Assembly: GCA_964402965.1 (NCBI GenBank)
Contig: CAYODY010000001.1
Coordinates: 72,002 to 136,001, forward strand
Direction: 5' to 3'
DNA from: an uncultured Candidatus Saccharibacteria bacterium
GTDB taxonomy: Bacteria; Patescibacteriota; Doudnabacteria; UBA920
DNA: 64,000 nt
Below, piece after piece: positions 1 to 64,000 of this stretch. How positions within the stretch are numbered: position 1 is the stretch's first letter; each line of letters opens with the position of its first letter. Both the position numbers and the translations under genes were made by a program. The notes beneath the pieces are model-generated. The model worked only from the letters and a program-made list of their open reading frames with translations, did not search any database and was not told the DNA's origin.

Positions 1-213
1 TTTGCCATCAGAGTTTTCAGGCTTAATCTGTTCATCATCTTTCCTATTTAGCGAATACTCATATGTGTAATTCTCATCTGACTTGGATTCAGAAACTACA
101 GGAGTTTTGTCAGTTAAAGTCGTCTTTTTGTTAAACACTACAATAGCCAAAGCTATTAACGCGAGGATTGCAATAACGCCTGCGATTATTGCTATTATTT
201 TAAAATTTTTCAT
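1..213 (-). CDS. hypothetical membrane-anchored protein, N-terminal part only (continues past window start)
   Basis: Minus-strand ATG at 213-211 overlaps the rplI TGA stop (ATGA). It translates as [36 protein letters not shown]..., giving an N-terminal TM helix. The frame is open to the window edge and is not in the ORF track. Confidence 0.35.
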
Positions 214-656
214 AGTGCTTCGATGTTTAATTTAGTTTTAGCGTTTATCCCGTTGCCGAGTTTAATGTTTATGTTATGTATTCCGAGTTCTTTAATACCT
301 TTATGCGCATCTATTTGGTTTTTATCTAACTGAAGTTTTGTTTTTTGATATATGGCTTGAATAATATCTTTTTCGTGCACGCCACCAAACACCTGTCCCT
401 TGTCGCCTACTTTTACCTTGACTGTGAATGTTCTACGTTCAAGCTCTTTTTGTGTTTCTACGGCTTTTTGCAAATGTTTAGTTTGAGATGCAGACTTTTC
501 TTGCATTTCTTTTTGAAGTTTTTTCTGGGCTTCAGCAGAGGCAAATACAGCAAGTCCTTTTTTGAGCAGCATATTATTTGCTAGGCCGTCGGCGACATCT
601 TTAATCTCCCCTTTTTTGCCAATTTTTGGCACATCTTTGAGTAAAATGACTTTCAT
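210..656 (-). CDS. rplI: 50S ribosomal protein L9
   Basis: N-terminus [21 protein letters not shown] is the canonical L9 start. Size 148 aa. Confidence 0.93.
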
Positions 657-749
657 AGGTATAAATAAATTACAAAAATAAAAAAACTCCCCATTCGAGA
701 GTTTTGGCTCTTTTTCAGTATACTACCACTTCAAAATCGGCGCAAGTTT

Positions 750-1667
750 TTACACTTTCAAATATTTACGCATCGCCATAAGGCTGGAAATGGTGCTGAG
801 AATGAAGGCAATGACCAATTGAACTAAGACAAGCAAAGCAAAAATTCCTAAACTTCCAGTAAATGTAGTGCCAGATGCTGTTAAATAGTGACTCACTTTT
901 GGAAGTAAAGTTGTATACACTGGGAATATAAGTGCGCTGGTAATGATGGTGGCAAGTAAGCTATACACCATTGCTTCTATTATGAATGGTCCACGAATGT
1001 ACCAATTTGTCGCTCCAACCAAACGCATAATTTCAACCTCTTCTCGGCGGTTGTAGATTGTTAGAGTAATGGTGTTGAAAATAACTAGAACTGCAATGCT
1101 AGAAAAGATGATAATTAGCACGATTCCAACAGTTACAATGAATTTTAGCAAGCCATTTAAACGTTCAATTAAAACTCTATTGTCTTCAAAGTTAATTTTT
1201 TCTATTGCAGATTGGTACTTGTCTGAGTTTAACATTTCTGCAATTGCTGGATATTCTTCTAGGTTTTTAGCTTTGATTTGAAGGGTTGCAGGTAATGGAT
1301 TTTCGTTCAATTGCCCAACTGACTCTAAAAGTAGAGGGTCATTGGCGTGATTCTCTTTAAACTGAGTTAACGCTTCTTCTGCAGAAACATAGTTAACGCT
1401 TGCAATTCTGCTGTCTGCAGAGAGTTGGTCGCGGATTTCAAAAATTTGGTTTTCGGCTAAACCGTTTTTAAAGTACGCGGAAATGTCTACGCGTTGTTGA
1501 ATTGTTCGAACAGATGAATTTGTAATTACAAACATTAAAGTCAACACAGAAAGTATTATGAGGGTAATTGTCATAATAAGTGTTGATGCCGCAGCTAACC
1601 AAACATTCCTACGGAAGTTGGTTAGACCCATGCGAATTATTCTGAAAAATGATACTGTATTTATCAC
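750..1667 (-). CDS. ftsX: cell division ABC transporter permease FtsX
   Basis: 305 aa with the FtsX-like permease topology (N-terminal TM, large extracytoplasmic loop, three C-terminal TMs). It lies immediately downstream of ftsE. Confidence 0.85.
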   Translation of the reverse strand: MINTVSFFRIIRMGLTNFRRNVWLAAASTLIMTITLIILSVLTLMFVITNSSVRTIQQRVDISAYFKNGLAENQIFEIRDQLSADSRIASVNYVSAEEALTQFKENHANDPLLLESVGQLNENPLPATLQIKAKNLEEYPAIAEMLNSDKYQSAIEKINFEDNRVLIERLNGLLKFIVTVGIVLIIIFSSIAVLVIFNTITLTIYNRREEVEIMRLVGATNWYIRGPFIIEAMVYSLLATIITSALIFPVYTTLLPKVSHYLTASGTTFTGSLGIFALLVLVQLVIAFILSTISSLMAMRKYLKV

Positions 1668-1678
1668 GTTAGTATAGT

Positions 1679-2356
1679 TTAAAGTTTGTACTTACCCTTT
1701 TCTTGTTCAATCGTAATCTGACCACCCTCAATAGTTATAACGCGCTTGTTGATTTTGTTTACAAGCTCCGAAGCATGAGTGGCAAGGATAACCGTTGTAC
1801 CAAGTTGGTTAATCTTCATTAATAAATCTAAAACCTCAGCTGCGTTTACTGCATCCAAGTTTCCTGTTGGCTCATCTGCTAAAAGTAGAACTGGACGATG
1901 AGCAAGAGAACGAGCAATAGCAACACGTTGGCGTTCTCCACCAGACATTTCGTTAGGGAAACTATCTCTTTTATGAAGAAGACCAACAAGTTCTAAAATT
2001 TTAGGGACATCTTTGTTGATTTTGTCTTTGGTGTGACCAGATACTTCCATAGCAAATGCAACATTTTCAAAAGCTGTGCGGCGTGGGAGTAGTTTAATGT
2101 CTTGAAAAACCATTCCAATCTTTCTGCGCAAGTAAGGTAGGTCAGTTTTTTTAACCTTAGACATATCTATTTCGTCAATGAGGATTTTACCATTGTCTAA
2201 ACTTTCCTCACCGATGATTAGTTTCATTAAAGTAGACTTCCCTGCTCCGGACATTCCGACAACAGAAATAAACTCTCCATGGTTAATTTGGAGATTGATG
2301 CCGTTTAGCGCTTTGTTTTTACCGTAGAATTTTGTTACGTTTTCAAATCGAATCAT
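1679..2356 (-). CDS. ftsE: cell division ATP-binding protein FtsE
   Basis: Walker A GMSGAGKST, ABC signature LSGGERQR and Walker B LLLADEPT. 225 aa, paired with ftsX. Confidence 0.9.
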   Translation of the reverse strand: MIRFENVTKFYGKNKALNGINLQINHGEFISVVGMSGAGKSTLMKLIIGEESLDNGKILIDEIDMSKVKKTDLPYLRRKIGMVFQDIKLLPRRTAFENVAFAMEVSGHTKDKINKDVPKILELVGLLHKRDSFPNEMSGGERQRVAIARSLAHRPVLLLADEPTGNLDAVNAAEVLDLLMKINQLGTTVILATHASELVNKINKRVITIEGGQITIEQEKGKYKL

Positions 2357-2432
2357 GTTGGCTTAATTATACCATAATTTTATGCTTACATACACAGTAC
2401 AAATGTAAATTACATTCGCAAAAGTGGATAAC

Positions 2433-2461
2433 TTGACGTTTTGTAAATATTATTGTATAAT
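2433..2461 (+). promoter_or_regulatory. sigma70-type promoter (TTGACG, 17-nt spacer, TATAAT) for the foreign ORF 2543-3019
   Basis: TTGACG at 2433-2438, a 17-nt spacer, then TATAAT at 2456-2461. A GGAGGA Shine-Dalgarno sits 6 nt before the ATG at 2543. A CCAGG-CGTCT-CCTGG hairpin lies in the leader at 2507-2521. Confidence 0.55.
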
Positions 2462-2542
2462 GCCAAAGTGATTTTTTGAAACGTTCATTGAATCACATAA
2501 ACGTTCCAGGCGTCTCCTGGTTTTGTATGATATGGAGGAAAT

Positions 2543-3019
2543 ATGAAAGACTTAAGCGATGCACGACCATCTGAAGTGCTCGTGGCTCATGGAAAAACGA
2601 CCAAGGTCGACGGCAAAATCTTTAGAACAAAGAAGATCGACAGGATCTACTTGTATGGAGTAGTTTCCGTGAATCTGAACCGCATCAGCCACAGGAGTAG
2701 TCTAACTGAAATCGAAAGAGGTGTCCTTTACTGGCACTTCTTCGGTGGCGAGAAAAAACATCAGTTGGACGATTCCTATCTGGCACAGTTCGGCCGACAT
2801 CTTGCTACATGTGAGATTTGCGTGAGCGAAATGCTCAAGCTTCCAAACTTTGTCGCCCTTGCGGATTGGGAAACTCTCGGGCAGGAACCTGATGACGACA
2901 TTCATCAGTCGTTCTCGGCTGAAGAGCACCGTTTTGACCAGGCCATCCCGAGCCATGTACTGGCGAACCAGATACGCTACGGCGACTGCCGGGACAGGTT
3001 CGACATTAACGACGATTAA
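2543..3019 (+). CDS. hypothetical protein with a compositionally foreign (higher-GC) gene and a putative H-x3-C-x2-C zinc-binding motif
   Basis: 158-aa ORF on the opposite strand to all its neighbours. GC is visibly higher than the flanks, with GC-rich codons (GCG, CGC, GGC). It has its own promoter, a strong SD and a terminator. It contains HLATCEIC (H-x3-C-x2-C) and an acidic C-terminus. I do not recognise the family. Confidence 0.5.
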   Translation: MKDLSDARPSEVLVAHGKTTKVDGKIFRTKKIDRIYLYGVVSVNLNRISHRSSLTEIERGVLYWHFFGGEKKHQLDDSYLAQFGRHLATCEICVSEMLKLPNFVALADWETLGQEPDDDIHQSFSAEEHRFDQAIPSHVLANQIRYGDCRDRFDINDD

Positions 3020-3046
3020 ATTTACGGTCGTCGCAACAACTTTAAA

Positions 3047-3081
3047 GGTTGCACTCTCACGAGTCGCAACCTTTTTTATTT
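3047..3081 (+). terminator. rho-independent terminator after ORF 2543-3019
   Basis: GGTTGCACTC-tcac-GAGTcGCAACC stem (10 bp, one bulge) followed by TTTTTTATTT. Confidence 0.7.
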
Positions 3082-3083
3082 AT

Positions 3084-4175
3084 CTATTGTATTTGACTTT
3101 CTAAATACTTTTCTACAAAGTTATCTAAGTTTCCATTTAGGACTTTATCTGGATCTGTTTCTTCGTATTCTGTGCGATGGTCTTTGACTAATTTGTATGG
3201 GTGTAAAACATAACTACGAATTTGATTCCCCCACTCTGCACTTTTGAATTCCCCGCGGAGTTCTTTTTTTTCTTTGGCTTTCTTTTCATCTTCCAAAGCT
3301 TGCAAGCGCGCGCGAAGAATTTTCATTGCGACTTCTTTGTTTTGATGCTGACTTCGCTCGTTTTGAATACTAACTTTAATTCCAGTAGGAATATGAGTAA
3401 TGGTAATGGCGCTATAGGTCGTGTTTACACTTTGCCCACCTGCACCACTGCTGGTTGAAGCTTTAATTTCTATATCTTTAGGATCAATAGTAATAGCTTC
3501 GGCTTCTTCTAATTGAGGCAGTAGTTCAAGAAGTGCAAAAGATGTTTCGCGAGTATGAGCTGGGTTGAACGGTGATTGTCTAACTAGTCTGTGCACTCCT
3601 GCTTCACTTTTTAGTAAACCATATGCAAAAGGTCCACGCGCTTCAACGGTCACAGATTTTATGCCTGCTTCACCGCCCTTAGACTGGTCGATAATCTCTG
3701 TGTGTAATCCTTTTTGTTCACAGTATCTTAGGTATTGTCTGAGTAACATTTCTGCCCAGTCTTGAGCATCTGTTCCCCCAGCACCTGCATGAATGGAGAA
3801 GATTGCATTATGGTCGTCGTATTGTTTAGACATCAAAACAATAAGCCGATTTTTTACATAGCGCTCTTCTATTTCTGAAACCTGTTTTTCTAGATAGCCA
3901 ACTGTTTCTTCGCTTTCGTCTGTGTTGCTAGTTACAAGCTCTTGGAGTTCTATTAGATTATTTTCAATTGATGACCAAAAATCCACGAACTCTTTAAGTC
4001 CGTTATACTCTTGAGTAATGCTTTGCGCAGTTTCTGGATTATCCCAAAAGTTTGGGACCTGCATTTTATCTTCTAGTTCCAGAATACGTTGTTCTTTCTG
4101 ATCTAAATTCAGCTGGCTCTTTAAATCTTGAACCTGTTGAAGTAAATTTGTAAGTCTTTTAGTGAGTTCGTTCAT
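3084..4175 (-). CDS. prfB: peptide chain release factor 2, uninterrupted (no programmed +1 frameshift)
   Basis: GGQ motif (SGAGGQSVN) and the RF2-specific SPF tripeptide in GVHRLVRQSPFNPAHTRETSFA, which matches the E. coli RF2 SPF region. 363 aa, continuous reading frame. Confidence 0.92.
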   Translation of the reverse strand: MNELTKRLTNLLQQVQDLKSQLNLDQKEQRILELEDKMQVPNFWDNPETAQSITQEYNGLKEFVDFWSSIENNLIELQELVTSNTDESEETVGYLEKQVSEIEERYVKNRLIVLMSKQYDDHNAIFSIHAGAGGTDAQDWAEMLLRQYLRYCEQKGLHTEIIDQSKGGEAGIKSVTVEARGPFAYGLLKSEAGVHRLVRQSPFNPAHTRETSFALLELLPQLEEAEAITIDPKDIEIKASTSSGAGGQSVNTTYSAITITHIPTGIKVSIQNERSQHQNKEVAMKILRARLQALEDEKKAKEKKELRGEFKSAEWGNQIRSYVLHPYKLVKDHRTEYEETDPDKVLNGNLDNFVEKYLESQIQ

Positions 4176-4212
4176 GGGTTTATTATACTGGAAATCTTGC
4201 TTTAAAAATAGG

Positions 4213-4245
4213 TAAGAAAAACCTCTCCAACTTGTGTAGGAGAGG
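4213..4245 (-). terminator. rho-independent terminator downstream of folA (end of the dcd-tmk-thyA-folA operon)
   Basis: On the minus strand: CCTCTCC-tacacaagtt-GGAGAGG followed by TTTTTCTTACCTATTTTT. Confidence 0.6.
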
Positions 4246-4268
4246 CTTTGATGCAGGACTAACTATAG

Positions 4269-4802
4269 TCAGTCCTGGCGTTTTGTATAGGTTATGAAGT
4301 CAAAAATTAATCCATCGGGAGTTTTGTGAGATTCAAAATCTGCAGGATACCAAATCACTGGATCAATTTCTGGGAAGTACCTAAGTTCTCGCATCCCTTC
4401 CGTTGGAAAGGATTTGGCAATTTCAGTGACTTCGATTTCTTCAACTAGCGGCATTGCAGCTTCATAAAGACTTGCACCACCACAAACATAAATGTCTTTA
4501 CCAAAAAATTCACCAACTAGGGTTTCATTTTGGCAAAGAGCAAGGGCTTGCTCTAGGTTAGGGGCAACTAGGACATCATCAGGAACTTCGTAACCAGCAT
4601 TGCTAGTCACTACAATTGTTTTTCTCCCAGAGAGCGGTCTAAACTTGATGGGAATTGATTCCCAAGTTACCCGGCCCATGATGCAAATATTGCCCATGGT
4701 TTTGGCTTTGAAATGCGCCATATCCTCCGAGAGTTGCCAAATGATTTTGCCGCCCGCACCAATTAAGTTGTTCGCGTCTAACGCGACGATTGCTTTGATC
4801 AT
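4269..4802 (-). CDS. folA: dihydrofolate reductase
   Basis: MIKAIVALDANNLIGAGGKIIWQLSEDMAHFKAKTMGNICIMGRVTWESIP is the typical DHFR N-terminus. 177 aa. Confidence 0.9.
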   Translation of the reverse strand: MIKAIVALDANNLIGAGGKIIWQLSEDMAHFKAKTMGNICIMGRVTWESIPIKFRPLSGRKTIVVTSNAGYEVPDDVLVAPNLEQALALCQNETLVGEFFGKDIYVCGGASLYEAAMPLVEEIEVTEIAKSFPTEGMRELRYFPEIDPVIWYPADFESHKTPDGLIFDFITYTKRQD

Positions 4803-4810
4803 AGTACTCC

Positions 4811-5668
4811 TTAAACAGAAACAGGTGCTGAGATTTTCCCTTGATGATTGTAATTAATGAGTTCGATGTTTTCTTTGCGGAATTTCATCAAACCATCAAA
4901 ACCCTTAAAATCCTCTGCGCCTATAAATTGGAGAGTAGGAAGTTCTCCTGGTGTTCGGGAAAGTTGTTCTTCAACTTGATCAACATGGTCGTTGTAAATA
5001 TGAGCGTCCCCGAAAGTATGGATAAATTTCCGCGGTTTCATTCCCATCGTATGCGCGATCATGCAAGTGAGGAGTGCATACGATGAAATATTGAACGGTA
5101 CTCCCAAGAAAAAGTCCGCACTCCGTTGGTACAGTTTGCAAGACAGATGTTGCTCTCCGTTGATTACATCAACCTTGAATTGGAACAAGGTGTGGCAAGG
5201 TGGCAGAGCCACGTTGTCAGCTTCAGCAGGATCCCATCCACTTACGATGTGGCGCCTTGAGTTCGGTTTGTTCTCCAGTTCTCGGTACAACCGTTGAATT
5301 TGGTCGTAACCATTTTTTTCGGGGTAGTCACCGCCGAAACTGCGCCATGTGTAGCCGTAGATTGGACCAAGATCGTTTTCTTCTCGACCGAATCGTGTGG
5401 TTTGTTCTGCAGTCGCCCAGTCATCCCAAATTGTGATATTTTTTTCCTTGAGCGTGGCGTTGTTAGTGTCCCCTGAAAGAAACCAAAAAAGTTCCTCAGC
5501 GACCCAGCGAAACGGAACACTCTTGGTGGTCATAATTGGGAAACCCTTGGTCAAGTCGAACGACATTTGAACTTCACCAAAGAGCGATGTAGTTCCTGTG
5601 CCAGTTCGGTCATCGTGTTTCACGCCATCTCGCAAGATTTGACGTAGAGCATCTTGATATTGTTTCAT
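4811..5668 (-). CDS. thyA: thymidylate synthase ThyA
   Basis: Highly conserved ThyA sequence (DRTGTGT, the catalytic Cys in ALPPCH, FGDAHIY). 285 aa. Confidence 0.95.
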   Translation of the reverse strand: MKQYQDALRQILRDGVKHDDRTGTGTTSLFGEVQMSFDLTKGFPIMTTKSVPFRWVAEELFWFLSGDTNNATLKEKNITIWDDWATAEQTTRFGREENDLGPIYGYTWRSFGGDYPEKNGYDQIQRLYRELENKPNSRRHIVSGWDPAEADNVALPPCHTLFQFKVDVINGEQHLSCKLYQRSADFFLGVPFNISSYALLTCMIAHTMGMKPRKFIHTFGDAHIYNDHVDQVEEQLSRTPGELPTLQFIGAEDFKGFDGLMKFRKENIELINYNHQGKISAPVSV

Positions 5669-5677
5669 TGTTTTCTC

Positions 5678-6412
5678 CTATTTTACAAGATTGGTTGGTT
5701 CAACATCTTTGAGTGCGATTCGGCGTACAAGTTCCCAAACTTTCGTGTGAACTTGTTGCGGGGTTAGCAAAACACCATTTTCTACACACTCAATCAGACG
5801 TGTGTTGGGAAATAGTTCAGCAATTTCGAGGTATACCGCTTCAGCACGTTTGAGATGTTCTGGATCGTTTTCGTGAATATCGCGCTTACGATTTTCAGAT
5901 ACTGATCGTTTTTCGATCAATTCCAAAGTCATTTCCATTGGAATGTGCAAAATGATGTTTAGATCAGGCTTCGGAATATTGAAAGTTCCAAATTCCAAAT
6001 TGTCTAACCATTTGTAGAACTTGATGCGTTCATCTCGATTGACAATTTTACCACCCTGATGACCTGCGTTGGAAGTGACGTATCTGTTTGTAATTACAGT
6101 CTTGCCACTCTGAAGCATCTCGCGAAGTTTAAAACTCGCGTCGAATCTATCTACCGCATAAAATATAGAAGCAGCTTCGGCATTCAGGTTTCCAAAATCT
6201 CCAGCAAGATACTTCTCCAACATCGCTGCGGAAGGTTGTCCGTACTGTGGAAAATCAAACATCGAAAAATCGTACCCAGAAACCTCGAGTGTCTTAGCCA
6301 ATAGGTCTGTTTGAGTTTTTTTCCCACTACCATCAGTACCATCAAGAACGATGAACTTGCCTGGTTGTGAAACCTTCTCCTTGTTGGATTTTCCGAAAAG
6401 TCTTTTTATCAT
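5678..6412 (-). CDS. tmk: thymidylate (dTMP) kinase
   Basis: P-loop FIVLDGTDGSGKKTQ is typical of Tmk. 244 aa. Confidence 0.8.
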   Translation of the reverse strand: MIKRLFGKSNKEKVSQPGKFIVLDGTDGSGKKTQTDLLAKTLEVSGYDFSMFDFPQYGQPSAAMLEKYLAGDFGNLNAEAASIFYAVDRFDASFKLREMLQSGKTVITNRYVTSNAGHQGGKIVNRDERIKFYKWLDNLEFGTFNIPKPDLNIILHIPMEMTLELIEKRSVSENRKRDIHENDPEHLKRAEAVYLEIAELFPNTRLIECVENGVLLTPQQVHTKVWELVRRIALKDVEPTNLVK

Positions 6413-6483
6413 AACTTATTTTCCTCCTTTATTAAGTTAAATAACTTTGTAAAGGATAGCCCCTATCCATATTAACTGTCAAA

Positions 6484-7077
6484 CTACTTTTTAAACTTAA
6501 TCCATTCATTATTCTTCAGGAAGTTTTTGTAGTACTGTGATGCTTGTGGTTTCATAGCGCCGTAGTATTTACTTCCTAACTTCCCTTTTCCGTATGGGGT
6601 ATCTGCTTTGGAAGATAGATTGATGAATGTCATTTGCCCTATCGGCATTTTGTAGTAAAGTTTTATTGGTAGCTCTGCAATATTGTGTAGTTCTAAAGTA
6701 ATGCGTAATTTATTTCCTGGGTCTATGTATCCTGCAGTAGCGTGAACTATTAAACCAATTCTGCCTAGACTAGATTTTCCGTCTAAGTGGCCCACAACAT
6801 CATCCCCTAGTCCAATAACTTCATATGTCATTCCGAGTGCGAATTGTCCTGGATGCAAAATGAAGTGAGATTTTTCATCTATCTTCACTTTGTCCATCAT
6901 GTTGTCTATATTTTCTTTAGGGTCAATGCAGATTTGGTCGCGAGTTTTAAATACCATAAAGTCTGCACCAAGATGAACATCGACACTGGCTGGTTGAATA
7001 GCTTTTGGGAATAATGGGTCTACAACTATTCGTCCGGTTTTGAGTGATTTTTTGATGTCTTTGTCTGATAGGATCAT
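6484..7077 (-). CDS. dcd: dCTP deaminase
   Basis: MILSDKDIKKSLKTGRIVVDPLFPKAIQPASVDVHLG is the dCTP deaminase/dUTPase fold. 197 aa. Confidence 0.88.
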   Translation of the reverse strand: MILSDKDIKKSLKTGRIVVDPLFPKAIQPASVDVHLGADFMVFKTRDQICIDPKENIDNMMDKVKIDEKSHFILHPGQFALGMTYEVIGLGDDVVGHLDGKSSLGRIGLIVHATAGYIDPGNKLRITLELHNIAELPIKLYYKMPIGQMTFINLSSKADTPYGKGKLGSKYYGAMKPQASQYYKNFLKNNEWIKFKK

Positions 7078-7189
7078 ATGTTTTTGTGTTAAGATGTCCC
7101 CCTTTTTTAAGGGTTAAATTAGCGTTTAATTGGCTATGAGCAAATTTAATGTTCTAAGCTCACTAAATTGTACCATAGATTTAGGTGTT

Positions 7190-7217
7190 AAAAAACAGCC
7201 CAGAAAGGCTGTTTTTT
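7190..7217 (-). terminator. bidirectional rho-independent terminator between rplA and dcd
   Basis: AAAAAA-CAGCC-cagaaa-GGCTG-TTTTTT. Confidence 0.65.
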
Positions 7218-7228
7218 AGTTCAAACAC

Positions 7229-7912
7229 TTAAGCTTTAAAGCGGATTCCAGGTCCCATTGTGGAGTTTAAAGTAGTGCTGATTACGTAGGATCGTTTTAT
7301 TGCAGCTGGCTTAACAGAATGTAAAGCTTCCATGAATGTTTTAAGATTCTCTTCAAGTTTTGCAGAATCGAAATCGGTTTTACCAATTACTTGGTGCACG
7401 TTTCCAGAATTGTCGTTCTTGAAGCTAACTTTACCACCAGCAATTTCTTTGATAGCAGTTGCGATGTTTTCAGAAACTGTTCCTGTTTTTGGGTTAGGCA
7501 TCATACCTCTTGTTCCCAAAATTTTTGCAATTTGTGCAAGTTTAGGCATCATTGCAGGTTCTGCTACAGCAATATCGAAATCAGTTTTTTCTGTTTCCTT
7601 AATTTGCTTAATTAATTCTTCGCCACCAGCAATTGTCGCTCCAGCAGCTAACGCAGCTGCTTCGTTTGTTTCTGTAACGAATGCAGCAATTTTGCGGGTC
7701 TTCCCTGTTCCGTTAGGCAAAGTTACTGAACCTCTAATTGCTTGGTCAGTTTTCTTTGCATCGATTCCAGTTTTAATGTGAACTTCGATTGAACCAACAA
7801 ACTTTGTTGTTGCAGTTTTCTTTGCTAATTCAATAGCTTCTGCAATTGAGTAGACTTTTTCTTTATCAACTTGTTCCGAGTTAGCCTTGGCGCGTTTAGA
7901 TATGATGGACAT
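7229..7912 (-). CDS. rplA: 50S ribosomal protein L1
   Basis: Conserved L1 sequence, 227 aa. Typical position in the L11-L1 operon. Confidence 0.93.
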   Translation of the reverse strand: MSIISKRAKANSEQVDKEKVYSIAEAIELAKKTATTKFVGSIEVHIKTGIDAKKTDQAIRGSVTLPNGTGKTRKIAAFVTETNEAAALAAGATIAGGEELIKQIKETEKTDFDIAVAEPAMMPKLAQIAKILGTRGMMPNPKTGTVSENIATAIKEIAGGKVSFKNDNSGNVHQVIGKTDFDSAKLEENLKTFMEALHSVKPAAIKRSYVISTTLNSTMGPGIRFKA

Positions 7913-7978
7913 AAAATTTCCTTTCGTGGTAGAACGAGTTTGGTTTTTAAACCTTGCTCTCCCACGTTAATTAATAGA

Positions 7979-8320
7979 TTAAACTTCTTTTCTAGCAAGT
8001 CTCCAGTGATACAAGAATACAGGCGTTGCAATTAGAATCATAGACATTGCCTGAGCGGCATCGCTTTGTTTCTGTGCATTGCTCATATTTTTTGCGTAAT
8101 TGGGGTCAGAACATTCTGGAGATTGTGCAACTACGGTTCCGTCAGGATTTTTTACTTCCTGAGGACAGTAAACATTCTGATACGTTAATTCATCGGCTTT
8201 CGGGAACACCCAAGTTTTGATTCCTAGGTTGATGAGCATTATCCCAGCTATTACTAGAATAACTAAAGATATAAGCGAGACTAAGTATAAATATACTTTT
8301 TTTATCCAAGAGAGGTTCAT
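7979..8320 (-). CDS. small two-TM membrane protein inserted between rplK and rplA
   Basis: 113 aa with two hydrophobic helices flanking a Cys-containing polar loop. Tight spacing: 10 nt after rplK and 66 nt before rplA. Confidence 0.5.
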   Translation of the reverse strand: MNLSWIKKVYLYLVSLISLVILVIAGIMLINLGIKTWVFPKADELTYQNVYCPQEVKNPDGTVVAQSPECSDPNYAKNMSNAQKQSDAAQAMSMILIATPVFLYHWRLARKEV

Positions 8321-8330
8321 ATGAGCTCCT

Positions 8331-8756
8331 TTACTCGGTAACGTCTACTCCCATAGAGCGGGCAGTACCGCGAATTATTTTTTCTGCTTGCTCGATGCTG
8401 TTTGCATTCAAGTCAGGCATTTTCTTCTCTGCAATTTCACGAATTTGTGCTGCAGAAATTTTTCCAACTTTTGTAGTTAGAGGGTTTCCACTTCCCTTTG
8501 CTAAACCAATCGTTTTCATGATTAGGTTAGAAGCTGGTGGAGTCTTAAGTATGAAGTCGAAACTACGATCTTCATAAATAGTCATTTCAACGGGGATAAT
8601 CAGATCTCCCATAGGAGCTGTTTTATCGTTGAATTGTTTGGTAAAGTCCGCGATGTTAATACCATGGGGCCCAAGGGCGGTACCAACAGGTGGAGCTGCA
8701 GTTGCTTTTCCGGCAGGAAGTTGCAACTTTACCATTGACTTAACTTTTTTTGCCAT
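8331..8756 (-). CDS. rplK: 50S ribosomal protein L11
   Basis: [25 protein letters not shown] is the canonical L11 sequence. 141 aa. Confidence 0.95.
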
Positions 8757-8887
8757 TGTCTTGAGTAGTAATCCTTCTTAGGGACGAGACCGCACTCGTA
8801 AGTGCAAGCCGACTACTTATATTAATGATAATCCAATTATGGATTTTACACGGAGCTTTATTTCAAAGCTCCGAAAAAATTCACAAT

Positions 8888-9433
8888 CTAGCTTTTCTTT
8901 ACTTGCAAGAAGTCTAATTCAACTGGAGTTTCGCGGCCAAAGATTGTAACCATTACTTTTACTTTACCTTTAGCTTGATCTATATCTGAAATCTTTCCTT
9001 GATATTCTTTGAATGGACCATCAATGATAGTAACTAACTCGCCTACTTCAAAGTCTACTTTGAACTTTGGTTCTTCAGTGCCCATGCGCTTTTGTAGGAA
9101 ATCCCACTCTTCTTGAGAAACTGGTGTTGGGATAGTTCCGGAACCAACGAATCCTGTTACGTTTGGTGTGTTACGAACAACATACCAAGAGTCATCTGTT
9201 ACAATCATGTTTACTAGAACGTAACCTGGGAAAATCTTTTCTTCAATAGTAGTACGTTTACCGTCACGAATTTTGATCTTCTTTTCTTTTGGTACTACGG
9301 CATCAAAAATTTTATCTTGCATGCCAAGATTTTCAATACGTTGTTTAAGGTTAACGGCAACGCTATCTTCGTACCCGCTGTATGTATGTAGGACGTACCA
9401 GTTTTTTTCGCCGGTGGTTTGTTGCTTAGACAT
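8888..9433 (-). CDS. nusG: transcription termination/antitermination factor NusG
   Basis: NGN domain (WYVLHTYSGYE) and a KOW motif (GELVTIIDGPFKEYQGKI). 181 aa. Confidence 0.9.
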   Translation of the reverse strand: MSKQQTTGEKNWYVLHTYSGYEDSVAVNLKQRIENLGMQDKIFDAVVPKEKKIKIRDGKRTTIEEKIFPGYVLVNMIVTDDSWYVVRNTPNVTGFVGSGTIPTPVSQEEWDFLQKRMGTEEPKFKVDFEVGELVTIIDGPFKEYQGKISDIDQAKGKVKVMVTIFGRETPVELDFLQVKKS

Positions 9434-9459
9434 TTAGAAAAAATTAAAATTCTTTATGA

Positions 9460-9642
9460 TTACTTAATAAGACTTTCAAAACCTTTTAGAAGGCCAAAGT
9501 CAGCTGCACCTAAAATTACTGCCATTGCTACACTAAAAGCAATAACAGTTAAAGTGTAACGAATTGTGTCTTGGCGAGATGGCCAAATTACTTTGCCCAA
9601 TTCTGCCCAAACATCTCTGAAAAATTGAATAATTTTTGACAT
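9460..9642 (-). CDS. secE: preprotein translocase subunit SecE
   Basis: 60-aa single-TM protein. FFRDVWAELGKVIWPSRQDT matches SecE. Sits upstream of nusG as usual. Confidence 0.85.
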   Translation of the reverse strand: MSKIIQFFRDVWAELGKVIWPSRQDTIRYTLTVIAFSVAMAVILGAADFGLLKGFESLIK

Positions 9643-9786
9643 TTTTTTATAATTTTCCGCTTGATTTTAGTAACGAAGCTAGGGTTTTCCTTAGGAAATT
9701 TCCTATTTTGGCCAAAATTTCAAGCTTTTTTAAAACCCGCAACGGGGTTTCCCCTATTATACTATGTTTTTTGTTAGAAAGTCAAA

Positions 9787-9812
9787 TATAAAAGGCCTGT
9801 AAGATTCAGGCC
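9787..9812 (-). terminator. putative terminator downstream of gyrB
   Basis: GGCCTG-aatctta-CAGGCC followed by TTTTATATTT on the minus strand. Confidence 0.45.
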
Positions 9813-9819
9813 CTTTATA

Positions 9820-11973
<2,154 letters not shown>

Positions 11974-12045
11974 TTAGCCAAATCTTTGGCTAAATACCTA
12001 AGTAAATTATAGCATATTAGGTTAAGTTTTTCCACAGTAAAAACA

Positions 12046-12078
12046 ACAAAAAACCCGCTTATACAAGCGAGTTTTTTA
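12046..12078 (-). terminator. rho-independent terminator downstream of pheS
   Basis: On the minus strand: CTCGCTTGTATAAGCGGG followed by TTTTTTGTTGTTTTT. Confidence 0.6.
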
Positions 12079-12109
12079 GTAAAAAGTATATCTATTTTTA
12101 GATAAGGAC

Positions 12110-13249
12110 CTATCGTAACTCTGCATCAAACTGTTTGGCAGTTTGGCTGTAAACCTCGGCTTGTAGAGGTTCAACTTCCTCGGCTTCTAGTGTGCGGTCT
12201 GGACTGCGGTATAGGACGCGGTAAGTGTAGCTTACGCGGTCTGCACCAAATTTCTCTGCGTTTTCGTATTTATCCATAAGCTGAACTTCTTCTACAAGGT
12301 CACCACCTATGTCGCGAATTAAGTCGAAGTAATTGTTAGGTTCAAAAGTATTTTTTACAATGAATGAAATGTCACGAATTATTGGAGGGTATTTGCTAAC
12401 TGCTTCAAATTTTTGCCCAAGATGTAATTGCTTCTTCACGCGTTCATCTTCTGACCAAAGCAATCGAATGTCTGGAAGTTCCATTCCAATAATCGCAAGG
12501 CGTTCTAATCCAAAACCAAACGCCCAACCGTTGTACTGTTCTGGATCGACGTCTAATCTTTTTAGTACTTCTGGATTTACAAGTCCTGCACCAAGTACTT
12601 CTACCCATTGATCATCTTTATCTACTTCCATTTCCAATGAACTATGTGTGTATGGGAAAGTGTCGTCGTTGAAACGGTATTTTATGTCTGGACCAAATGC
12701 TGCTTTTACAACATTTGCCAAAACTTCTTTTAAGTCGTCTTGAGTAATTGTGCGTTCGCTAGTTGGGTGCAAATACAGTCCATCCATTTGATGAAAAATA
12801 TTCATATGGTTTCGGTCAATTTCGTCTTTACGATAGACTTTTCCGTAAGACAAAACACCTAGTGGTTTATTGTCTGCAATTTTTGCACGTATTTCTGGTT
12901 GTTGAAAATAGTAGTACCACATAACTGTTGTGTGTGTACGCAAAATATTTTCTTCGTCAACGTAGTAAGTATCACTTTTTGAACGAGCAGGATGTTCGGG
13001 TGGGAAGTTAAATAAATCGAAGCTTGCACTCGCTGGAACTATTTCTGGAATGTCTATAATGTCGAAATCCTTAAACTGTTCAAGCCCAACAATATTATTC
13101 ACAAGTTCGCGAATTGGACCATCTTCCCTGCGGGAAAGGTCGGCCATATTTAAATAGCGCTTGATGCGCTCTGCTTCGCTGTCTGTGCGTTTGGCTAATT
13201 CAATTTTTAAACGATCTTCTGTATCTGAAGGTATACTTAATCTACTCAT
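12110..13249 (-). CDS. pheS: phenylalanine--tRNA ligase alpha subunit
   Basis: Class II aaRS motif 3 (GWAFGFGLERLAIIGMELPDIRLL) and typical PheS core. 379 aa. Confidence 0.92.
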   Translation of the reverse strand: MSRLSIPSDTEDRLKIELAKRTDSEAERIKRYLNMADLSRREDGPIRELVNNIVGLEQFKDFDIIDIPEIVPASASFDLFNFPPEHPARSKSDTYYVDEENILRTHTTVMWYYYFQQPEIRAKIADNKPLGVLSYGKVYRKDEIDRNHMNIFHQMDGLYLHPTSERTITQDDLKEVLANVVKAAFGPDIKYRFNDDTFPYTHSSLEMEVDKDDQWVEVLGAGLVNPEVLKRLDVDPEQYNGWAFGFGLERLAIIGMELPDIRLLWSEDERVKKQLHLGQKFEAVSKYPPIIRDISFIVKNTFEPNNYFDLIRDIGGDLVEEVQLMDKYENAEKFGADRVSYTYRVLYRSPDRTLEAEEVEPLQAEVYSQTAKQFDAELR

Positions 13250-13281
13250 ATAAAGTTAAATTCGTGCTTAATAAACTGCTA

Positions 13282-13728
13282 TTACTGCAAAATAGTACCA
13301 ATTTCTGTAGATTCTGGCAAGATCATTATTTCTGGTTTGTCGCCTATTTCTTCTGATTTGCCCAGTTCAAATGCGGCGCAGATCATTCCTTGGCTTTCTA
13401 TACCTCGAATCTTTGCTGTACCAAGAACGAAACTTTCATGCTCTTCTGAGTGTATATTGTGTGCGATAGTTGCTCCTGGAAGTGCTAATGCTACTATTGC
13501 ACCTTCCTCAAAGTTAAATGCTCCGCAAACTACTGGACCAATTTCTCGCGTGCCATCTGTTAAAGTAATAACTCGCAGACGGTCGGCGTTTGGATGCTTC
13601 TCAACTTTAGTTACTCGAGCCGCAATTACAGCTCCACTAGTGGGAGGTGTTTTGTTTGTAGAAGGAGTCGTTGTATTTACTGAATTTGTTGGTTTGTTTC
13701 CAAACAACTTTTTAAAAATATTTAACAT
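13282..13728 (-). CDS. free-standing tRNA-binding domain protein (Myf / PheT N-terminal-like, Trbp111/CsaA family)
   Basis: 148 aa. AARVTKVEKHPNADRLRVITLTDGTREIGPVVCGAFN...GMICAAFELG is the OB-fold tRNA_bind signature normally found at the N-terminus of PheT. It lies immediately upstream of pheS, and no pheT follows pheS. Confidence 0.75.
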   Translation of the reverse strand: MLNIFKKLFGNKPTNSVNTTTPSTNKTPPTSGAVIAARVTKVEKHPNADRLRVITLTDGTREIGPVVCGAFNFEEGAIVALALPGATIAHNIHSEEHESFVLGTAKIRGIESQGMICAAFELGKSEEIGDKPEIMILPESTEIGTILQ

Positions 13729-13747
13729 TGATTTCTAAATTAAGTTT

Positions 13748-15139
13748 CTAGTAGTACTTACACTCTTTTTCGTTACACATGTATCCTTTTTTCCCTGCTG
13801 GAGGATTTTGTAATACAGCTTTGATTGTAAATGTTTCAAAGAATTGACCTACTTCGTATTGGTAAATCATCCCATTTGGGTCTAACGGCACATCTGTAAT
13901 GTAACGTGGAATTAATGCACTTGGGAATTGGTCGTTAGTTGGGAATACATTTGTTTGTTGACTGTTAGAGTCTATATTCGCAGTTGAATAAATTAGTAAC
14001 GCACTTTTAATGCTTTCTAAGTCTGTTATTCTTTGTTGATCGTTAACTGCTGCTTCGTCTTTTTTAGCATCGTCTTCAGCATTCTTGCTAGTGTATTTGA
14101 TTAATTGATTTTGAGTTTCGCTGTAATATGCCAAAGTAAAATCTACCCCGTTTGGAGAAACTTCATAGCTATAAACATAGCGCTCTTTGTTGATTGGGTC
14201 GTTGTAATTTGTAGCGACGGTGTTGTATGAGCCAATTAGGTCGCTCATTGTTACGAAGTCTTTGCTGGTTGGAAAAGCTTTTTTGTCAGCTTTATATTTC
14301 AAAAGTGCTGCACCGACTTTTTTAATTGTAGTTTGGCGTTGGCTGTCTCTGTCTAGTTTAGCTTGAGGAGACATATCTAAATTTAAACTTGCAAGGGAGT
14401 CTGCGTCTGGATCTGTAAAATCGTAAAGCTCCATTGCGGCAGGACCAATTGTTGTAAGAGTTGGTTGATGTAATCCAAATCCTTTCACTTTTTCTTTTAG
14501 GGCAATAATTTGTTCTGGAGAATATGGGATATTTGTTTTAATATCATAACCACCTTTTACAAAATCTGAATCGGTATATTCCCCATCTCGGAAAGTACGG
14601 GAAAGCAGTGGGTCTGTTTCGAAAATATGAACTTCGTCGCCATCTGCAACGCCGTCGCTGTCGCTATCTGGATTATTTGGATCTGTTCCAGTATCAAACT
14701 CTTCTTTGTTTGCCAGTCCATCATGGTCTGGGTCGGATTTGTCAGCACAGGTGGTTTTAATGGTACAAGTTTCAGAGCCAAAATACCTTGCTAGCCACTC
14801 TGCAGGGGTTGTGACATCTGGGTCAGTAACTGGAGCAATAGGTGTTTCTACTGTTGGAGTTTCAATCGGTTCTGATTTTTTGTTGAGTAGAAAGAACCAC
14901 ACGCCTGCTCCAATTGCGGCAAGAAGAATCACAACAGCAGGGATCCATACAAATTTGTTTCTAAAAATTTTAAACACGCTACTTTTTGAATCCATGGTTA
15001 TGGAACTTCCGCGAGTCTCTGCACTACTAAAAACAGTTTCTGACTTAGAAGCATTAACTTTGCGCGAAACAGGAGCTTTATTGCCTGTTACTTCTGGCAT
15101 AACGTTGTAGAAAGTAGAAGGTTGTTTTTCGTCAGACAT
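13748..15139 (-). CDS. hypothetical membrane-anchored extracellular protein with thrombospondin-type-3-like Ca-binding repeats
   Basis: 463 aa. Single TM (WIPAVVILLAAIGAGVWFFLL) after a ~55-aa N-terminal segment. DPDHDGLANKEEFDTGTDPNNPDSDSDGVADGDE matches DxDxDG calcium-binding repeats. The C-terminal half shows two related modules. Confidence 0.5.
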   Translation of the reverse strand: MSDEKQPSTFYNVMPEVTGNKAPVSRKVNASKSETVFSSAETRGSSITMDSKSSVFKIFRNKFVWIPAVVILLAAIGAGVWFFLLNKKSEPIETPTVETPIAPVTDPDVTTPAEWLARYFGSETCTIKTTCADKSDPDHDGLANKEEFDTGTDPNNPDSDSDGVADGDEVHIFETDPLLSRTFRDGEYTDSDFVKGGYDIKTNIPYSPEQIIALKEKVKGFGLHQPTLTTIGPAAMELYDFTDPDADSLASLNLDMSPQAKLDRDSQRQTTIKKVGAALLKYKADKKAFPTSKDFVTMSDLIGSYNTVATNYNDPINKERYVYSYEVSPNGVDFTLAYYSETQNQLIKYTSKNAEDDAKKDEAAVNDQQRITDLESIKSALLIYSTANIDSNSQQTNVFPTNDQFPSALIPRYITDVPLDPNGMIYQYEVGQFFETFTIKAVLQNPPAGKKGYMCNEKECKYY

Positions 15140-15155
15140 TTATTTTGATGTTGAG

Positions 15156-15530
15156 CTAAGCGTTTAAAAATATTTCAAGAGTGATTATGAAAAGTATGAG
15201 TGTTAGTCCAACCCACCAGAATAGTAGGCTTGCTGATTGGAGGATTAACAACCCAGAAATTAAAAGTGCGAGAAGGATTGCTTGTCTTGCAGAAGTCCTA
15301 AGGTGTTCTGTAAACATCCCTGGAGTGAATCTTTTCCTCAAGAGAGTTCCTAGTAGTGTAATTATTCCTATCAAACTTAGTGAAAGGGTGATATAAAAAC
15401 TAAATTGTCCTACAAGTCCTGCTGTATTCGGATCTATAAACCACAATACAGAGCCAAATGCGGCAACAAACAGAATCGTTCCCAATAGAATCGGGATTAA
15501 GTAGGTTCGTGTGGTGTTGTGGATCTGCAA
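15156..15530 (-). CDS. hypothetical small polytopic membrane protein
   Basis: 124 aa, four predicted TM helices, no recognisable motif. Confidence 0.4.
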   Translation of the reverse strand: MQIHNTTRTYLIPILLGTILFVAAFGSVLWFIDPNTAGLVGQFSFYITLSLSLIGIITLLGTLLRKRFTPGMFTEHLRTSARQAILLALLISGLLILQSASLLFWWVGLTLILFIITLEIFLNA

Positions 15531-15641
15531 CTTAGATGAGCTTAATTTAATTAAACAGATCAGGAAAGCTGATCAGGCTGAATTACACTGCTGAATTACA
15601 TTATAGAGTGGTTTAATTATACCACATTCAGCTCGGTTCTC

Positions 15642-16271
15642 CTACTTTTTGAAGAGTTTGCGGATCTCTGAGAATATAACTGCTCTAAGTTCAGGACTAG
15701 TTGCGAATTTATACAAGTATGGGGAAATCGAAAGAAGGATGATTAAGGCAACACCTGGAAGAATATACATATCAACATTAGGTATGACTCTTCCAAGATA
15801 GTATCCTAGTACTGTTAATCCTGTAGACCATAGCAAGCTTCCCACAATGCTATAAGTTAGGAATGTGCTGTATTTCATATTCCCTACCCCCGCGAGAGTT
15901 GGTGTGAAAGTTCTAACAATCGGCACGAATCTCGCTAGAATAATTGTCTTCGGACCATGGAGTTTAAAAAATGCATTTGCTTTTTCTAAATGAGATTTGT
16001 GAAAGAAAAAAGATTCTTCTTTTTTGAAAATCTTTGGTCCAAGTTTTTTGCCAATATAGTAACCTGTGTTATCTCCTGCAAAAACGACAATAAAGAGACC
16101 AATAATTATTACCCATATATTTAAAACACCTTGGGAAGCTAGAATTCCAGCAGTAAATAATAGGCTATCGCCTGGTAAGAAAAATCCAAAAAGAAGACCA
16201 GTCTCTGCGAAGACAATCCCGAACAATCCAAGATATCCAACAGTTTTTAAAAGGGTTACTAAATCAAACAT
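15642..16271 (-). CDS. DedA/SNARE-associated (VTT domain) membrane protein
   Basis: GLFGIVFAETGLLFGFFLPGDSLLFTAG is the DedA family signature. 209 aa. Confidence 0.8.
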   Translation of the reverse strand: MFDLVTLLKTVGYLGLFGIVFAETGLLFGFFLPGDSLLFTAGILASQGVLNIWVIIIGLFIVVFAGDNTGYYIGKKLGPKIFKKEESFFFHKSHLEKANAFFKLHGPKTIILARFVPIVRTFTPTLAGVGNMKYSTFLTYSIVGSLLWSTGLTVLGYYLGRVIPNVDMYILPGVALIILLSISPYLYKFATSPELRAVIFSEIRKLFKK

Positions 16272-16303
16272 AAGTTATAGTTAATTGTTTATTTGCTTAA
16301 ATA

Positions 16304-19282
16304 TTATAGCAGATCCGGATGGCTACAATTGTGTCTTTTGCTTTTTTTGTGAAGTTCTGCGAATTTGTCGTACTTCACTGCATCCCTAATTTCTTCAATA
16401 GTTTTGAGAATTTTTTCTTTAAGCAAAGTTAGTTCATCTGGCGCAGCTTTTGGTACTGTGACTGTTTCATTTGGATAAACATACCAATACTGCAAATTCT
16501 CTACTTCCATATTTAAATATTCCTCACAGGCCCATTGGTAAATACGCAACTGATCCACCCCTTCACTATCAGTTTTAGTTGGAACTTTTTCAGAAGTTTT
16601 ATAATCAATAATTTGCAGGCTTGTAGTTTCTGTACCATCCTCTTGTGTAATAACAATACCAGAATCTGCTCTGTCAATCTTACCGTTAAAGGTGTACTGG
16701 TTTTTATCGCCTAGTTTTAGTGAGAAAGCTTTTTCGATTAATACAGGACTAACTGGTTTGCCCGATTTTTTCTTTTCCAGAGTTGTAGAATAGAAAGTTT
16801 TAAGAATTTGTAGACCTCGTTGTCTGTATGTTTCTTTTTGTTCTGGGCTTTCATACCAGTCGTCAATCCATTCCTTTTCGAATAATTCAAAAAGTAATTC
16901 TTCTGGAGGAAGTTCTACTTCAGTTTCTTTGGTAAACAAATCTTGCTGAGGCATGGAAAAACTGTGTTGGTAAGCTTCCATGTATTTCTGTAAGACATTG
17001 TGAATTGTTGAACCAAAACTTAAGTGATGATTTCCTGGTAATGGAAGCTTTAGATAGTAGCGGTACTTGTATTCAAGTGGGCATTGTACAAACTGAGAAA
17101 TTTGACTGAAAGAAAAATTTTCTGGTAGCTGTTTGTAAATAACTTTTTTAGACTTTGATTTGTTCGGAGTAAAGACTACTTTCCCTGTAGCTTTGTGTAC
17201 TGTATCGCTTGGGATTAAGTTAGTTTCGTTCAAAAATATTGATGGTTTTTTGTATTTTGCACCACCGTAATCTGTTGCCCAACTTAGATACAAATGAGTC
17301 TTGGCGCGAGTTACTGCAACGTAAAATAGACGGCGCTCCTCTTGTAAATGGAAATCTCCTTCCGGGAGAATGTCTTTTACTAATGCTTCTGGTAGTTCAA
17401 TTGCATCGCGCTTTGCACGAGTTGGGAATCGTTGGTCAACCATATTAATCAGAAAAGCGAATTTGAACTCCAATCCTTTTGAGCTGTGAATTGTCATGAC
17501 CTTTAAACTTTCAGGTCCTGAGTTTGGATCAAACTTAATAGTTCCATCTTCCCCTGCTTTGAACTCTAAGTTAAGTTCATTCAGAAAACCTCGCATAGTT
17601 CGGTCTTCTGCAGTTTGTACATATGCTTCAATTTTCTTATAGAACTGCTCAAGCAGTTCCCTATTTTGAACATTCTCAAGTGTTTCAACAGCGAGTATAG
17701 CATCTATAGAAAGATCTTCTACCAATTCAACAAAAAGTTCTACTGCAGATTTTTCTGTAGAGAGCTGGGTGTGTTTTGTTAAAAGTTCTAATAGAGTTCT
17801 AATTTTTAGTTTTGAATCCTCTGAAAGAACTGAAAGGGCTTCTTCGCTGTGCAGTGCTTCATATAGCGATATCGTTTTTCTGTTTGTAAACTGAGTTAAG
17901 TGCGCTACATCTAGTGCGTCTAATTGGAACTTTGGGAAATTCAAAACTCTGTAAAGCGCGCTGGATTCATGAAAATTTTTGAGTAATTTTAAATAATTTA
18001 TAATGTCGGAAATTAAAGGTTTCTTGTACAAACCTTTGTTGGCTACAAAACTATATGGAACTTGTTTGGCCTCAAGTATAGGTATAATTTCAGTTGCGGC
18101 GGAATTGGATCTAGTTAAAATACAAAAATCATTCCACGAAGTTTCTGGGAATCTCTCTTTTAATTCTATTGCCTTTGTAACTACTAGGTTTAATTCTTCA
18201 CTTAAGTCTTTTCCTTCAAGAACTTGAATTTCTGTTTCGGATTTTTCGTGTCCTTTTAGGCGCTTGTCTATTTTCAGTTTTGTTTCTAAACGATTCGGGT
18301 TATTTCCCTGAATGAAATTGTATGCTAAATCCAAAATTTTCTGAGTACTACGGTAGTTGTCTATTAAAGTTAAGCTTTGAATTGTTGGGTAATCTTCTTT
18401 TATTTTCAAAATATTAGATACTGATGCACCTCTAAACTTGTAAATAGATTGATCGTCATCGCCTACAACCACTAAGTTTTGTTCTGTGCCTGCTAACAAA
18501 CGGATGAGTTCGTATTGGGCGACGTTGGTATCTTGAAATTCATCTACCATTAAAAACCTAAATTGCTTTTGGTAGTATTTGAGTAAATTTGGACGTTTCT
18601 TGAAAAGTTGAATTGTGTAGTGAATTAGATCTCCGAAATCTAAGTACCCGTTGTCTAGCAGTAGTTGCTGATATGTTTTGTATGCATTGGCAAGTTCTTC
18701 AAGACGTTTTTGCTCTACAACCAAATCTTCATCTGGACCAATAGGAAGTTGATTCGCACCGTTTTCTGCTTTGAGTTTTTCAGCGTAAGCAATGTATTCG
18801 TCCGGAGTTATGAGTTCGTCTTTGCACTTAGAAAAATGATCCAAAAGTGCGTCTATGAATTTGTTTGGACTACCAAGTGGTTTGTAGTAGTCTAGTTTGA
18901 ATTCGTTGAAGTTTTTGTAAATAAAAATCCACTGACGAGTTGAGTCCAGAAGTTCGAAGTCGTTAGATAAGCCAATGTCTATACCATGCTGTTTAATAAT
19001 TCTTTCGCAAAAACTATGGAAAGTTGAAATCCAAAAATCATGGACTCCTAATGGTACAAGCATGTCTACTCTTTCTTCCATTTCGCTTGCAGCTTTGTCT
19101 GTAAAAGTAAGAGCTAGAATTTGGTCTGGTTTAGCCAGTTTCTGGTCTATTAGGTAAGCAATTCGACGAGTAATTACGGTAGTCTTCCCTGTTCCAGCAC
19201 CAGCAACAATTAAAAGAGGCCCATTTGTGTGGGTCACAGCTTTTAATTGTTCAGTGTTTAAATTTTCTAAAAGATTTGGCAT
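16304..19282 (-). CDS. UvrD/PcrA-family SF1 helicase fused to a C-terminal PD-(D/E)xK (RecB/AddA/Cas4-like) nuclease domain
   Basis: N-terminal helicase motif I (AGAGTGKTTVITRRIAYLI), DEFQDTN and later SF1 motifs. The C-terminal ~250 aa carry the IIDYKTSEK PD-(D/E)xK signature. 992 aa. The start ATG directly abuts the TAG stop of the PIN gene. Confidence 0.8.
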   Translation of the reverse strand: MPNLLENLNTEQLKAVTHTNGPLLIVAGAGTGKTTVITRRIAYLIDQKLAKPDQILALTFTDKAASEMEERVDMLVPLGVHDFWISTFHSFCERIIKQHGIDIGLSNDFELLDSTRQWIFIYKNFNEFKLDYYKPLGSPNKFIDALLDHFSKCKDELITPDEYIAYAEKLKAENGANQLPIGPDEDLVVEQKRLEELANAYKTYQQLLLDNGYLDFGDLIHYTIQLFKKRPNLLKYYQKQFRFLMVDEFQDTNVAQYELIRLLAGTEQNLVVVGDDDQSIYKFRGASVSNILKIKEDYPTIQSLTLIDNYRSTQKILDLAYNFIQGNNPNRLETKLKIDKRLKGHEKSETEIQVLEGKDLSEELNLVVTKAIELKERFPETSWNDFCILTRSNSAATEIIPILEAKQVPYSFVANKGLYKKPLISDIINYLKLLKNFHESSALYRVLNFPKFQLDALDVAHLTQFTNRKTISLYEALHSEEALSVLSEDSKLKIRTLLELLTKHTQLSTEKSAVELFVELVEDLSIDAILAVETLENVQNRELLEQFYKKIEAYVQTAEDRTMRGFLNELNLEFKAGEDGTIKFDPNSGPESLKVMTIHSSKGLEFKFAFLINMVDQRFPTRAKRDAIELPEALVKDILPEGDFHLQEERRLFYVAVTRAKTHLYLSWATDYGGAKYKKPSIFLNETNLIPSDTVHKATGKVVFTPNKSKSKKVIYKQLPENFSFSQISQFVQCPLEYKYRYYLKLPLPGNHHLSFGSTIHNVLQKYMEAYQHSFSMPQQDLFTKETEVELPPEELLFELFEKEWIDDWYESPEQKETYRQRGLQILKTFYSTTLEKKKSGKPVSPVLIEKAFSLKLGDKNQYTFNGKIDRADSGIVITQEDGTETTSLQIIDYKTSEKVPTKTDSEGVDQLRIYQWACEEYLNMEVENLQYWYVYPNETVTVPKAAPDELTLLKEKILKTIEEIRDAVKYDKFAELHKKSKRHNCSHPDLL

Positions 19283-19729
19283 CTATTCCTTTCCTGAGAA
19301 GAAACCTGCCCATTGTTTCCAAAGATCATTACCTTCATCTTTGTAACGAACCCAAAATTGAGACGGGTTCACAATTTGGACATTTTCGTATTTCTCGATA
19401 GAAAGTAAATCGTTGTCGCGCGTTACTAAATAGTCAGCACCTGCTTCAACCGCACTCTCTAAAATTTTATTGTCTTCTGGGTCGCGCACAATATTAATTT
19501 GACGTCGATTCACAACATGGTTTATTTGCGAAAGTAAATCATTGATTTCGTTTTCGTATTCTGGGTTTTCTACTAAACGACGCATAATTAACTTATTCTC
19601 TTGAATAGTTTGATGGTTTGCGTACGCTTCAATTTCCCCTGTCCTCACAGCGTCTATAATTTGTTTTTCGTAAGAGTAGTCGTCTTTAATTCCGTCTATT
19701 ATTACATTTGTATCTAAAACTATTTTCAT
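19283..19729 (-). CDS. PIN-domain protein (putative ribonuclease)
   Basis: KIVLDTNVII, DPEDNKIL and LVTRDNDL give the four-acidic-residue PIN pattern. 148 aa. No antitoxin-like partner. The stop abuts the helicase-nuclease start (TAGATG). Confidence 0.7.
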   Translation of the reverse strand: MKIVLDTNVIIDGIKDDYSYEKQIIDAVRTGEIEAYANHQTIQENKLIMRRLVENPEYENEINDLLSQINHVVNRRQINIVRDPEDNKILESAVEAGADYLVTRDNDLLSIEKYENVQIVNPSQFWVRYKDEGNDLWKQWAGFFSGKE

Positions 19730-19767
19730 TCTAATTTTTTCTATTGAAAGGTGCTCTTAGGTTTTGA

Positions 19768-20346
19768 TTAAGATCTGGCGTTTTTCCGTGCGGCGCGGGC
19801 TTGTGGTGTTCGACTGCTTGGGCGGGCGCCTGTACGACCACCTTTAATGGCCATCAGGAAACGACGAGGATCTTCATCTAAGTCTATGAAGTTATCTGTG
19901 AGCTCTTTAATCTTACTCGAAGTAGATTTTCCAAACGCAACGGTTTCAGTAAGTTGGCCTGTCATTTGTAGGTATTCTAGTAGAGGCGCGAAGTCGCCAT
20001 CGCCACTTGCTAAGACAACTACGTCGAGCTTGTTCATTTGCTTAATGATATCCATAGCAATGCCGACATCCCAATCGCCTTTTTGAGTTCCACCAGCAAA
20101 TGTTTGTAAATCTTTTGCTTTAACTTCGAAACCTGCTTTTTCAAGTGCGTCAAAAAAAGTTTGTTCTTCTGGCATATCTGCTTTTACAACATATGCAATG
20201 GCGCGGATTAAACGACGATTACCAAGAGCTTCGTGCAATACTTCGTTGAAGTTTACTCGAGAATTGTAAATGTTTCGCGCTGAGTAATATAGGTTTTGAA
20301 CATCAACAAATATTCCTACTCGCTGATCCGGGTTTCTTATAGACAT
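19768..20346 (-). CDS. NYN/LabA-like domain protein (PIN-like RNase fold) with an Arg-rich C-terminal tail
   Basis: GIFVDVQNLYYS and VVLASGDGDFAPLLEYLQ are the NYN (PF01936) hallmarks. The C-terminus is TGARPSSRTPQARAARKNARS. 192 aa. Confidence 0.7.
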   Translation of the reverse strand: MSIRNPDQRVGIFVDVQNLYYSARNIYNSRVNFNEVLHEALGNRRLIRAIAYVVKADMPEEQTFFDALEKAGFEVKAKDLQTFAGGTQKGDWDVGIAMDIIKQMNKLDVVVLASGDGDFAPLLEYLQMTGQLTETVAFGKSTSSKIKELTDNFIDLDEDPRRFLMAIKGGRTGARPSSRTPQARAARKNARS

Positions 20347-20373
20347 AAAAAATAGTTAAAAAATTAGATAAGG

Positions 20374-21429
20374 TTATTCAATTAAATTTTTAGATTCTTC
20401 CGCAGCAAATTCAGTAACCTCTACTTGCTCCATTTGTAAGGTAGCAGCATTTTTAATGTTACTTTGTAGTTTAGTAAAATCGTTAGCAACAGTACCCATT
20501 GTATTGGCAGAATTCTTAATATGATTAGCAAGAATTCCTAAGTTTCGGCCGAATTTATCGGATTCTTGTTGGATTCCAGAAACCATATGCAAAAGCTTTT
20601 CAGCAACTTCGTTAACTTGCTGACCACGTAAGGCTATTAAAATAATTTGTAAATGATGGTATAAAGTGTTTGGGCTCACCATGTAGACTTTTTTGTTGCG
20701 GGCGTATTCAACTGTTGCCATGTCTTCTAAAGCTTCATGGAAAACTCCCTCGCTTGGAATGTACATTAGTGCAAAATCAAAAGTTCCTTCTTGAGTAAGG
20801 ATGTATTTTTTGTGAATTTCATCAATTCGCTTGCGAATATCACGTAAAAAAGCTTTTTTCAAATTTTCTGCAGAATCTTCCTCTTTCGCTTCTTTGTACA
20901 AACGAAAATTTTCCATGGAGAATTTGCTATCTATAGAAAGAATTTTGTCTCCTACGAAAACAGCCATGTCTACAATTTCACCGTTGCTAAATTTATACTG
21001 GGCTTTGTATGAATTTTTATTTAGCACTTGGGAAAGCATGTTCTCTAGCATTTCTTCACCAAAGTTTCCGCGTGCTTTTGGCGAGGCCAGAACTTCGGAC
21101 AAACGACGAATGTCTGGACCAATTTGCGACATTTCTCCAAGTCTTCCTTGTAGCGCACCAATTACTTTTGCGGCATTATCAAGGCGCTCGTTGATGTCTT
21201 TATTAGTCGCAGAAATAGACTTTTCCATAGCATCTTTTGTGGCTTCTGTACCGGTTTTGATATCGCGCATCCATTCCATCATTACTTTCATATTAGTGTC
21301 GTCAACTGGTTTCTCGGCCGACTTTTTGAGCGTCGAAAGCATATACAAAAGAACGCCGAATCCGGCCACAAGTAAAGCTATGATGATATATAAAAATGTT
21401 GTCATATGGTTAATTATAGCAGAGGGCAC
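20374..21429 (-). CDS. rmuC: DNA recombination protein RmuC
   Basis: N-terminal TM, a long coiled coil, and a C-terminal RmuC domain (GNFGEEMLENMLSQVL, SIDSKFSMENF). 351 aa. Confidence 0.7.
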   Translation of the reverse strand: MPSAIINHMTTFLYIIIALLVAGFGVLLYMLSTLKKSAEKPVDDTNMKVMMEWMRDIKTGTEATKDAMEKSISATNKDINERLDNAAKVIGALQGRLGEMSQIGPDIRRLSEVLASPKARGNFGEEMLENMLSQVLNKNSYKAQYKFSNGEIVDMAVFVGDKILSIDSKFSMENFRLYKEAKEEDSAENLKKAFLRDIRKRIDEIHKKYILTQEGTFDFALMYIPSEGVFHEALEDMATVEYARNKKVYMVSPNTLYHHLQIILIALRGQQVNEVAEKLLHMVSGIQQESDKFGRNLGILANHIKNSANTMGTVANDFTKLQSNIKNAATLQMEQVEVTEFAAEESKNLIE

Positions 21430-21469
21430 ATAAACCAGCTACTGAATCTATTTAATGCCTCTTAAACCC

Positions 21470-21498
21470 AAAACACGCCCCTCTAGAAGGCGTGTTTT
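21470..21498. terminator. bidirectional terminator-like hairpin flanking the R-M module (left side)
   Basis: AAAACACGCC-cctctagaa-GGCGTGTTTT, a perfect 10-bp stem. Its core ctctagaagg is shared with the hairpin at 23643-23672. Confidence 0.65.
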
Positions 21499-21592
21499 CG
21501 GAACTTTGTTAAGTTATATCAGCTTTAACAGCTGTATTAATTATATCAGGCTATTAGGCACGCGCAAGGGCTTGGGCTGTGGATATTCTCGT

Positions 21593-22612
21593 TTATTTTC
21601 CCAATTTTTTTAATGTGCCAAGAGTCAATAAACTAGCAGGATATATTGTGCTAATTTTTTGCATGTATTCTTTGGAATTATAGATTTCATCACTAACAAA
21701 TGTTATAACGCCGTAATTGGCAATTGATTTTGCCTTTTCTTCGGTTAAATCTAAACCAAGTGTTATTTGAATCATAACGTCAATTTTACTCATCTGAACA
21801 GTTTTTATAAATTGTTTATACCTCTCTCTTAGAGTTCTTTTGGCACCAATTCCGTATACTTTATTCTTTATTTTAAAGAAAAAGTCAAATTCTGTTGAAC
21901 TGTCTGCTTTGTCATGAGTTTTTGATATGTCATTTGCTTTTATCCCCAAACTAATAAGGATATTATATATTCTGTCTTCATAATTTGAACCTGCATCGGA
22001 TAGAATCGATTGATTGATACTTTCTGAAAACATTAACATAAACATCTGATTTGGTTCCAATCCTTTAGTTTTTAGGAATCTATAATCATGAAATAGAGAA
22101 TTAACATATTCTTTAGTTGATTGAGAAATGAAACTTGTATCTTTATCTTCAAGCTTTGAAAAAAACAATAGAGAGAGTAAAGCGCCATTAACTCTAGTGT
22201 AATATGGTTTGCTTTTTGAAATCGTGTCGTATTCGACTGAAAGTTGATTTACATTTTGAAGTGAGGATAAGTTAGATATATCTCCAACTTTGGCTTCAGC
22301 GAGCAGTAAAGGTTTAATTTGAATTAATTTAAGTGAGAAAACAAAAGTGATTAAATCAGTAGTATTTTTAACTTGATACATCATGGCAGTAAGCCCTACT
22401 TTTTTAGTTTCTGAAAGCTGGTCTATTAAATTAATAAATATTGCTTTAATTTGATTGAGTGATAGTTTGGAGTTAGAAAAGTATGCTTCCAAGAATTTAT
22501 TGATTTCATTATCCGATAATTTAATAGCACCATTAAGCTCCTTTAAGAAAAAATATAGATTAAAGTTAGCATCAAGCTTATTCCTTTTAATTTTGACCTT
22601 ATTTATTTTCAT
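21593..22612 (-). CDS. candidate type II restriction endonuclease (unassigned family) cognate to the adjacent m5C methyltransferase
   Basis: 339-aa ORF with no recognisable housekeeping motif. Its start overlaps the methyltransferase stop by 14 nt (translational coupling). The call rests on genomic context only. Confidence 0.4.
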   Translation of the reverse strand: MKINKVKIKRNKLDANFNLYFFLKELNGAIKLSDNEINKFLEAYFSNSKLSLNQIKAIFINLIDQLSETKKVGLTAMMYQVKNTTDLITFVFSLKLIQIKPLLLAEAKVGDISNLSSLQNVNQLSVEYDTISKSKPYYTRVNGALLSLLFFSKLEDKDTSFISQSTKEYVNSLFHDYRFLKTKGLEPNQMFMLMFSESINQSILSDAGSNYEDRIYNILISLGIKANDISKTHDKADSSTEFDFFFKIKNKVYGIGAKRTLRERYKQFIKTVQMSKIDVMIQITLGLDLTEEKAKSIANYGVITFVSDEIYNSKEYMQKISTIYPASLLTLGTLKKLGK

Positions 22613-23603
22613 GTTTTTGCAAGGTATTAATAATCTGTTTTGCTAATGTTTTGATTACAGGCACTGCAACGCTGTTACCGAATTGTTTATACATTTGATT
22701 ATCGCTATTTGGCAAAACAAAAGAATCTGGAAACCCTTGGAGTCTTGCAGCCTCTCTAGGTGTTAATTTACGAGGGTTTTTATTTTTTTGTTCAATTAAA
22801 ATTTCAGATCCGTCTTTGTAATATCTTGCTGATATTGTACTGGTATACTTGGATTTTCTGTTAAACAAAGAATAGCCAAAACCATTACCTTTTTCTCTAT
22901 GTTCTTTTTTTCTTCTTTGGTGTCCTGCCCATAATTTATCAGAAATTGTATACTTAGGATCAATTTTCTTTTCAAGAATATCTCCTAATTTTGTTGCAGG
23001 TTTTGGTTCATCTGGAAAAGTAAATTCTATATTCCCTTTAAAAGCAACAATGTAAATTCTAACTCGATTTTGAGGCAAACCAAAATCTTTAGCATTATAT
23101 AATCTATGATAAACTTTATAACCCATATCCTCTAGGGTAGAAATAATCACTTTTAAGGTATTCCCTTTGTCGTGGCTTGCTAAATTCCTAACATTTTCTA
23201 AAAATACAACCTTTGGTTTATGGTGTTTAACTATTCTCGCTATATCAAAAAATAAGGTTCCGCGAGTATCTTCAAAGCCTTTTTTTAGACCTGCTTGAGA
23301 AAATGGCTGACATGGAAAGCCTGCTAATAACATATCGAAATTTGGAATTTCTTCTGGAGATATTTTTGTGATATCTCCGTATGGCAATTCGCCGAAGTTT
23401 GCAAGGTATGTCTTTTTCGCTGCCTCGTCCCACTCTGAAGTAAATACGCATTCACCGCCAGCATTTTCAAAACCCATGCGTATCCCTCCGATTCCTGCAA
23501 ACAAATCGATAAAAGTAAATTTAGCAGATTTAATTTTGTTAATAGGTTTAGTAAATAAGTCCCTAATTATAACTTTGCGTTTTAGAACGGTAGTATTTTG
23601 CAT
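22599..23603 (-). CDS. DNA (cytosine-5)-methyltransferase, M.HhaI-like family
   Basis: All C5-MTase motifs are present: I FIDLFAGIGGIRMGF, IV GFPCQPFSQAG, VI VVFLENVRNL, VIII QNRVRIYIVAF, X YKQFGNSVAVPV. The conserved blocks closely parallel M.HhaI; the target-recognition domain differs. 334 aa. Confidence 0.9.
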   Translation of the reverse strand: MQNTTVLKRKVIIRDLFTKPINKIKSAKFTFIDLFAGIGGIRMGFENAGGECVFTSEWDEAAKKTYLANFGELPYGDITKISPEEIPNFDMLLAGFPCQPFSQAGLKKGFEDTRGTLFFDIARIVKHHKPKVVFLENVRNLASHDKGNTLKVIISTLEDMGYKVYHRLYNAKDFGLPQNRVRIYIVAFKGNIEFTFPDEPKPATKLGDILEKKIDPKYTISDKLWAGHQRRKKEHREKGNGFGYSLFNRKSKYTSTISARYYKDGSEILIEQKNKNPRKLTPREAARLQGFPDSFVLPNSDNQMYKQFGNSVAVPVIKTLAKQIINTLQKHENK

Positions 23604-23642
23604 GTATAAATTATAGCATTAGAGCGATAAAGTTTATAGAAA

Positions 23643-23672
23643 AAAACAACCCTCTCTAGAAGGATTGTTTTT
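23643..23672. terminator. bidirectional terminator-like hairpin flanking the R-M module (right side, next to tRNA-Asp)
   Basis: AAAAACAAcCCT-ctctaga-AGGaTTGTTTTT, a 9-bp stem with one mismatch. It shares the ctctagaagg core with the hairpin at 21470-21498. Confidence 0.55.
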
Positions 23673-23681
23673 ATATATACG

Positions 23682-23758
23682 TGGCGGACTGAACGGGACT
23701 CGAACCCGCGACCTCTCGCGTGACAGGCGAGCGCTCTAACCAACTGAGCTACCAGTCC
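23682..23758 (-). tRNA. tRNA-Asp (GUC), CCA encoded
   Basis: The reverse complement folds as a cloverleaf: GGACTGG acceptor, anticodon loop CTGTCAC (GTC), T-loop TTCGAGT, 3' end GCCA. Confidence 0.85.
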
Positions 23759-23828
23759 ATGTTATTTATTGGCGCGAATGCGCTAAAATTTTCTTACACT
23801 TTTATATTTATTTCTATATTGATCGGGT

Positions 23829-23904
23829 TGGTACCGACGACAGGGATTGAACCTGTGACCTAAGGCTTATGAGTCCTTCGCTCTACCAACTGAGCTACGT
23901 CGGC
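23829..23904 (-). tRNA. tRNA-Met (CAU) elongator (tRNA-Ile2 with lysidine not excluded), CCA encoded
   Basis: The reverse complement GCCGACGTAGCTCAGTTGGTAGAGCGAAGGACTCATAAGCCTTAGGTCACAGGTTCAATCCCTGTCGTCGGTACCA folds as a cloverleaf, apart from an A31:G39 mismatch at the base of the anticodon stem. The anticodon is CAT. The C11:G24 pair indicates an elongator type. Confidence 0.8.
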
Positions 23905-24042
23905 TTATTACCCTACTGCGCTACAATTAGACTTGCAATAATTACTCTTGCGCTGTTGCGAATTTTATTGATGCGGCTTATGCTTCTGCATAATTTTTTT
24001 GGTTGCGGGGCCGGGATTCGAACCCGGAACCTCAAGGTTATG

Positions 24043-24694
24043 CATACCACTATAGCTTTCGCTACTCTATCGAAATCGATTCGAAATAGATTTGATGGTC
24101 TGGACTTTCTCTTCATCCATCTATATAATGGATGCCTACCATTAAGTCTCTACACCTTCCTGAAAATCTTCAGGCTTGGCTCGGGATTGCCATCTAACAG
24201 GGTTCCCCGAATTTGATAGGATTCACATCTAAATTACTTTAGATGCAGCCCATAGTGAGATAAGTTCAAAGTTTTCTCGGTAATCAGCTGACTTTGGTTT
24301 ACGTTGACGTTTGTCAGTTTCAACTAAGGTAAGCGTGCTACCAAAACTTATAAATATTTCTACTGGAAAAACGTAAAAAATTCGTTTTTCAGGGATGTAT
24401 ACAATAGCGAAGTCAAAATCTTGTTTATTGTACAAACTTCTTATCATAAATCTGCGATTAGTCTTAGTGCGTCTAACATCAACACAATAGTTTTGATCAG
24501 AAGTGTTAAACCAAGCAGATTTTACTTGAAGTTTTACAAGCTTTCCATTTATATCAACTATTAGATCGTAGGAATGTCTGTCGCCCACAGGCTTCGAAAC
24601 TCCCCATCCAAACTCTAATAGTTTTAGAATAGTGGCTTGTTCAGCTACATCGCCTTTTAGTTTAGTATCCATATAAAGAACTTTCTCGAGATTG
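24043..24694 (-). mobile_element. group I self-splicing intron (~652 nt) carrying a homing-endonuclease-like ORF
   Basis: Reading the minus strand downstream of the ORF shows the group I core elements. P is AAATTCGGGGAACC, Q is GCAATCCCGAGCCAAGCC, R is GTGTAGAGACTTAATGG and S is AGAAAGTCCAGACC. A P6 hairpin (CCTGAAGATTTTCAGG) and a P8 hairpin (CATCCATtatatagATGGATG) are present. The 5' exon ends in U and the intron ends in G, consistent with CU|...G|CAUAA splicing. Confidence 0.75.
24229..24672 (-). CDS. intron-encoded PD-(D/E)xK-fold endonuclease (putative homing endonuclease, cf. I-Ssp6803I of the cyanobacterial tRNA-fMet intron)
   Basis: 147 aa. GDVAEQATILKLLEFGWGV...DRHSYDLIVDINGKLVKLQVKS fits a helix-E / D / (Q)xK restriction-fold core. 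It lies entirely inside the intron, 22 nt after the 5' splice site. Confidence 0.6.
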   Translation of the reverse strand: MDTKLKGDVAEQATILKLLEFGWGVSKPVGDRHSYDLIVDINGKLVKLQVKSAWFNTSDQNYCVDVRRTKTNRRFMIRSLYNKQDFDFAIVYIPEKRIFYVFPVEIFISFGSTLTLVETDKRQRKPKSADYRENFELISLWAASKVI

Positions 24695-24879
24695 AGCCTT
24701 GCGAGCTGCCAATTGCTCTACCCCGCGTCAATATATATACCAAAAGGTACTTGGAGATTATATCACTATTACTAGGATTTGGCAAGGTTTTAGGTAAAAT
24801 TTATCATAAATTTAGTCAAGTAAAACAAAACCGCCCCTTGCGGAACGGTTTCGTCGATTGCTTCGAAGCAATTATCGAA

Positions 24880-25056
24880 TTAACGACGACGCTTCTTAGC
24901 AGCTGGCTTACGCTTTGCAGCTGGCTTACGCTTTGCTACTTTACGCTTAGCTGGCTTTTTAGCGGCAGCTTTTTTAGCTGGACGCTTTGCTACTTTACGC
25001 TTTGCAGCTTTTTTAGCTGGTGCGCGCTTTGCAGCTTTTCGCTTTTTTACGGCCAT
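24880..25056 (-). CDS. small Lys/Ala-rich basic protein (histone H1-like / HU-unrelated nucleoid-associated candidate), 58 aa
   Basis: Minus-strand ORF translates as MAVKKRKAAKRAPAKKAAKRKVAKRPAKKAAAKKPAKRKVAKRKPAAKRKPAAKKRRR. It is missing from the ORF track, probably because it is under 60 aa. GGAGA SD 10 nt upstream; TAA stop at 24880-24882. Confidence 0.6.
   Translation of the reverse strand: MAVKKRKAAKRAPAKKAAKRKVAKRPAKKAAAKKPAKRKVAKRKPAAKRKPAAKKRRR
24890..25050. repeat. tandem/imperfect direct repeats underlying the Lys/Ala-rich ORF
   Basis: Perfect 18-bp tandem duplication agctggcttacgctttgc at 24901-24918 and 24919-24936. The 20-mer cgctttgctactttacgctt occurs at 24929-24948 and 24983-25002. 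ttttttagctgg occurs at 24970-24981 and 25009-25020. Confidence 0.8.
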
Positions 25057-25269
25057 TGTGGCTAGTCTCCTGAGACAAACTATTTTGGGATTGTCTCAAT
25101 TTAATTTCTACTTCCTCACAACCGAAGTTGCGAAGGCTAAGTAGTACAAGTAATTTTTTTCTTTCTGTTTTTCTATCGTTTAGGTTGCGTAATTTTTTTT
25201 ACGCGTTGTTTCTGTTTCTCAGTCGTTACAATTGAACTAACTAAATTATAAAGTTTTTATGAAGTGAAG

Positions 25270-25944
25270 TCAATAGATACTGTGCATAACTTTTTGTAAT
25301 TTATTTATTAAAATTTTATTGTGCAAAGATTTAATTTCTTTTTCTAAACGTAATTTAGAAATATTTTTAGTAGTTGTAAAATATTTTTTTAAAACACTTT
25401 CTGTTTTAGAATCAAATTCAAATTGTAATTTTATTTGAAATCTATATGCTCGAATAATTCGTAATGGGTCTTCTAAAAGTTTTTTAGTTCCATTGCCGAT
25501 TAAACGAATTACCTGGTTTTTTAGATCTTCCAGTCCCCCGTGAAAGTCCAGAATTTCACCTGTGCAAGGGTTGTAATATATAGCGTTTATTGTGAAATCC
25601 CTTCTATTACTGTCTGTTTTTGGACTAGTTATGAATCTTACTTCAGGGAATCTGTTATTGCTGTATCGCTCAGTTCTGAATGTAGATATCTCTACCTTTG
25701 AGTTCCCTTTGTGAGCTACAATAACACCGAATTTTTCATGCGAAGTAGAAAATTTAACTTTATTAAATTTCAGAATTTTTTTAACTTGCTCTGGAGTAGC
25801 GCTTGTTGCAATATCCACGTCTGTAAATTTTCGTTGTAATAAAAAATCACGAACTGCACCGCCAACAAAATATGTTTTCGGATATTCGTGAAAAATTATT
25901 TTTTGAACAAGTAAAGAAAATTTTGGAAACTTTACACTATTCAT
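25270..25944 (-). CDS. minimal tRNA nucleotidyltransferase (CCA/CC/A-adding enzyme family, Pol-beta-like head and neck only)
   Basis: GGAVRDFLLQRKFTDVDIAT (head domain with the two Asp), RRDFTINAIYYN and EDPLRIIRAYRF motifs. Only 224 aa. Confidence 0.75.
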   Translation of the reverse strand: MNSVKFPKFSLLVQKIIFHEYPKTYFVGGAVRDFLLQRKFTDVDIATSATPEQVKKILKFNKVKFSTSHEKFGVIVAHKGNSKVEISTFRTERYSNNRFPEVRFITSPKTDSNRRDFTINAIYYNPCTGEILDFHGGLEDLKNQVIRLIGNGTKKLLEDPLRIIRAYRFQIKLQFEFDSKTESVLKKYFTTTKNISKLRLEKEIKSLHNKILINKLQKVMHSIY

Positions 25945-25947
25945 AAA

Positions 25948-26430
25948 TTATTGTTTGAATACACCTTCACTTGTAATTCTTGTTTTGCGATGAGAGTGTT
26001 TGCGAGCAATATTTATTCGACTTAAGTTACGACGTAAACTCATTGCAGCTAAAGCGTATTCTTCATCAGAAGAAGTCTGTTCCTTAAGAATTTTTTCAGC
26101 TTCTAGCTTGGCTTCTTCTGCTCTATCAAGATCTATTTCGTAAAAATGTTCGGCGGCATCTGCAAGGATTACAATTTCACTTCTGTTTTTACCAGCAACT
26201 TTTTCTTCGGAATGCTTGACTTGTACAAAACCTCCAGCAACGTGGATATTGTAGTCTTCTTGCCCTTCATTTTTAGCTATTAACTCGCCGCTTACTAAAG
26301 TTGCGATGAATGGCACGTGACCTGGTAAAATAGTAATTTGCCCCTCTTCTGTTGGGCAGACCAAACTAGCCACTTCCTCTGTAAGTAGTGAACGTTCGGG
26401 GGTGACTAATTGTACTTTTATAGTATTCAT
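25948..26430 (-). CDS. atpC: F-type ATP synthase epsilon subunit
   Basis: N-terminal beta-sandwich (VQLVTPERSLLTEEVASLVCPTEEGQITILPGHVPFIATL). Position after atpD. 160 aa with a basic C-terminal extension. Confidence 0.85.
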   Translation of the reverse strand: MNTIKVQLVTPERSLLTEEVASLVCPTEEGQITILPGHVPFIATLVSGELIAKNEGQEDYNIHVAGGFVQVKHSEEKVAGKNRSEIVILADAAEHFYEIDLDRAEEAKLEAEKILKEQTSSDEEYALAAMSLRRNLSRINIARKHSHRKTRITSEGVFKQ

Positions 26431-26480
26431 GTTTCTTTAATTTAACAGATGCCTGAAATTATGGTTTTTAAGCTATGGCT

Positions 26481-28807
<2,327 letters not shown>

Positions 28808-28818
28808 TGGTTACAAAT

Positions 28819-30318
28819 TTACTTAACCCATCCTTGTTTGAAAGCTTCAATTGAGGCTTTCAATTTTGCCTCAGTATCTTCTGAGATTTCTTTAGTGTCA
28901 CGGATTGCTTCTAATACAGATTTTCCTTGAGTTTCCATGAATTCAGTTAATCCTTTTTCAAATTCTCGCACTCTTTCCACTGGAACATCATCCATGAAAC
29001 CATTGTTCACTGCATATAGTGAGACAACCTGTTTTTCCATAGCTACTGGAGAGTATTGTGGTTGTTTCAAAAGCTCTGTTAGACGACGTCCAAGGTCGAG
29101 TTGTTGACGAGTGGATTCATCTAGATCAGAACCGAATTGAGCAAATGCTTCAAGTTCACGGAATTGCGCTAACGCAAGTTTTAATTTTCCAGCAACTTTT
29201 TTCATCGCTTTTGTTTGTGCGGAAGAACCTACACGAGAAACAGATGTTCCAACGTTTACTGCAGGACGAATACCTTTGTAGAAAAGTTCAGCTTCTAAGA
29301 AAATTTGACCATCAGTAATTGAGATTACGTTTGTAGGAATGTAAGCAGAAATGTCCCCAGCTTGAGTTTCAATAATTGGAAGAGCGGTAATTGAACCACC
29401 GCCGTAATCAGCATTTAATTTAGCAGCACGTTCTAGTAAGCGAGAGTGCAAATAGAAAACATCTCCTGGGTAAGCTTCGCGTCCTGGTGGGCGGCGAAGT
29501 AACAAAGAGATTTCGCGGTATGCCACTGCTTGCTTTGAAAGGTCATCGAAAACAATCAACACGTCTTTACCTTGATCCATGAAATATTCAGCCATCGCAC
29601 AACCTGAGTAAGGTGCAATGTATGCCAATGAAGCAGATTCAGATGCACCACTAGAAACAACGATTGTATATTCCATAGCACCTTTAGCTTCTAATTCAGC
29701 AACAATCTTCGCAACTTTACTTTCTTTTTGACCAACAGCTACATAAACACAAATCATGTTTTGACCCTTTTGGTTGATGATAGTATCTATAGCAACAGCC
29801 GTTTTACCAGTTTGACGGTCACCAATAATCAATTCGCGCTGACCACGACCAATTGGGATTAACGCATCAATAGCTTTAATACCTGTTTGTACGGGTTGGA
29901 AAACTGATTGACGAGTAATAACTCCAGGAGCGATCTTTTCCACTGGATAGAATGCAGAACCTTTAATGTCGCCTTTGCCATCTTTAGATTCACCAAGTGC
30001 ACCAACTACTCTACCGATTAATGCATCACCAACAGGAACAGAAAGGATTTTACCAGTTGCTCGGACAGTGCCACCTTGTTTAACTTTTTGGAAATCACCC
30101 AAGATAATTGCACCAACAGTGTTTTCTTCAAGGTTTAAAGCAACTCCAGTTACTCCATCACCAAAATCTAACATTTCCATGCTAGCAACTTGAGTTAATC
30201 CGGAAATACGTGCAATACCATCTCCTACTTCCAAAACTGTTCCAACTTGCTCAACGCTAACGCCTGGATCGAACTTTGTTATCTGATTTTTTAATTGTTC
30301 TACTATATTATTTGCCAT
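28819..30318 (-). CDS. atpA: F-type ATP synthase alpha subunit
   Basis: [19 protein letters not shown]-loop and a conserved alpha-subunit sequence. 499 aa. Confidence 0.95.
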
Positions 30319-30328
30319 ATGTTTTCTA

Positions 30329-30724
30329 TTAGGATTGAGTTAACGTATCTTTTAAATTCTCTAGTTTGTGCTTCACACTTCCGTCTATTAGCGTATCCCC
30401 TGCTCGGATGACCACTCCGCCAACAAGATTGCTATCTACTTTATGTTTAAGTTCTATATCTTTACCAACAACTTTGTTTAGATCGTCTAGTAATTCTTTA
30501 TTTAACTTTGCATCTAGTGCTGTAGTTACTTCAACTTCTGTAATTCCCTTTTGAGCTCTTTCATACTTTTCGTACTCGTCAATGATTTGTTCGTATCTGG
30601 AAAGGTCACCATTTGCTCTAAGAATATTGATAAAATTTTCTATTAAAATGTCGTGATCTTTTGTTTTAGTGTCCGAGATTGAATCGTAAAGAGCCTGAGC
30701 ATATTGTTCGTTTGTAAATTTCAT
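30329..30724 (-). CDS. atpH: F-type ATP synthase delta (OSCP) subunit, short form
   Basis: OSCP C-terminal pattern [25 protein letters not shown]. Position between atpF and atpA. 131 aa. Confidence 0.75.
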
Positions 30725-31446
30725 TAAGCCTTTCCTCCTTGTTCTGCTTTCTTAAGTGCTTCTGAAATTAATTCTTTGTCTTTCGTCGCATCAATTTTTT
30801 GCTTAAGAATAGTAGATGTAGCGCTTACAACGATTTCAGCAAGTTCAGATTTAGCAGATTGGATCATGGCAACTTTTTCTTGTTCTAAGCGAGCTTTAGT
30901 TTGTTCTACTAGTTTAGTTTGCTCTTCGTTTGTGGCTTTTAATGTTTCTGCCTTTAATGCCTCTGCGTTTTGCTTCGCTTCAGTAATAATTCCACTGGCT
31001 TCTGCGCGGACTTTGTTAATTTCACTTTGCTTCCAACCTTCAAAATCTTGACGGTCTTTAGTAACTTGGTCTGCTTCTTTTAATGAAGCTTCAATTTTTT
31101 CAGTTCTATCTGAAAGTCCTTTTGTAACAGGACCAAAAACCCATTTCCATAATACAAAAATGATAATTCCAAAGTTTACTAATTGCGCTAGGAAAAGTTT
31201 CCAATTCAAACCGAACATTCCAACAATTCCAGTATCTTCACTGTGTTCTTCAGATTCTGCTGTCGTTGCTTCTTTTGGAGTTGCTTCTGTTGAGCCTTCG
31301 GTGGTTGTAGTTTCGGTAGTTGTTTGTTCTGCAGTAGTTGGTTTAGCTGTCGAGGCAGAAGCTATATTAACTACATTAAAATTGGCAAAAAATATAAATG
31401 CCAATGCAACAACCAAAGTCGAAATTGTAAAATATCTCTTTATCAT
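30724..31446 (-). CDS. atpF: F-type ATP synthase subunit b with an N-terminal signal-peptide-like helix and a Thr/Glu-rich extension
   Basis: A canonical b-subunit TM and coiled coil (FLAQLVNFGIIIFVLWKWVFGPVTKGL...) is preceded by ~75 extra residues. These comprise a hydrophobic helix ending ...ASAST and the low-complexity stretch TTAEQTTTETTTTEGSTEATPKEATTAESEE. Confidence 0.8.
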   Translation of the reverse strand: MIKRYFTISTLVVALAFIFFANFNVVNIASASTAKPTTAEQTTTETTTTEGSTEATPKEATTAESEEHSEDTGIVGMFGLNWKLFLAQLVNFGIIIFVLWKWVFGPVTKGLSDRTEKIEASLKEADQVTKDRQDFEGWKQSEINKVRAEASGIITEAKQNAEALKAETLKATNEEQTKLVEQTKARLEQEKVAMIQSAKSELAEIVVSATSTILKQKIDATKDKELISEALKKAEQGGKA

Positions 31447-31530
31447 GTTCTATCAAAAATTAAATAATAATATTCAAAACATGCTCTTTTTTGTTGGCCA
31501 TGTGCAAACAAACAAGAGCAAATCTGATTA

Positions 31531-31800
<270 letters not shown>

Positions 31801-31930
31801 TTAAAGTCGTGTTTAAATATTTGAATCTAGTGCTGTTAAGTGATAAATATCAGGTTTCAAGTCTTACTTTTGTAAGTTTTGAACTCTGATTCAAACCACC
31901 AAAGTTTGTTGTGATCAAAATATTTTTGAG

Positions 31931-32782
31931 CTAAACAGTTGGAGTCGGTTCAAGATCTTCAGAATGTTCTTTATCGTGACTGACAATTGGCGTGGTCGCA
32001 ATGGTTAAATACACTAGTGTTAGCATTGCAAAAACAGTTGCCTGCACAACACCTACAATTATTTCTAGCGCCATGAAAGGCAAAGGTAAGAATACTGGCA
32101 GTATTCCTGCTAGTACAGTCAGTAAAACTTCACCAGCAAAAATATTTCCAAACAAACGCAAAGAAAGTGAAAGTAGTTTTGCGACTTCCGAAATAATTTC
32201 TAGCATTCCAACAAAAAATTCAATAATCGCAGTTAGGATCTTAATAGGACTTCCAGATTTAAAACCGTGCCATAGGTCGCCGAGTTTAATGAATTTATTT
32301 GCGTATTTAAAGAATCCTATGACAGCAATTCCCAAAAAGTGTGAGACAGTAACTGCAACAAGTGCCATTGCGATTGTCATGTTTAAGTCAGTGTTTGCAG
32401 GACGGAAAAGTGGAATAAGTGTTACTTCTCCGTGATGTATAAGGTATCTACCAACACTACCAATTCCTGGAAGTAAACCGATCCAGTTAGATACTAATAT
32501 GAAAAGAAATAGTGAACCAACCAACGGTAAAAACTGAATTGTTTTTTTGCGACTTTGTGTTACTGCATCGAAATACTGATAGAGCATCTCTAAAACGCTT
32601 TCGAAGAAATTCAATATTCCACCAGGAGCTTTGGATTGATATCTCTTTACGGCACGATTCACCAAAAAAGCGAAGACAACAAAACCCAACATGGTGAGTG
32701 TTGAGTTAATCACAGTATTTGTTACTGGGAAATTACCTATATGGAAGATCGCTTCTGCTGATAATGGTGGTAAGGCTGTCAT
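31931..32782 (-). CDS. atpB: F-type ATP synthase subunit a
   Basis: Conserved C-terminal helices with the stator Arg (LSLSLRLFGNIFAGEVLL). 283 aa. Confidence 0.9.
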   Translation of the reverse strand: MTALPPLSAEAIFHIGNFPVTNTVINSTLTMLGFVVFAFLVNRAVKRYQSKAPGGILNFFESVLEMLYQYFDAVTQSRKKTIQFLPLVGSLFLFILVSNWIGLLPGIGSVGRYLIHHGEVTLIPLFRPANTDLNMTIAMALVAVTVSHFLGIAVIGFFKYANKFIKLGDLWHGFKSGSPIKILTAIIEFFVGMLEIISEVAKLLSLSLRLFGNIFAGEVLLTVLAGILPVFLPLPFMALEIIVGVVQATVFAMLTLVYLTIATTPIVSHDKEHSEDLEPTPTV

Positions 32783-32790
32783 TTAGTGAG

Positions 32791-33075
32791 TTAATCTATG
32801 AAATCTTTGTACAAATCTGAGATTCTCTTGTAAAACCAGACTGTGCTTGTTAATAGTGCTAAAATTAGGCTTAAAAATAGGAAAATTTGGTTATTATAGT
32901 GAACAGATGCCCATTTTCCTGCTGAACCAAAAAGAACCAATGGAAGAACAATTATGAAGCCAAACTGGAGGACAAAAGACATACTTTTCATTAAAGTAAT
33001 TTTCTTTTTGTTCGCCTTTTCTTGTTCAGTTTGGGAACTGGATACAGGTGTTGGCTCGATTTTTTCTTCGTTCAT
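32791..33075 (-). CDS. small two-TM protein upstream of atpB (AtpI/AtpZ-like candidate)
   Basis: 94 aa with two TM helices, immediately 5' of atpB on the same strand. The call rests on position. Confidence 0.4.
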   Translation of the reverse strand: MNEEKIEPTPVSSSQTEQEKANKKKITLMKSMSFVLQFGFIIVLPLVLFGSAGKWASVHYNNQIFLFLSLILALLTSTVWFYKRISDLYKDFID

Positions 33076-33215
33076 ATATAGTTCTATCTAACGCAAAAAG
33101 TCTAACAAAAAAAGGTGCTTTTGGCAAGACAGGCTTTTTTGGGCAGGGTTGACTTTTTGTGCTTCTTTGTGATTAAAGCAATATTTGGAAATTTGAGTGG
33201 TGCTGAAGCTAAAGC

Positions 33216-33291
33216 TGGAGCCGGCTGCCGGACTTGAACCGGCCACCTACGGTTTACGATACCGTTGCTCTACCAGATGAGCTAAGCCGGC
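33216..33291 (-). tRNA. tRNA-Thr (CGU), CCA encoded
   Basis: The reverse complement GCCGGCTTAGCTCATCTGGTAGAGCAACGGTATCGTAAACCGTAGGTGGCCGGTTCAAGTCCGGCAGCCGGCTCCA forms a perfect cloverleaf with anticodon CGT. Confidence 0.88.
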
Positions 33292-33336
33292 AAATTTGTA
33301 TAAAACTTATATAGCAAAAGGGGTTTTTATGATTTT

Positions 33337-33410
33337 TGGAGCGGACGACGGGAATCGGACCCGTGTCTCAACCTTGGGAAGGTCGCATACTACCACTGTA
33401 CTACGCCCGC
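33337..33410 (-). tRNA. tRNA-Gly (CCC), CCA encoded, atypical T-loop (C at position 55)
   Basis: The reverse complement GCGGGCGTAGTACAGTGGTAGTATGCGACCTTCCCAAGGTTGAGACACGGGTCCGATTCCCGTCGTCCGCTCCA has anticodon CCC. The T-loop is UCCGAUU instead of UUCGAUU. Confidence 0.75.
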
Positions 33411-33482
33411 ATAGATAACTTCCACACAGATAAATTTATTATAACAAAAAAGCCCTCGTCTGAGAGGGCTTTTGAATGTAGA

Positions 33483-34421
33483 TTAGAACTTAAGAAGCTT
33501 GGAAACTTTTACACTCTCTTGTGCTTTTTTCAACCAGCTCGGGAAATCTTCAGTTTTTACAAAAATTTGTTGAATGTGAGTTTGCTTGGCTCCGTCTGGA
33601 CCATCATTGTTTAATTCTAAAGTTTTTAGAATATGTAATCCGTAACGGCTTGCAACTAAATTAGTATCTCCCACCTTAGCATCCTTTAAGCCTTCTTGGA
33701 ATTCTGGAAGTAATTCGTCAAAAATGATTACCCCACTGTCCCCTGCGAAATCTTTAGTTGCTTCGTCTTGAGTGTATGCTTTAGCTATTTCATCAAAGTT
33801 TCCACCAGAAGATAGTTTGTCTTTGAACTCTTTTGCCTTTTTGTAAGGATTTTCGTTCAAGTTTTCTTGTTTGTTGAACCAAAGCATTAACTGGGATTGT
33901 AAAATTTCTTGGCGGATCACTTCTGTTTTAAATTGCTCTGGATCCATCTGATATGTTTTTGTAAGTTCTTCTTTGAACTTAGCTTCGTCACCACCTGCAT
34001 ATTGCTTGATTATATTTTGGTATTCATCATCAATAGACTTAGCAGATGCAGTAACTCCGTATTTATTTGCTACTGCTTCAATTTTTTTGCTTTCTAATAA
34101 TTGATCGAATACGTCTGAACCACTAATTTCTGAAGTTGCACCTTGAATACCTGCAATTTGTTTAGCTAGATTAACTCTAGAGATAACTGTTTTTGCTGGA
34201 ATAAATTTTAAATCTACAATCGCCGCTGGAAGTGGTAAATAGTTAAAAACTTTTTCTTTTGTACTAGTAAGAGTGCCAGTGTAAAGCCATGTTATACCAC
34301 CGACGATAATGAAAACAATAACAATGACTATGCTTACAATCAAAAGTTGTTTAGTTTTCTTGCTCATATTTTTTTTAGCTGGTTTTTCAGCTTGGATTTC
34401 TTCTTCTGTTTCTTGTGACAT
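33483..34421 (-). CDS. membrane-anchored parvulin-type peptidyl-prolyl isomerase (PrsA/SurA-like foldase)
   Basis: N-terminal TM (LLIVSIVIVIVFIIVGGITWLY) and a C-terminal PpiC domain (FAGDSGVIIFDELLPEFQEGL...RYGLHILK). The track ORF starts at 34487, but Met23 (ATG at 34421, MSQETEEE) is the more plausible start. Confidence 0.75.
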   Translation of the reverse strand: MSQETEEEIQAEKPAKKNMSKKTKQLLIVSIVIVIVFIIVGGITWLYTGTLTSTKEKVFNYLPLPAAIVDLKFIPAKTVISRVNLAKQIAGIQGATSEISGSDVFDQLLESKKIEAVANKYGVTASAKSIDDEYQNIIKQYAGGDEAKFKEELTKTYQMDPEQFKTEVIRQEILQSQLMLWFNKQENLNENPYKKAKEFKDKLSSGGNFDEIAKAYTQDEATKDFAGDSGVIIFDELLPEFQEGLKDAKVGDTNLVASRYGLHILKTLELNNDGPDGAKQTHIQQIFVKTEDFPSWLKKAQESVKVSKLLKF

Positions 34422-34453
34422 TTTTCTTTTCTCAACACCCGAAGGTGAATTAA

Positions 34454-34825
34454 TTATGTTGATTTCGCAAAAATATACTCCCACCATTTTTGAGGATTGG
34501 ATTTCGGAGCTTCATTTTTATTCTCTGACTGATTCAGCATTCCACCCACTGGGTAATTTATTACTATTTCCCCATCTTTCTTTAATCCAAGCTGTTCTCT
34601 AGCTAACTTCTCTTTGTAGCTATCTGACGCGAAGTACTGCAAAGACTGCTCTAATGCGCTGTTCTTTTGAAGTAAATCTGCTTGTTCTTGTTTTAAAGCG
34701 TTTATTTCCGAATCAATTTTACGGCGTGTTTGCCATTGCTGTAATTCTAACCCAAAAACAGCGATTAGTACAATAATCGCACCAAATAAAAACAATTTAT
34801 TTTGAAAAATTTTCGGGAGTTTCAT
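34454..34825 (-). CDS. septum formation initiator family protein (FtsB/DivIC-like)
   Basis: 123 aa: N-terminal TM followed by a coiled coil (EINALKQEQADLLQKNSALEQSL...LAREQLGLKKDGEIV), typical of FtsB/DivIC. Confidence 0.65.
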   Translation of the reverse strand: MKLPKIFQNKLFLFGAIIVLIAVFGLELQQWQTRRKIDSEINALKQEQADLLQKNSALEQSLQYFASDSYKEKLAREQLGLKKDGEIVINYPVGGMLNQSENKNEAPKSNPQKWWEYIFAKST

Positions 34826-34855
34826 GTAATCTAAACGACGTGTATTGAGGTATGT

Positions 34856-35425
34856 TTATATTATTCTTTGATCTTTTTTAGTGTAACCTGCTCGTTCTTG
34901 AAGATGCTCTATGTCATCTGTGCTAAAAGCGTGATCAGATTTATTCTTTGTTGCACGAGCATGCATGTCCCATAGATAGTCTTTTATTTCCATTGGGGTA
35001 TTTACATTTTTCATAATCATAGGTTCCATTAAACCCACAACTTGAATTTCAACATTACCATACCCGACAAACGAGGAAATAATTCCTTCAGTTTTATAGC
35101 TAACGTTTAGAACACGTTCGTGTGGTGTTTCTACAACAGTCTTTTTAAATAGACTTTTCTGATCATAGTGAATTAAGCGCAAGTTTGTTACTACGTAGGT
35201 ATTTTTATACCAAAGGTAAACTTCGTAAAGTAAATGAACAGCTACTATGAAAGTCCAAAACCAAAGTACGGTAGTTATGATTCCCCCGTAACCTCCGTAT
35301 CTTAGTACAAAGTACCAAGGAATAATTACAGTGAAAATACTCATGGTAATTGGATGAATTAGAACAAAACGACTTTGTCGGTATGTTTCTCGAATGTGTT
35401 CATCTTGTTTTAAAGCGATGTCCAT
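34856..35425 (-). CDS. membrane protein with bacterial PH domain (DUF304/YdbS-like)
   Basis: Two N-terminal TM helices, then YVVTNLRLIHYD...VLNVSYKTEGIISSFVGYGNVEIQ, typical of bPH_2 proteins. 189 aa. Confidence 0.55.
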   Translation of the reverse strand: MDIALKQDEHIRETYRQSRFVLIHPITMSIFTVIIPWYFVLRYGGYGGIITTVLWFWTFIVAVHLLYEVYLWYKNTYVVTNLRLIHYDQKSLFKKTVVETPHERVLNVSYKTEGIISSFVGYGNVEIQVVGLMEPMIMKNVNTPMEIKDYLWDMHARATKNKSDHAFSTDDIEHLQERAGYTKKDQRII

Positions 35426-35461
35426 AGTATTAAATTTGAATTTAGTTAGGTGTATTCGAAG

Positions 35462-35593
35462 TTAAATAGCAAAAACACTGCCGACCATTGAAATACAAAT
35501 TAGTGCAGTTACTATGATAAAGATAAATTGCAAAATATTGCGATTTTTATTTGGGCGAATTTCTTTGCCATTTTTTAATTTGGTTTTGCTCAT
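35462..35593 (-). CDS. possible 43-aa small membrane protein (unsupported by SD)
   Basis: Translates as MSKTKLKNGKEIRPNKNRNILQFIFIIVTALICISMVGSVFAI and fills the lepA-to-next-gene gap. No obvious RBS. Confidence 0.2.
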   Translation of the reverse strand: MSKTKLKNGKEIRPNKNRNILQFIFIIVTALICISMVGSVFAI

Positions 35594-35623
35594 TTTTGTA
35601 ATTTACTTTTGAAGTTGTTTAGA

Positions 35624-37441
35624 TTATTTTTTAAGAACAGCTAAGAAAGCTTCTTGAGGTATATCAACTTTTCCTACACGCTTCATTCTTTTCTTTCCAA
35701 TTTTTTGCTTTTTCAATACTTTCATTTTACGAGTAACATCACCACCGTACAAACCAGTTGTTACGTCTTTACGGAATGCCGAGATTGTTTCGCGGGCAAT
35801 AACTTTGGCACCAATGGCCGCTTGAATGGCAATTTCAAATTGTTGTCGTGGAATTAGCGTTTTTAGTTTGGATACAAGTTCGCGACCTTCGGTTTCAGCA
35901 AATTGTTTATGCATTATTGCCGCCAATGCTTCTACTTTTTCACCACCAACTAAAATATCTACCTTTACTAGCTCGCCTGCACGTAATTCTATGAATTCAT
36001 AGTTTAAGGAAGCATAGCCACTAGAAACACTCTTAAGTTTATCATAAAAATCCATAATAATGTTTGCTAGAGGCATTTCGAAAGTCATCTCTACTCTTTC
36101 ACTTCCAACATATTTGATGTCTCCACTCAAACCACGACGTTGAGTAACAATTTCCATAATTGAACCTATGTATTTGGAAGGAGTAAGTATATTTACGCGC
36201 ATCCAAGGTTCACGGATTTCTTTTATTCCAGAAGGATCTGGAAAACGTGCAGCGCTGTAAACAGATTCCGTAGTTCCATTAGTTAATACGATTTCATAGG
36301 CAACACTTGGTGCGGTAAGTACAAGATCTAAATTATATTCTCGAGTTAGACGTTCTTGAACAATGTCCATGTGAAGCAAACCCAAAAAACCAGTGCGAAA
36401 ACCAAAACCAATGCTTGGGATATTTTCAGGTTCGTATTCTAGAGCTGAGTCGGAAAGTTTTAGTCTATCCATAGCTTCACGAAGCATTGGGTAGTCATCC
36501 CCACTTACTGGGAAAATACTGGCATAGACCATTGGGGTTACATGTTTGTAACCTGGTAGGATTGCAGTTTCTGTTTTTTTGGATGCCAAAGAAATTGTAT
36601 CTCCTACTCTAGCTTTGCTAACATCTCGTAGACCGGTAACTATGTAGCCTACTTCACCAGTTTCAATGGCTGAACTTTTATCCATTTGAGGTTTAAAGAA
36701 ACCAACTTCCAGAGCTTCAGCAGGAGTCTGACTTCCTAACATAAATAGTTTATCTCGTGCTTCAAGTCGTCCATCTACGACACGGATGTATGTAACTACC
36801 CCGCGATGAATGTCGTACATAGAGTCGAAAATTAGAGCACGCATCGGTGCTTCTGTGTCGCCTTTTGGTGCAGGGATTCTATTTACTATTGCCTCTAAAA
36901 TTTCTGGAACACCTTCCCCTGTTTTTCCTGACGCGTACAGAATCTCTTCTTCTTTAAATCCAAAAACAGACATAAGTTCTTCTGCGGTTTTTTTGCGATC
37001 CGAATTTGGCAAGTCTATTTTATTTACAACAGGAATAATAGTAAGATCGTGTTCTACGGCTAAGTACGCATTCGCTAAAGTTTGAGCTTCAATCCCTTGA
37101 GTGCTATCTACGACTAAAATTGCTCCCTCACATGCCGCAAGTGAACGTGATACTTCATAAGAAAAATCTACGTGACCAGGAGTATCTATTAAATTCAAAA
37201 TGAAGCGCTCTTTAGACTTTTCTGTCGTAGTAGGCGCTTCGTAGTCCATGCGAACTGGTTGAAGTTTAATAGTAATTCCACGTTCCCGTTCAATATCCAT
37301 TTGATCGAGTAACTGCTCTTTCATTTCCCGTTTAGTGACTGTGCCTGTGATTTCTAGCAGTCTATCGGCTAATGTGGACTTGCCATGGTCAATGTGCGCT
37401 ATGATGCAAAAATTGCGGATGTGGTCTTGTTTTAGTGCCAT
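35624..37441 (-). CDS. lepA: elongation factor 4 (LepA)
   Basis: IRNFCIIAHIDHGKSTLADRLLEITG G-domain and conserved LepA C-terminal domain. 605 aa. Confidence 0.95.
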   Translation of the reverse strand: MALKQDHIRNFCIIAHIDHGKSTLADRLLEITGTVTKREMKEQLLDQMDIERERGITIKLQPVRMDYEAPTTTEKSKERFILNLIDTPGHVDFSYEVSRSLAACEGAILVVDSTQGIEAQTLANAYLAVEHDLTIIPVVNKIDLPNSDRKKTAEELMSVFGFKEEEILYASGKTGEGVPEILEAIVNRIPAPKGDTEAPMRALIFDSMYDIHRGVVTYIRVVDGRLEARDKLFMLGSQTPAEALEVGFFKPQMDKSSAIETGEVGYIVTGLRDVSKARVGDTISLASKKTETAILPGYKHVTPMVYASIFPVSGDDYPMLREAMDRLKLSDSALEYEPENIPSIGFGFRTGFLGLLHMDIVQERLTREYNLDLVLTAPSVAYEIVLTNGTTESVYSAARFPDPSGIKEIREPWMRVNILTPSKYIGSIMEIVTQRRGLSGDIKYVGSERVEMTFEMPLANIIMDFYDKLKSVSSGYASLNYEFIELRAGELVKVDILVGGEKVEALAAIMHKQFAETEGRELVSKLKTLIPRQQFEIAIQAAIGAKVIARETISAFRKDVTTGLYGGDVTRKMKVLKKQKIGKKRMKRVGKVDIPQEAFLAVLKK

Positions 37442-37491
37442 ATGAGGCTAATTATAGCAAGAATTGTACTAAAAACAAAGAGTTTTCGTGG

Positions 37492-39135
37492 TTATGCTTG
37501 TTTGCGAATAAATCGCCAAAGTTTTAATACTCCTCTCCAAATTGCCTCTGATTCCAAAATTCCCCAGGCACGTGTTGCAACAATATAAACTACAGAACCA
37601 ACAGTTGTAGCAATCCCTGCTTGTAGGAAAATACCAATGACCGTATGAGTATTTACTAAAGGATCCATAACATACAAAGTTGCGTAAGTTGCAAGACCAA
37701 GTAAAATGCTAGCAAGTAAAATTTTCAAACTTTGTGTGACTATTGTACTATCGAATACTTCCAAGCTTTTTGGAGAAGCTTTTGAATCATTTTTAAATAC
37801 TCTATGAAGATATATGAAAAGTAATATGCATTGAACAGTGCTTGCAATCACGAACCCTAGTGCAATACCTACAACTCCTAAACCTTGCGCTAGTGAGTAA
37901 GAAAAAACTGCGTTAATTAGCATTCCTGTTAAACTAATTGCAACTGGGGTTTTTGTATTTTGTCTTGCGTAAAATGCTCTTGCAAACAATGGAGTTAAAC
38001 TTTGAGCAACAAGTCCTAAAGCCAATATTCCCAATGTGTTGAATGTGATTATTGTACAATTCCAATCACATCTGCCATAACCAAGCAGTAAACGAACAAT
38101 GTGAGCGCGGAGAAGTAGCAAGAAAATTGTCATTGGGATTACGAAGTACAGAACTTTAATGATTGTATGTTGTAGAGAACTGATGAAGCCTATTAAATCT
38201 TGTTTTGCAAAATATTCAGAGAGCACTGGAAAAATTGCTACTGCACTAGAAAGAGCAAAGATTCCAAGTGCAACTGCTTGAATGTTGTTTGCATAGTTAA
38301 ATGCTGTAATTGAACCAGTTATTAAACCTGAACCTATTATCGAAACGATTACTAAGTTTATGTATGAATTGTCTAGCCCAACTATTCGCGGTAAAAATAG
38401 CGCGCCAATCTTTTTTACTCCAGCATCTCTAAATTCCAATTGAGGTTTCCATCTATATCCAAAACGAATTGCTTCTGGAATTTGGACTGAGACATGTAAC
38501 AGCGCTCCAGCTATTACACCATAAGCAAGTCCAGCTAAACCAAACTTGGGGTACAAAAAAATTATTCCAAAAATAATTCCTAGGTTGTATAGAATTGGCG
38601 CAATGTTAACAATTAAAAACTTTTTCAAACTAATTAAGACGCTGGACATTACGTTTGAAATAGTAAAGATAATTGGTGAGAGCAACATAATTTGAGTTAT
38701 GTGCGCTGTCTTCAATATTTGGTCTGGTGTAAAACCAGGGGCAATAAGTTTAGTTAAGGGTTTGGCCAAAAGGAAAATGATTAGACAAATTACAATCATT
38801 CCACCTGCCGAAATGTTCATAATGCTGTTGGCAATTGTAAATGAGCGAGGCTTATCTTTTAAATAGTATTCACTAAAAACAGGAATAAAAGCCACGCTCA
38901 AAGTTCCAAGAATTAGTAAGTTGTAAACTAGATCAGGGATTCTAAATGCTGTGAAATATATGTCTGAATCTGCACTCAAACCTAGATGGCTAGCAAGCAA
39001 AATATCACGAACAAAACCCATTACGCGTGACAGCAATGTAAACGATGCAATAATTATAGTTGCTTGACCAATGTGAAAAGTTGATTCTAGTTGTTGGAGT
39101 TTTTTAAACATATTATTTGTGTAGTACCAGACCAA
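37492..39135 (-). CDS. murJ: lipid II flippase MurJ (MviN)
   Basis: ~14-TM MOP-superfamily protein. N-terminal ASFTLLSRVMGFVRDILLASHLG matches MurJ. 547 aa. Confidence 0.85.
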   Translation of the reverse strand: MVWYYTNNMFKKLQQLESTFHIGQATIIIASFTLLSRVMGFVRDILLASHLGLSADSDIYFTAFRIPDLVYNLLILGTLSVAFIPVFSEYYLKDKPRSFTIANSIMNISAGGMIVICLIIFLLAKPLTKLIAPGFTPDQILKTAHITQIMLLSPIIFTISNVMSSVLISLKKFLIVNIAPILYNLGIIFGIIFLYPKFGLAGLAYGVIAGALLHVSVQIPEAIRFGYRWKPQLEFRDAGVKKIGALFLPRIVGLDNSYINLVIVSIIGSGLITGSITAFNYANNIQAVALGIFALSSAVAIFPVLSEYFAKQDLIGFISSLQHTIIKVLYFVIPMTIFLLLLRAHIVRLLLGYGRCDWNCTIITFNTLGILALGLVAQSLTPLFARAFYARQNTKTPVAISLTGMLINAVFSYSLAQGLGVVGIALGFVIASTVQCILLFIYLHRVFKNDSKASPKSLEVFDSTIVTQSLKILLASILLGLATYATLYVMDPLVNTHTVIGIFLQAGIATTVGSVVYIVATRAWGILESEAIWRGVLKLWRFIRKQA

Positions 39136-41236
39136 AGAATGAGTCAGATTTTAATGATGAATTAAAAATTCCAGTTTCCCATGCTCTATTCCAGTCATCC
39201 GCCTTTACTTCGTATTCAAAGTTTTGTTCTAAAGTACCAGGTTGTTTTTGAACAATTAAACTTAAATGGTCAACAGGTTTTAATTTAAAAGGTAAGGCAT
39301 AGGTTAATGTAACCGTCTTAGACTCTCCCCCATTTACAACAAGCCAATTTCCAAACCAAGTTTTTCCAGATTCTTTTCCAATGTTAGTACCACTGACTGT
39401 ATCTTGTTTTACTTCAGCTTGCCAATTTTTCACAAATTCATCTTGCACATAACCTGTTAAGTCTAAACGAGGAATTTGAATGTCTGAATTAAATCCACTA
39501 CTTGAAATTAAATTTGAACCTTCCGGAACATAGAATCTAATGAAACTTTTATTTTCCAAACCTGCTTCATTAGGAAGTGGATTTGTAACAGTAAATTTTA
39601 TGGTATTTGTAATAACTCCTTCCTTCGTAATTTCTGAAAGAAGTTTACTGGAACGCTGAATATACCTATCTGTTTTTGTTCCACCTAGGTTGGAAGTAAC
39701 TATGCCTAAATAGTCGCGGTCTGTCTCTGCAAGTTTTCCTCCCCAGTTCAATGCGAGAATTTTATTTTGTAACTCAGTTGACCTTGACCATAGAAGGATT
39801 TGCTTTTGAGATAAATTCTTCTGCATTACTTCAATGTAGTTCATTAATCCACCAGAACTACTTAGTTTGTCCATGAGTATTGGAAAGAAATCCGCCAAAA
39901 ATTGTTTTGGTTGATTAAGCGTTTTGTCATAGTTCACTGAAGTTTCAGTTTGAGTTTGTTCTATGAAATTATCTTTTGTCAGAGTTACATTGTGTTGTGG
40001 AAGTGTAATTGGACCAGTTTTGTCGAGCATGTCCAAAATTACTTCTGGGGTAAGAACTATAATTAAATCTGGAGTTTCTCCACCTTCTTTTTCGTACATA
40101 GATGAAATTCTGCTAGCACTTTCTGGAAAACTCGCAAACCAATTGCTGTCACGCAAAAACCATTTATCGTTAACGGCGATTATTGGTTGAGGTGGTACAA
40201 TGTTTTCTTTGAGTTGTCCGTCGTAATCGTAAACGCTTCTGATATCTAAAGATTTAATGCTTCCATCTACTAAAGTAGCTTTTCCTACAGTTCCCATAAA
40301 CCCACCACTCGCTCTTAACTCATTGTTGTTTTGGAAAACAATAAGGACATTTTTTTGTCCAAGTAAAATTTGGAATAACAAAGAATATACATCTTTCACT
40401 GTGTCAGAGTTGGTTTGGAATATTGTTGCAATATCTTTTGCTGCAATGAATTGAGATCTCTTGCTTTCAGGAATTGTACTAATAGAAACTTTGTTAAGTT
40501 TTTCTGCTGCCAAATTTACACTCATTACACTTGAGTCAAGTAATTGCTGTGCTTTTTCTAAAGTTTGTTTATTCTTTGTTCCTGCGTCTAAACCAATAGC
40601 TCCAATTTTTACTGTGCTGAGTAGTTGTAATAATTGAGTTGTTTGTATTCCAGCTTGAGTAATTAGTTGAGCGGAAGAAATTAAATTATCTGCGTCGTAT
40701 TTTTGTGGGATTACTGCTAACACGCCTTGCAACGCTAAGTCTGCAGAATCCAAAGTTTCTTTGCTGTTCTTAAATGCTTCTAATGCTTTTGTAAGATGTT
40801 GTTGTGTTAACTCAAAGTTTTGAGATTCTAGAGATGTTTTTGCTTCTTGAAGATAATTTAATCCTGTATCACTTGTCCCCAATACGCGACCCTTTACTTG
40901 CATACCACTTGCTACAAGATTTAAACCGTAAATTCCAGTCACTGAAATTAAAACAGTTAAAGAGAAAATAGCAATTTTCCTTCTAAAATACACTAAGTGA
41001 ATTTTAGTGAAAATACTTTTTGTTCTTGATGGTATTGAATAAATAAATTTTATTATCGTAATCGGAAGTTTAATTATTTCTATTACTCCAAATCCTACAA
41101 TGTAGCACAAGTTAACGAGTGATTTTATTAAAAAAATGAAGAATCTTATTATGTTTCCAAAAACACCAGTTTGTTTTGTATACGAAACTGGTTCAACTAA
41201 ATCATGGTGCAAATAAAATTTTACTTCTTTTTTCAT
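39113..41236 (-). CDS. hypothetical large membrane-anchored extracellular protein (no confident family; possibly DUF4012-like)
   Basis: 707 aa. N-terminal hydrophobic region then a large hydrophilic domain with NNNELRASGGFMGTVGKATL. Overlaps murJ by 23 nt, implying co-transcription with cell-envelope genes. Confidence 0.4.
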   Translation of the reverse strand: MKKEVKFYLHHDLVEPVSYTKQTGVFGNIIRFFIFLIKSLVNLCYIVGFGVIEIIKLPITIIKFIYSIPSRTKSIFTKIHLVYFRRKIAIFSLTVLISVTGIYGLNLVASGMQVKGRVLGTSDTGLNYLQEAKTSLESQNFELTQQHLTKALEAFKNSKETLDSADLALQGVLAVIPQKYDADNLISSAQLITQAGIQTTQLLQLLSTVKIGAIGLDAGTKNKQTLEKAQQLLDSSVMSVNLAAEKLNKVSISTIPESKRSQFIAAKDIATIFQTNSDTVKDVYSLLFQILLGQKNVLIVFQNNNELRASGGFMGTVGKATLVDGSIKSLDIRSVYDYDGQLKENIVPPQPIIAVNDKWFLRDSNWFASFPESASRISSMYEKEGGETPDLIIVLTPEVILDMLDKTGPITLPQHNVTLTKDNFIEQTQTETSVNYDKTLNQPKQFLADFFPILMDKLSSSGGLMNYIEVMQKNLSQKQILLWSRSTELQNKILALNWGGKLAETDRDYLGIVTSNLGGTKTDRYIQRSSKLLSEITKEGVITNTIKFTVTNPLPNEAGLENKSFIRFYVPEGSNLISSSGFNSDIQIPRLDLTGYVQDEFVKNWQAEVKQDTVSGTNIGKESGKTWFGNWLVVNGGESKTVTLTYALPFKLKPVDHLSLIVQKQPGTLEQNFEYEVKADDWNRAWETGIFNSSLKSDSFFGLVLHK

Positions 41237-41243
41237 TTAAAAT

Positions 41244-42371
41244 TTATGTCTTGCTAATTTGACGGACTTCAGATTGTTTAGAAATATTTAGCACTATTCC
41301 ACAGCCAGTTAAAGTGATCACTAGCGCGCTACTTCCATAGCTAAAAAATGGTAATGGAATTCCTGTCAGAGGTAGTAATCCTGTAATAGCCCCTATATTT
41401 ACAACAAAAGCTGAGCCAATTACTGCGATCACCCCAACAACTAGCATTTTACCAAATAAGTCGGGTGCTCGGTAGCTAATTTGTATGCCACGAAGCAAAA
41501 ATATCCCAAATAGGGCGATGATTATGAGAACTCGAATAAAACCAAGCTCTTCGGCCATTATAGCGAAAATAGAGTCATTAATTGCTTCAGGAAGGTATGA
41601 ATACTTCTGACGAGAATGACCGTAGCCATATCCAAACCATCCACCGCTACCTATCGCTATTATGGCTTGGTTAATTTGGTATCCAATACCTAAAGGATCT
41701 ACAGATCTATTTAAAAACGCTGTAATACGTTGTACTCGGTAAGGTTCAAGTTTAATTAGAGCTAGCAATGAAACTACAAATCCTAAACTTAGCCAACCAA
41801 AGTAGCGCAGTTGAATTCCACCAACAAACATCATAATAGCTGCAGTTAATGAAAGTGAAATCATTGTACCTAAGTCCGGTTGCCAAAGAATTAACAAACA
41901 GAACAATCCAATGATTACAACTGGTGGGAAAACAGACTGCATAAATCCTTTGTGATGACTTCTTTCGCTCATCCAGCCAGCCAAGTAAATTATCAAGGCT
42001 AATTTTGCCGCTTCAGATGGTTGAAACAGAATTGGTCCAATATGAATCCAGCGAGTTGCACCGTTAGCGCTAAAACCAATTCCAGGAAGTTTTACCATAA
42101 CTAATGCAACAAGAGTGGTAAGGAGAGCAATTGGAATCATTTTTTTCCAAAAATGATAGTCAATGCGTGAAGCAATATACATTCCAACTAATCCAAGACC
42201 AATACCATAAAAAAGTTGGTGAGAAAAATAGTAACTAGTGTAGCCAAAGTTTTTTTGTGACTCAACAGTAGAAGCTGACCAAAGCATAATTAAACCAGTC
42301 AGCAAAAGTGTCCCGAGTAGAATTAAGAATATGTAGTCAACTTTTTTCCTTGTCTTAGCCATGTTATTCAC
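41244..42371 (-). CDS. ftsW: peptidoglycan glycosyltransferase FtsW (SEDS family)
   Basis: 10-TM SEDS protein. Located between murD and murJ in a dcw-like cluster. 375 aa. Confidence 0.85.
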   Translation of the reverse strand: MNNMAKTRKKVDYIFLILLGTLLLTGLIMLWSASTVESQKNFGYTSYYFSHQLFYGIGLGLVGMYIASRIDYHFWKKMIPIALLTTLVALVMVKLPGIGFSANGATRWIHIGPILFQPSEAAKLALIIYLAGWMSERSHHKGFMQSVFPPVVIIGLFCLLILWQPDLGTMISLSLTAAIMMFVGGIQLRYFGWLSLGFVVSLLALIKLEPYRVQRITAFLNRSVDPLGIGYQINQAIIAIGSGGWFGYGYGHSRQKYSYLPEAINDSIFAIMAEELGFIRVLIIIALFGIFLLRGIQISYRAPDLFGKMLVVGVIAVIGSAFVVNIGAITGLLPLTGIPLPFFSYGSSALVITLTGCGIVLNISKQSEVRQISKT

Positions 42372-43734
42372 TTACTAATTTTACAAATGTAGTTCCTCGT
42401 TCTGCGTAATTTTTAAACATATCAAACGATGCACTAGCAGGACTCAATAAAACAACATCTCCCTTTTTAGCACGATCTTTTGTTTCTTTAATAGCTAAAG
42501 CGAAGTCAGTGTAAGGACCGAATGTTGGAATACTGCTCGACTGCGCATCTAATAATTGTTTTATTGTATTACCTGTTTTTCCAAGCAGTGTAATGCTCGC
42601 TATATTTTTTCTGCTAATGAGATCTTTAACTAAATCGGTGTAATCTAGCCCTTTGTCGGATCCACCTAATAACAAATGCACTGGTTCAGTGAAAGAATTT
42701 AATGCCGCAATAGTAGTGTCAGGTACTGTTGAAATTGAATCATTGTAATACATTACTTCATTTTGTTCTCCTACCAATTGCAGTCTGTGTTCCAAACCTT
42801 TAAAATTTGTGACTGATTTAGTAATGTTCTCGGTAGAAATATCTAAAATAGATGCCGCAACAGTTGCTGCTGCGATGTTTTCCAAGTTATGAACGCCGCG
42901 CAGTGTTCTATTTGAGCAGTCAATAACTATATCCGCTTTAAATGGACTAGTTAAAATAATTTTTTCACCATCAATGTATGCTCCCTGAGTAGGTTTTGAT
43001 TTAGTTGAAAAAGTATATTTTTGTCCTAATCCTTGCTCCCCAATTTTTACAGATGCCTCGTGATCCGAATTGTAAATTACAAAATCATTTTGATTCTGAT
43101 GAGCACAGATAGATGCTTTTGCATTATGGTATTCATCTAAATTTTCATGGTGGTCTAGGTGGTCAGAAGTAACCATTAAGCAGATTCCTATATGTGGACT
43201 AATTGTAAGATCTTGTAATTGAAAACTAGAGAGTTCGTACACTACAAAGTCAGAAGCTTTTAACTCCGAAAGAAATTCCAATGGTTGAATTTTACCAATG
43301 TTTCCTGTTAAATAGGCGTGTCTAAAACTTGCTTTTAAACAGTCGTAAATAATAGAACTTGTAGTTCCTTTTCCTTTAGTACCAGTTATTCCAATGATAG
43401 TAGCAGGGCAGTTTTCAAAAAACCACTTTGTTTGGCTGGTAATAACTGAACCTTTCCTTTCCGCTTCTAGAATTTTTGGTTCATTGCGCCATACTCCAGG
43501 ACTTCTAAATAAAACTGTTGATTCTGAAATTGTATCTAAATAGTTTTCTCCTTGAACAATCGTTGTGTGATACTGGTGTGCGAATTGTTTGGTGTCTTCA
43601 GGAAGTTTGTCAAAATTTTTGTCGTAAACTGTAGCGCTGATTCCATTTTTTGCGAGGTAGTGCAAAACAGCTTGCCCTTCTTGGCCAAATCCTAAAATCC
43701 CAATTTTTTCACTTTTTAATTCAGCAATAGTCAT
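42364..43734 (-). CDS. murD: UDP-N-acetylmuramoylalanine--D-glutamate ligase
   Basis: Mur ligase P-loop IGITGTKGKGTTSSII. 456 aa. Located in the dcw cluster. Confidence 0.9.
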   Translation of the reverse strand: MTIAELKSEKIGILGFGQEGQAVLHYLAKNGISATVYDKNFDKLPEDTKQFAHQYHTTIVQGENYLDTISESTVLFRSPGVWRNEPKILEAERKGSVITSQTKWFFENCPATIIGITGTKGKGTTSSIIYDCLKASFRHAYLTGNIGKIQPLEFLSELKASDFVVYELSSFQLQDLTISPHIGICLMVTSDHLDHHENLDEYHNAKASICAHQNQNDFVIYNSDHEASVKIGEQGLGQKYTFSTKSKPTQGAYIDGEKIILTSPFKADIVIDCSNRTLRGVHNLENIAAATVAASILDISTENITKSVTNFKGLEHRLQLVGEQNEVMYYNDSISTVPDTTIAALNSFTEPVHLLLGGSDKGLDYTDLVKDLISRKNIASITLLGKTGNTIKQLLDAQSSSIPTFGPYTDFALAIKETKDRAKKGDVVLLSPASASFDMFKNYAERGTTFVKLVSE

Positions 43735-43735
43735 G

Positions 43736-45316
43736 TTACTCCCCTTTCTTTAAAAACACTCCGGAAAGTTCTTTAGACACAACTTTATTTGAAACTGCTA
43801 ATTTACCATTTACCCAAATATGACTAATACCATTAGCATATTGATATGGGTTTTCTATTGAAGATTGAGAATCAATTTTTTTAGGATCAAACAAAACTAG
43901 ATCTGCTTTAGCATCTATAGCAATCACTCCTCTGTCGCGTAATCCAACTTTTTTAGCAGGACCAGAAGTTAATTTGCGAATAGCTTCTGGAAGTGATATT
44001 GCTCGACTTTCTTCAACATCATGAAGGAACTTTGGCGCAGTGCCAAAACATCTTGGGTGCACCAACTTTTTGGTTGCATTTTTACTAGATTCAATCGCAT
44101 AACCACTTCCATTTGTTCCGACAAATGCAAGAGAATGATGAATCATACTATCTACAACTTCTTTGCTTAGACTGTTGTCGAAAACCAAAATTTCGCTACC
44201 GCCATTTTCAATTAAATGCAAAAGAGCTTCTTCGCTAGTTGTGCCAAAGCTTGCCGCTATGCTTGAAAGAGGTTTCCCCGTTGCCATTAGTTTAGAAGAT
44301 GTAGAAGCTATCAGTAGCTCAGGAATATTACTATCCGAAGTGTTTAAGGCAGTTAAAATTTTAATTCTCTGCGATGGATTTTTCAGTAATTCTAATAGGG
44401 TTTCGCGCCCACCCATTGTTGCCCAAGATGGTAAGTAGGTATATAGCGGTTGCCATGTTGAAGTGTATGGGTATAGGTCAAAGTGAATATTTGCACCACG
44501 ATGCCACGCCGCTTCTAATTCCGTAAGAACATCTGTGACTAATGGCCAGTTTTTCTTGTGACGAATTTTTAAATGCGAGATTTTAATGTTTGCTCCTGCT
44601 TGTTCTGCACTAGCTATTACTTCTCTAACGCTTTCAATAATTCCTTCAGCTTCATTTCTAAGATGAACTGCAATGTATGCATTGTGTTTAGCAACTATCT
44701 TTGCTAGCTCGAAGAGTTCGACTTCAGAAATATTCGCTTCGTGTGCATAAGCAAATCCTGTGGAGATACCAAAAGCGCCCTCGTTTAAAGCATCCTCAGC
44801 AAGTCGTTTTAGAGTATTTAATTCTTCAACAGAGACAGCACTTTGCCTATCTCCAATTAAACCTCTACGTAAAGTTGAGTAACCGACTAGACTCGCAACG
44901 TTTGTACCAAATTTAAGTTTAGACATGCTATCTGTGAATTCCGCAAAACTACGCCAGTTTATGTTTGAGCCTTCCATAGCGTGCCATTTTTGTAAGCTGA
45001 GTAAAGCTTGTGAGGAAACCAAAGGCGCTAAACTAGCACCAGAGTTACCAACCATAACTGTTGTATAGCCCTGAGTTAGAATGCTTTCTAAACCTGGACC
45101 ATCGAACAATCTCCAATGACTATCGCTGTGATTTTGAATGTCTATGAACCCTGGAGCTAAAACTTGTCCATTAGCTTGCACAACTTCCTTTGCAGGAGTA
45201 TTTATTTCTGGAGCAATATTAACAATGCGGTCTCCTTCAACCGCAACATCGGCGTGAATTGCTTGGCCGCCAGTACCATCTATAACTAAAGCTTTTTTAA
45301 TTAGCAGTGAGTACAT
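43736..45316 (-). CDS. amidohydrolase-family protein, N-acyl-D-amino-acid deacylase (D-aminoacylase)-like
   Basis: N-terminal ALVIDGTGG...DVAVEGDRIVNIAP...VLAPGFIDIQNHSDSHW is the D-aminoacylase-type metal-dependent hydrolase pattern. 526 aa. Sits between mraY and murD. Confidence 0.65.
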   Translation of the reverse strand: MYSLLIKKALVIDGTGGQAIHADVAVEGDRIVNIAPEINTPAKEVVQANGQVLAPGFIDIQNHSDSHWRLFDGPGLESILTQGYTTVMVGNSGASLAPLVSSQALLSLQKWHAMEGSNINWRSFAEFTDSMSKLKFGTNVASLVGYSTLRRGLIGDRQSAVSVEELNTLKRLAEDALNEGAFGISTGFAYAHEANISEVELFELAKIVAKHNAYIAVHLRNEAEGIIESVREVIASAEQAGANIKISHLKIRHKKNWPLVTDVLTELEAAWHRGANIHFDLYPYTSTWQPLYTYLPSWATMGGRETLLELLKNPSQRIKILTALNTSDSNIPELLIASTSSKLMATGKPLSSIAASFGTTSEEALLHLIENGGSEILVFDNSLSKEVVDSMIHHSLAFVGTNGSGYAIESSKNATKKLVHPRCFGTAPKFLHDVEESRAISLPEAIRKLTSGPAKKVGLRDRGVIAIDAKADLVLFDPKKIDSQSSIENPYQYANGISHIWVNGKLAVSNKVVSKELSGVFLKKGE

Positions 45317-46381
45317 TTATCTGTCTATAAAAAATATTATTACACCAATAATTCCTGCAACAACAGAAAGGATCCAAAAACGCATCGTTACTTTAGATTC
45401 TGGCCAACCTGATGCTTCTAAATGATGATGAATAGGAGCGGAGAGAAACAGTTTTCTTTTAAACAGTTTTCTCCAAATAATTTGAAGGAAAAAACTTAAT
45501 GCTTCAATCACAAATATAATACCGATGATAGGCAGAATAAAAACAGTATTGGTCAGAAAAGCAACTATTGCTAAGAGCACTCCTAAGCCCATTGAACCTG
45601 TGTCTCCCATAAAAAATCTAGCAGGATGAACGTTAAACCATAGAAACGCCAAGAGTGCACCACATATTACGCCTAATAAGGCTGCTAAATCTGTGCGTCC
45701 TTCCATGAATGCGATAATAGCGAAACAGAAAAATGCTATAGACAACGTTCCCCCAGCAAGACCATCTAGTCCATCTGTTTGGTTTACTGAGAAACTTGTT
45801 CCTACAACAACAGCTATGAAAAATGGAATGAAAAATAGACCCAAGTAAACATCGCCGTAGAAAGGGATGTGCATAGAGTCGAAACCTAACTTTACAAAGA
45901 ACCACCACGCACCAATACTTGCTACTATGGCATACAGAAATACTTTGAATCTGAAACGTAGTCCACGCCCTTTGTGACCCATGCCTTTAATGTCTAAAAG
46001 ATCATCAGCAAAACCAACTAATGCAGCGCCTAGCATGGCACCAAGTGGCAAAAGAGTTTCTTTTCTAGTTAGAAAGTTTAAAATATGGAATTGAGAAATA
46101 TCCAAAACTCTGTCCAATGTCCAAAAAACTAACATAACTATTACTGTTGTTCCCCAAACTAAAATCCCACCCATTGTTGGAGTACCTGCTTTTTTTGCGT
46201 GCATTGCAGTATACAAAGGTGTTGTACCATCCGAACGGATAGGCTTACCTAATTTGAAATGATAAAGCAATTGTGTAAGAAGAGGAGTCAACACAATTGC
46301 TACTAAAAAGGCTATCGAACTTAAGCTAAATATTTTAATTAAATCATCTGTTGGCATAACTTTATTATACCACAAATTCAT
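45317..46381 (-). CDS. mraY: phospho-N-acetylmuramoyl-pentapeptide transferase MraY
   Basis: 10-TM protein with the conserved DD and DxxD loops of the MraY/WecA family. 354 aa. Confidence 0.9.
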   Translation of the reverse strand: MNLWYNKVMPTDDLIKIFSLSSIAFLVAIVLTPLLTQLLYHFKLGKPIRSDGTTPLYTAMHAKKAGTPTMGGILVWGTTVIVMLVFWTLDRVLDISQFHILNFLTRKETLLPLGAMLGAALVGFADDLLDIKGMGHKGRGLRFRFKVFLYAIVASIGAWWFFVKLGFDSMHIPFYGDVYLGLFFIPFFIAVVVGTSFSVNQTDGLDGLAGGTLSIAFFCFAIIAFMEGRTDLAALLGVICGALLAFLWFNVHPARFFMGDTGSMGLGVLLAIVAFLTNTVFILPIIGIIFVIEALSFFLQIIWRKLFKRKLFLSAPIHHHLEASGWPESKVTMRFWILSVVAGIIGVIIFFIDR

Positions 46382-47325
46382 TAATTATTAGGTTCAGAGA
46401 GAGTTTTTAACGCTCGGGTTTTCAAAAGCTTTGTATCGTTCTCTCTATTTGAACTACCTAAGACAATAATTATCAAATTCTGTTGTTCGTGGACTACAGA
46501 TGTAATCATTGCACCCTTTGCTTCATCTGTATACCCTGTCTTTATTGCATGTATCTCAGGATCACCTGCTAATAATTTGTTAGTGGCTTTAACCGAGTAG
46601 CTCTGTCCATTTTCACTAACAAAAGAATACTGAAGTTTTCTATCTACTTTAGTAAAAATTGGCAATTTCTCTGTTTCATTAATTAGTAACAGCAAATCAC
46701 TTGCTGAAGAATAATTTTGTTCACTATCGAATCCAATTGGATTTTCATAGTGTGTTGAGGTCATGCCAAGTCTTTTTGCCTCTGAGTTCATCAATTCTTC
46801 CATTGGCACTTTTTTTAGAGAAGTAATGTACACACCTAGGGTTGCAGCTGCGTCATTCGCAGACCCAATTAAAATTGAATTGATTAAATCTTCAATTTTG
46901 ACCCTATCCCCAACCTTTAAACCTAAAACAGGGTTAATATTTAACGTGCCTGAAGATGTAACTGCCCAAATGTCATTCAGGTTACCATATTTTTGAACCA
47001 CATAAGCAGTCATTAATTTGGTTATGCTTGCAATTGCTAAAGGAGTTTTTGGATTTCTAGAAGCAATCACTTCTCCTGTATTTTTATCTATTACTAAATA
47101 GCTTTCTGCTTTAACTCCTTCACCTATAATATCTTTGCTTTCTGAATCATCAAATGTTTTTCCTGATTGTGTATTCGTTGAAGGGCTGATTTTCGGAATA
47201 TCTGGCTGGGTCATTTCTGGAGCTAGTGTAGGATTCGAAAATACAAAAATAACCATTCCAGTAACCAGAATAGCAATTACTCCAAACATTAAATTCTTCG
47301 ATATTTTCCTTACTTTTTTGCGCAT
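46381..47325 (-). CDS. D-alanyl-D-alanine carboxypeptidase (PBP5/DacA-like, peptidase S11)
   Basis: SxxK (ASITK), SxN (SANDAA) and KTG (IKTGYT) active-site motifs. N-terminal TM/signal. 314 aa. Confidence 0.85.
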   Translation of the reverse strand: MRKKVRKISKNLMFGVIAILVTGMVIFVFSNPTLAPEMTQPDIPKISPSTNTQSGKTFDDSESKDIIGEGVKAESYLVIDKNTGEVIASRNPKTPLAIASITKLMTAYVVQKYGNLNDIWAVTSSGTLNINPVLGLKVGDRVKIEDLINSILIGSANDAAATLGVYITSLKKVPMEELMNSEAKRLGMTSTHYENPIGFDSEQNYSSASDLLLLINETEKLPIFTKVDRKLQYSFVSENGQSYSVKATNKLLAGDPEIHAIKTGYTDEAKGAMITSVVHEQQNLIIIVLGSSNRENDTKLLKTRALKTLSEPNN

Positions 47326-47365
47326 TTAACTGTGTATTTACACTATCATTATAATCTAAATTTGA

Positions 47366-47394
47366 TTGACAATCTACCCTTAACTCGGTTAATA
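47366..47394 (+). promoter_or_regulatory. candidate sigma70 promoter for trxA (TTGACA, 17-nt spacer, TTAATA)
   Basis: TTGACA at 47366-47371 and TTAATA at 47389-47394, with a 17-nt spacer, ~37 nt upstream of the trxA ATG. Confidence 0.4.
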
Positions 47395-47430
47395 TTACTT
47401 GGCAAGTATAAGTAAAGACAAAATATATAT

Positions 47431-47751
47431 ATGAAGGAAATTAAAGTTTCTCAAGATAATTTTGAACAGGAAGTACTAAAGTCCGATATCCCTGTTTTAG
47501 TTGATTTTTGGGCAGAATGGTGCGGTCCTTGTAAGATTGTTGGACCAATTCTATCAGAACTTTCTGTTGAATATGAAGGAAAGATGAAAATCGCTAAACT
47601 AAATGTTGACGATAATCCTGACCTTACTAGCCGTTACAACGTAATGAGTATTCCAACTATGAAGTTCTTCAAGGGTGGAGAAATTGTTGGAGAGCTTGTT
47701 GGTGCAGCACCAAAGAATATGATAGAAGCAGAAATGGCAAAACATATCTAA
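47431..47751 (+). CDS. trxA: thioredoxin
   Basis: WCGPC active site (FWAEWCGPCK). 106 aa. Confidence 0.93.
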   Translation: MKEIKVSQDNFEQEVLKSDIPVLVDFWAEWCGPCKIVGPILSELSVEYEGKMKIAKLNVDDNPDLTSRYNVMSIPTMKFFKGGEIVGELVGAAPKNMIEAEMAKHI

Positions 47752-47785
47752 AATACTTCTCAATACAGATTGATCATAAAACTAA

Positions 47786-47816
47786 AAGCACTTTGCGTGA
47801 AGCAAGGTGCTTTTTT
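47786..47816. terminator. bidirectional rho-independent terminator between trxA and the convergent ATPase gene
   Basis: AAAAGCACTTTGC-gtgaa-GCAAGGTGCTTTTTT. Confidence 0.7.
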
Positions 47817-47823
47817 AAATAAA

Positions 47824-49728
47824 CTATAGTTGATGAGTTTCGCCTGGCTGAACTACAACTGAACTAGAATTTGAATTTGTCTGACTTGTTTGATTTGTCT
47901 GGGCGTTTTCTGTAATTGGACTTTGTTTAACTACTTCAGACACATCATTTGTAGCGTGGTTTGAATTAAAAGCTTCTTCAATCTTTTTGGTAATTTGTTG
48001 TGACTTCTCAGTTTGTAGACTCGCTGCAGACTCCCAAATTTTATGCTGGTTTGTTTTTTGGGGTTTGTTTGAATTATTTACATTCCTATTATTTGCACCG
48101 TTTTTATTAAAGGGTTTGAAATCTTGCTTTTTATCTGCTCTCTGAGCAGGTTTTGGTTCATGGTTTTGTTCAAATTTTTGTACTGGTTTTGAATCAGTTT
48201 TCTGAGTACGAACTTGTTGCATCCTGTCTTTAAAATCTGCAGATATTTTTATAGCAGGAGTTTGTGGTTCAGAAGCTTGAGATGATTCGTTATGATTCGA
48301 ATTTGCAGTTGTTTCGTTTAATAATTTCTCGGTTATTATTTCTGTTTTTTTCTCTTTTTGCGAAACTTCATTTCGTTCAGCAGCTTGAGCTTTTTCACTA
48401 CCACTAGCACTTTCTGCCGCTGCTTCGTGGAATTCTGCACCCATCCAACGGTTAATCTTGTCTTCTACTTCTGCCATCGGATTAGCATAGCGCTCACGAG
48501 AAACTTTGATAACCTTCTCTGCATTGCCAGTAAACCATGATTCATCAACTTGAATACTTGTTGCTGTGAATGGATCACTAGCCACACCGTTAATCATTAA
48601 CTTTAAAATCACATTGTATTTTGGAATGTTTACAATATCGTTTGGAGTAAAAGATGGTTCAAACTCTGTTTCTAAGTATTCAGCATCTGCAGCACCTACA
48701 CGAAACACAACCATTGTTCCAACGTTACCAAAAACCGCATCACGCATTTTTGTATTTCCTTCTGGGACTAATTGGCCAATGTATTGGTGGCCCATCGTTA
48801 GGTTTAAACGATATTTTCTGGCTTCACTAAGAATAGTAGCAAAGGAATCAGTTACAAAGTTTTGGAACTCATCTACGTATAAATAAAAGTCTTTACGTTC
48901 TTTTTCTGGTATATCTACTCGAGACAAAGCAGCAAGTTGAAGTTTAGTAATAATCATTGCACCAAGTAATGCAGAGTTATCTTCTCCGACTTTACCTTTT
49001 GACAAATCTAGCAGTAGGATTTTTTGTCCATCCATAATTTCTCTTAAATCTATAGTAGATTTTGGTTGTCCTACAATGTTACGAATAACTGCTGATGACA
49101 AAAATTGCCCAACTTTATTTTGGATAGGCGCAACAGCTTCTGTTCGGTATTTTTCCGCATAGTTTGCAAATTCTTCCATCCAGAAAGCTTTCACCATAGG
49201 GTCTTTAACAGCATCAACAATTTTCTTTCTATATTTTTTATCTACGTACATACGGACAATACCTAGCATGGTATTTCCTGGACTGTCTAGTAAAGCAAGA
49301 ATTGTATTGTTTAAGATGTATTCCATACGACTAGACCACATGCTCGCCCAAATTTTAGTGAAAACACCCATTAAACCAGAAGCAACCAAATGTTTGTATT
49401 TGGTATCTACGGCTTCTAAGATATTAAAAGCGATTGGATGATCTAAGTCAGCAGGATTGAAATATACTACATCATTAATTCGTTCATTTGGAACAAAATC
49501 TAAAATTTTACGAATTGAGTCACCATGTGGATCAATAAAACAAACACCTTGGCCATTTCGAATATCTTGAATTGCCATGTTTTCCATCATGGTTGTTTTT
49601 CCCATACCGGTTTTTCCAATTAGGTACATATGACGACGACGGTCATCTGTTTTAATACCAAAAGGAACTTGCCTATTACGGAAGCTTGTTTTTGCAAAGT
49701 AGTTAATTCTGTTTTCGTGTTCTATCAT
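47824..49728 (-). CDS. soluble VirD4/TraG/TrwB-like (type IV coupling protein superfamily; HerA/FtsK-like alternative) P-loop ATPase with a Q/N/S-rich disordered C-terminus
   Basis: Walker A YLIGKTGMGKTT followed by CFIDPHGD (the DPxGD motif seen after the P-loop in T4CPs) and Walker B LYVDEFQNF. No N-terminal TM. The last ~200 aa are low-complexity. Confidence 0.55.
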   Translation of the reverse strand: MIEHENRINYFAKTSFRNRQVPFGIKTDDRRRHMYLIGKTGMGKTTMMENMAIQDIRNGQGVCFIDPHGDSIRKILDFVPNERINDVVYFNPADLDHPIAFNILEAVDTKYKHLVASGLMGVFTKIWASMWSSRMEYILNNTILALLDSPGNTMLGIVRMYVDKKYRKKIVDAVKDPMVKAFWMEEFANYAEKYRTEAVAPIQNKVGQFLSSAVIRNIVGQPKSTIDLREIMDGQKILLLDLSKGKVGEDNSALLGAMIITKLQLAALSRVDIPEKERKDFYLYVDEFQNFVTDSFATILSEARKYRLNLTMGHQYIGQLVPEGNTKMRDAVFGNVGTMVVFRVGAADAEYLETEFEPSFTPNDIVNIPKYNVILKLMINGVASDPFTATSIQVDESWFTGNAEKVIKVSRERYANPMAEVEDKINRWMGAEFHEAAAESASGSEKAQAAERNEVSQKEKKTEIITEKLLNETTANSNHNESSQASEPQTPAIKISADFKDRMQQVRTQKTDSKPVQKFEQNHEPKPAQRADKKQDFKPFNKNGANNRNVNNSNKPQKTNQHKIWESAASLQTEKSQQITKKIEEAFNSNHATNDVSEVVKQSPITENAQTNQTSQTNSNSSSVVVQPGETHQL

Positions 49729-49741
49729 GACTGGTTTTTAA

Positions 49742-50908
49742 TTAAATTGGCAAATTCGATGGCGGTTGAATTTTCTTAGCTTCTACAGATTCAACTGAAG
49801 GATTGACTATGTCTGAAGTAACAGGGAAATGGAATAGTGTTGCTAGTTCTTCTGAGTTAAGTATAAACGATGGATCACCAATCCACATAGTCCTAGCTTT
49901 GAAAGCTTTAAAAATATCTATTTTTCTTTGTCTCACCCAATAGTTAATATATGGCGCTTCTAAAGATGCAGAAATTCTATATTGTAGTTTAGGCGAAAAA
50001 GTAGGCCTAAAACCATTTAAATTAGTTGAGCTGAATATCTTCATAGGGCTAAGTAACATCTTTTTTGCGTCTGAATTAAAGACGTCTTTGCTACCCATGT
50101 GAAGTACTCTGATCTTTGTATCAAAGCAAGGTTTCCCTATTTTAGTTTTAATGCCTGTGATTTGAAGTTTGGTGATGTCATCCAACTGTTGGAAGTCTTT
50201 TTCTGCAGATAGTTTTTCAACAAGTTCTTTTCCTTCACTATTAAGCGCTCCGTCTGCAACTGGACGAATAATAATTTGTAGTGCATAAAACTCATTTTGG
50301 TCCAAACGAGTAAACACTTCTAATAAAGGAATTAGCGGATCCAAAACTTTCTCGCTGGCATCTGGACCTTTTAAACTAATGAATTCTTTGTAAGTGCGGA
50401 TTGGAATACTTTGCGGAGCGGTTAATGTAAATTCTGAACCGAATAAATCGTACTTGTTATCGTCTGGGTCATAATCAAAATGTGCTAAATAGTCTTCAAT
50501 TTCGTTAATTTCTATGTGAGGATAGTTTGCATAGAAAGACGCTTCAACAAGCTGTCTCTGTTTTTTAGGAACTCTCAGTACAAAAGAAATCGTACCTCCT
50601 AAGCTGACAATTTCCAACGATAGCCAAAACATAACTCTTCCTTCAAGGTATTTTTCTTGAGGACTCCAATTGTCAAAAAGCATGTGCAATTGGTGGAAAA
50701 TTTGTTCTGCGTTGGCATAGCTAGTTAAGTTTTCCTTCGGCGCTTTGATTTCCAAAAAGACCCATTCTATAGTTTGTTTGTAGTTTTCTTGGATTTCGTT
50801 CATGTACAACTTGTACAGTATGACAATGGCTAGAACAACAAAAACAGCCCATCCACCATGAGCTATTATCCACCATACAATATTTAGAATTTGAATTACT
50901 GAGTCCAT
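49742..50908 (-). CDS. hypothetical membrane protein partner of the T4CP-like ATPase
   Basis: 388 aa with an N-terminal hydrophobic anchor (ILNIVWWIIAHGGWAVFVVLAIVILY) and no recognisable motif. Sits 13 nt upstream of the ATPase gene. Confidence 0.4.
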   Translation of the reverse strand: MDSVIQILNIVWWIIAHGGWAVFVVLAIVILYKLYMNEIQENYKQTIEWVFLEIKAPKENLTSYANAEQIFHQLHMLFDNWSPQEKYLEGRVMFWLSLEIVSLGGTISFVLRVPKKQRQLVEASFYANYPHIEINEIEDYLAHFDYDPDDNKYDLFGSEFTLTAPQSIPIRTYKEFISLKGPDASEKVLDPLIPLLEVFTRLDQNEFYALQIIIRPVADGALNSEGKELVEKLSAEKDFQQLDDITKLQITGIKTKIGKPCFDTKIRVLHMGSKDVFNSDAKKMLLSPMKIFSSTNLNGFRPTFSPKLQYRISASLEAPYINYWVRQRKIDIFKAFKARTMWIGDPSFILNSEELATLFHFPVTSDIVNPSVESVEAKKIQPPSNLPI

Positions 50909-50968
50909 GAAATTTTCTTTTTGTTTTAATTTCTAGTCTAACGCGGAATTAAGAATTTAAATTAGATT

Positions 50969-52087
50969 TTAGATTGCTTCGTATAGATTCTTACCAACTT
51001 TTTTAACTAATTTCTTGTTAGATAATCCTACCAAGATAGTATTGGTTTTTACCATGCGACGTTCCAAAACTTTCTCTATAATTTCTTCTCGAGTAAGAGG
51101 TTTGCCAGCATCTTTTAAGACGTTTACTATGATGTCAGACACAACTCCTGGTTTGTAACCCCATTCGGAAAGTGCATAAATTCCGCGTCCAACCAATACA
51201 AAACGTTTATCTTTAATAAGTTTATTATGAACTGTTTCTTTGTATGCTGTTCTCTTATCTAAACCGTTTTGGTTAATGAGTTCTGTGATTTTTGAGTAAT
51301 GTTCTGGTTTACCATGATGCTTCATCACCAAGTAAGCTTTATCTCCCACATCTTTAGGACGAATTTCATTCCAATGCTGTAATCCAAATTCGCCAAATGG
51401 ATTTTTGTGAATTCCAGTTGCAGTTTGCAAATAATTTAAAATAACGCGTTCAGGAAGTTTTTCTTGGTACTTCTTAAAGAACTCAGATTCCATGAATTTT
51501 TCAATAAATTCATCTGGTTGCAATGGTTTACCGTGATTTTCAAGTAAGGATTTAGTAGTTGTAATGAATTCTGTTAAAAATTCTTTATCAAAACCAAGAT
51601 GTGACCAAGATTGCTTCATGTGTTCATCTGCACCATGTTCTTCAAGTTCAGCCATTAAAGTAAGCAGGAATTTTAGTGCATTTACATCTTCATCTGAGTT
51701 TGCACCTAAGTGACCCATTAAAGTAGATTCGGCCATGATTCCGCCGTGCTCTGAGATAGTAGTAAGCAATAAATCACGCGCAGCCAAAAAAGAATCCAAT
51801 TGTTGGACACCACGTTTTAAGTTCTTCAAAAGATCTTTTTCAATCTGACGAACACGTTCTCGTGTTAAACCTTGCTCTTCACCAACTGTTTTTAGTGTTT
51901 GCATTTCTTCACCGGAAAGACCATAACGCTTAGAAAGAATCGTTTTTTCACGATCTTTTAGGGGGTCTAAAATCTTACCGATAATAAGGTTTAGCTCAAA
52001 TTGTTGCAAAGATTCCTTTTGATGGGAGTCGATGATTGTGTCTAAAATACCCATAATAAACCGATTATAACATAGATTTTGAACCAT
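50969..52087 (-). CDS. sigma-70 region-4-like HTH protein with two C-terminal HARE-HTH-like winged-helix modules (putative regulator)
   Basis: ILSKRYGLSGEEMQTLKTVGEEQGLTRERVRQIEKDLLKNL is a sigma region 4.2-type HTH. AYLVMKHHGKPEHYSKITELINQNGL...RFVLVGRGIYALSEW, and again IIVNVLKDAGKPLTREEIIEKVLE...LVKKVGKNLYEAI, resemble HARE-HTH domains. Confidence 0.5.
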   Translation of the reverse strand: MVQNLCYNRFIMGILDTIIDSHQKESLQQFELNLIIGKILDPLKDREKTILSKRYGLSGEEMQTLKTVGEEQGLTRERVRQIEKDLLKNLKRGVQQLDSFLAARDLLLTTISEHGGIMAESTLMGHLGANSDEDVNALKFLLTLMAELEEHGADEHMKQSWSHLGFDKEFLTEFITTTKSLLENHGKPLQPDEFIEKFMESEFFKKYQEKLPERVILNYLQTATGIHKNPFGEFGLQHWNEIRPKDVGDKAYLVMKHHGKPEHYSKITELINQNGLDKRTAYKETVHNKLIKDKRFVLVGRGIYALSEWGYKPGVVSDIIVNVLKDAGKPLTREEIIEKVLERRMVKTNTILVGLSNKKLVKKVGKNLYEAI

Positions 52088-52171
52088 GTCAAACTATGTG
52101 GGATAATAAAAAAATGCTACCTCTGGGTAAGTTGAGGTGGCATTTTTTATGCTTGAAAATTACTAAATTGA

Positions 52172-53065
52172 TTATTTGCGTTTACGATTTGACCAGTTTT
52201 GCCATAGAACCAAAATTGGAGATGCAACGAAGATTGAAGAGTAAGTTCCAGCTGCAATACCTATGAACAAAGCTAATACAAAGTATCGAATAGTTTCACC
52301 ACCGAACAGTAGCATTGCAAGAAGTACAAATAATACTGTTAAACTAGTATTTAATGAACGAACTAAAGTTTGTGAAATACTATGATTAACAATAAAATCT
52401 AAAGGTTGTCCAGCGTATACTTTCAAATTTTCTCTAATACGGTCAAATACAATAATTGTGTCGTGAACTGAGAAACCAAGAACTGTTAACATGGCTGTTA
52501 CGAATAAGCTATCAATTTCTATTCCGTAGAAATGACCAAGGAGTGAGAATATACCAATTACGATTAGTAAGTCGTGAATTAAAGCAATGATCGCAGCAAC
52601 TCCGAACTGTAACGGTGTAAGTGGTCTTGCTACTTTACGGAAAGCGTATGCAATGTACAAAATGATACCAATTGAAACTAAGATTAACTGGTAAATCGCC
52701 TTTTGCTTAAGCTCTTGTCCTATTACAGGGCCAATAGAGTCAAACTTTTTTTCAGTGAAATCCCCTACTTTAGCACGAATGTTAGTGGTAACTTTATCAT
52801 AATCCGCTTTGTTTAGGTTTTCTGTGCGGATAATTAGACCACGAGTTCCTGTGCTTTGTAGTTGAAAGTTTTTTATTCCTTCTTCAGAAATAACTGTCTT
52901 AACATCATTTTGATTGAAGTCTTGTTGGAATTCTATTTCAGTTACAATCCCGCCTTTGAAATCAATTCCAAATCTTAGACCAAAGATAGCTAAAGAAAGA
53001 ACTCCGAAAATAAGAATGATTCCTGAAAGCGCAAAGAGATATTTGTAGTAATTAAGTATTTTCAT
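52172..53065 (-). CDS. secF: protein translocase subunit SecF
   Basis: 6-TM SecF topology with a conserved C-terminal half. 297 aa. Adjacent to secD. Confidence 0.88.
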   Translation of the reverse strand: MKILNYYKYLFALSGIILIFGVLSLAIFGLRFGIDFKGGIVTEIEFQQDFNQNDVKTVISEEGIKNFQLQSTGTRGLIIRTENLNKADYDKVTTNIRAKVGDFTEKKFDSIGPVIGQELKQKAIYQLILVSIGIILYIAYAFRKVARPLTPLQFGVAAIIALIHDLLIVIGIFSLLGHFYGIEIDSLFVTAMLTVLGFSVHDTIIVFDRIRENLKVYAGQPLDFIVNHSISQTLVRSLNTSLTVLFVLLAMLLFGGETIRYFVLALFIGIAAGTYSSIFVASPILVLWQNWSNRKRK

Positions 53066-53066
53066 T

Positions 53067-54557
53067 TTATTTCTCTATTTCCTTTCTCATGCTAACCCCG
53101 AATAACCAAGGGTGAGACAAAACTTTAGCAGTGACAAATAATTTTAATAATGTGCGAGTAATAGTAATGGCGGTGAACATGGAAATGATAATACCAATCG
53201 CCAAAGTAACTGCGAATCCTTTAATAGATGGAGTACCGAACATGTAAAGAATCAGAGTTGTAATTAAGCTTGAGACGTTTGAGTCACGAATTGAAAGCCA
53301 AGCTCGAGCAAATCCATCATCAATAGCTTTATTAATGTCTTTTCCAGCGTGCATTTCTTCTTTTAGACGTTCGAAGATAAGGATATTAGCGTCTACAGCC
53401 ATACCAATAGATAGAATGAATCCAGCAATACCAGCAAGTGTAATTGTTACAGGAGAAACACCATTGAATAACATTAATAGGAAATAACTGAGTAGTGCAA
53501 GTAATCCAAACCATCGGCTGACTGTGAGTCCCAGTAAGAAAAATACACCAACTAGTATTACGGCTGTGATTGAAATTCCAACCTTAAATATAGCGACGGA
53601 CATAAGTACGTAAATGATCAAGGCAAATATTGCTAACAATCCTGGAAAACGGTAGTTTGCAATCATAAATATTGCAATTAACAATAATCCAATTAAACCA
53701 GCAATGATAGATTTATCGATAGATTCTTTACCTAAAGATGCCCCAACATTTTGTTGAGATACAAGTTCAATAGGTACTGGAAGTGCTCCTGAATTCAATC
53801 TTGTAGCTAATTCTTTAGCAGTGTCTGATGTAAAGTTACCTGTAATAACCGCTTCTCCATTTGTAATTGCACTTTGAACAGTTGGAGCACTAATTATTTT
53901 GTTGTCCAAAAAGATAGCTACCTGTTTGCCAATGTTTGCAGAGGTGATATCTCCAAAGAGTTTTGTACCTTCTTCATCAAAGAATAGACGAATTACAAAC
54001 TGTCCGCTTAGAGAACTTGTTGTTTGTTGCACGTCTGCGCTAGCTTTCTTAAGTTGTTTACCTGTTAAACCAGTTTGTTCCCAAACTCCATTTGGATCTA
54101 CTACAACTTTTCCATCTGGTCCAATCGTAGCGTTTTGTGCTTTAGAAGGATCGCCTTGAGTTTTGAATTCAAGTAACGGAGTTTGTCCAATTAGTTCAAT
54201 TGCTTTATTTACATCTGAAATTCCTGGAAGTTCAACCACGATTTGGTCATTTCCTTGAATTTGTACTAATGGTTCAGATACACCAAAACTGTTTACGCGG
54301 CGTTCAATTGTGTCGCGGACTGAGTTTAGTGCATCTTTTTGGTCACCTTGTGCAACATCTTTAAAGTTTGCTTTGTACACTAAGTGTGAACCACCTTGCA
54401 AATCTAACCCCAAATGAGTTGAAAACTCTTTTTTGTAGTTGATTTTTAACTTGTTTAGATCTATTCGGCTTCCATTTGGCCAAACAATCCATGCTGCGGC
54501 TAGGGCAATAAGTCCAATTCCTGCAAGCATTAGTACTTTCGTCAATATTGGTTTCAT
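53067..54557 (-). CDS. secD: protein translocase subunit SecD
   Basis: N-terminal TM, a large periplasmic domain, and six C-terminal TMs with conserved SecD blocks. 496 aa. Confidence 0.88.
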   Translation of the reverse strand: MKPILTKVLMLAGIGLIALAAAWIVWPNGSRIDLNKLKINYKKEFSTHLGLDLQGGSHLVYKANFKDVAQGDQKDALNSVRDTIERRVNSFGVSEPLVQIQGNDQIVVELPGISDVNKAIELIGQTPLLEFKTQGDPSKAQNATIGPDGKVVVDPNGVWEQTGLTGKQLKKASADVQQTTSSLSGQFVIRLFFDEEGTKLFGDITSANIGKQVAIFLDNKIISAPTVQSAITNGEAVITGNFTSDTAKELATRLNSGALPVPIELVSQQNVGASLGKESIDKSIIAGLIGLLLIAIFMIANYRFPGLLAIFALIIYVLMSVAIFKVGISITAVILVGVFFLLGLTVSRWFGLLALLSYFLLMLFNGVSPVTITLAGIAGFILSIGMAVDANILIFERLKEEMHAGKDINKAIDDGFARAWLSIRDSNVSSLITTLILYMFGTPSIKGFAVTLAIGIIISMFTAITITRTLLKLFVTAKVLSHPWLFGVSMRKEIEK

Positions 54558-54595
54558 GCGGTAAATTATTTAATTTCTACAGTATTATAGCTAGG

Positions 54596-57202
54596 TTATG
54601 CCGATTTTGCAATTGATTTCAGGAAATTCTTAACATCCTTTTTATCAGTTTCTTTCCATTTAGATTTTATGGCTATTTGTTCAAGCACCTGCTTAATTGC
54701 CCTATTTGCCACAGGAACAGGATTCTTTTTAAAGAACGCTTCAATTTCTTTTCTGGTTTTTATATCGGAAAAACTAGAGAGTGCCTCAACCACCCAAACT
54801 ATTAATCGTTCCTCTCTGTAAATTTCATGGATAGTTTTCCAATTTCTCCTTAGCCATTTCCATGCAACTTCCTTGTTTTGCGAATTGCTTAGAGCTGAGA
54901 ACATTAAAATTGGAGCATCTTGTTTACGAACATTTTTAGACAGAATAAAATCCAAATTTTTTAAGAATATTTCTTCCTTTTCGAAAGTTACCATAGCTCT
55001 TCCTATTCTACGTTGTTCTTCTTGCATATGTGAAGATGTGTACATTTGCCTTAACTCTTTAGATATACTCTGGTGACCATTTTTTGCAGTTAGTAAATAT
55101 ACTGTGTTTTTTAAGTCGGGGTGAATTGTTTTTTTGTTCCTGGATTTAAATAGCTGTAGGGATTTTTTAATAGTATTTTTATTTCCATATGAACCGTAAT
55201 GAAACAGAATGATTGAACGCAATTGTGTTTCCATTTGTGTTTCTTTCGGTTTTACTTCCCAGCCTACTCTATTTGCCATCGGTTTTAGAAATGCCAAATA
55301 GTAATTCGACAACTGCTCTTTCAGTTTTGAATCGGTTGCATAGAGATTATAGATTTCAGACATGCCAGACAATATTTCAGTCCAAATAATATAGCTATCT
55401 TCATCTTGGTACGCTTTGATAAATTCTAAATATGCGGATGTAGCAACTTTCCCTGATTTTACCATAGCCATTAGGTCACGGATTACACCGAAACGATCGA
55501 CAGTGCTTAATTCTTGAGTTCTAATTGGCTCGTACAATTTAGCTAATAGACTTGGGCTATACAGAGTCCGGTAAAATCCAGTTTCACTCACATTGGCTTT
55601 AAAGTATGGTAAGTCATTTGGAATTGTTACGACTGATTTTTCTTTGGTTAGTAAGTTATTAGTTAACGATTCATTTTGAAATGGTATTTGCCAAGTAGTA
55701 TTATCTTTGGTTTTTTCTAATGTGAATCTTTCTTGTATTACATCAATTTTTGAATTCGAGGTTTTAGAAGTATTTTCAACAATAGCCAAAAATGGATACC
55801 CTTCTTTTTCAGTCCAATTCTTCATAAACTTTCTAATTGGTTTCCCTGAGATTTTTTCAAAAGATTCCCAAAGATGTATTGACGACGTATTTTTGTAAGA
55901 TTGGCTCTTTAAGTAATGGCGTAATCCATCTCTAAAATTCTCTGGACCTATGTAGTTTTGCAACATTCTTAAAACGCTTGCACCTTTGTCGTAGCTAATA
56001 GCATCAAAAATTTCATCAATCTCACTAGGATGATGAACTTCAACTTCAATAGGATGTGTACTCCTAAGGCTATCTAACTCTAAAGCTGTATTATGGTCGT
56101 GAAGTACAAACCTTGTCCAAATTTTCCACTCTGGAAAAATGCTATCTAAAACAATATACGACATGAAAGAAGCAAAACTTTCATTCAACCAAAGATGTGT
56201 CCACCACTCCATAGTAACTAAGTTGCCAAACCATTGATGCACTAGTTCATGGGCAATTGTTTCTGCTACTTGTTGTTTATTGGAAAACGGAGTGTGCATT
56301 TCTTCAACTAATAACGCAGACTCGCGAAATGTTACAGCTCCCCAATTTTCCATTGCACCAGCAGCGAAGTCTGGGATTGCTATTAAATCTAATACAGGTA
56401 ATGGGTATGGGATAGCGAAATATTCTTCAAGAAAATCCAAACTTTTCTTAGCTACTTCTAACGCAAATTTTGTTTGTTTAGACTTACCTGGAGTTGTAAA
56501 AACTCTAATAGTCACACCGTTTTTAGTCTTTGATTCTACACTTTCAAATTCTCCAACCATGTATGCAAGTAAGTAGGTAGACATTTTTGGAGTTGGAGCG
56601 AATTTCACAACTTTGTAGTTACTGTTGTGATCTACTCCTTCTGGCGTTGGGCTAATTGTTTGGACAGAAGACTCAACTGTATTAGAAATAGCAGTTAGAT
56701 GATTTGGAACCTCTAAAGTCAGCTCGAAAACAGCTTTATGCGAAGGTTCATCAAAACAAGGAAAAGCTTTGCGTGCATCTGTAGGTTCAAATTGGGTTGT
56801 AATTATATGTTGAACTTTACCTTTGTGAGAATACTTACTTCTATAAAAACCAGATAAGTCTTCTGTAATTATGCCTCGGAAATTTAAGTGTAATTCACCA
56901 GCACCTTTTGGAATTTCTTTTTGAAACTTTAACGTCACAGTTTCTGATTTAGTGTCATAGGAAATTTTTGCAATTTCTATTTTAGTAGCTTTTTTATTTT
57001 TACTAAATTGCCAAAATCCATCTAAAATTTCTATGGTTTTACAATGCAGAGAAATCTGTTTAACACTCTTACCTATTTCCACATGCACAATTTCAGAACC
57101 AGAAAAAGTAAACGACTCCATGTCCGGACGAATAGAAAGTTGATAGAAACTTGGTTTAATGAAATTTGGTAATCTTACTTTGTTTATGTTCTTTGCCTGC
57201 AT
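54596..57202 (-). CDS. pepN: aminopeptidase N (M1 family zinc metallopeptidase)
   Basis: GAMENWG exopeptidase motif and HELVHQWFGNLVTMEWW...E zinc-binding motif. 868 aa. Confidence 0.9.
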   Translation of the reverse strand: MQAKNINKVRLPNFIKPSFYQLSIRPDMESFTFSGSEIVHVEIGKSVKQISLHCKTIEILDGFWQFSKNKKATKIEIAKISYDTKSETVTLKFQKEIPKGAGELHLNFRGIITEDLSGFYRSKYSHKGKVQHIITTQFEPTDARKAFPCFDEPSHKAVFELTLEVPNHLTAISNTVESSVQTISPTPEGVDHNSNYKVVKFAPTPKMSTYLLAYMVGEFESVESKTKNGVTIRVFTTPGKSKQTKFALEVAKKSLDFLEEYFAIPYPLPVLDLIAIPDFAAGAMENWGAVTFRESALLVEEMHTPFSNKQQVAETIAHELVHQWFGNLVTMEWWTHLWLNESFASFMSYIVLDSIFPEWKIWTRFVLHDHNTALELDSLRSTHPIEVEVHHPSEIDEIFDAISYDKGASVLRMLQNYIGPENFRDGLRHYLKSQSYKNTSSIHLWESFEKISGKPIRKFMKNWTEKEGYPFLAIVENTSKTSNSKIDVIQERFTLEKTKDNTTWQIPFQNESLTNNLLTKEKSVVTIPNDLPYFKANVSETGFYRTLYSPSLLAKLYEPIRTQELSTVDRFGVIRDLMAMVKSGKVATSAYLEFIKAYQDEDSYIIWTEILSGMSEIYNLYATDSKLKEQLSNYYLAFLKPMANRVGWEVKPKETQMETQLRSIILFHYGSYGNKNTIKKSLQLFKSRNKKTIHPDLKNTVYLLTAKNGHQSISKELRQMYTSSHMQEEQRRIGRAMVTFEKEEIFLKNLDFILSKNVRKQDAPILMFSALSNSQNKEVAWKWLRRNWKTIHEIYREERLIVWVVEALSSFSDIKTRKEIEAFFKKNPVPVANRAIKQVLEQIAIKSKWKETDKKDVKNFLKSIAKSA

Positions 57203-57774
57203 TATTGTTTTAAAATTAATTTTTGAAGTTTTTTAAAATCTTTGAAAATAGTTTCGCGAAGTTTCGGAGAATACAACGGCGCTGCTGGATGATAACTTAG
57301 AAAGTATGTTCGCCCTGTTTCAGTTAAAGTAGTGCCATGTTTTTCACTAATAGAAACTTTTTGTTGGAATAACGAAATGGCAGAAGTATTGCCCAAGACA
57401 ACAACTATCTTTGGTTTTATTACTTCAAGTTGTTTTTCTAAATGTATTTTGCCGTGGGAAATATCTTTCTCTTTAGGTGTCGTATAATTTTTTGGTAAAT
57501 ATTTTACGGCACTGGTGATAAAAACATCTTCTGGTTTTAAGCCAATACTAGCAATGAGTTCACGAAGGAGTTTTCCTGCTCTACCAACAAATGGACGACC
57601 AGTTTTGATTTCTTCTTTACCTGGGGCTTCACCGATGAACACAATCTTTGAGTTTGCACTCCCCTCCCCAGGAACGAGTAAGCCTTGCTTTTCTTTAAGA
57701 CAAATTTTGCAAGTCAAAATTTCTGCTTTAACAGAATTTAATTGTACAGTTTTCTTGCTCATTTTGTTAATCAA
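57202..57774 (-). CDS. uracil-DNA glycosylase, family 4 (Fe-S type)
   Basis: N-terminal Cys cluster (CKIC...) and GEAPG motif (IVFIGEAPGKEE), FVGRAGKLL. 190 aa. Confidence 0.8.
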   Translation of the reverse strand: MINKMSKKTVQLNSVKAEILTCKICLKEKQGLLVPGEGSANSKIVFIGEAPGKEEIKTGRPFVGRAGKLLRELIASIGLKPEDVFITSAVKYLPKNYTTPKEKDISHGKIHLEKQLEVIKPKIVVVLGNTSAISLFQQKVSISEKHGTTLTETGRTYFLSYHPAAPLYSPKLRETIFKDFKKLQKLILKQ

Positions 57775-57802
57775 TTCAAACTTACTTGCCTAGCTAAAAA
57801 AT

Positions 57803-58345
57803 TTAGCTAACAAGTTTTGCTACTCCATTTGCTAATTGTTTTTCTGCAATATTTGCAAGTGAACGGTTGGAAAATTTTATCTCTTGACCCCATTCGTTTA
57901 TTTCTATAACAATAGCGGAATGATTTTCATTTTTTTGCTCTTTAAATAGAACGTCCTTACTTTGTAAGCCCTGTTTAATGTTTTCTAAATCTTCAACTAA
58001 AATTTCAATATGATCTATTAGGTCGTGAGTTGTAGCAATCGCGTCAGGTTTCGGCTCCATTATTTCTAGGGTTGAAACTGCTCCAAAGTTACCTGCGTCT
58101 AAACGTTCATTTAATTCTGCAATAGCAATGAAGCGAGGACCAACTTGTTCTTCAGAAAGTCTTTTGCAAAGAGGTTTATAGAGGTCTAAATATTGCTTGT
58201 AAACCTCTGTGTTTAAAGCTTTTACTGCAACATGATCAATTGGGACGTCGACTACTAAATTAGCTAAACCATATGAATAAAAAAACAGCTTAGCTTCTTC
58301 AGCATAATCTAAAAGTAATTTTTGTAGTCTATCTGGGTCTATCAT
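57803..58345 (-). CDS. hypothetical protein (possible VOC/glyoxalase-like fold)
   Basis: 180 aa, no strong motif. HVAVKA...HIEILVEDLE is weakly VOC-like. Confidence 0.3.
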   Translation of the reverse strand: MIDPDRLQKLLLDYAEEAKLFFYSYGLANLVVDVPIDHVAVKALNTEVYKQYLDLYKPLCKRLSEEQVGPRFIAIAELNERLDAGNFGAVSTLEIMEPKPDAIATTHDLIDHIEILVEDLENIKQGLQSKDVLFKEQKNENHSAIVIEINEWGQEIKFSNRSLANIAEKQLANGVAKLVS

Positions 58346-58351
58346 TTTTTA

Positions 58352-58561
58352 TTATTCTTCGCGGATAAGTTCAAATCGAGAAGTTGTTTTGCCGTCCACC
58401 TCGACATTTTCGGTAAACATTTTCATGGGTCTCACCCACAAATCCATTTCTCCGTACATGGCCTGGTACACCACGAGTTCTTCGAGTGTTTCGGAATGTT
58501 TTGCCACCCCCAAAACTTTGTATTCATTTCCTTTGTAGTGTTTATAGATTCCAAGCTTCAT
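58352..58561 (-). CDS. DUF1653 family protein
   Basis: GIYKHYKGNEYKVLGVAKHSETLEELVVYQAMYGEMDLWVRPMKMF matches the DUF1653 consensus. 69 aa. Confidence 0.7.
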   Translation of the reverse strand: MKLGIYKHYKGNEYKVLGVAKHSETLEELVVYQAMYGEMDLWVRPMKMFTENVEVDGKTTSRFELIREE

Positions 58562-58566
58562 CTTGT

Positions 58567-61407
58567 TTATGCCCTAAATTCTAATTCTTTGCCAGTCAAA
58601 TATTTTTGATGGTCTGGTGAATTAATTAGCCCACATTTTTTGTATTTCTTTCCGCTTCCGCAATAACAAAGATCATTGCGACCAATTCCTACTGCACGAG
58701 GATCTGCTTCAACTGCTTTGGCTTGAATAGCTTGAGGTTCAGCTGACCCAGCATTGCTTCCTGAGAGAATTATATTTCCTTGCTCAACATGTTGTTGTCC
58801 ATCTTCATGAATATGCACACCAACTTTCAAAACTGAGTACACAACTTGTTTGTCTATATCATCAAGTAAGTTTTGGAAAAGATTAAATCCTTCTTTTTTG
58901 TATTCAACCAAAGGATCACGTTGACCGTAACCACGTAAACGAACTGAATCTCGCAAATGGTCCATTGTGTCTAAGTGTTCCATCCAAAGTGTATCTATGG
59001 ATTGCAAGATTATGAAACGCATAATTTGCTCATAGTTCTCTGCGCCAATTTCTTGTTCTTTGGATTCCATAACTTTCACAGCGCCAACATAAAGTTCATC
59101 TATTAAAACAAATTCTCGATCGCTGGAATTTGCCATAGCTTCTTCTATTGTAGCTTGTTGAGAATTCGCAATAGGATAGATAGTATTTACAGTTTTAAAA
59201 ATTTCTTCTAGTGCGCTTTTTTCTTCAGTATGCGCACTGAATGCAGATTGAACTATGTATTCAATTTCCTCTTTAAGTAGTTCTAAAACTTCATCGCGGA
59301 TGTTTACAAATTCACTTTCTTGAGATTCATCTGTTTCTAAAGTTTCTTCTGTAAGTACAGGATTTGTTTGTCCTGCTAAGTAATTGCGACGACGTTTGTA
59401 AATTACTTTACGTTGATGATTTAGAACGTCATCATATTCTAAAACGTTTTTACGAGTATCAAAGTTTAATCCTTCAATTTTCTTTTGCGCAGATTCAATA
59501 GAACGAGAAACTAAACGTGCTTCTACTGGCTGGTCATCTGGGATACGCAAAGTTTCCATCATGCTTTGCATTCTTTCACCACCAAAAAGACGCATTAGGT
59601 CATCTCCCATAGATACATAGAATTGACTAGACCCTGGGTCACCCTGACGTCCACTACGTCCACGAAGCTGGTTGTCTATACGTCGAGATTCGTGTCTTTC
59701 TGTACCGATTACTGCAAGACCTCCTGCTTCTCTAACTTTTTCTGCTTCTTCTTTATTGATTGGATTTCCACCCAAAAAGATGTCCACACCACGTCCTGCG
59801 ATGTTTGTAGCCAGAGTTATAGCACCAAAAGACCCAGCTTGAGCAATAATTTGTGCTTCACGTTCATGATTTTTAGCGTTCAACAGTTCAAAACGCAAAC
59901 CTTCTTTTTTAAGGTATTCTGCTAATAATTCATTTTTTGCAATGCTGACCGTTCCAATTAAAACAGGTTGCCCGCGCTTATTTCGTTCTTTTACATCCTT
60001 GGCTATTGCAGCAAATTTACCTTCTTCATTTTTGTATACCAAATCTGGTTCATCAATTCTAATCATTGGTTGGTTCGTCGGAATTTGGATAACTTCTAGT
60101 TGATAAATTTTAAAGAACTCTTCTTCTTCTGTTTTTCCTGTACCAGTCATACCAGAAAGTCTATCGTACAAACGGAATAAGTTTTGGAAAGTAATAGTTG
60201 CTAAAGTTTTACTCTCTTGTTGGATTTTAACGTTTTCTTTAGCTTCTATTGCTTGGTGCAATCCTTCGCTGTAACGACGTCCAAACATTAAACGACCAGT
60301 GAATTCATCTACAATGATAATTTCATTGTCTCGAATTACATAGTCACGATCTTTTAAGAACAAAGTTTTAGCTCGCAAAGCTTGTTCAATATGATGCAAA
60401 GTAGTAACACCTTTACTTGTATCGTAGATGTTATCTAGTTTTAAGATTTGTTCAATTTTATTTATTCCATCGTCAGTTAAGGTTGCAGCTTTGTGTTTTT
60501 CATCTACATTATAGTCAACATCTTCTTGAAGTTGATTTACAATTTGTGAAAATTGTATGTATTTGTCTGTTGGGTCAGTATCTGGTTGAGAGATAATTAA
60601 CGGAGTACGAGCTTCATCAATTAATATACTGTCGACTTCGTCTACAATTGTGAAAAACAAATCGCGTTGGCGAAGTTCAGAAGTGCGTTGCACCATGTTA
60701 TCACGCAAATAGTCAAAACCGTATTCGTTGTTAGTTCCGTAAGTTATGTCTGCTCTGTACGCTTCTTGGCGAGAGATTGGTCGCATATGCTTTACGTCCA
60801 AAACAAGACCTTGAATCTGTCCTTCTATCTGTTCAATTTCTTCTTGGACAGGTTGAAAAGTTGGATCGTAAATGAAAGATGCTTCATGTTGAATACTCGC
60901 AGTTGTTAATCCAAGTTGGTCGTATACTTTTCCCATTAAACTTGCTTGCCAACGAGCTAAGTAGTCGTTCACAGTTACCAAATGTGTGCCTCGTCCTGCT
61001 AGTGCAAATAAAACGATTGGTAAAGTAGCGGTTAAGGTTTTACCTTCACCAGTTTTCATTTCTGCGATGTTTCCATCTGCCAAAACTAATCCGCCTGCAA
61101 GCTGAACATCATAATGGAATTGTCCGATAGCACGTTTTCCCGCTTCTCTTGTTAAAGCAAAAACTCGAGGACGAATTTCTGCTAATTTTTTGAACATAGC
61201 TTCTTTTGCAGATTTCTTTTGAGATCCTGCTGAAGAATCCATTTTCTCAGAAAATGGCTTTAATTCTTTCTTAAATTTTGCTATTTCATCTTTAATTTGA
61301 TCATCAGTAAGGCTCGCGATTTCATCTTTATAGCTGTTTATGGTCGCAATTTCTCCTGAATAGATTTTTAAAGGGTCACTGGAAAATAGTTTTGAAAATA
61401 TAGACAT
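58567..61407 (-). CDS. secA: preprotein translocase ATPase SecA
   Basis: DEAD-like motor motifs (MKTGEGKTL, DEVDSILIDEARTPLIIS) and a C-terminal zinc finger (CYCGSGKKYKKCG). 946 aa. Confidence 0.95.
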   Translation of the reverse strand: MSIFSKLFSSDPLKIYSGEIATINSYKDEIASLTDDQIKDEIAKFKKELKPFSEKMDSSAGSQKKSAKEAMFKKLAEIRPRVFALTREAGKRAIGQFHYDVQLAGGLVLADGNIAEMKTGEGKTLTATLPIVLFALAGRGTHLVTVNDYLARWQASLMGKVYDQLGLTTASIQHEASFIYDPTFQPVQEEIEQIEGQIQGLVLDVKHMRPISRQEAYRADITYGTNNEYGFDYLRDNMVQRTSELRQRDLFFTIVDEVDSILIDEARTPLIISQPDTDPTDKYIQFSQIVNQLQEDVDYNVDEKHKAATLTDDGINKIEQILKLDNIYDTSKGVTTLHHIEQALRAKTLFLKDRDYVIRDNEIIIVDEFTGRLMFGRRYSEGLHQAIEAKENVKIQQESKTLATITFQNLFRLYDRLSGMTGTGKTEEEEFFKIYQLEVIQIPTNQPMIRIDEPDLVYKNEEGKFAAIAKDVKERNKRGQPVLIGTVSIAKNELLAEYLKKEGLRFELLNAKNHEREAQIIAQAGSFGAITLATNIAGRGVDIFLGGNPINKEEAEKVREAGGLAVIGTERHESRRIDNQLRGRSGRQGDPGSSQFYVSMGDDLMRLFGGERMQSMMETLRIPDDQPVEARLVSRSIESAQKKIEGLNFDTRKNVLEYDDVLNHQRKVIYKRRRNYLAGQTNPVLTEETLETDESQESEFVNIRDEVLELLKEEIEYIVQSAFSAHTEEKSALEEIFKTVNTIYPIANSQQATIEEAMANSSDREFVLIDELYVGAVKVMESKEQEIGAENYEQIMRFIILQSIDTLWMEHLDTMDHLRDSVRLRGYGQRDPLVEYKKEGFNLFQNLLDDIDKQVVYSVLKVGVHIHEDGQQHVEQGNIILSGSNAGSAEPQAIQAKAVEADPRAVGIGRNDLCYCGSGKKYKKCGLINSPDHQKYLTGKELEFRA

Positions 61408-61469
61408 GAAAATATGAGTAAATTAGTAAAAAATGCCGTAAAATGGCGGTATTTCAAGGTATTATACCA

Positions 61470-62168
61470 CTATTTATACAAATATAATAGCCAAAAATTT
61501 CGTTTATATGACTTTCCTTGGAATTGAGTGTGGCTAGATTTGCGTTCTATGTGTTTAATTTTAAAGTCAGAATAAAGATTTTGAATGTCTTCTTTTGTGA
61601 AAACTCGTTCTACAATTCTAGTTTCGGGCATGATGTAAGTATCTTTTTCGTTCATTGGAAACTTTTCTAGTAAGTTCTGAGCGTTTTTGTCTCCATCTTT
61701 ACACAGTGCTTTAACAAACATGTACCCACCTGGTTTTAAAACTCTGTTAACTTCCTTTATATACGCAGTTCTCTCGGCTTCAGTTAATGAGTTTGAAGAG
61801 ACTACATCAATAATAATATCGAATTCACTATCTCTAAGCGGAAAATCTTCACCTATACTATGCCTTAAGAATGTACACATTACACCAGCTTCATTTGCGC
61901 GTCCTTCAGCTAGTGCAATCGCTGTTTCTGAAATTTCCATGCCAGTGACCTCGCAACCACGTTCAGCTAAAAAAATTGAATTCTTTCCTGTACCAGATCC
62001 TAAATCCAAAACCCTCAACCCTTCGAGTTCAAGTTTTGCTGTTTTACGAAGCCACTTAATAAAATGTTTAAAATCTAACTGGGGCTCATTAGAATTACTA
62101 ATCAGTTTTGGGTTGCGATATTCTTTTTCCCAGACGTCTGTTTGAGGCATGTGTTTATAAACGAACAA
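61470..62168 (-). CDS. class I SAM-dependent methyltransferase
   Basis: Motif I VLDLGSGTGKNSIFLAERGCEVTGMEIS. 232 aa. Confidence 0.75.
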   Translation of the reverse strand: MFVYKHMPQTDVWEKEYRNPKLISNSNEPQLDFKHFIKWLRKTAKLELEGLRVLDLGSGTGKNSIFLAERGCEVTGMEISETAIALAEGRANEAGVMCTFLRHSIGEDFPLRDSEFDIIIDVVSSNSLTEAERTAYIKEVNRVLKPGGYMFVKALCKDGDKNAQNLLEKFPMNEKDTYIMPETRIVERVFTKEDIQNLYSDFKIKHIERKSSHTQFQGKSYKRNFWLLYLYK

Positions 62169-62195
62169 CCCCGATTTCTCGGGATTGTTTTTAAT

Positions 62196-62525
62196 CTAAT
62201 TTCGTTTGAAGAATCTTCCTATTCTACGACGCAAACTTATTTGCTTATCTTTTTCTTTAGTTAACTGTTGTTTAATTTTAGGGAGTACAAGGTCAATTGC
62301 TTCGTAAAAGTCATTACCCATAGCATCTGCGTAAACTCCTCTAGGAGTTATATGCACTTCAACCCTGCTAAACAAACCTGATTTATGGTGAGTATCTTCC
62401 CCTATTTCAACGCGAATTTTGTCTTCAGGCTTCATAAAGCCTTCAATTGTTGAGATTTTGTTCTCAATAGTTTGACGAATCGCATCGGTCAAGGTTGTGT
62501 TTGTAGCTTTGATGTTAATGTTCAT
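62196..62525 (-). CDS. hpf: ribosome hibernation promoting factor (RaiA/HPF short form)
   Basis: MNINIKATNTTLTDAIRQTIENKISTIEGF...RVEVHI is the typical S30AE/HPF sequence. 109 aa. Confidence 0.85.
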   Translation of the reverse strand: MNINIKATNTTLTDAIRQTIENKISTIEGFMKPEDKIRVEIGEDTHHKSGLFSRVEVHITPRGVYADAMGNDFYEAIDLVLPKIKQQLTKEKDKQISLRRRIGRFFKRN

Positions 62526-62594
62526 AATTAAATCTCCTTGTACCTATATTATAGCACGTAATCCCTGTAAACTAACTTGCTAACTAGCTTTTGA

Positions 62595-64000
62595 CTAGCT
62601 AGATAAAGAAACCAAATCTTGAGCTAGGACGTTAAAATTACCTACCGCCATTACTATTACTACATCTCCAGACTTTGACTCACCTTTTAATATATCTAAA
62701 GCTTCTGATTTATCTTTCACAAGACGGACATTCTCGTGGTGTTTAGAAATTTCATCTACAACTTGAGCACCTGTTATATTTCCCTCTTGCACTCTTTCTC
62801 GTGCAGGATATATTTCTGCCAACAATACTTCATCTGCAGGCTCAAACGCTTTTGCTAATTCTGGCAATGTAGCTATTGTACGAGAAAAAGTGTGTGGTTC
62901 AAAAACAGCCCAAATTTTTTGATTCGGAAATTTTAAACGTGCTGTTCGAAGTGTTTCTAAAATTGCTGTAGGGTGATGTGCGTAATCATCGTAAACTTTA
63001 ACGCCATCTTTTTCTCCTATGAACTCGAATCTTCGTTTCACTCCATAGTAAGTTGAGATGCCATCTTGAACCTGTTCTTGAGTAAAGCCAAGTGTGCGAA
63101 GAGTGGCAATAACCCCTAAAGCATTATAAACATTTATATGGCCAGATAAATTTATGTTGTAATTCTCAGTTAAATTCTCTCGTCCTTCTTTTGTCCAAAC
63201 CACAGAAAAACTTGTTCCATCCTCAGTTGAAACTATGTCTGTAGCTCTAAAGTCTGCAGGCGCATCTAAGGCAAAGGAAATTTGCCCAACATTACTCTCG
63301 TACATAAGCTGAGTTAAAGCAATACTGTCTGCGTTATAAGCGACTAAAGCGTCTGATGGTAAGTCATGAATTAATGTTCTAAACTCATTTTGCATTTCTT
63401 CCAGAGAGTCAAATATATCTGGATGATCAAACTCCAAGTTTGTTAAAAGCAAAATATCTGCTTTGTATTGGTGGAATTTAGGGGTTGGGTCATTGTGTAG
63501 CGCTTTGTATTCATCTCCTTCAAATACAAAATAGTGGCCATCGCCAACATGAAAATTAGTGTTGTCATGTTGTAAAACTGCTCCGGTCATAAATGAGCTA
63601 TCATCAATTGTTTGCAAAGTTTTTCCTAGCATTCCTGCTGTAGTAGATTTTCCATGAGTACCAGCAACTACAACTCGGAGTTTGTCTTGCGCTAATGCTG
63701 CCAAGAGTTCGCTAAACGAATGGATCTCGATTTCTTGTTTTTCAAGCCAAGCTATTTCTGGGTTAGTTGTGCCTTCACCGGCAGAGGCAATATACAAATC
63801 CGCATGAGCATTTGCTACATTCTCTTCTGCAAAACCTGCAAAGTATTCTATATCGTTGTTTTCTAGTACAGACTTAGCGGGATCATAAAGTTCTTTACTG
63901 TCCGATCCAGAAACTTCAATACCCATCTGCGCTGAAATTCCTGCCGCAGCAGACATACCTACCCCTCCAATACCAATGAAATATATCTTTTTTACATTCT
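62595..64000 (-). CDS. murC: UDP-N-acetylmuramate--L-alanine ligase MurC (5' end beyond window)
   Basis: AGTHGKSTTAGML P-loop. The frame stays open to the window edge upstream of the internal Met at 63956 (KKIYFIGIGGVGMSAAAGI), so the true start is probably beyond position 64000. Confidence 0.88.
   Translation of the reverse strand, partial: NVKKIYFIGIGGVGMSAAAGISAQMGIEVSGSDSKELYDPAKSVLENNDIEYFAGFAEENVANAHADLYIASAGEGTTNPEIAWLEKQEIEIHSFSELLAALAQDKLRVVVAGTHGKSTTAGMLGKTLQTIDDSSFMTGAVLQHDNTNFHVGDGHYFVFEGDEYKALHNDPTPKFHQYKADILLLTNLEFDHPDIFDSLEEMQNEFRTLIHDLPSDALVAYNADSIALTQLMYESNVGQISFALDAPADFRATDIVSTEDGTSFSVVWTKEGRENLTENYNINLSGHINVYNALGVIATLRTLGFTQEQVQDGISTYYGVKRRFEFIGEKDGVKVYDDYAHHPTAILETLRTARLKFPNQKIWAVFEPHTFSRTIATLPELAKAFEPADEVLLAEIYPARERVQEGNITGAQVVDEISKHHENVRLVKDKSEALDILKGESKSGDVVIVMAVGNFNVLAQDLVSLSS

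Follow-up and report, generated by a model that had tools for sequence, protein, structure and literature searches.

The locus analysed here is an initiator tRNA gene split by a group I intron that itself holds an open reading frame (ORF) for a homing endonuclease (Table 1). It lies on the minus strand of the window, i.e. the whole 64,000-nucleotide stretch of DNA under study, to which all positions refer. When the two exons (24727-24695 and 24042-24000) were spliced in silico, ARAGORN recognised a single 76-nt tRNA-Met(cat); for the unspliced DNA with introns allowed, it returned the identical tRNA, interrupted after nucleotide 33 by an intron of 652 nt, i(34,652). Both runs confirm the split into these two halves, which a preliminary description had proposed from inspection of the sequence. 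The spliced tRNA has a CAU anticodon and an encoded CCA, and the 76-nt call retains the two initiator signatures noticed at that time, the C1xA72 mismatch and the A11:U24 pair. Three G:C pairs in the anticodon stem are classical for initiator tRNAs; two of them are present here and pair 29:41 is A:U. With default settings, ARAGORN did not find the initiator tRNA in the window, so that the genome would seem to be devoid of tRNA-fMet, and its endonuclease would end up annotated as 'hypothetical'. In terms of annotation, this means that standard tRNA finders overlook this intron-split tRNA-fMet gene. No further initiator tRNA was found within the window. The putative promoter matches 11 of the 12 consensus positions, has an extended -10 TG and is located ~30 nt 5' of the tRNA. 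The elements downstream of tRNA-fMet (23650..23904, minus strand) are probably co-transcribed with it, and the gene order fMet-Met-Asp recurs at related Patescibacteria loci.

Table 1. Positions of the tRNA, intron and endonuclease features in the window
Feature	Position	Strand	Basis or remarks
Sigma-70-like promoter, TTGCCA-17 nt-(TG)TATAAT	24757..24785	-	consensus match only
tRNA-fMet 5' exon, nt 1-33	24695..24727	-	ARAGORN, spliced and unspliced sequence; acceptor 5' strand, D arm, anticodon stem 5' strand, C32, U33
Group I intron, 652 nt, between tRNA nt 33 and 34	24043..24694	-	RF00028, ARAGORN
P1 5' strand, exon GGCU + intron CA	24693..24698	-	U24695.G24250 splice-site wobble
P1-extension 5' strand, GAGAAAGUU	24679..24687	-	ends 6 nt 5' of ORF start codon
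Homing endonuclease ORF, 147 aa, I-Ssp6803I family	24229..24672	-	terminal loop of extended P1
P1-extension 3' strand, AACUU-A-UCUC	24257..24266	-	A24261 bulged; inside codons 136-139
Internal guide sequence, 5'-UAUGGGCU-3'	24254-24247	-	codons Trp141-Ala142 of ORF
P2 hairpin, 9 bp, GUAA loop	24225..24246	-	ORF stop UAG in its 3' strand
P3	24220-24215 with 24140-24135	-	encloses P4, P5, P6, P6a, P7 5' strand
P7 pseudoknot helix	G24150 and GACU 24148-24145 with AGUCC 24106-24102	-	encloses P3', P8
P8	24134-24128 with 24120-24114	-	covariation at 6/7 pairs
P9.0	24099-24095 with 24050-24046	-	covariation at 3/5 pairs; encloses P9a, P9b
P9b, GAAA-tetraloop hairpin	24065-24052	-	covariation at 5/5 pairs
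Omega-G, terminal intron guanosine	24043..24043	-	sequence; invariant in all related loci
tRNA-fMet 3' exon, nt 34-76	24000..24042	-	ARAGORN; CAU anticodon, anticodon stem 3' strand, variable loop, T arm, acceptor 3' strand, encoded CCA
tRNA-Met (CAU, not initiator type)	23829-23904	-	downstream of tRNA-fMet
tRNA-Asp	23682-23758	-	downstream of tRNA-fMet
Terminator-like hairpin	23650-23663	-	downstream of tRNA-Asp

The preliminary description had assigned the insert to group I introns and had suggested a covariance-model search as a check. The Rfam model RF00028 matches 24267..24080 (minus strand) over its full length (1-253) with 70.4 bits (E = 7.8e-16; gathering score 50 bits), in agreement with this assignment. 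The strings designated P, Q, R and S at that stage fall in J3/4-P4, P4'-P6, J6/7-P7-P3' and J8/7-P7' of the covariation-supported structure, respectively; the expected U precedes the 5' splice site (U24695), and G24043 is indeed the last intron base. Across 64 related introns, 93.4% of the cells in the whole structure are paired, compared to 32-42% in slid controls, and 41 of the 60 pairs show compensatory change. P2 displays both-side changes at all nine pairs (97% of cells paired) and P3 covaries at six of six (98.7% paired). P4/P5 are paired in 99.3% of cells, the window's own P5 having just two clean pairs. The P6 and P8 hairpins, also seen earlier by eye, are corroborated by the covariation alignment, P6a at 6/6 pairs and P8 as listed in Table 1. 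P7 is identical in all 64 sequences and is therefore uninformative for covariation, neither supporting nor contradicting the helix, while P9a is a hairpin of variable length that aligns poorly. The single-sequence minimum-free-energy fold recovers the helices, including P9.0, P9a and P9b (z = -3.1). RNAalifold, a program without pseudoknot support, matched GGGCU of the guide to the 3' strand of P7 and the two exon halves to each other as an anticodon stem. We consider both pairings artefacts and adopt in their place P1 and P7, which are supported.

The one element that had escaped the eye, a convincing P1 guide, can now be placed in the 3'-terminal part of the ORF, ~440 nt past the 5' splice site. 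Its UGGGCU part (24252-24247) pairs with GGCU|CA to form P1, and UAUG pairs with CAUA of the 3' exon to form P10. In the window and 76 related loci (n = 77), the four central P1 pairs form in every sequence and all six in 48. All 66 intron-borne ORFs have xGGGCx at codons 141-142, compared with none of the 18 free-standing or phage ORFs. Judging by these positions, it is only in intron-borne ORFs that the guide dictates the Trp-Ala codons, a clean case of RNA structure constraining protein sequence. The two strands of the P1 extension show numerous compensatory changes, and their mean duplex energy is -11.8 kcal/mol with the own partner versus -5.1 (sd 3.3) with permuted partners. On the strength of these comparisons, a covarying P1 extension is what encloses the ORF in the P1 loop. 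Its 5' strand overlaps the Shine-Dalgarno-like purine run of the ORF (GAGAAAG, a weak motif), and the final ~12 codons double as the 3' strand of the extension, the guide and most of P2. Since the ribosome-binding region and the last codons are thus parts of the fold, folding and translation are probably mutually exclusive on a single intron RNA.

The ORF product matches Pfam PF11645 over 137 of 138 profile positions (159.2 bits, E = 7.9e-47; curated cut-off 26.1 bits) and I-Ssp6803I (PDB 2OST) with E = 1.3e-53 and 60% identity over 136 residues without gaps; no match was obtained in an NCBIfam search. The earlier suggestion of a PD-(D/E)xK endonuclease of the I-Ssp6803I type is therefore well founded. 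The same is true of the D...(Q)xK core: D36, Q49 and K51, together with E11, occur in the window's protein and do not vary among 77 natural homologues. From the I-Ssp6803I literature, we take these four to be the catalytic residues of an E...D...Q-x-K variant of PD-(D/E)XK. The ORF is intact, with dN/dS of 0.04-0.11 and saturated synonymous sites between clade members; by these ratios, the endonuclease is under strong purifying selection. Taken together, these data are difficult to reconcile with a dead, intron-disrupted tRNA pseudogene whose function is supplied by an initiator tRNA from another locus. Our view is limited to 64 kb of the genome, which leaves some room for such a locus. Yet the exons are canonical, the core helices are all preserved and show covariation across phyla, the intact ORF is under selection, a promoter-like site lies directly 5' of the tRNA, and the arrangement is conserved in at least nine related genomes. 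In addition, tRNA genes are, as a matter of general knowledge, usually single-copy in Patescibacteria genomes. We therefore regard a pseudogene as very unlikely.

SecA relatives place the host in Patescibacteria, near Doudnabacteria. Its genome has ~37% GC, consistent with the streamlined low-GC host envisaged in the preliminary description. As the prototype of the element is cyanobacterial and metagenome assemblies are sometimes chimeric, a cyanobacterial or other intron-bearing tRNA might have been joined to a Patescibacteria contig during assembly or binning. This is extremely unlikely, because the anticodon stem of the exons is the clade-specific CAAGG/CCUUG and not the cyanobacterial UCGGG/CCCGA, the identical endonuclease and flanking genes occur on 13 independently assembled contigs from several samples, both intron GC and endonuclease GC3 are host-like, and the nearest relatives are Patescibacteria throughout.

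The element was found in at least 440 species genomes from more than 12 phyla. In 76 of 80 loci sampled from these genomes, with exon boundaries anchored by ARAGORN, tRNA-fMet is split between nucleotides 33 and 34 with the boundaries GGCU|CAA ... G|CAUAACC, an insertion site that agrees with published data (PMC13011429). Reviews describe PD-(D/E)XK homing endonucleases as cyanobacterial (PMC3384342, PMC3943268). In a 2026 survey of complete genomes, Cyanobacteriota were the only phylum in which tRNA-fMet contained PF11645 endonuclease genes, and no IC introns turned up in Patescibacteria tRNAs, so that the window's element falls outside that set (PMC13011429). The window and the scan that yielded the 440 genomes extend the element to Patescibacteria and over a dozen further phyla; the host range of the fMet 33/34 element exceeds the statements in the literature. 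Our understanding of how such intron/endonuclease elements work is unchanged by the findings in the window.

Lateral intron transfer, another suggestion of the preliminary description, holds for the family, which is spread patchily over many phyla and whose endonuclease tree mixes them, but not for the window's copy as a recent event. That copy groups in a clade made up solely of Patescibacteria, which also provide all of its nearest relatives. The GC3 of its endonuclease equals that of host genes, intron GC is likewise host-like, and synonymous sites are saturated. Moreover, divergence of the endonuclease from its relatives parallels that of SecA: in comparisons of the window with two related contigs (L009 and L011), the values are 79% and 75% for the endonuclease and 77% and 68% for SecA. 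A recent import from cyanobacteria is rejected on the same grounds. The Patescibacteria-only clade, purifying selection, host composition and intron-less relatives all point to a long-resident element. The exact intron-less target is present on at least 120 metagenomic contigs, two of which are syntenic relatives of the window. Given the intact ORF, the low dN/dS and these common empty targets, it is plausible that the element is still actively homing.

We are highly confident that the locus represents a functional, long-resident mobile group I intron, probably of the IC3 type, which interrupts a Patescibacterium initiator tRNA gene and holds an I-Ssp6803I-family PD-(D/E)XK homing endonuclease gene in the loop of its extended P1. 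Its main competitor is a splicing-competent intron whose endonuclease has ceased to home and is kept for some host or intron role such as a splicing helper (maturase), a guard destroying intron-less alleles after loss, or another DNA transaction, the element then being essentially a vertically inherited fixture of the Patescibacteria clade. Strong purifying selection across saturated synonymous divergence, the Patescibacteria-only clade with its SecA-like divergence, wholly host-like GC3 and conserved fMet-Met-Asp synteny would all fit a domesticated protein. However, intron-less alleles occur in syntenic genomes that are equally related, the pattern expected from ongoing gain and loss, and the nuclease-motif residues are all invariant. 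As to a maturase role, no such activity is known in the I-Ssp6803I family, and ORF-less versions of the intron exist, which indicates that the ribozyme is independent of the protein in cis. On balance, we consider the loss of homing improbable. One point against the preferred reading is that selfish endonucleases classically invade and then decay, and long vertical persistence under purifying selection runs counter to that pattern.

If the intron is functional and mobile, its life cycle might proceed as follows. A sigma-70-type promoter would drive a tRNA-fMet/tRNA-Met/tRNA-Asp transcript, in which the intron would adopt the covariation-supported fold: GGCU and the two first intron bases would pair with the guide UGGGCU, the 9-bp P1 extension would bridge the ORF and join the 5' splice site to its distant guide, and P2-P9 with the P3/P7 pseudoknot would form the catalytic core. 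By analogy with group I chemistry, exogenous guanosine would attack after U33, at the U.G wobble, and the P10 pairing and the terminal G would then serve exon ligation, yielding mature tRNA-fMet with the expected junction CAAGGCU|CAUAACCUUG. The endonuclease would be translated from the precursor or from the excised intron. As with I-Ssp6803I, it would be a tetramer that binds and cuts intron-less tRNA-fMet genes at the pseudo-palindromic DNA of the anticodon stem-loop (putative target in the own host, GCTCGCAAGGCTCATAACCTTGAGGT), and repair from an intron-containing copy would spread the intron.

The closest known system is the prototype from Synechocystis sp. PCC 6803, with an intron of 655 nt and an ORF of 150 aa (PMC1995217) versus 652 nt and 147 aa in the window. 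The likeness to it claimed in the preliminary description is real: the I-Ssp6803I intron (GenBank U10482; PDB 2OST) shares the initiator tRNA host gene and the 33/34 site, in addition to the protein identity given above. In L075 (Snowella), a close cyanobacterial relative, the ORF likewise lies in the P1 loop, 18 nt past the 5' splice site, and the window's ribozyme can be aligned end to end with this and three other cyanobacterial loci (L072, L073 and L082). Apart from the host, a Patescibacterium rather than a cyanobacterium, the two systems differ in the target: three of the five anticodon-stem base pairs differ on each side (positions 27-29 and 41-43), the Synechocystis-type sequence being GCTCGTCGGGCTCATAACCCGAAGGTC. 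The window's endonuclease is also set apart from the Synechocystis type by its separate clade and by 13 clade-specific substitutions at otherwise conserved positions, e.g. N66V, E113T and W135F.

Among other tRNA introns, those of subgroup IC3 (cyanobacterial and plastid tRNA-Leu(UAA) at 34/35, Azoarcus tRNA-Ile, tRNA-Arg) resemble the window's in the compact core, the J3/4-P4, P6, P7 and J8/7 strings, the P9 GAAA tetraloop and a P1 that draws on nucleotides of the anticodon loop and stem. They are mostly ORF-less, 200-300 nt long and have a short P1 hairpin, unlike the window's intron with its extended P1, its ORF-holding loop of ~410 nt and its 33/34 site. Bacteroidota fMet 33/34 introns have been labelled IC3 (PMC13011429 Table S5), and their core strings are nearly identical to the window's. 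The Patescibacteria tRNA introns described by Nakagawa et al. 2026 are of type IA, interrupt tRNA-Asn and tRNA-Asp (also tRNA-Thr) at 35/36 and are associated with HNH endonucleases (PMC13011429). They share with the window's intron the Patescibacteria host and the location in a tRNA anticodon loop, and some have endonuclease genes.

Relatives of the window's endonuclease also occur outside introns. In 11 loci, a free-standing relative is located just 3' of an ORF-less tRNA-fMet intron; others adjoin uninterrupted phage tRNA-Met genes on six viral contigs. Cultured-phage genomes contain distant endonuclease relatives only (29-35% identity), and no isolated phage vector was identified among them. 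The free-standing relatives resemble seg/mob of phage T4, which are free-standing homing endonuclease genes beside their target genes, and the cyanophage psbA system, for which Shub and colleagues reportedly put forward a 'collaborative homing' model; the window's gene, by contrast with the T4 type, sits inside the intron. It is tempting to speculate that the I-Ssp6803I family is an old and widespread partnership with the initiator tRNA that was captured in stages: free-standing by phage tRNA-Met, free-standing by an ORF-less tRNA-fMet intron, and embedded in the P1 loop. According to this scenario, which we put forward tentatively and think more likely to be wrong than right, endonuclease specificity in the window's clade would have co-evolved with the A29:U41 stem, and the enzyme would have persisted over hundreds of millions of years through continual re-homing into intron-less relatives or through domestication. 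The diverged target stem of the window's clade provides a natural test of specificity co-evolution. If the scenario is correct, the family might offer a natural series for the assembly of mobile introns and for endonuclease specificity tracking the tRNA.

When the two halves of the initiator tRNA gene recognized in the preliminary description are spliced in silico, they form a 76-nt tRNA-Met(CAU) that is accepted by ARAGORN and carries the C1xA72 mismatch and the A11:U24 pair named there as initiator signatures, along with an encoded CCA. Run with introns permitted, ARAGORN also finds this gene in the genomic DNA, interrupted by a 652-nt intron after nucleotide 33, so that the claimed halves are recovered both spliced and unspliced. 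A default tRNA scan of the 64 kb overlooks the split gene, a point relevant for annotation, and returns only elongator-type tRNA-Met, tRNA-Asp, tRNA-Thr and tRNA-Gly; the split gene is therefore the sole initiator tRNA in view. With A29:U41, its anticodon stem keeps two G:C pairs instead of the classical three. Since at least 120 metagenomic contigs (L087-L206), drawn from varied environments, have the same stem, it represents a common natural variant.

The Rfam group I intron model matches positions 24267-24080 (minus strand) with 70.4 bits (threshold, 50 bits; E = 7.8e-16), and the core helices can be folded, which bears out both the group I claim and the Rfam search proposed for it. To alignment A2, which runs from the guide through the 3' splice site in the window and 63 related loci, we applied the helices spelled out from the window sequence: P2, P3, P4, P5, P6, P6a, P7, P8, P9.0, P9a and P9b. 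Standard pairs occupy 93.4% of cells in the 64 sequences, compared with 32-42% for slid partner columns, and 41 of the 60 pairs have changed on both sides; no shuffle attained these values. Every pair covaries in P2, P3, P6a and P9b, P4 and P7 are invariant, and P9a is variable in length and poorly aligned. The single-sequence fold of the window contains the same helices (z = -3.1).

The internal guide sequence, which had escaped identification by eye, is located at 24254-24247 (minus strand; 5'-UAUGGGCU-3'), about 440 nt 3' of the 5' splice site. In P1, its UGGGCU pairs with exon GGCU and intron CA, U24695 opposite G24250 being the splice-site wobble, and its UAUG is complementary to CAUA, the first four bases of the 3' exon, making P10 possible. 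Directly outside P1, GAGAAAGUU (24687-24679) pairs with AACUU-A-UCUC (24266-24257). Among 77 loci this complementarity is kept despite free sequence change, the mean duplex energy being -11.8 kcal/mol with the true partner and -5.1 (sd 3.3) after permutation of the partners between loci. As the extension pairs across the ORF, the endonuclease is encoded in the terminal loop of the extended P1. The guide is translated as Trp141-Ala142. Because the 3' strand of P2 contains the stop codon, the final dozen codons also serve as the 3' strand of the P1 extension, the guide and P2. At the guide codons, the xGGGCx hexamer is present in 66 of 66 intron-borne ORFs and in none of 18 relatives outside introns. 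With the latter as a natural control, this comparison shows that the motif is imposed by the RNA and not by the protein: Trp141-Ala142 is conserved only in intron-borne genes because its codons are the guide.

The PF11645 profile matches the 147-aa ORF over its full length, and the match to the I-Ssp6803I crystal-structure chain is gap-free (60% identity, E = 1.3e-53), in agreement with the PD-(D/E)xK nuclease proposed earlier. None of the 77 natural sequences deviates at E11, D36, Q49 or K51. The crystallized I-Ssp6803I chain (PDB 2OST) has Gln where these homologues have Glu11, probably an engineered catalytic mutation, which matters when active-site annotations are transferred from 2OST.

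Coordinates of features in the window and in loci compared with it
Feature	Position	Strand	Basis or remark
tRNA-fMet 5' half	24727-24695	minus	read from sequence
tRNA-fMet 3' half	24042-24000	minus	read from sequence
Endonuclease ORF, 147 aa	24672-24229	minus	PF11645 and I-Ssp6803I matches
Putative sigma-70-type promoter	~30 nt upstream of tRNA		good consensus match: TTGCCA, 17 nt, TG-TATAAT
58-aa protein	24880-25056	minus	nearly all Lys, Ala, Arg, Pro; histone-H1-like
224-aa protein	25270-25944	minus	PolyA_pol head domain only
C5 cytosine DNA methylase	22599-23603	minus	PF00145
339-aa ORF	21593-22612	minus	no Pfam match; overlaps methylase by 14 nt
L073 (free-standing endonuclease)	tRNA 1099-1419; ORF 1501-1983
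L207-L213 (IMG/VR)	ORF from 1501; tRNA-Met ~1921-2015

Reviews term the I-Ssp6803I family cyanobacterial (PMC3384342; PMC3943268), and in a 2026 survey covering 4,934 complete genomes, tRNA-fMet introns held PF11645 genes in two Cyanobacteriota only, and Patescibacteria tRNA genes had no IC-type introns (PMC13011429). The host range is wider than that. In our GTDB scan, which took a single genome for each species, 440 genomes encode relatives of the endonuclease, and the best 80 come from Patescibacteria, Bacteroidota, Nitrospirota, Chloroflexota, Acidobacteriota, several proteobacterial classes, Methylomirabilota, Armatimonadota, Eremiobacterota, Omnitrophota, Actinomycetota, Desulfobacterota and Cyanobacteria. 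Of these 80 loci, 76 have a tRNA-fMet that ARAGORN recognizes as split, with identical junctions (GGCU|CAA ... G|CAUAACC). Three of the exceptions are contigs ending before the 3' exon (the intron core is still seen in two), and in the fourth, L032, neither split tRNA nor intron core was found. In 65 loci, as in the window, 15-38 nt separate the 5' splice site from the start of the ORF. The Bacteroidota fMet 33/34 introns, tabulated as IC3 (PMC13011429), have a core near-identical to that of the window intron.

Other layouts also occur. In 11 of the 80 loci (L038, L050, L059, L065, L069, L072, L073, L076, L079, L082 and L086; mostly Nostocales-type cyanobacteria, with two Bacteroidota and one Anaerolineales), the 33/34 intron is 244-299 nt long and ORF-less, and an I-Ssp6803I-like gene stands free ~50-90 nt downstream of the tRNA, past a terminator-like hairpin. 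This resembles 'collaborative homing' or an intermediate stage at which a mobile intron is being assembled or broken up. Relatives with 44-56% identity are present on eight IMG/VR viral contigs. In five, the 3' end of the ORF overlaps an uninterrupted initiator-like tRNA-Met(CAU) gene by 10-41 nt; in a sixth the tRNA gene lies 27 nt downstream. Some of these viral tRNA genes belong to phage tRNA arrays. The anticodon stems of the viral tRNAs are unusual, and these tRNAs may be resistant targets.

Across loci, GGCU|CAUAACC is invariant and anticodon-stem positions 27-29 and 41-43 vary. The window clade has CAAGG/CCUUG, whereas most bacteria, Synechocystis-type cyanobacteria among them, have UCGGG/CCCGA or UUGGG/CCCAA. 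In addition, 13 endonuclease positions that are conserved elsewhere carry substitutions private to this clade (e.g. N66V, E113T, W135F). It is tempting to hypothesize that such substitutions fit the enzyme to the altered stem, clade and target being confounded in this comparison.

In the neighbour-joining tree, the window endonuclease falls into a Patescibacteria-only clade (with L007-L016) that shows saturation at synonymous sites and dN/dS values of 0.04-0.11. GC3 of the ORF (0.25) is the same as in the host genes around it (0.20-0.30), endonuclease GC tracks host GC in other phyla, and identity to L009 and L011 (79% and 75%) parallels that of SecA (77% and 68%, apparently from the same contigs). 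The window copy is therefore an old resident. Of the lateral transfer suggested earlier, recent import does not hold for this copy, while the rest of the tree follows phyla in part and in part mixes them. L041, labelled Patescibacteria, has UUGGG-type exons and an endonuclease almost identical to those of L035, L042 and L049 (Methylomirabilota, Nitrospirota); either the element crossed between phyla recently or the contig was mis-binned.

We detected the exact intron-less target, GCTCGCAAGGCTCATAACCTTGAGGT, on at least 120 metagenomic contigs, two of which, L197 and L091, combine the gene order of the window with an uninterrupted tRNA-fMet. As their host proteins are about as distant from the window as those of intron-bearing relatives, presence and absence interleave, as expected if the intron were still being gained and lost. 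We lean towards an endonuclease that would currently drive homing; the main alternative is its retention for another role.

The fold, splice sites and enzyme family are shown by covariation and homology, and splicing, translation, cleavage and homing would proceed as in the well-studied prototype and group I chemistry. It is very likely that the tRNA-fMet intron is functional and self-splicing and that its endonuclease gene is of the I-Ssp6803I family. The earlier observations are correct in every particular and their interpretation overall. The intron does not reveal a new mechanism; its value lies in annotation, the wider host range and the tidy dual-coding arrangement.

Window GC is 37%, and by SecA the nearest named relatives belong to the Patescibacteria, Candidatus Doudnabacteria among them (66-78% identity). 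An assembly chimera is ruled out by 13 independently assembled contigs, several of them from activated sludge, that share the identical endonuclease and its gene order: ATP synthase beta and epsilon, short PolyA_pol-domain protein, 58-aa lysine-rich protein, intron, C5 methylase. The adjacent 58-aa and 224-aa genes directly precede the tRNA operon, in which tRNA-fMet has its CCA encoded; 224 aa is, by estimate, about half the length expected for a CCA-adding enzyme. A terminator-like hairpin follows the downstream tRNA-Asp. The methylase and the 339-aa ORF, immediately downstream of the tRNA cluster and at the same place on the independent contigs L001 and L002, are probably a type II restriction-modification pair. 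Nucleic-acid-processing genes also occupy 16304-21429 (minus strand): an AddA-like UvrD-helicase/PD-(D/E)XK_1 fusion (992 aa), an NYN-domain protein (192 aa) and RmuC (351 aa).

Follow-up and report, generated by a model that had tools for sequence, protein, structure and literature searches.

A 58-codon open reading frame (ORF) on the minus strand of the window, the 64-kb stretch of DNA analyzed here, is identified by sequence comparison as a real, conserved, stand-alone protein-coding gene, and its product is best explained as an intrinsically disordered polycation made from a monocistronic gene. Our analysis suggests that the protein most likely coats nucleic acid, in the manner of histone H1 tails or protamines. 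That it is, more specifically, a disordered polycation of the H1-tail, Hc2 or protamine type that binds the nucleoid, possibly with transcription coupled to DnaA, is a proposal to which we give roughly an even chance. Patescibacteria combine a very small cell size with a reduced genome, and to our knowledge the packaging and neutralization of their DNA are essentially unstudied. Our literature search turned up no publication that connects CPR bacteria with nucleoid, histone-like or H1-like proteins.

The Coding Sequence and Its Repeats

An initial annotation had proposed a 58-residue minus-strand ORF, and the protein sequence that it quoted matches the translation of 25056..24880 exactly.

24880–25056, minus strand: polycation CDS of 58 aa, with an ATG start, a TAA stop inside the span and a net charge of +31
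24899–24936, minus strand: perfect 18-bp tandem duplication, encoding AKRKPA twice (TRF and exact-match search)

The composition of the protein is K21, R10, A18, P5, V3 and M1. Lys and Arg, previously put at about 45%, account for 31 of the 58 residues (53%); there are no acidic residues, and every residue is low-complexity K/R/A/P/V. The ORF had been described as unannotated. Gene callers do predict the identical ORF on at least 23 metagenome contigs of different samples, and the description is apt only in that the sequence is missing from a collection of 15 billion proteins. Proteins of this kind would be missed both by small-ORF cutoffs and by trypsin-based proteomics, in the latter case because trypsin destroys the 58-aa protein.

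The 18-bp duplication was recovered, as annotated: the 20 nt of 24936..24917 recur exactly at 24918..24899, an offset of 18. TRF reported a period of 18 (2.3 copies, 95% matches, 24895–24936) and a period of 42 (2 copies, 24965–25045). Exact matches of 21 nt at offset 54 and of 17 nt at offset 39, as well as others of 15 nt and 12 nt, also occur within the ORF. Relative to aligned orthologs the 18-bp duplication is an insertion found in the window's lineage only. The suggestion that the protein is an expanding repeat held up, as it lengthens and shortens among relatives by in-frame repeat gain and loss. Variation in copy number is seen only between species-level relatives. Ten contigs from different samples are identical across 500 nt, from promoter to terminator, and strain-level repeat polymorphism was therefore rejected.

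Conservation of the Reading Frame

In a single sequence, neither an inverted repeat of 8 bp nor an ORF of low complexity is remarkable. The hairpin and ORF described here are more than chance because each is retained across relatives, and the hairpin shows compensatory changes. Six relatives located purely by synteny have an in-frame ortholog of 49–54 aa, and such an ortholog is present in every relative with the atpC–PolyA_pol synteny, in which the neighboring genes are 50–58% identical. Further relatives carry versions of 19–56 aa, the more distant ones including proteins of 32, 20 and 19 aa. Promoter, leader and terminator are common to all these relatives.

The initial annotation had tied its coding claim to conservation of the frame, and every relative retains the frame, the start and the C-terminal KKRRR-stop. 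Indels between the ORFs are many and always multiples of 3, and the spacing of the Shine-Dalgarno (SD) sequence is also kept. In the alignable ends of the ORF, pN/pS was 0.15 for a set of 12 sequences, 5 of which had their N-termini chosen by a codon-degenerate search pattern, so that part of this support is biased. Substitutions are mostly synonymous; one Arg position, for example, is CGA, CGT or AGA across orthologs. Arg codons in the ORF are 80% CGT (32% genome-wide), a shift in the same direction as that of ribosomal-protein and ATPase genes but stronger, and AAG makes up 57% of Lys codons, against 19% genome-wide, interrupting A-runs. Codon use in the ORF points to translation, and from the sequences compared the gene appears to be under selection for it.

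Promoter and DnaA-Box-Like Motif

25281–25289, minus strand: DnaA-box-like 9-mer TTATGCACA inside AAAGTTATGCACAG, fitting the relaxed consensus TTATNCACA
25245–25273, minus strand: sigma-70-type promoter TTGACT-17-TATAAT (11/12 matches), both hexamers conserved in orthologs

The predicted transcription start lies near 25238. The 9-mer TTATGCACA is 7 nt upstream of the −35 element and shares sequence with the final codons of the PolyA_pol-domain gene upstream; the motif overlaps coding sequence in the window's clade and is intergenic in other clades. Of 46 distinct family loci, 28 have a DnaA-box-like motif (AAAGTTATNCACAG) ahead of the promoter. Its orientation is that of the gene in 29 of 30 matches, and its density upstream is 2.2 per kb against a background of 0.30 per kb, an approximately 7-fold enrichment. 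When DnaA acts as a transcription factor, it uses a position just upstream of −35 (PMC13438810, PMC11317965). The arrangement resembles that of the DnaA-regulated promoters of dnaA, nrdAB, sda and gidA: a 9-mer that fits TTATNCACA sits just ahead of −35, close to the promoter, and is conserved among the orthologous promoters. It differs from them in having one putative box only. The putative link to DnaA has weak points, namely that the motif is a single 9-mer, that its frequency within the 64-kb window alone is at chance level, and that it is absent from 18 of the 46 loci. In the literature we found no earlier example of a gene for a polycation or nucleoid protein under DnaA control. An altered form of the TTATGCACA box, for comparison with the wild type, is TTATGGTGA. 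The locus was also considered as oriC and rejected, given the single box, the lack of a cluster and the lack of a gene-orientation switch in the 64-kb window.

The Structured Leader

25057–25238, minus strand: 5′ leader, about 180 nt long, that contains AACAGAAA motifs and folds into stem-loops H0, H1 and H2 (folding and alignment)
25187–25204, minus strand: H0, a small hairpin, GCGTAA-6 nt-TTACGC (folding)
25108–25144, minus strand: H1, a bulged hairpin with a 6-bp base (CUACUU/AAGUAG), a 3-nt bulge (AGC), a 9-bp distal stem and a UUCG loop
25071–25098, minus strand: H2, the inverted repeat TGAGACAA-12 nt-TTGTCTCA, with arms at 25071–25078 and 25091–25098
25066–25070, minus strand: Shine-Dalgarno sequence GGAGA, inside the invariant block GGAGACUAGCC
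25052–25062, minus strand: weak 4-bp hairpin GCCA-CAA-UGGC that holds the start codon (prediction)

The leader has a minimum free energy (MFE) of −40.8 kcal/mol (z = −3.2), and 0/200 shuffles folded equally well. Its stems are paired in 92% of pair cells, compared with 41–54% in slid controls; seven pairs have changes on both sides, and 0/500 shuffles reached the observed covariation score. A covariance model of the leader (R1) matched only upstream of the polycation gene in 447 kb. Searched against Rfam 15, the leader (25057–25238) matched no family, even at E ≤ 5.

Two of the stem-loops, H1 and H2, covary. H2 is the hairpin of the initial annotation and forms one module of the larger conserved leader. 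The architecture of H1 is kept in 12/12 orthologs despite differing distal stem sequences, with single-sequence energies of −10.7 to −15.8 kcal/mol. In H2, 4 of 9 pairs are changed on both sides (e.g., AU:5 GC:5 CG:2) and 95% of cells are paired. The sequence of H0 varies, and relatives have a hairpin of different sequence in the same place. The complement of H0 is the site that a simple terminator scan reported as terminator-like on the plus strand.

The perfect 8-bp inverted repeat adjoining the SD was confirmed (arms 8/8 complementary, 12-nt spacer), as was GGAGA upstream of the ATG, although the spacing is 9 nt and not 10. The accompanying idea that the hairpin occludes the SD was rejected. 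The H2 stem stops one nucleotide short of GGAG. The SD, a strong one, is predicted to be mostly unpaired, with P(unpaired) of 0.6–0.9 in 10/14 orthologs. A small start-codon stem comparable to that at 25052–25062 is predicted in most orthologs (UAGCC...GGCUA in L017 and L018). A long-range pairing of the leader 5′ end (UAGUU) with GACUA after the SD was set aside, as it occurs in a single MFE structure and its 3′ side is invariant.

The 3′ End of the Transcript

24850–24879, minus strand: 3′ hairpin right after the stop codon, centered on the invariant GCUUCGAAGC, with 15-nt arms that are 80% complementary
24821–24856, minus strand: intrinsic terminator, a G+C-rich stem AAACCGUUCC-GCAA-GGGGCGGUUU running into UUUUGUUUU (comparative alignment)

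The core of the 3′ hairpin is invariant in 10 orthologs. The consensus stem of the terminator has 13 pairs, five of them compensatory, and is followed by a U-run in 10/10 orthologs; the simple terminator scan did not detect it. The terminator, the DnaA-box-like motif, the promoter some 180 nt upstream and the larger leader had all been missed by the initial annotation.

A Family Nearly Absent from Databases

Scanning of metagenome contigs yielded 43 loci encoding M[AP][AV]KKRK[AV]AKR... proteins of 13 to >118 aa. The N terminus is conserved (M-[AP]-[AV]-K-K-R-K-[AV]-A-K-R), and the length of the body varies, from about 19 to >118 aa, via in-frame gain and loss of repeats. These loci constitute a poorly catalogued, widespread family of very small, strongly positive proteins in Patescibacteria-like bacteria.

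A phmmer search with the 58-aa protein against 5.8 billion sequences gave no match; that collection does not contain the exact sequences. A profile search returned only four relatives (P0121–P0124) and two weak compositional matches; P0121–P0123 are over-extended gene calls, and P0124 is a correctly called 32-aa ortholog. An exhaustive profile search of representative proteins, using a profile that included a false N-terminal extension, found only 4 proteins and no domain fusions. Scanning genome contigs with the neighboring gene as query gave only two distant, unrelated loci. Assignment to Patescibacteria is based on the names borne by homologs of that neighboring gene and on the style of the genome. 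The family is almost invisible in protein databases because its members are too short, of low complexity and often mis-called with a false N-terminal extension derived from the leader.

Comparison with Known Polycations

The protein had been described as H1/Hc1-like. Its composition does resemble that of H1 tails and Hc2, but its scores place it outside the Hc1, Hc2 and Burkholderia H1-like families. Against PF07382 (Hc2; cutoff 40 bits) it scored 12.6 bits and its relatives 10.5–22; against NF038052 (Hc2; cutoff 135) it had no match and relatives scored 9.6–11.6; against NF038053 (Burkholderia H1-like; cutoff 80) it scored 15.9, and the best relative 18.1. These sub-threshold similarities to Hc2 and H1-like models are the only ones that the databases returned for the 58-aa protein. 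Pfam held no domain for it besides the sub-threshold HC2, and the H1/H5 winged-helix globular domain (PF00538) is absent. With all family thresholds missed, the likeness to H1 and Hc2 appears to be compositional only.

Hc2 (hctB; PF07382, NF038052) is, like the 58-aa protein, Lys/Ala-rich and of low complexity, with short repeats whose number determines size; variation of Hc2 with the number of Lys-rich repeats has been described (PMC2848022). Both mRNAs are presumed to be under regulatory control. Hc2 is longer (165–237 aa versus 58 aa), has another repeat unit, differs in its N-terminal signature and comes from a different phylum, and no developmental cycle is known for the window's organism. 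The A/K/P-rich basic composition and PAKK/AKRK-type repeats also recall the C-terminal tail of linker histone H1, and composition and repeats recall the PAKKA/AKKA tails of actinobacterial HU (MDP1/Hlp), Ku and HBHA. Tails of the H1 type and the PAKKA type are disordered polycations that bind DNA non-specifically (PMC3553676, PMC10665949). Here, however, the tail is the entire protein, and no winged-helix, HU or Ku domain positions it.

Protamines and protamine-like sperm nuclear basic proteins likewise have tens of residues, a basic fraction above 50%, a length and repeat number that evolve fast, and a presumed role in charge neutralization. The comparison is by analogy only: protamines are eukaryotic, unrelated in sequence and dominated by Arg, whereas the 58-aa protein is dominated by Lys. 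Pseudomonas AlgP and the Burkholderia H1-like proteins (NF038053) share the KPAA/AKKA-type repeats and are much larger, at about 195–350 aa. AlgP associates with polyphosphate granules as well as the nucleoid (PMC9239181); a non-DNA polyanion is therefore also a possible target of the 58-aa protein.

Proposed Function and Alternatives

If the protein is a nucleoid polycation, its Lys and Arg side chains would bind a polyanion without sequence specificity. The most likely target would be chromosomal DNA, whose charge would be neutralized and the nucleoid of a very small cell thereby compacted. DnaA at the upstream box could link synthesis of the protein to replication status, and the leader hairpins might set mRNA stability or let the protein feed back on its own message. 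Nucleoid polycations with a promoter read by DnaA would offer a minimal way of coupling chromatin supply to replication, and with them would come a new regulatory RNA leader. A broader proposal, which we consider speculative and on balance improbable, is that uncatalogued, repeat-expanding, ultra-short polycations are a main nucleoid counter-ion or compaction factor of CPR bacteria, coupled to replication through a conserved DnaA box and further tuned by feedback through a lineage-specific structured leader. If true, it would be a bacterial counterpart of histone or protamine expression tied to replication.

Two observations count against a nucleoid role. Leaders that are structured and specific to one gene are more usual in the autoregulation of ribosomal proteins than in genes for nucleoid proteins, and the orthologs of 19–20 aa resemble tiny ribosomal peptides more closely than they do chromatin proteins. 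The main alternative, unlikely in our estimation, is a polybasic peptide associated with the ribosome or RNA (like bTHX, bS22 or eukaryotic eL41) or a general RNA chaperone. Such a peptide would fill rRNA grooves of the reduced Patescibacteria ribosome and repress its own translation by binding the H1/H2 leader, a mode of control common among ribosomal proteins. bTHX, bS22, bL36 and eL41 are extremely basic and comparable in size to the shortest orthologs, and genes for such proteins commonly have an autoregulatory-looking leader, here one that is strongly conserved and covarying. The codon bias runs the same way as in ribosomal-protein genes, and in the window's clade the gene adjoins a tRNA nucleotidyltransferase-like gene and tRNA genes. 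Small ribosomal proteins, however, would be expected to keep an essentially fixed length and sequence among relatives, and structural ribosomal proteins are intolerant of the repeat-driven variation seen here (from 19 aa up to 58 aa in the syntenic clade alone, and to >118 aa across the family). No ribosomal-protein family in Pfam or NCBIfam matched at E ≤ 1, and no PDB chain matched the 58-aa protein at E ≤ 10. There is no linkage to a ribosomal-protein operon; genomic context differs between family loci, and outside the window's clade the neighbors are varied and are not translation genes. A ribosomal role would also leave the putative DnaA box unexplained. Even if the target is the ribosome, the family would supply a missing entry in the inventory of parts of reduced bacteria.

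Binding to the nucleoid also has to be weighed against export. A polycationic effector, exported or delivered by contact from epibiotic Patescibacteria to their host and acting as a polylysine- or protamine-like antimicrobial or membrane-permeabilizing agent, would suit a composition like that of cationic antimicrobial peptides and the fast evolution of repeat length expected at a host interface. We consider this quite improbable, as the protein has no signal peptide, no hydrophobic segment and no amphipathic character, and the DnaA-box promoter suggests a link to the cell cycle. SecA is a neighbor in 7 of about 40 family loci, a minority pattern, and in the window it lies >30 kb away.

A short ORF made almost entirely of two amino-acid types and followed by a hairpin and terminator, with a tRNA(CAU) gene downstream in several clade members, could instead be a regulatory leader peptide whose Lys/Arg run senses charged tRNA or stalling and so controls terminator read-through into the tRNA. 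Attenuation of this kind was rejected as very improbable because the downstream genes differ among close relatives (resolvase, RmuC, hypothetical proteins, convergent genes). The tRNA has its own promoter (TTGCCA-17-TATAAT, extended TG), and no alternative antiterminator pairing was seen in the leader or 3′ foldings. The amino-acid sequence of the ends, moreover, is kept through synonymous changes, which a pure stalling sensor would not need.

Least credible is that the ORF is a by-product of the tandem DNA repeat or the transcript a non-coding RNA: the DNA is repetitive and of low complexity and the ORF body is less conserved than the structures on its 5′ and 3′ sides, but the frame, ATG, SD spacing and KKRRR-stop survive the many indels, synonymous changes dominate and AAG is enriched. 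The overlapping plus-strand ORF of 104 aa (24751..25065) has neither a promoter nor an SD, and was dismissed as a real gene, being a mirror-image artifact of the repeat.

A conserved gene for a 58-residue polycation

The minus strand from 25056 down to 24880 reads from an ATG start through 58 codons, exactly as the initial annotation had translated it. The product (K21 R10 A18 P5 V3 M1) has a net charge of +31 and no acidic residues. It is more strongly basic than had been claimed, the proportion of basic residues being 53%, not about 45%. Tandem Repeats Finder located an 18-bp unit in 2.3 copies (24895–24936) and a 42-bp unit in 2 copies (24965–25045). The perfect 18-bp tandem duplication reported previously was recovered by exact-match analysis as a 20-nt identity at offset 18, which encodes AKRKPA twice. 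The 12-nt repeat was also present, and further exact repeats of 21, 17, and 15 nt were found.

Gene calls include the identical ORF on 23 contigs, which come from different metagenomes (activated sludge among them) and all have the gene order atpD-atpC-PolyA_pol-ORF-PDDEXK_5. Relatives were reached through the PolyA_pol neighbor, independently of the low-complexity ORF itself. Every fetched relative at 50–54% neighbor identity has a small ORF ∼200 nt downstream, encoding 49–54 aa of the form MAAKKRKAAKR...AAKKRRR-stop, and one ortholog with the same synteny has only 32 aa. Length differences between orthologs are always multiples of three, and the start, the N terminus, and the C-terminal KKRRR-stop are kept; the reading frame, whose conservation the initial annotation had left to be checked, is thus preserved despite the changes in length. 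Over the alignable ends of 12 sequences, synonymous differences dominate (pS 0.45, pN 0.069, pN/pS 0.15), a signal inflated by the selection of five of the 12 with a codon-degenerate N-terminal pattern. One Arg position is CGA, CGT, or AGA in different relatives. Codon use also points to translation: 80% of Arg codons are CGT (32% genome-wide, 53% in ribosomal-protein and ATPase genes) and 57% of Lys codons are AAG (19% genome-wide), which keeps A-runs to ≤6. An overlapping 104-aa plus-strand ORF was rejected as the mirror image of the repeat. We regard the gene as almost certainly real. The sequence evidence shows a stand-alone gene that is conserved, apparently translated, and equipped with strong expression signals.

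Transcription unit and structured leader

The elements surrounding the gene are as follows.

25289..25281, minus strand: DnaA-box-like motif TTATGCACA, 7 nt upstream of the −35
25273..25245, minus strand: promoter TTGACT-17-TATAAT, 11/12 matches
25071–25098: inverted repeat (leader hairpin H2), TGAGACAA-12 nt-TTGTCTCA, 8/8 complementary
25070–25066: Shine-Dalgarno (SD) sequence GGAGA, spacer to ATG 9 nt
24879–24850: 3′ hairpin directly after the stop codon, centered on invariant GCUUCGAAGC
∼24856–24821: intrinsic terminator, 3′ of the stop-codon hairpin
24785..24757: promoter of the tRNA gene that follows the ORF

Transcription would start near 25238, giving a leader of ∼180 nt. The terminator has a 13-pair stem, five pairs of which show compensatory changes, and a U-run in 10/10 orthologs. 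The ORF is monocistronic, since the tRNA gene that comes next has its own promoter.

Promoter, leader, SD block (GGAGACUAGCC), and 3′ elements can be aligned across relatives, whereas the flanking DNA cannot. The last 95 nt of the leader adopt the same predicted fold in 12/12 orthologs: hairpin H1, with a 6-bp base, a 2–3-nt bulge, and a 6–9-bp distal stem that differs in sequence; a spacer, AAAAUUAA; and H2. Of the pair cells in an alignment not adjusted to fit the structure, 92% are paired; sliding the partners by 1–3 columns lowers this to 41–54%. Changes on both sides occur at seven pairs (in H2, for example, one pair is AU in five sequences, GC in five, and CG in two), and the observed covariation score was reached by none of 500 shuffles. 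The window leader itself folds better than 200/200 shuffles (z = −3.2). Rfam holds no family matching it. A covariance model of H1-H2-SD, run over 447 kb (the window plus fetched loci), matched only upstream of this gene. Two of the matches were in more distant relatives, the metagenome loci L017 and L018, with ORFs of 20 aa (MAKKRKVAKKKKGGSKKKRR) and 19 aa (MANKKAAKKKKGGSKKKRA). Because these loci keep the leader with such short ORFs, the protein body is no better conserved than the leader.

The 8-bp inverted repeat and the SD had both been noted earlier (the latter with a 10-nt spacer, 1 nt too long), together with the proposal that the hairpin could occlude or regulate translation. Occlusion of the SD does not hold, since the H2 stem leaves 1 nt free ahead of GGAG and predictions show the SD as mostly unpaired; a weak 4-bp stem is predicted to include the AUG. 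The leader may stabilize the mRNA or let the protein feed back on its own message.

A DnaA-box-like element upstream of the promoter

Between clades, upstream regions cannot be aligned except for a motif, AAAGTTATNCACAG, which lies a few to ∼20 nt upstream of the −35 and has the DnaA-box consensus TTATCCACA as its core. The box, allowing one mismatch or none, occurs within 300 nt in 28 of 46 distinct upstream regions, and 29 of 30 matches are in the orientation of the gene (2.2 per kb versus 0.30 per kb in the rest of these loci). By sequence conservation, the element is family-wide. In the window, the final PolyA_pol codons overlap with it; the other clades have it between genes. Such 9-mers occur in the window at chance frequency (18 observed, 17.4 expected), so the evidence is the conservation across loci and not the single site. 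DnaA is a transcription factor that acts from boxes next to promoters (PMC13438810, PMC11317965), and the motif suggests coupling to replication. The locus was rejected as oriC: the window has no box cluster and no gene-orientation switch.

The wider family

The N terminus M[AP][AV]KKRK[AV]AKR, back-translated and scanned against metagenome contigs, gave 43 loci, two of which (L046, L051) look like false positives. The remainder encode K/R/A/P(/T/V)-rich repeats in frame to a stop or, in three loci, to the contig end. Lengths range from 13 to >118 aa on contigs of 32–52% G+C. Neighboring genes vary (SecA in seven loci), and the family loci showed no linkage to dnaA, dnaN, or ribosomal-protein operons.

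Three of four relatives in protein collections are over-extended calls that translate the leader, as are both further matches from an exhaustive search (e.g., '...FVSGRLAQM-AAKKRK...'). Among database proteins, P0121, P0122, P0123, P0127, and P0128 carry such extensions, e.g., ...EKLRDESKLFVSGRLAQ before the true Met. The artefact makes these proteins long enough for databases, and the over-extended calls show how poorly the family is catalogued.

One clade (L020 1570–1905; L023, L045, L049) has a second, different conserved leader upstream of its small ORFs, AGGTCGA ... ATGCTTGTCRTGTAAA ... GGTGTGTACCATGGTNACATCAAA ... GGGGGTG-ATG, with AAAGTTATRCACAG ahead of it as well. A long structured leader thus seems characteristic of the family, but is not homologous between clades. 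An unexplained hexamer, GGTCGA, occurs in sense orientation in leaders of 11/40 distinct loci (1.39 versus 0.17 per kb per strand), among them L020, L023, L031, L038, L039, L042, L048, L050, L056, and L058, all outside the window's clade. In seven of the 11 it lies 31–40 nt before an ATG that lacks an obvious SD. Directly after the −10, the corresponding place in the window's clade is occupied by AGTTCAA or AGTCCAA.

Candidate function

The suggestion that the protein is histone-H1-like stands only in part. H1-like proteins are its sole database resemblance, but scores fall below cutoffs (Pfam HC2, 12.6 bits against 40; NCBIfam Burkholderia H1-like model, 15.9 against 80; diverse family members, ≤22 on H1-like models) and the 58-aa protein has no H1 globular domain. 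It matched no ribosomal-protein family and no PDB chain, and the exhaustive search found no protein with the segment fused to a known domain. With 31 positive charges on 58 residues and no hydrophobic core, we infer that the chain acts only as a disordered polycation with a polyanion as partner.

We favor DNA as the target: the protein would neutralize and compact the nucleoid, as do the H1 tail, Hc2, or protamine. Length drift through repeats is freely tolerated, as in Hc2 (PMC2848022) and unlike in structural ribosomal peptides; database resemblance is confined to H1-like proteins; and the DnaA box suggests coupling to replication. On this analysis, we rate nucleoid binding an even call. The main rival, appreciably less probable, is a peptide bound to the ribosome or to RNA whose leader would be autoregulatory; the 19–20-aa orthologs and the structured leader would suit it, but the length variation would not. 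An exported cationic effector, an attenuation leader peptide, and a non-coding repeat are minor candidates, each in conflict with specific observations.

The protein is of the same kind as known bacterial Lys/Ala-rich H1-like repeat proteins. The family differs from these in its extremely small, tail-only architecture, distinct conserved N terminus, conserved structured leader, promoter-proximal DnaA-box-like motif, and phylum. We found no literature on it.

Genomic surroundings

The window has 36.9% G+C. Its minus strand carries all genuine large ORFs, and the few ORFs listed for the plus strand overlap minus-strand genes. This extreme co-orientation persists over 1–64000, and with no switch the window contains no replication origin or terminus. 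Names attached to homologues of the PolyA_pol protein, among them 'Patescibacteria group bacterium' and 'Candidatus Doudnabacteria', point to a Patescibacteria (CPR) bacterium as the probable source of the window. This protein (25270–25944, minus strand, 224 aa) has only the head domain (PF01743). It is short for a CCA-adding enzyme and is conserved directly after atpC. The stop codon of its gene falls within the −35 of the promoter that serves the small gene; the 3′ end of the PolyA_pol gene is extremely rich in A+T (18% G+C over 25250–25429).

Downstream, at 23999–24727 (minus strand), a group I intron interrupts a tRNA(CAU) gene.

∼24727 to 24694, minus strand: exon 1, ends ...GGCU
24229–24672, minus strand: intron PD-(D/E)XK (PF11645) homing-endonuclease ORF
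24080–24267: group I intron core (Rfam match)
∼24043 to 23999, minus strand: exon 2, begins CAUAACC

ARAGORN missed this gene. Once spliced, its sequence matches that of the tRNA(CAU) without an intron that L018 carries at the same position. The intron seems to be inserted at position 33/34; of the Patescibacteria tRNA introns described in a 2026 paper (PMC13011429), most lie at 35/36 and most lack an endonuclease gene. At 21593–23603 (minus strand), a 14-nt overlap joins a C5 DNA methyltransferase (PF00145, 334 aa) to a 339-aa ORF of no assigned family; the two are probably a restriction-modification pair, and they adjoin the tRNA cluster. Two relatives, L009 and L010, have identical atp-PolyA_pol-small ORF regions up to the terminator and diverge immediately downstream, where one carries a serine recombinase (Resolvase/Recombinase domains) and the other RmuC-NYN-PIN. 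This divergence suggests an integration hotspot just after the small gene, where other relatives carry tRNA(CAU).
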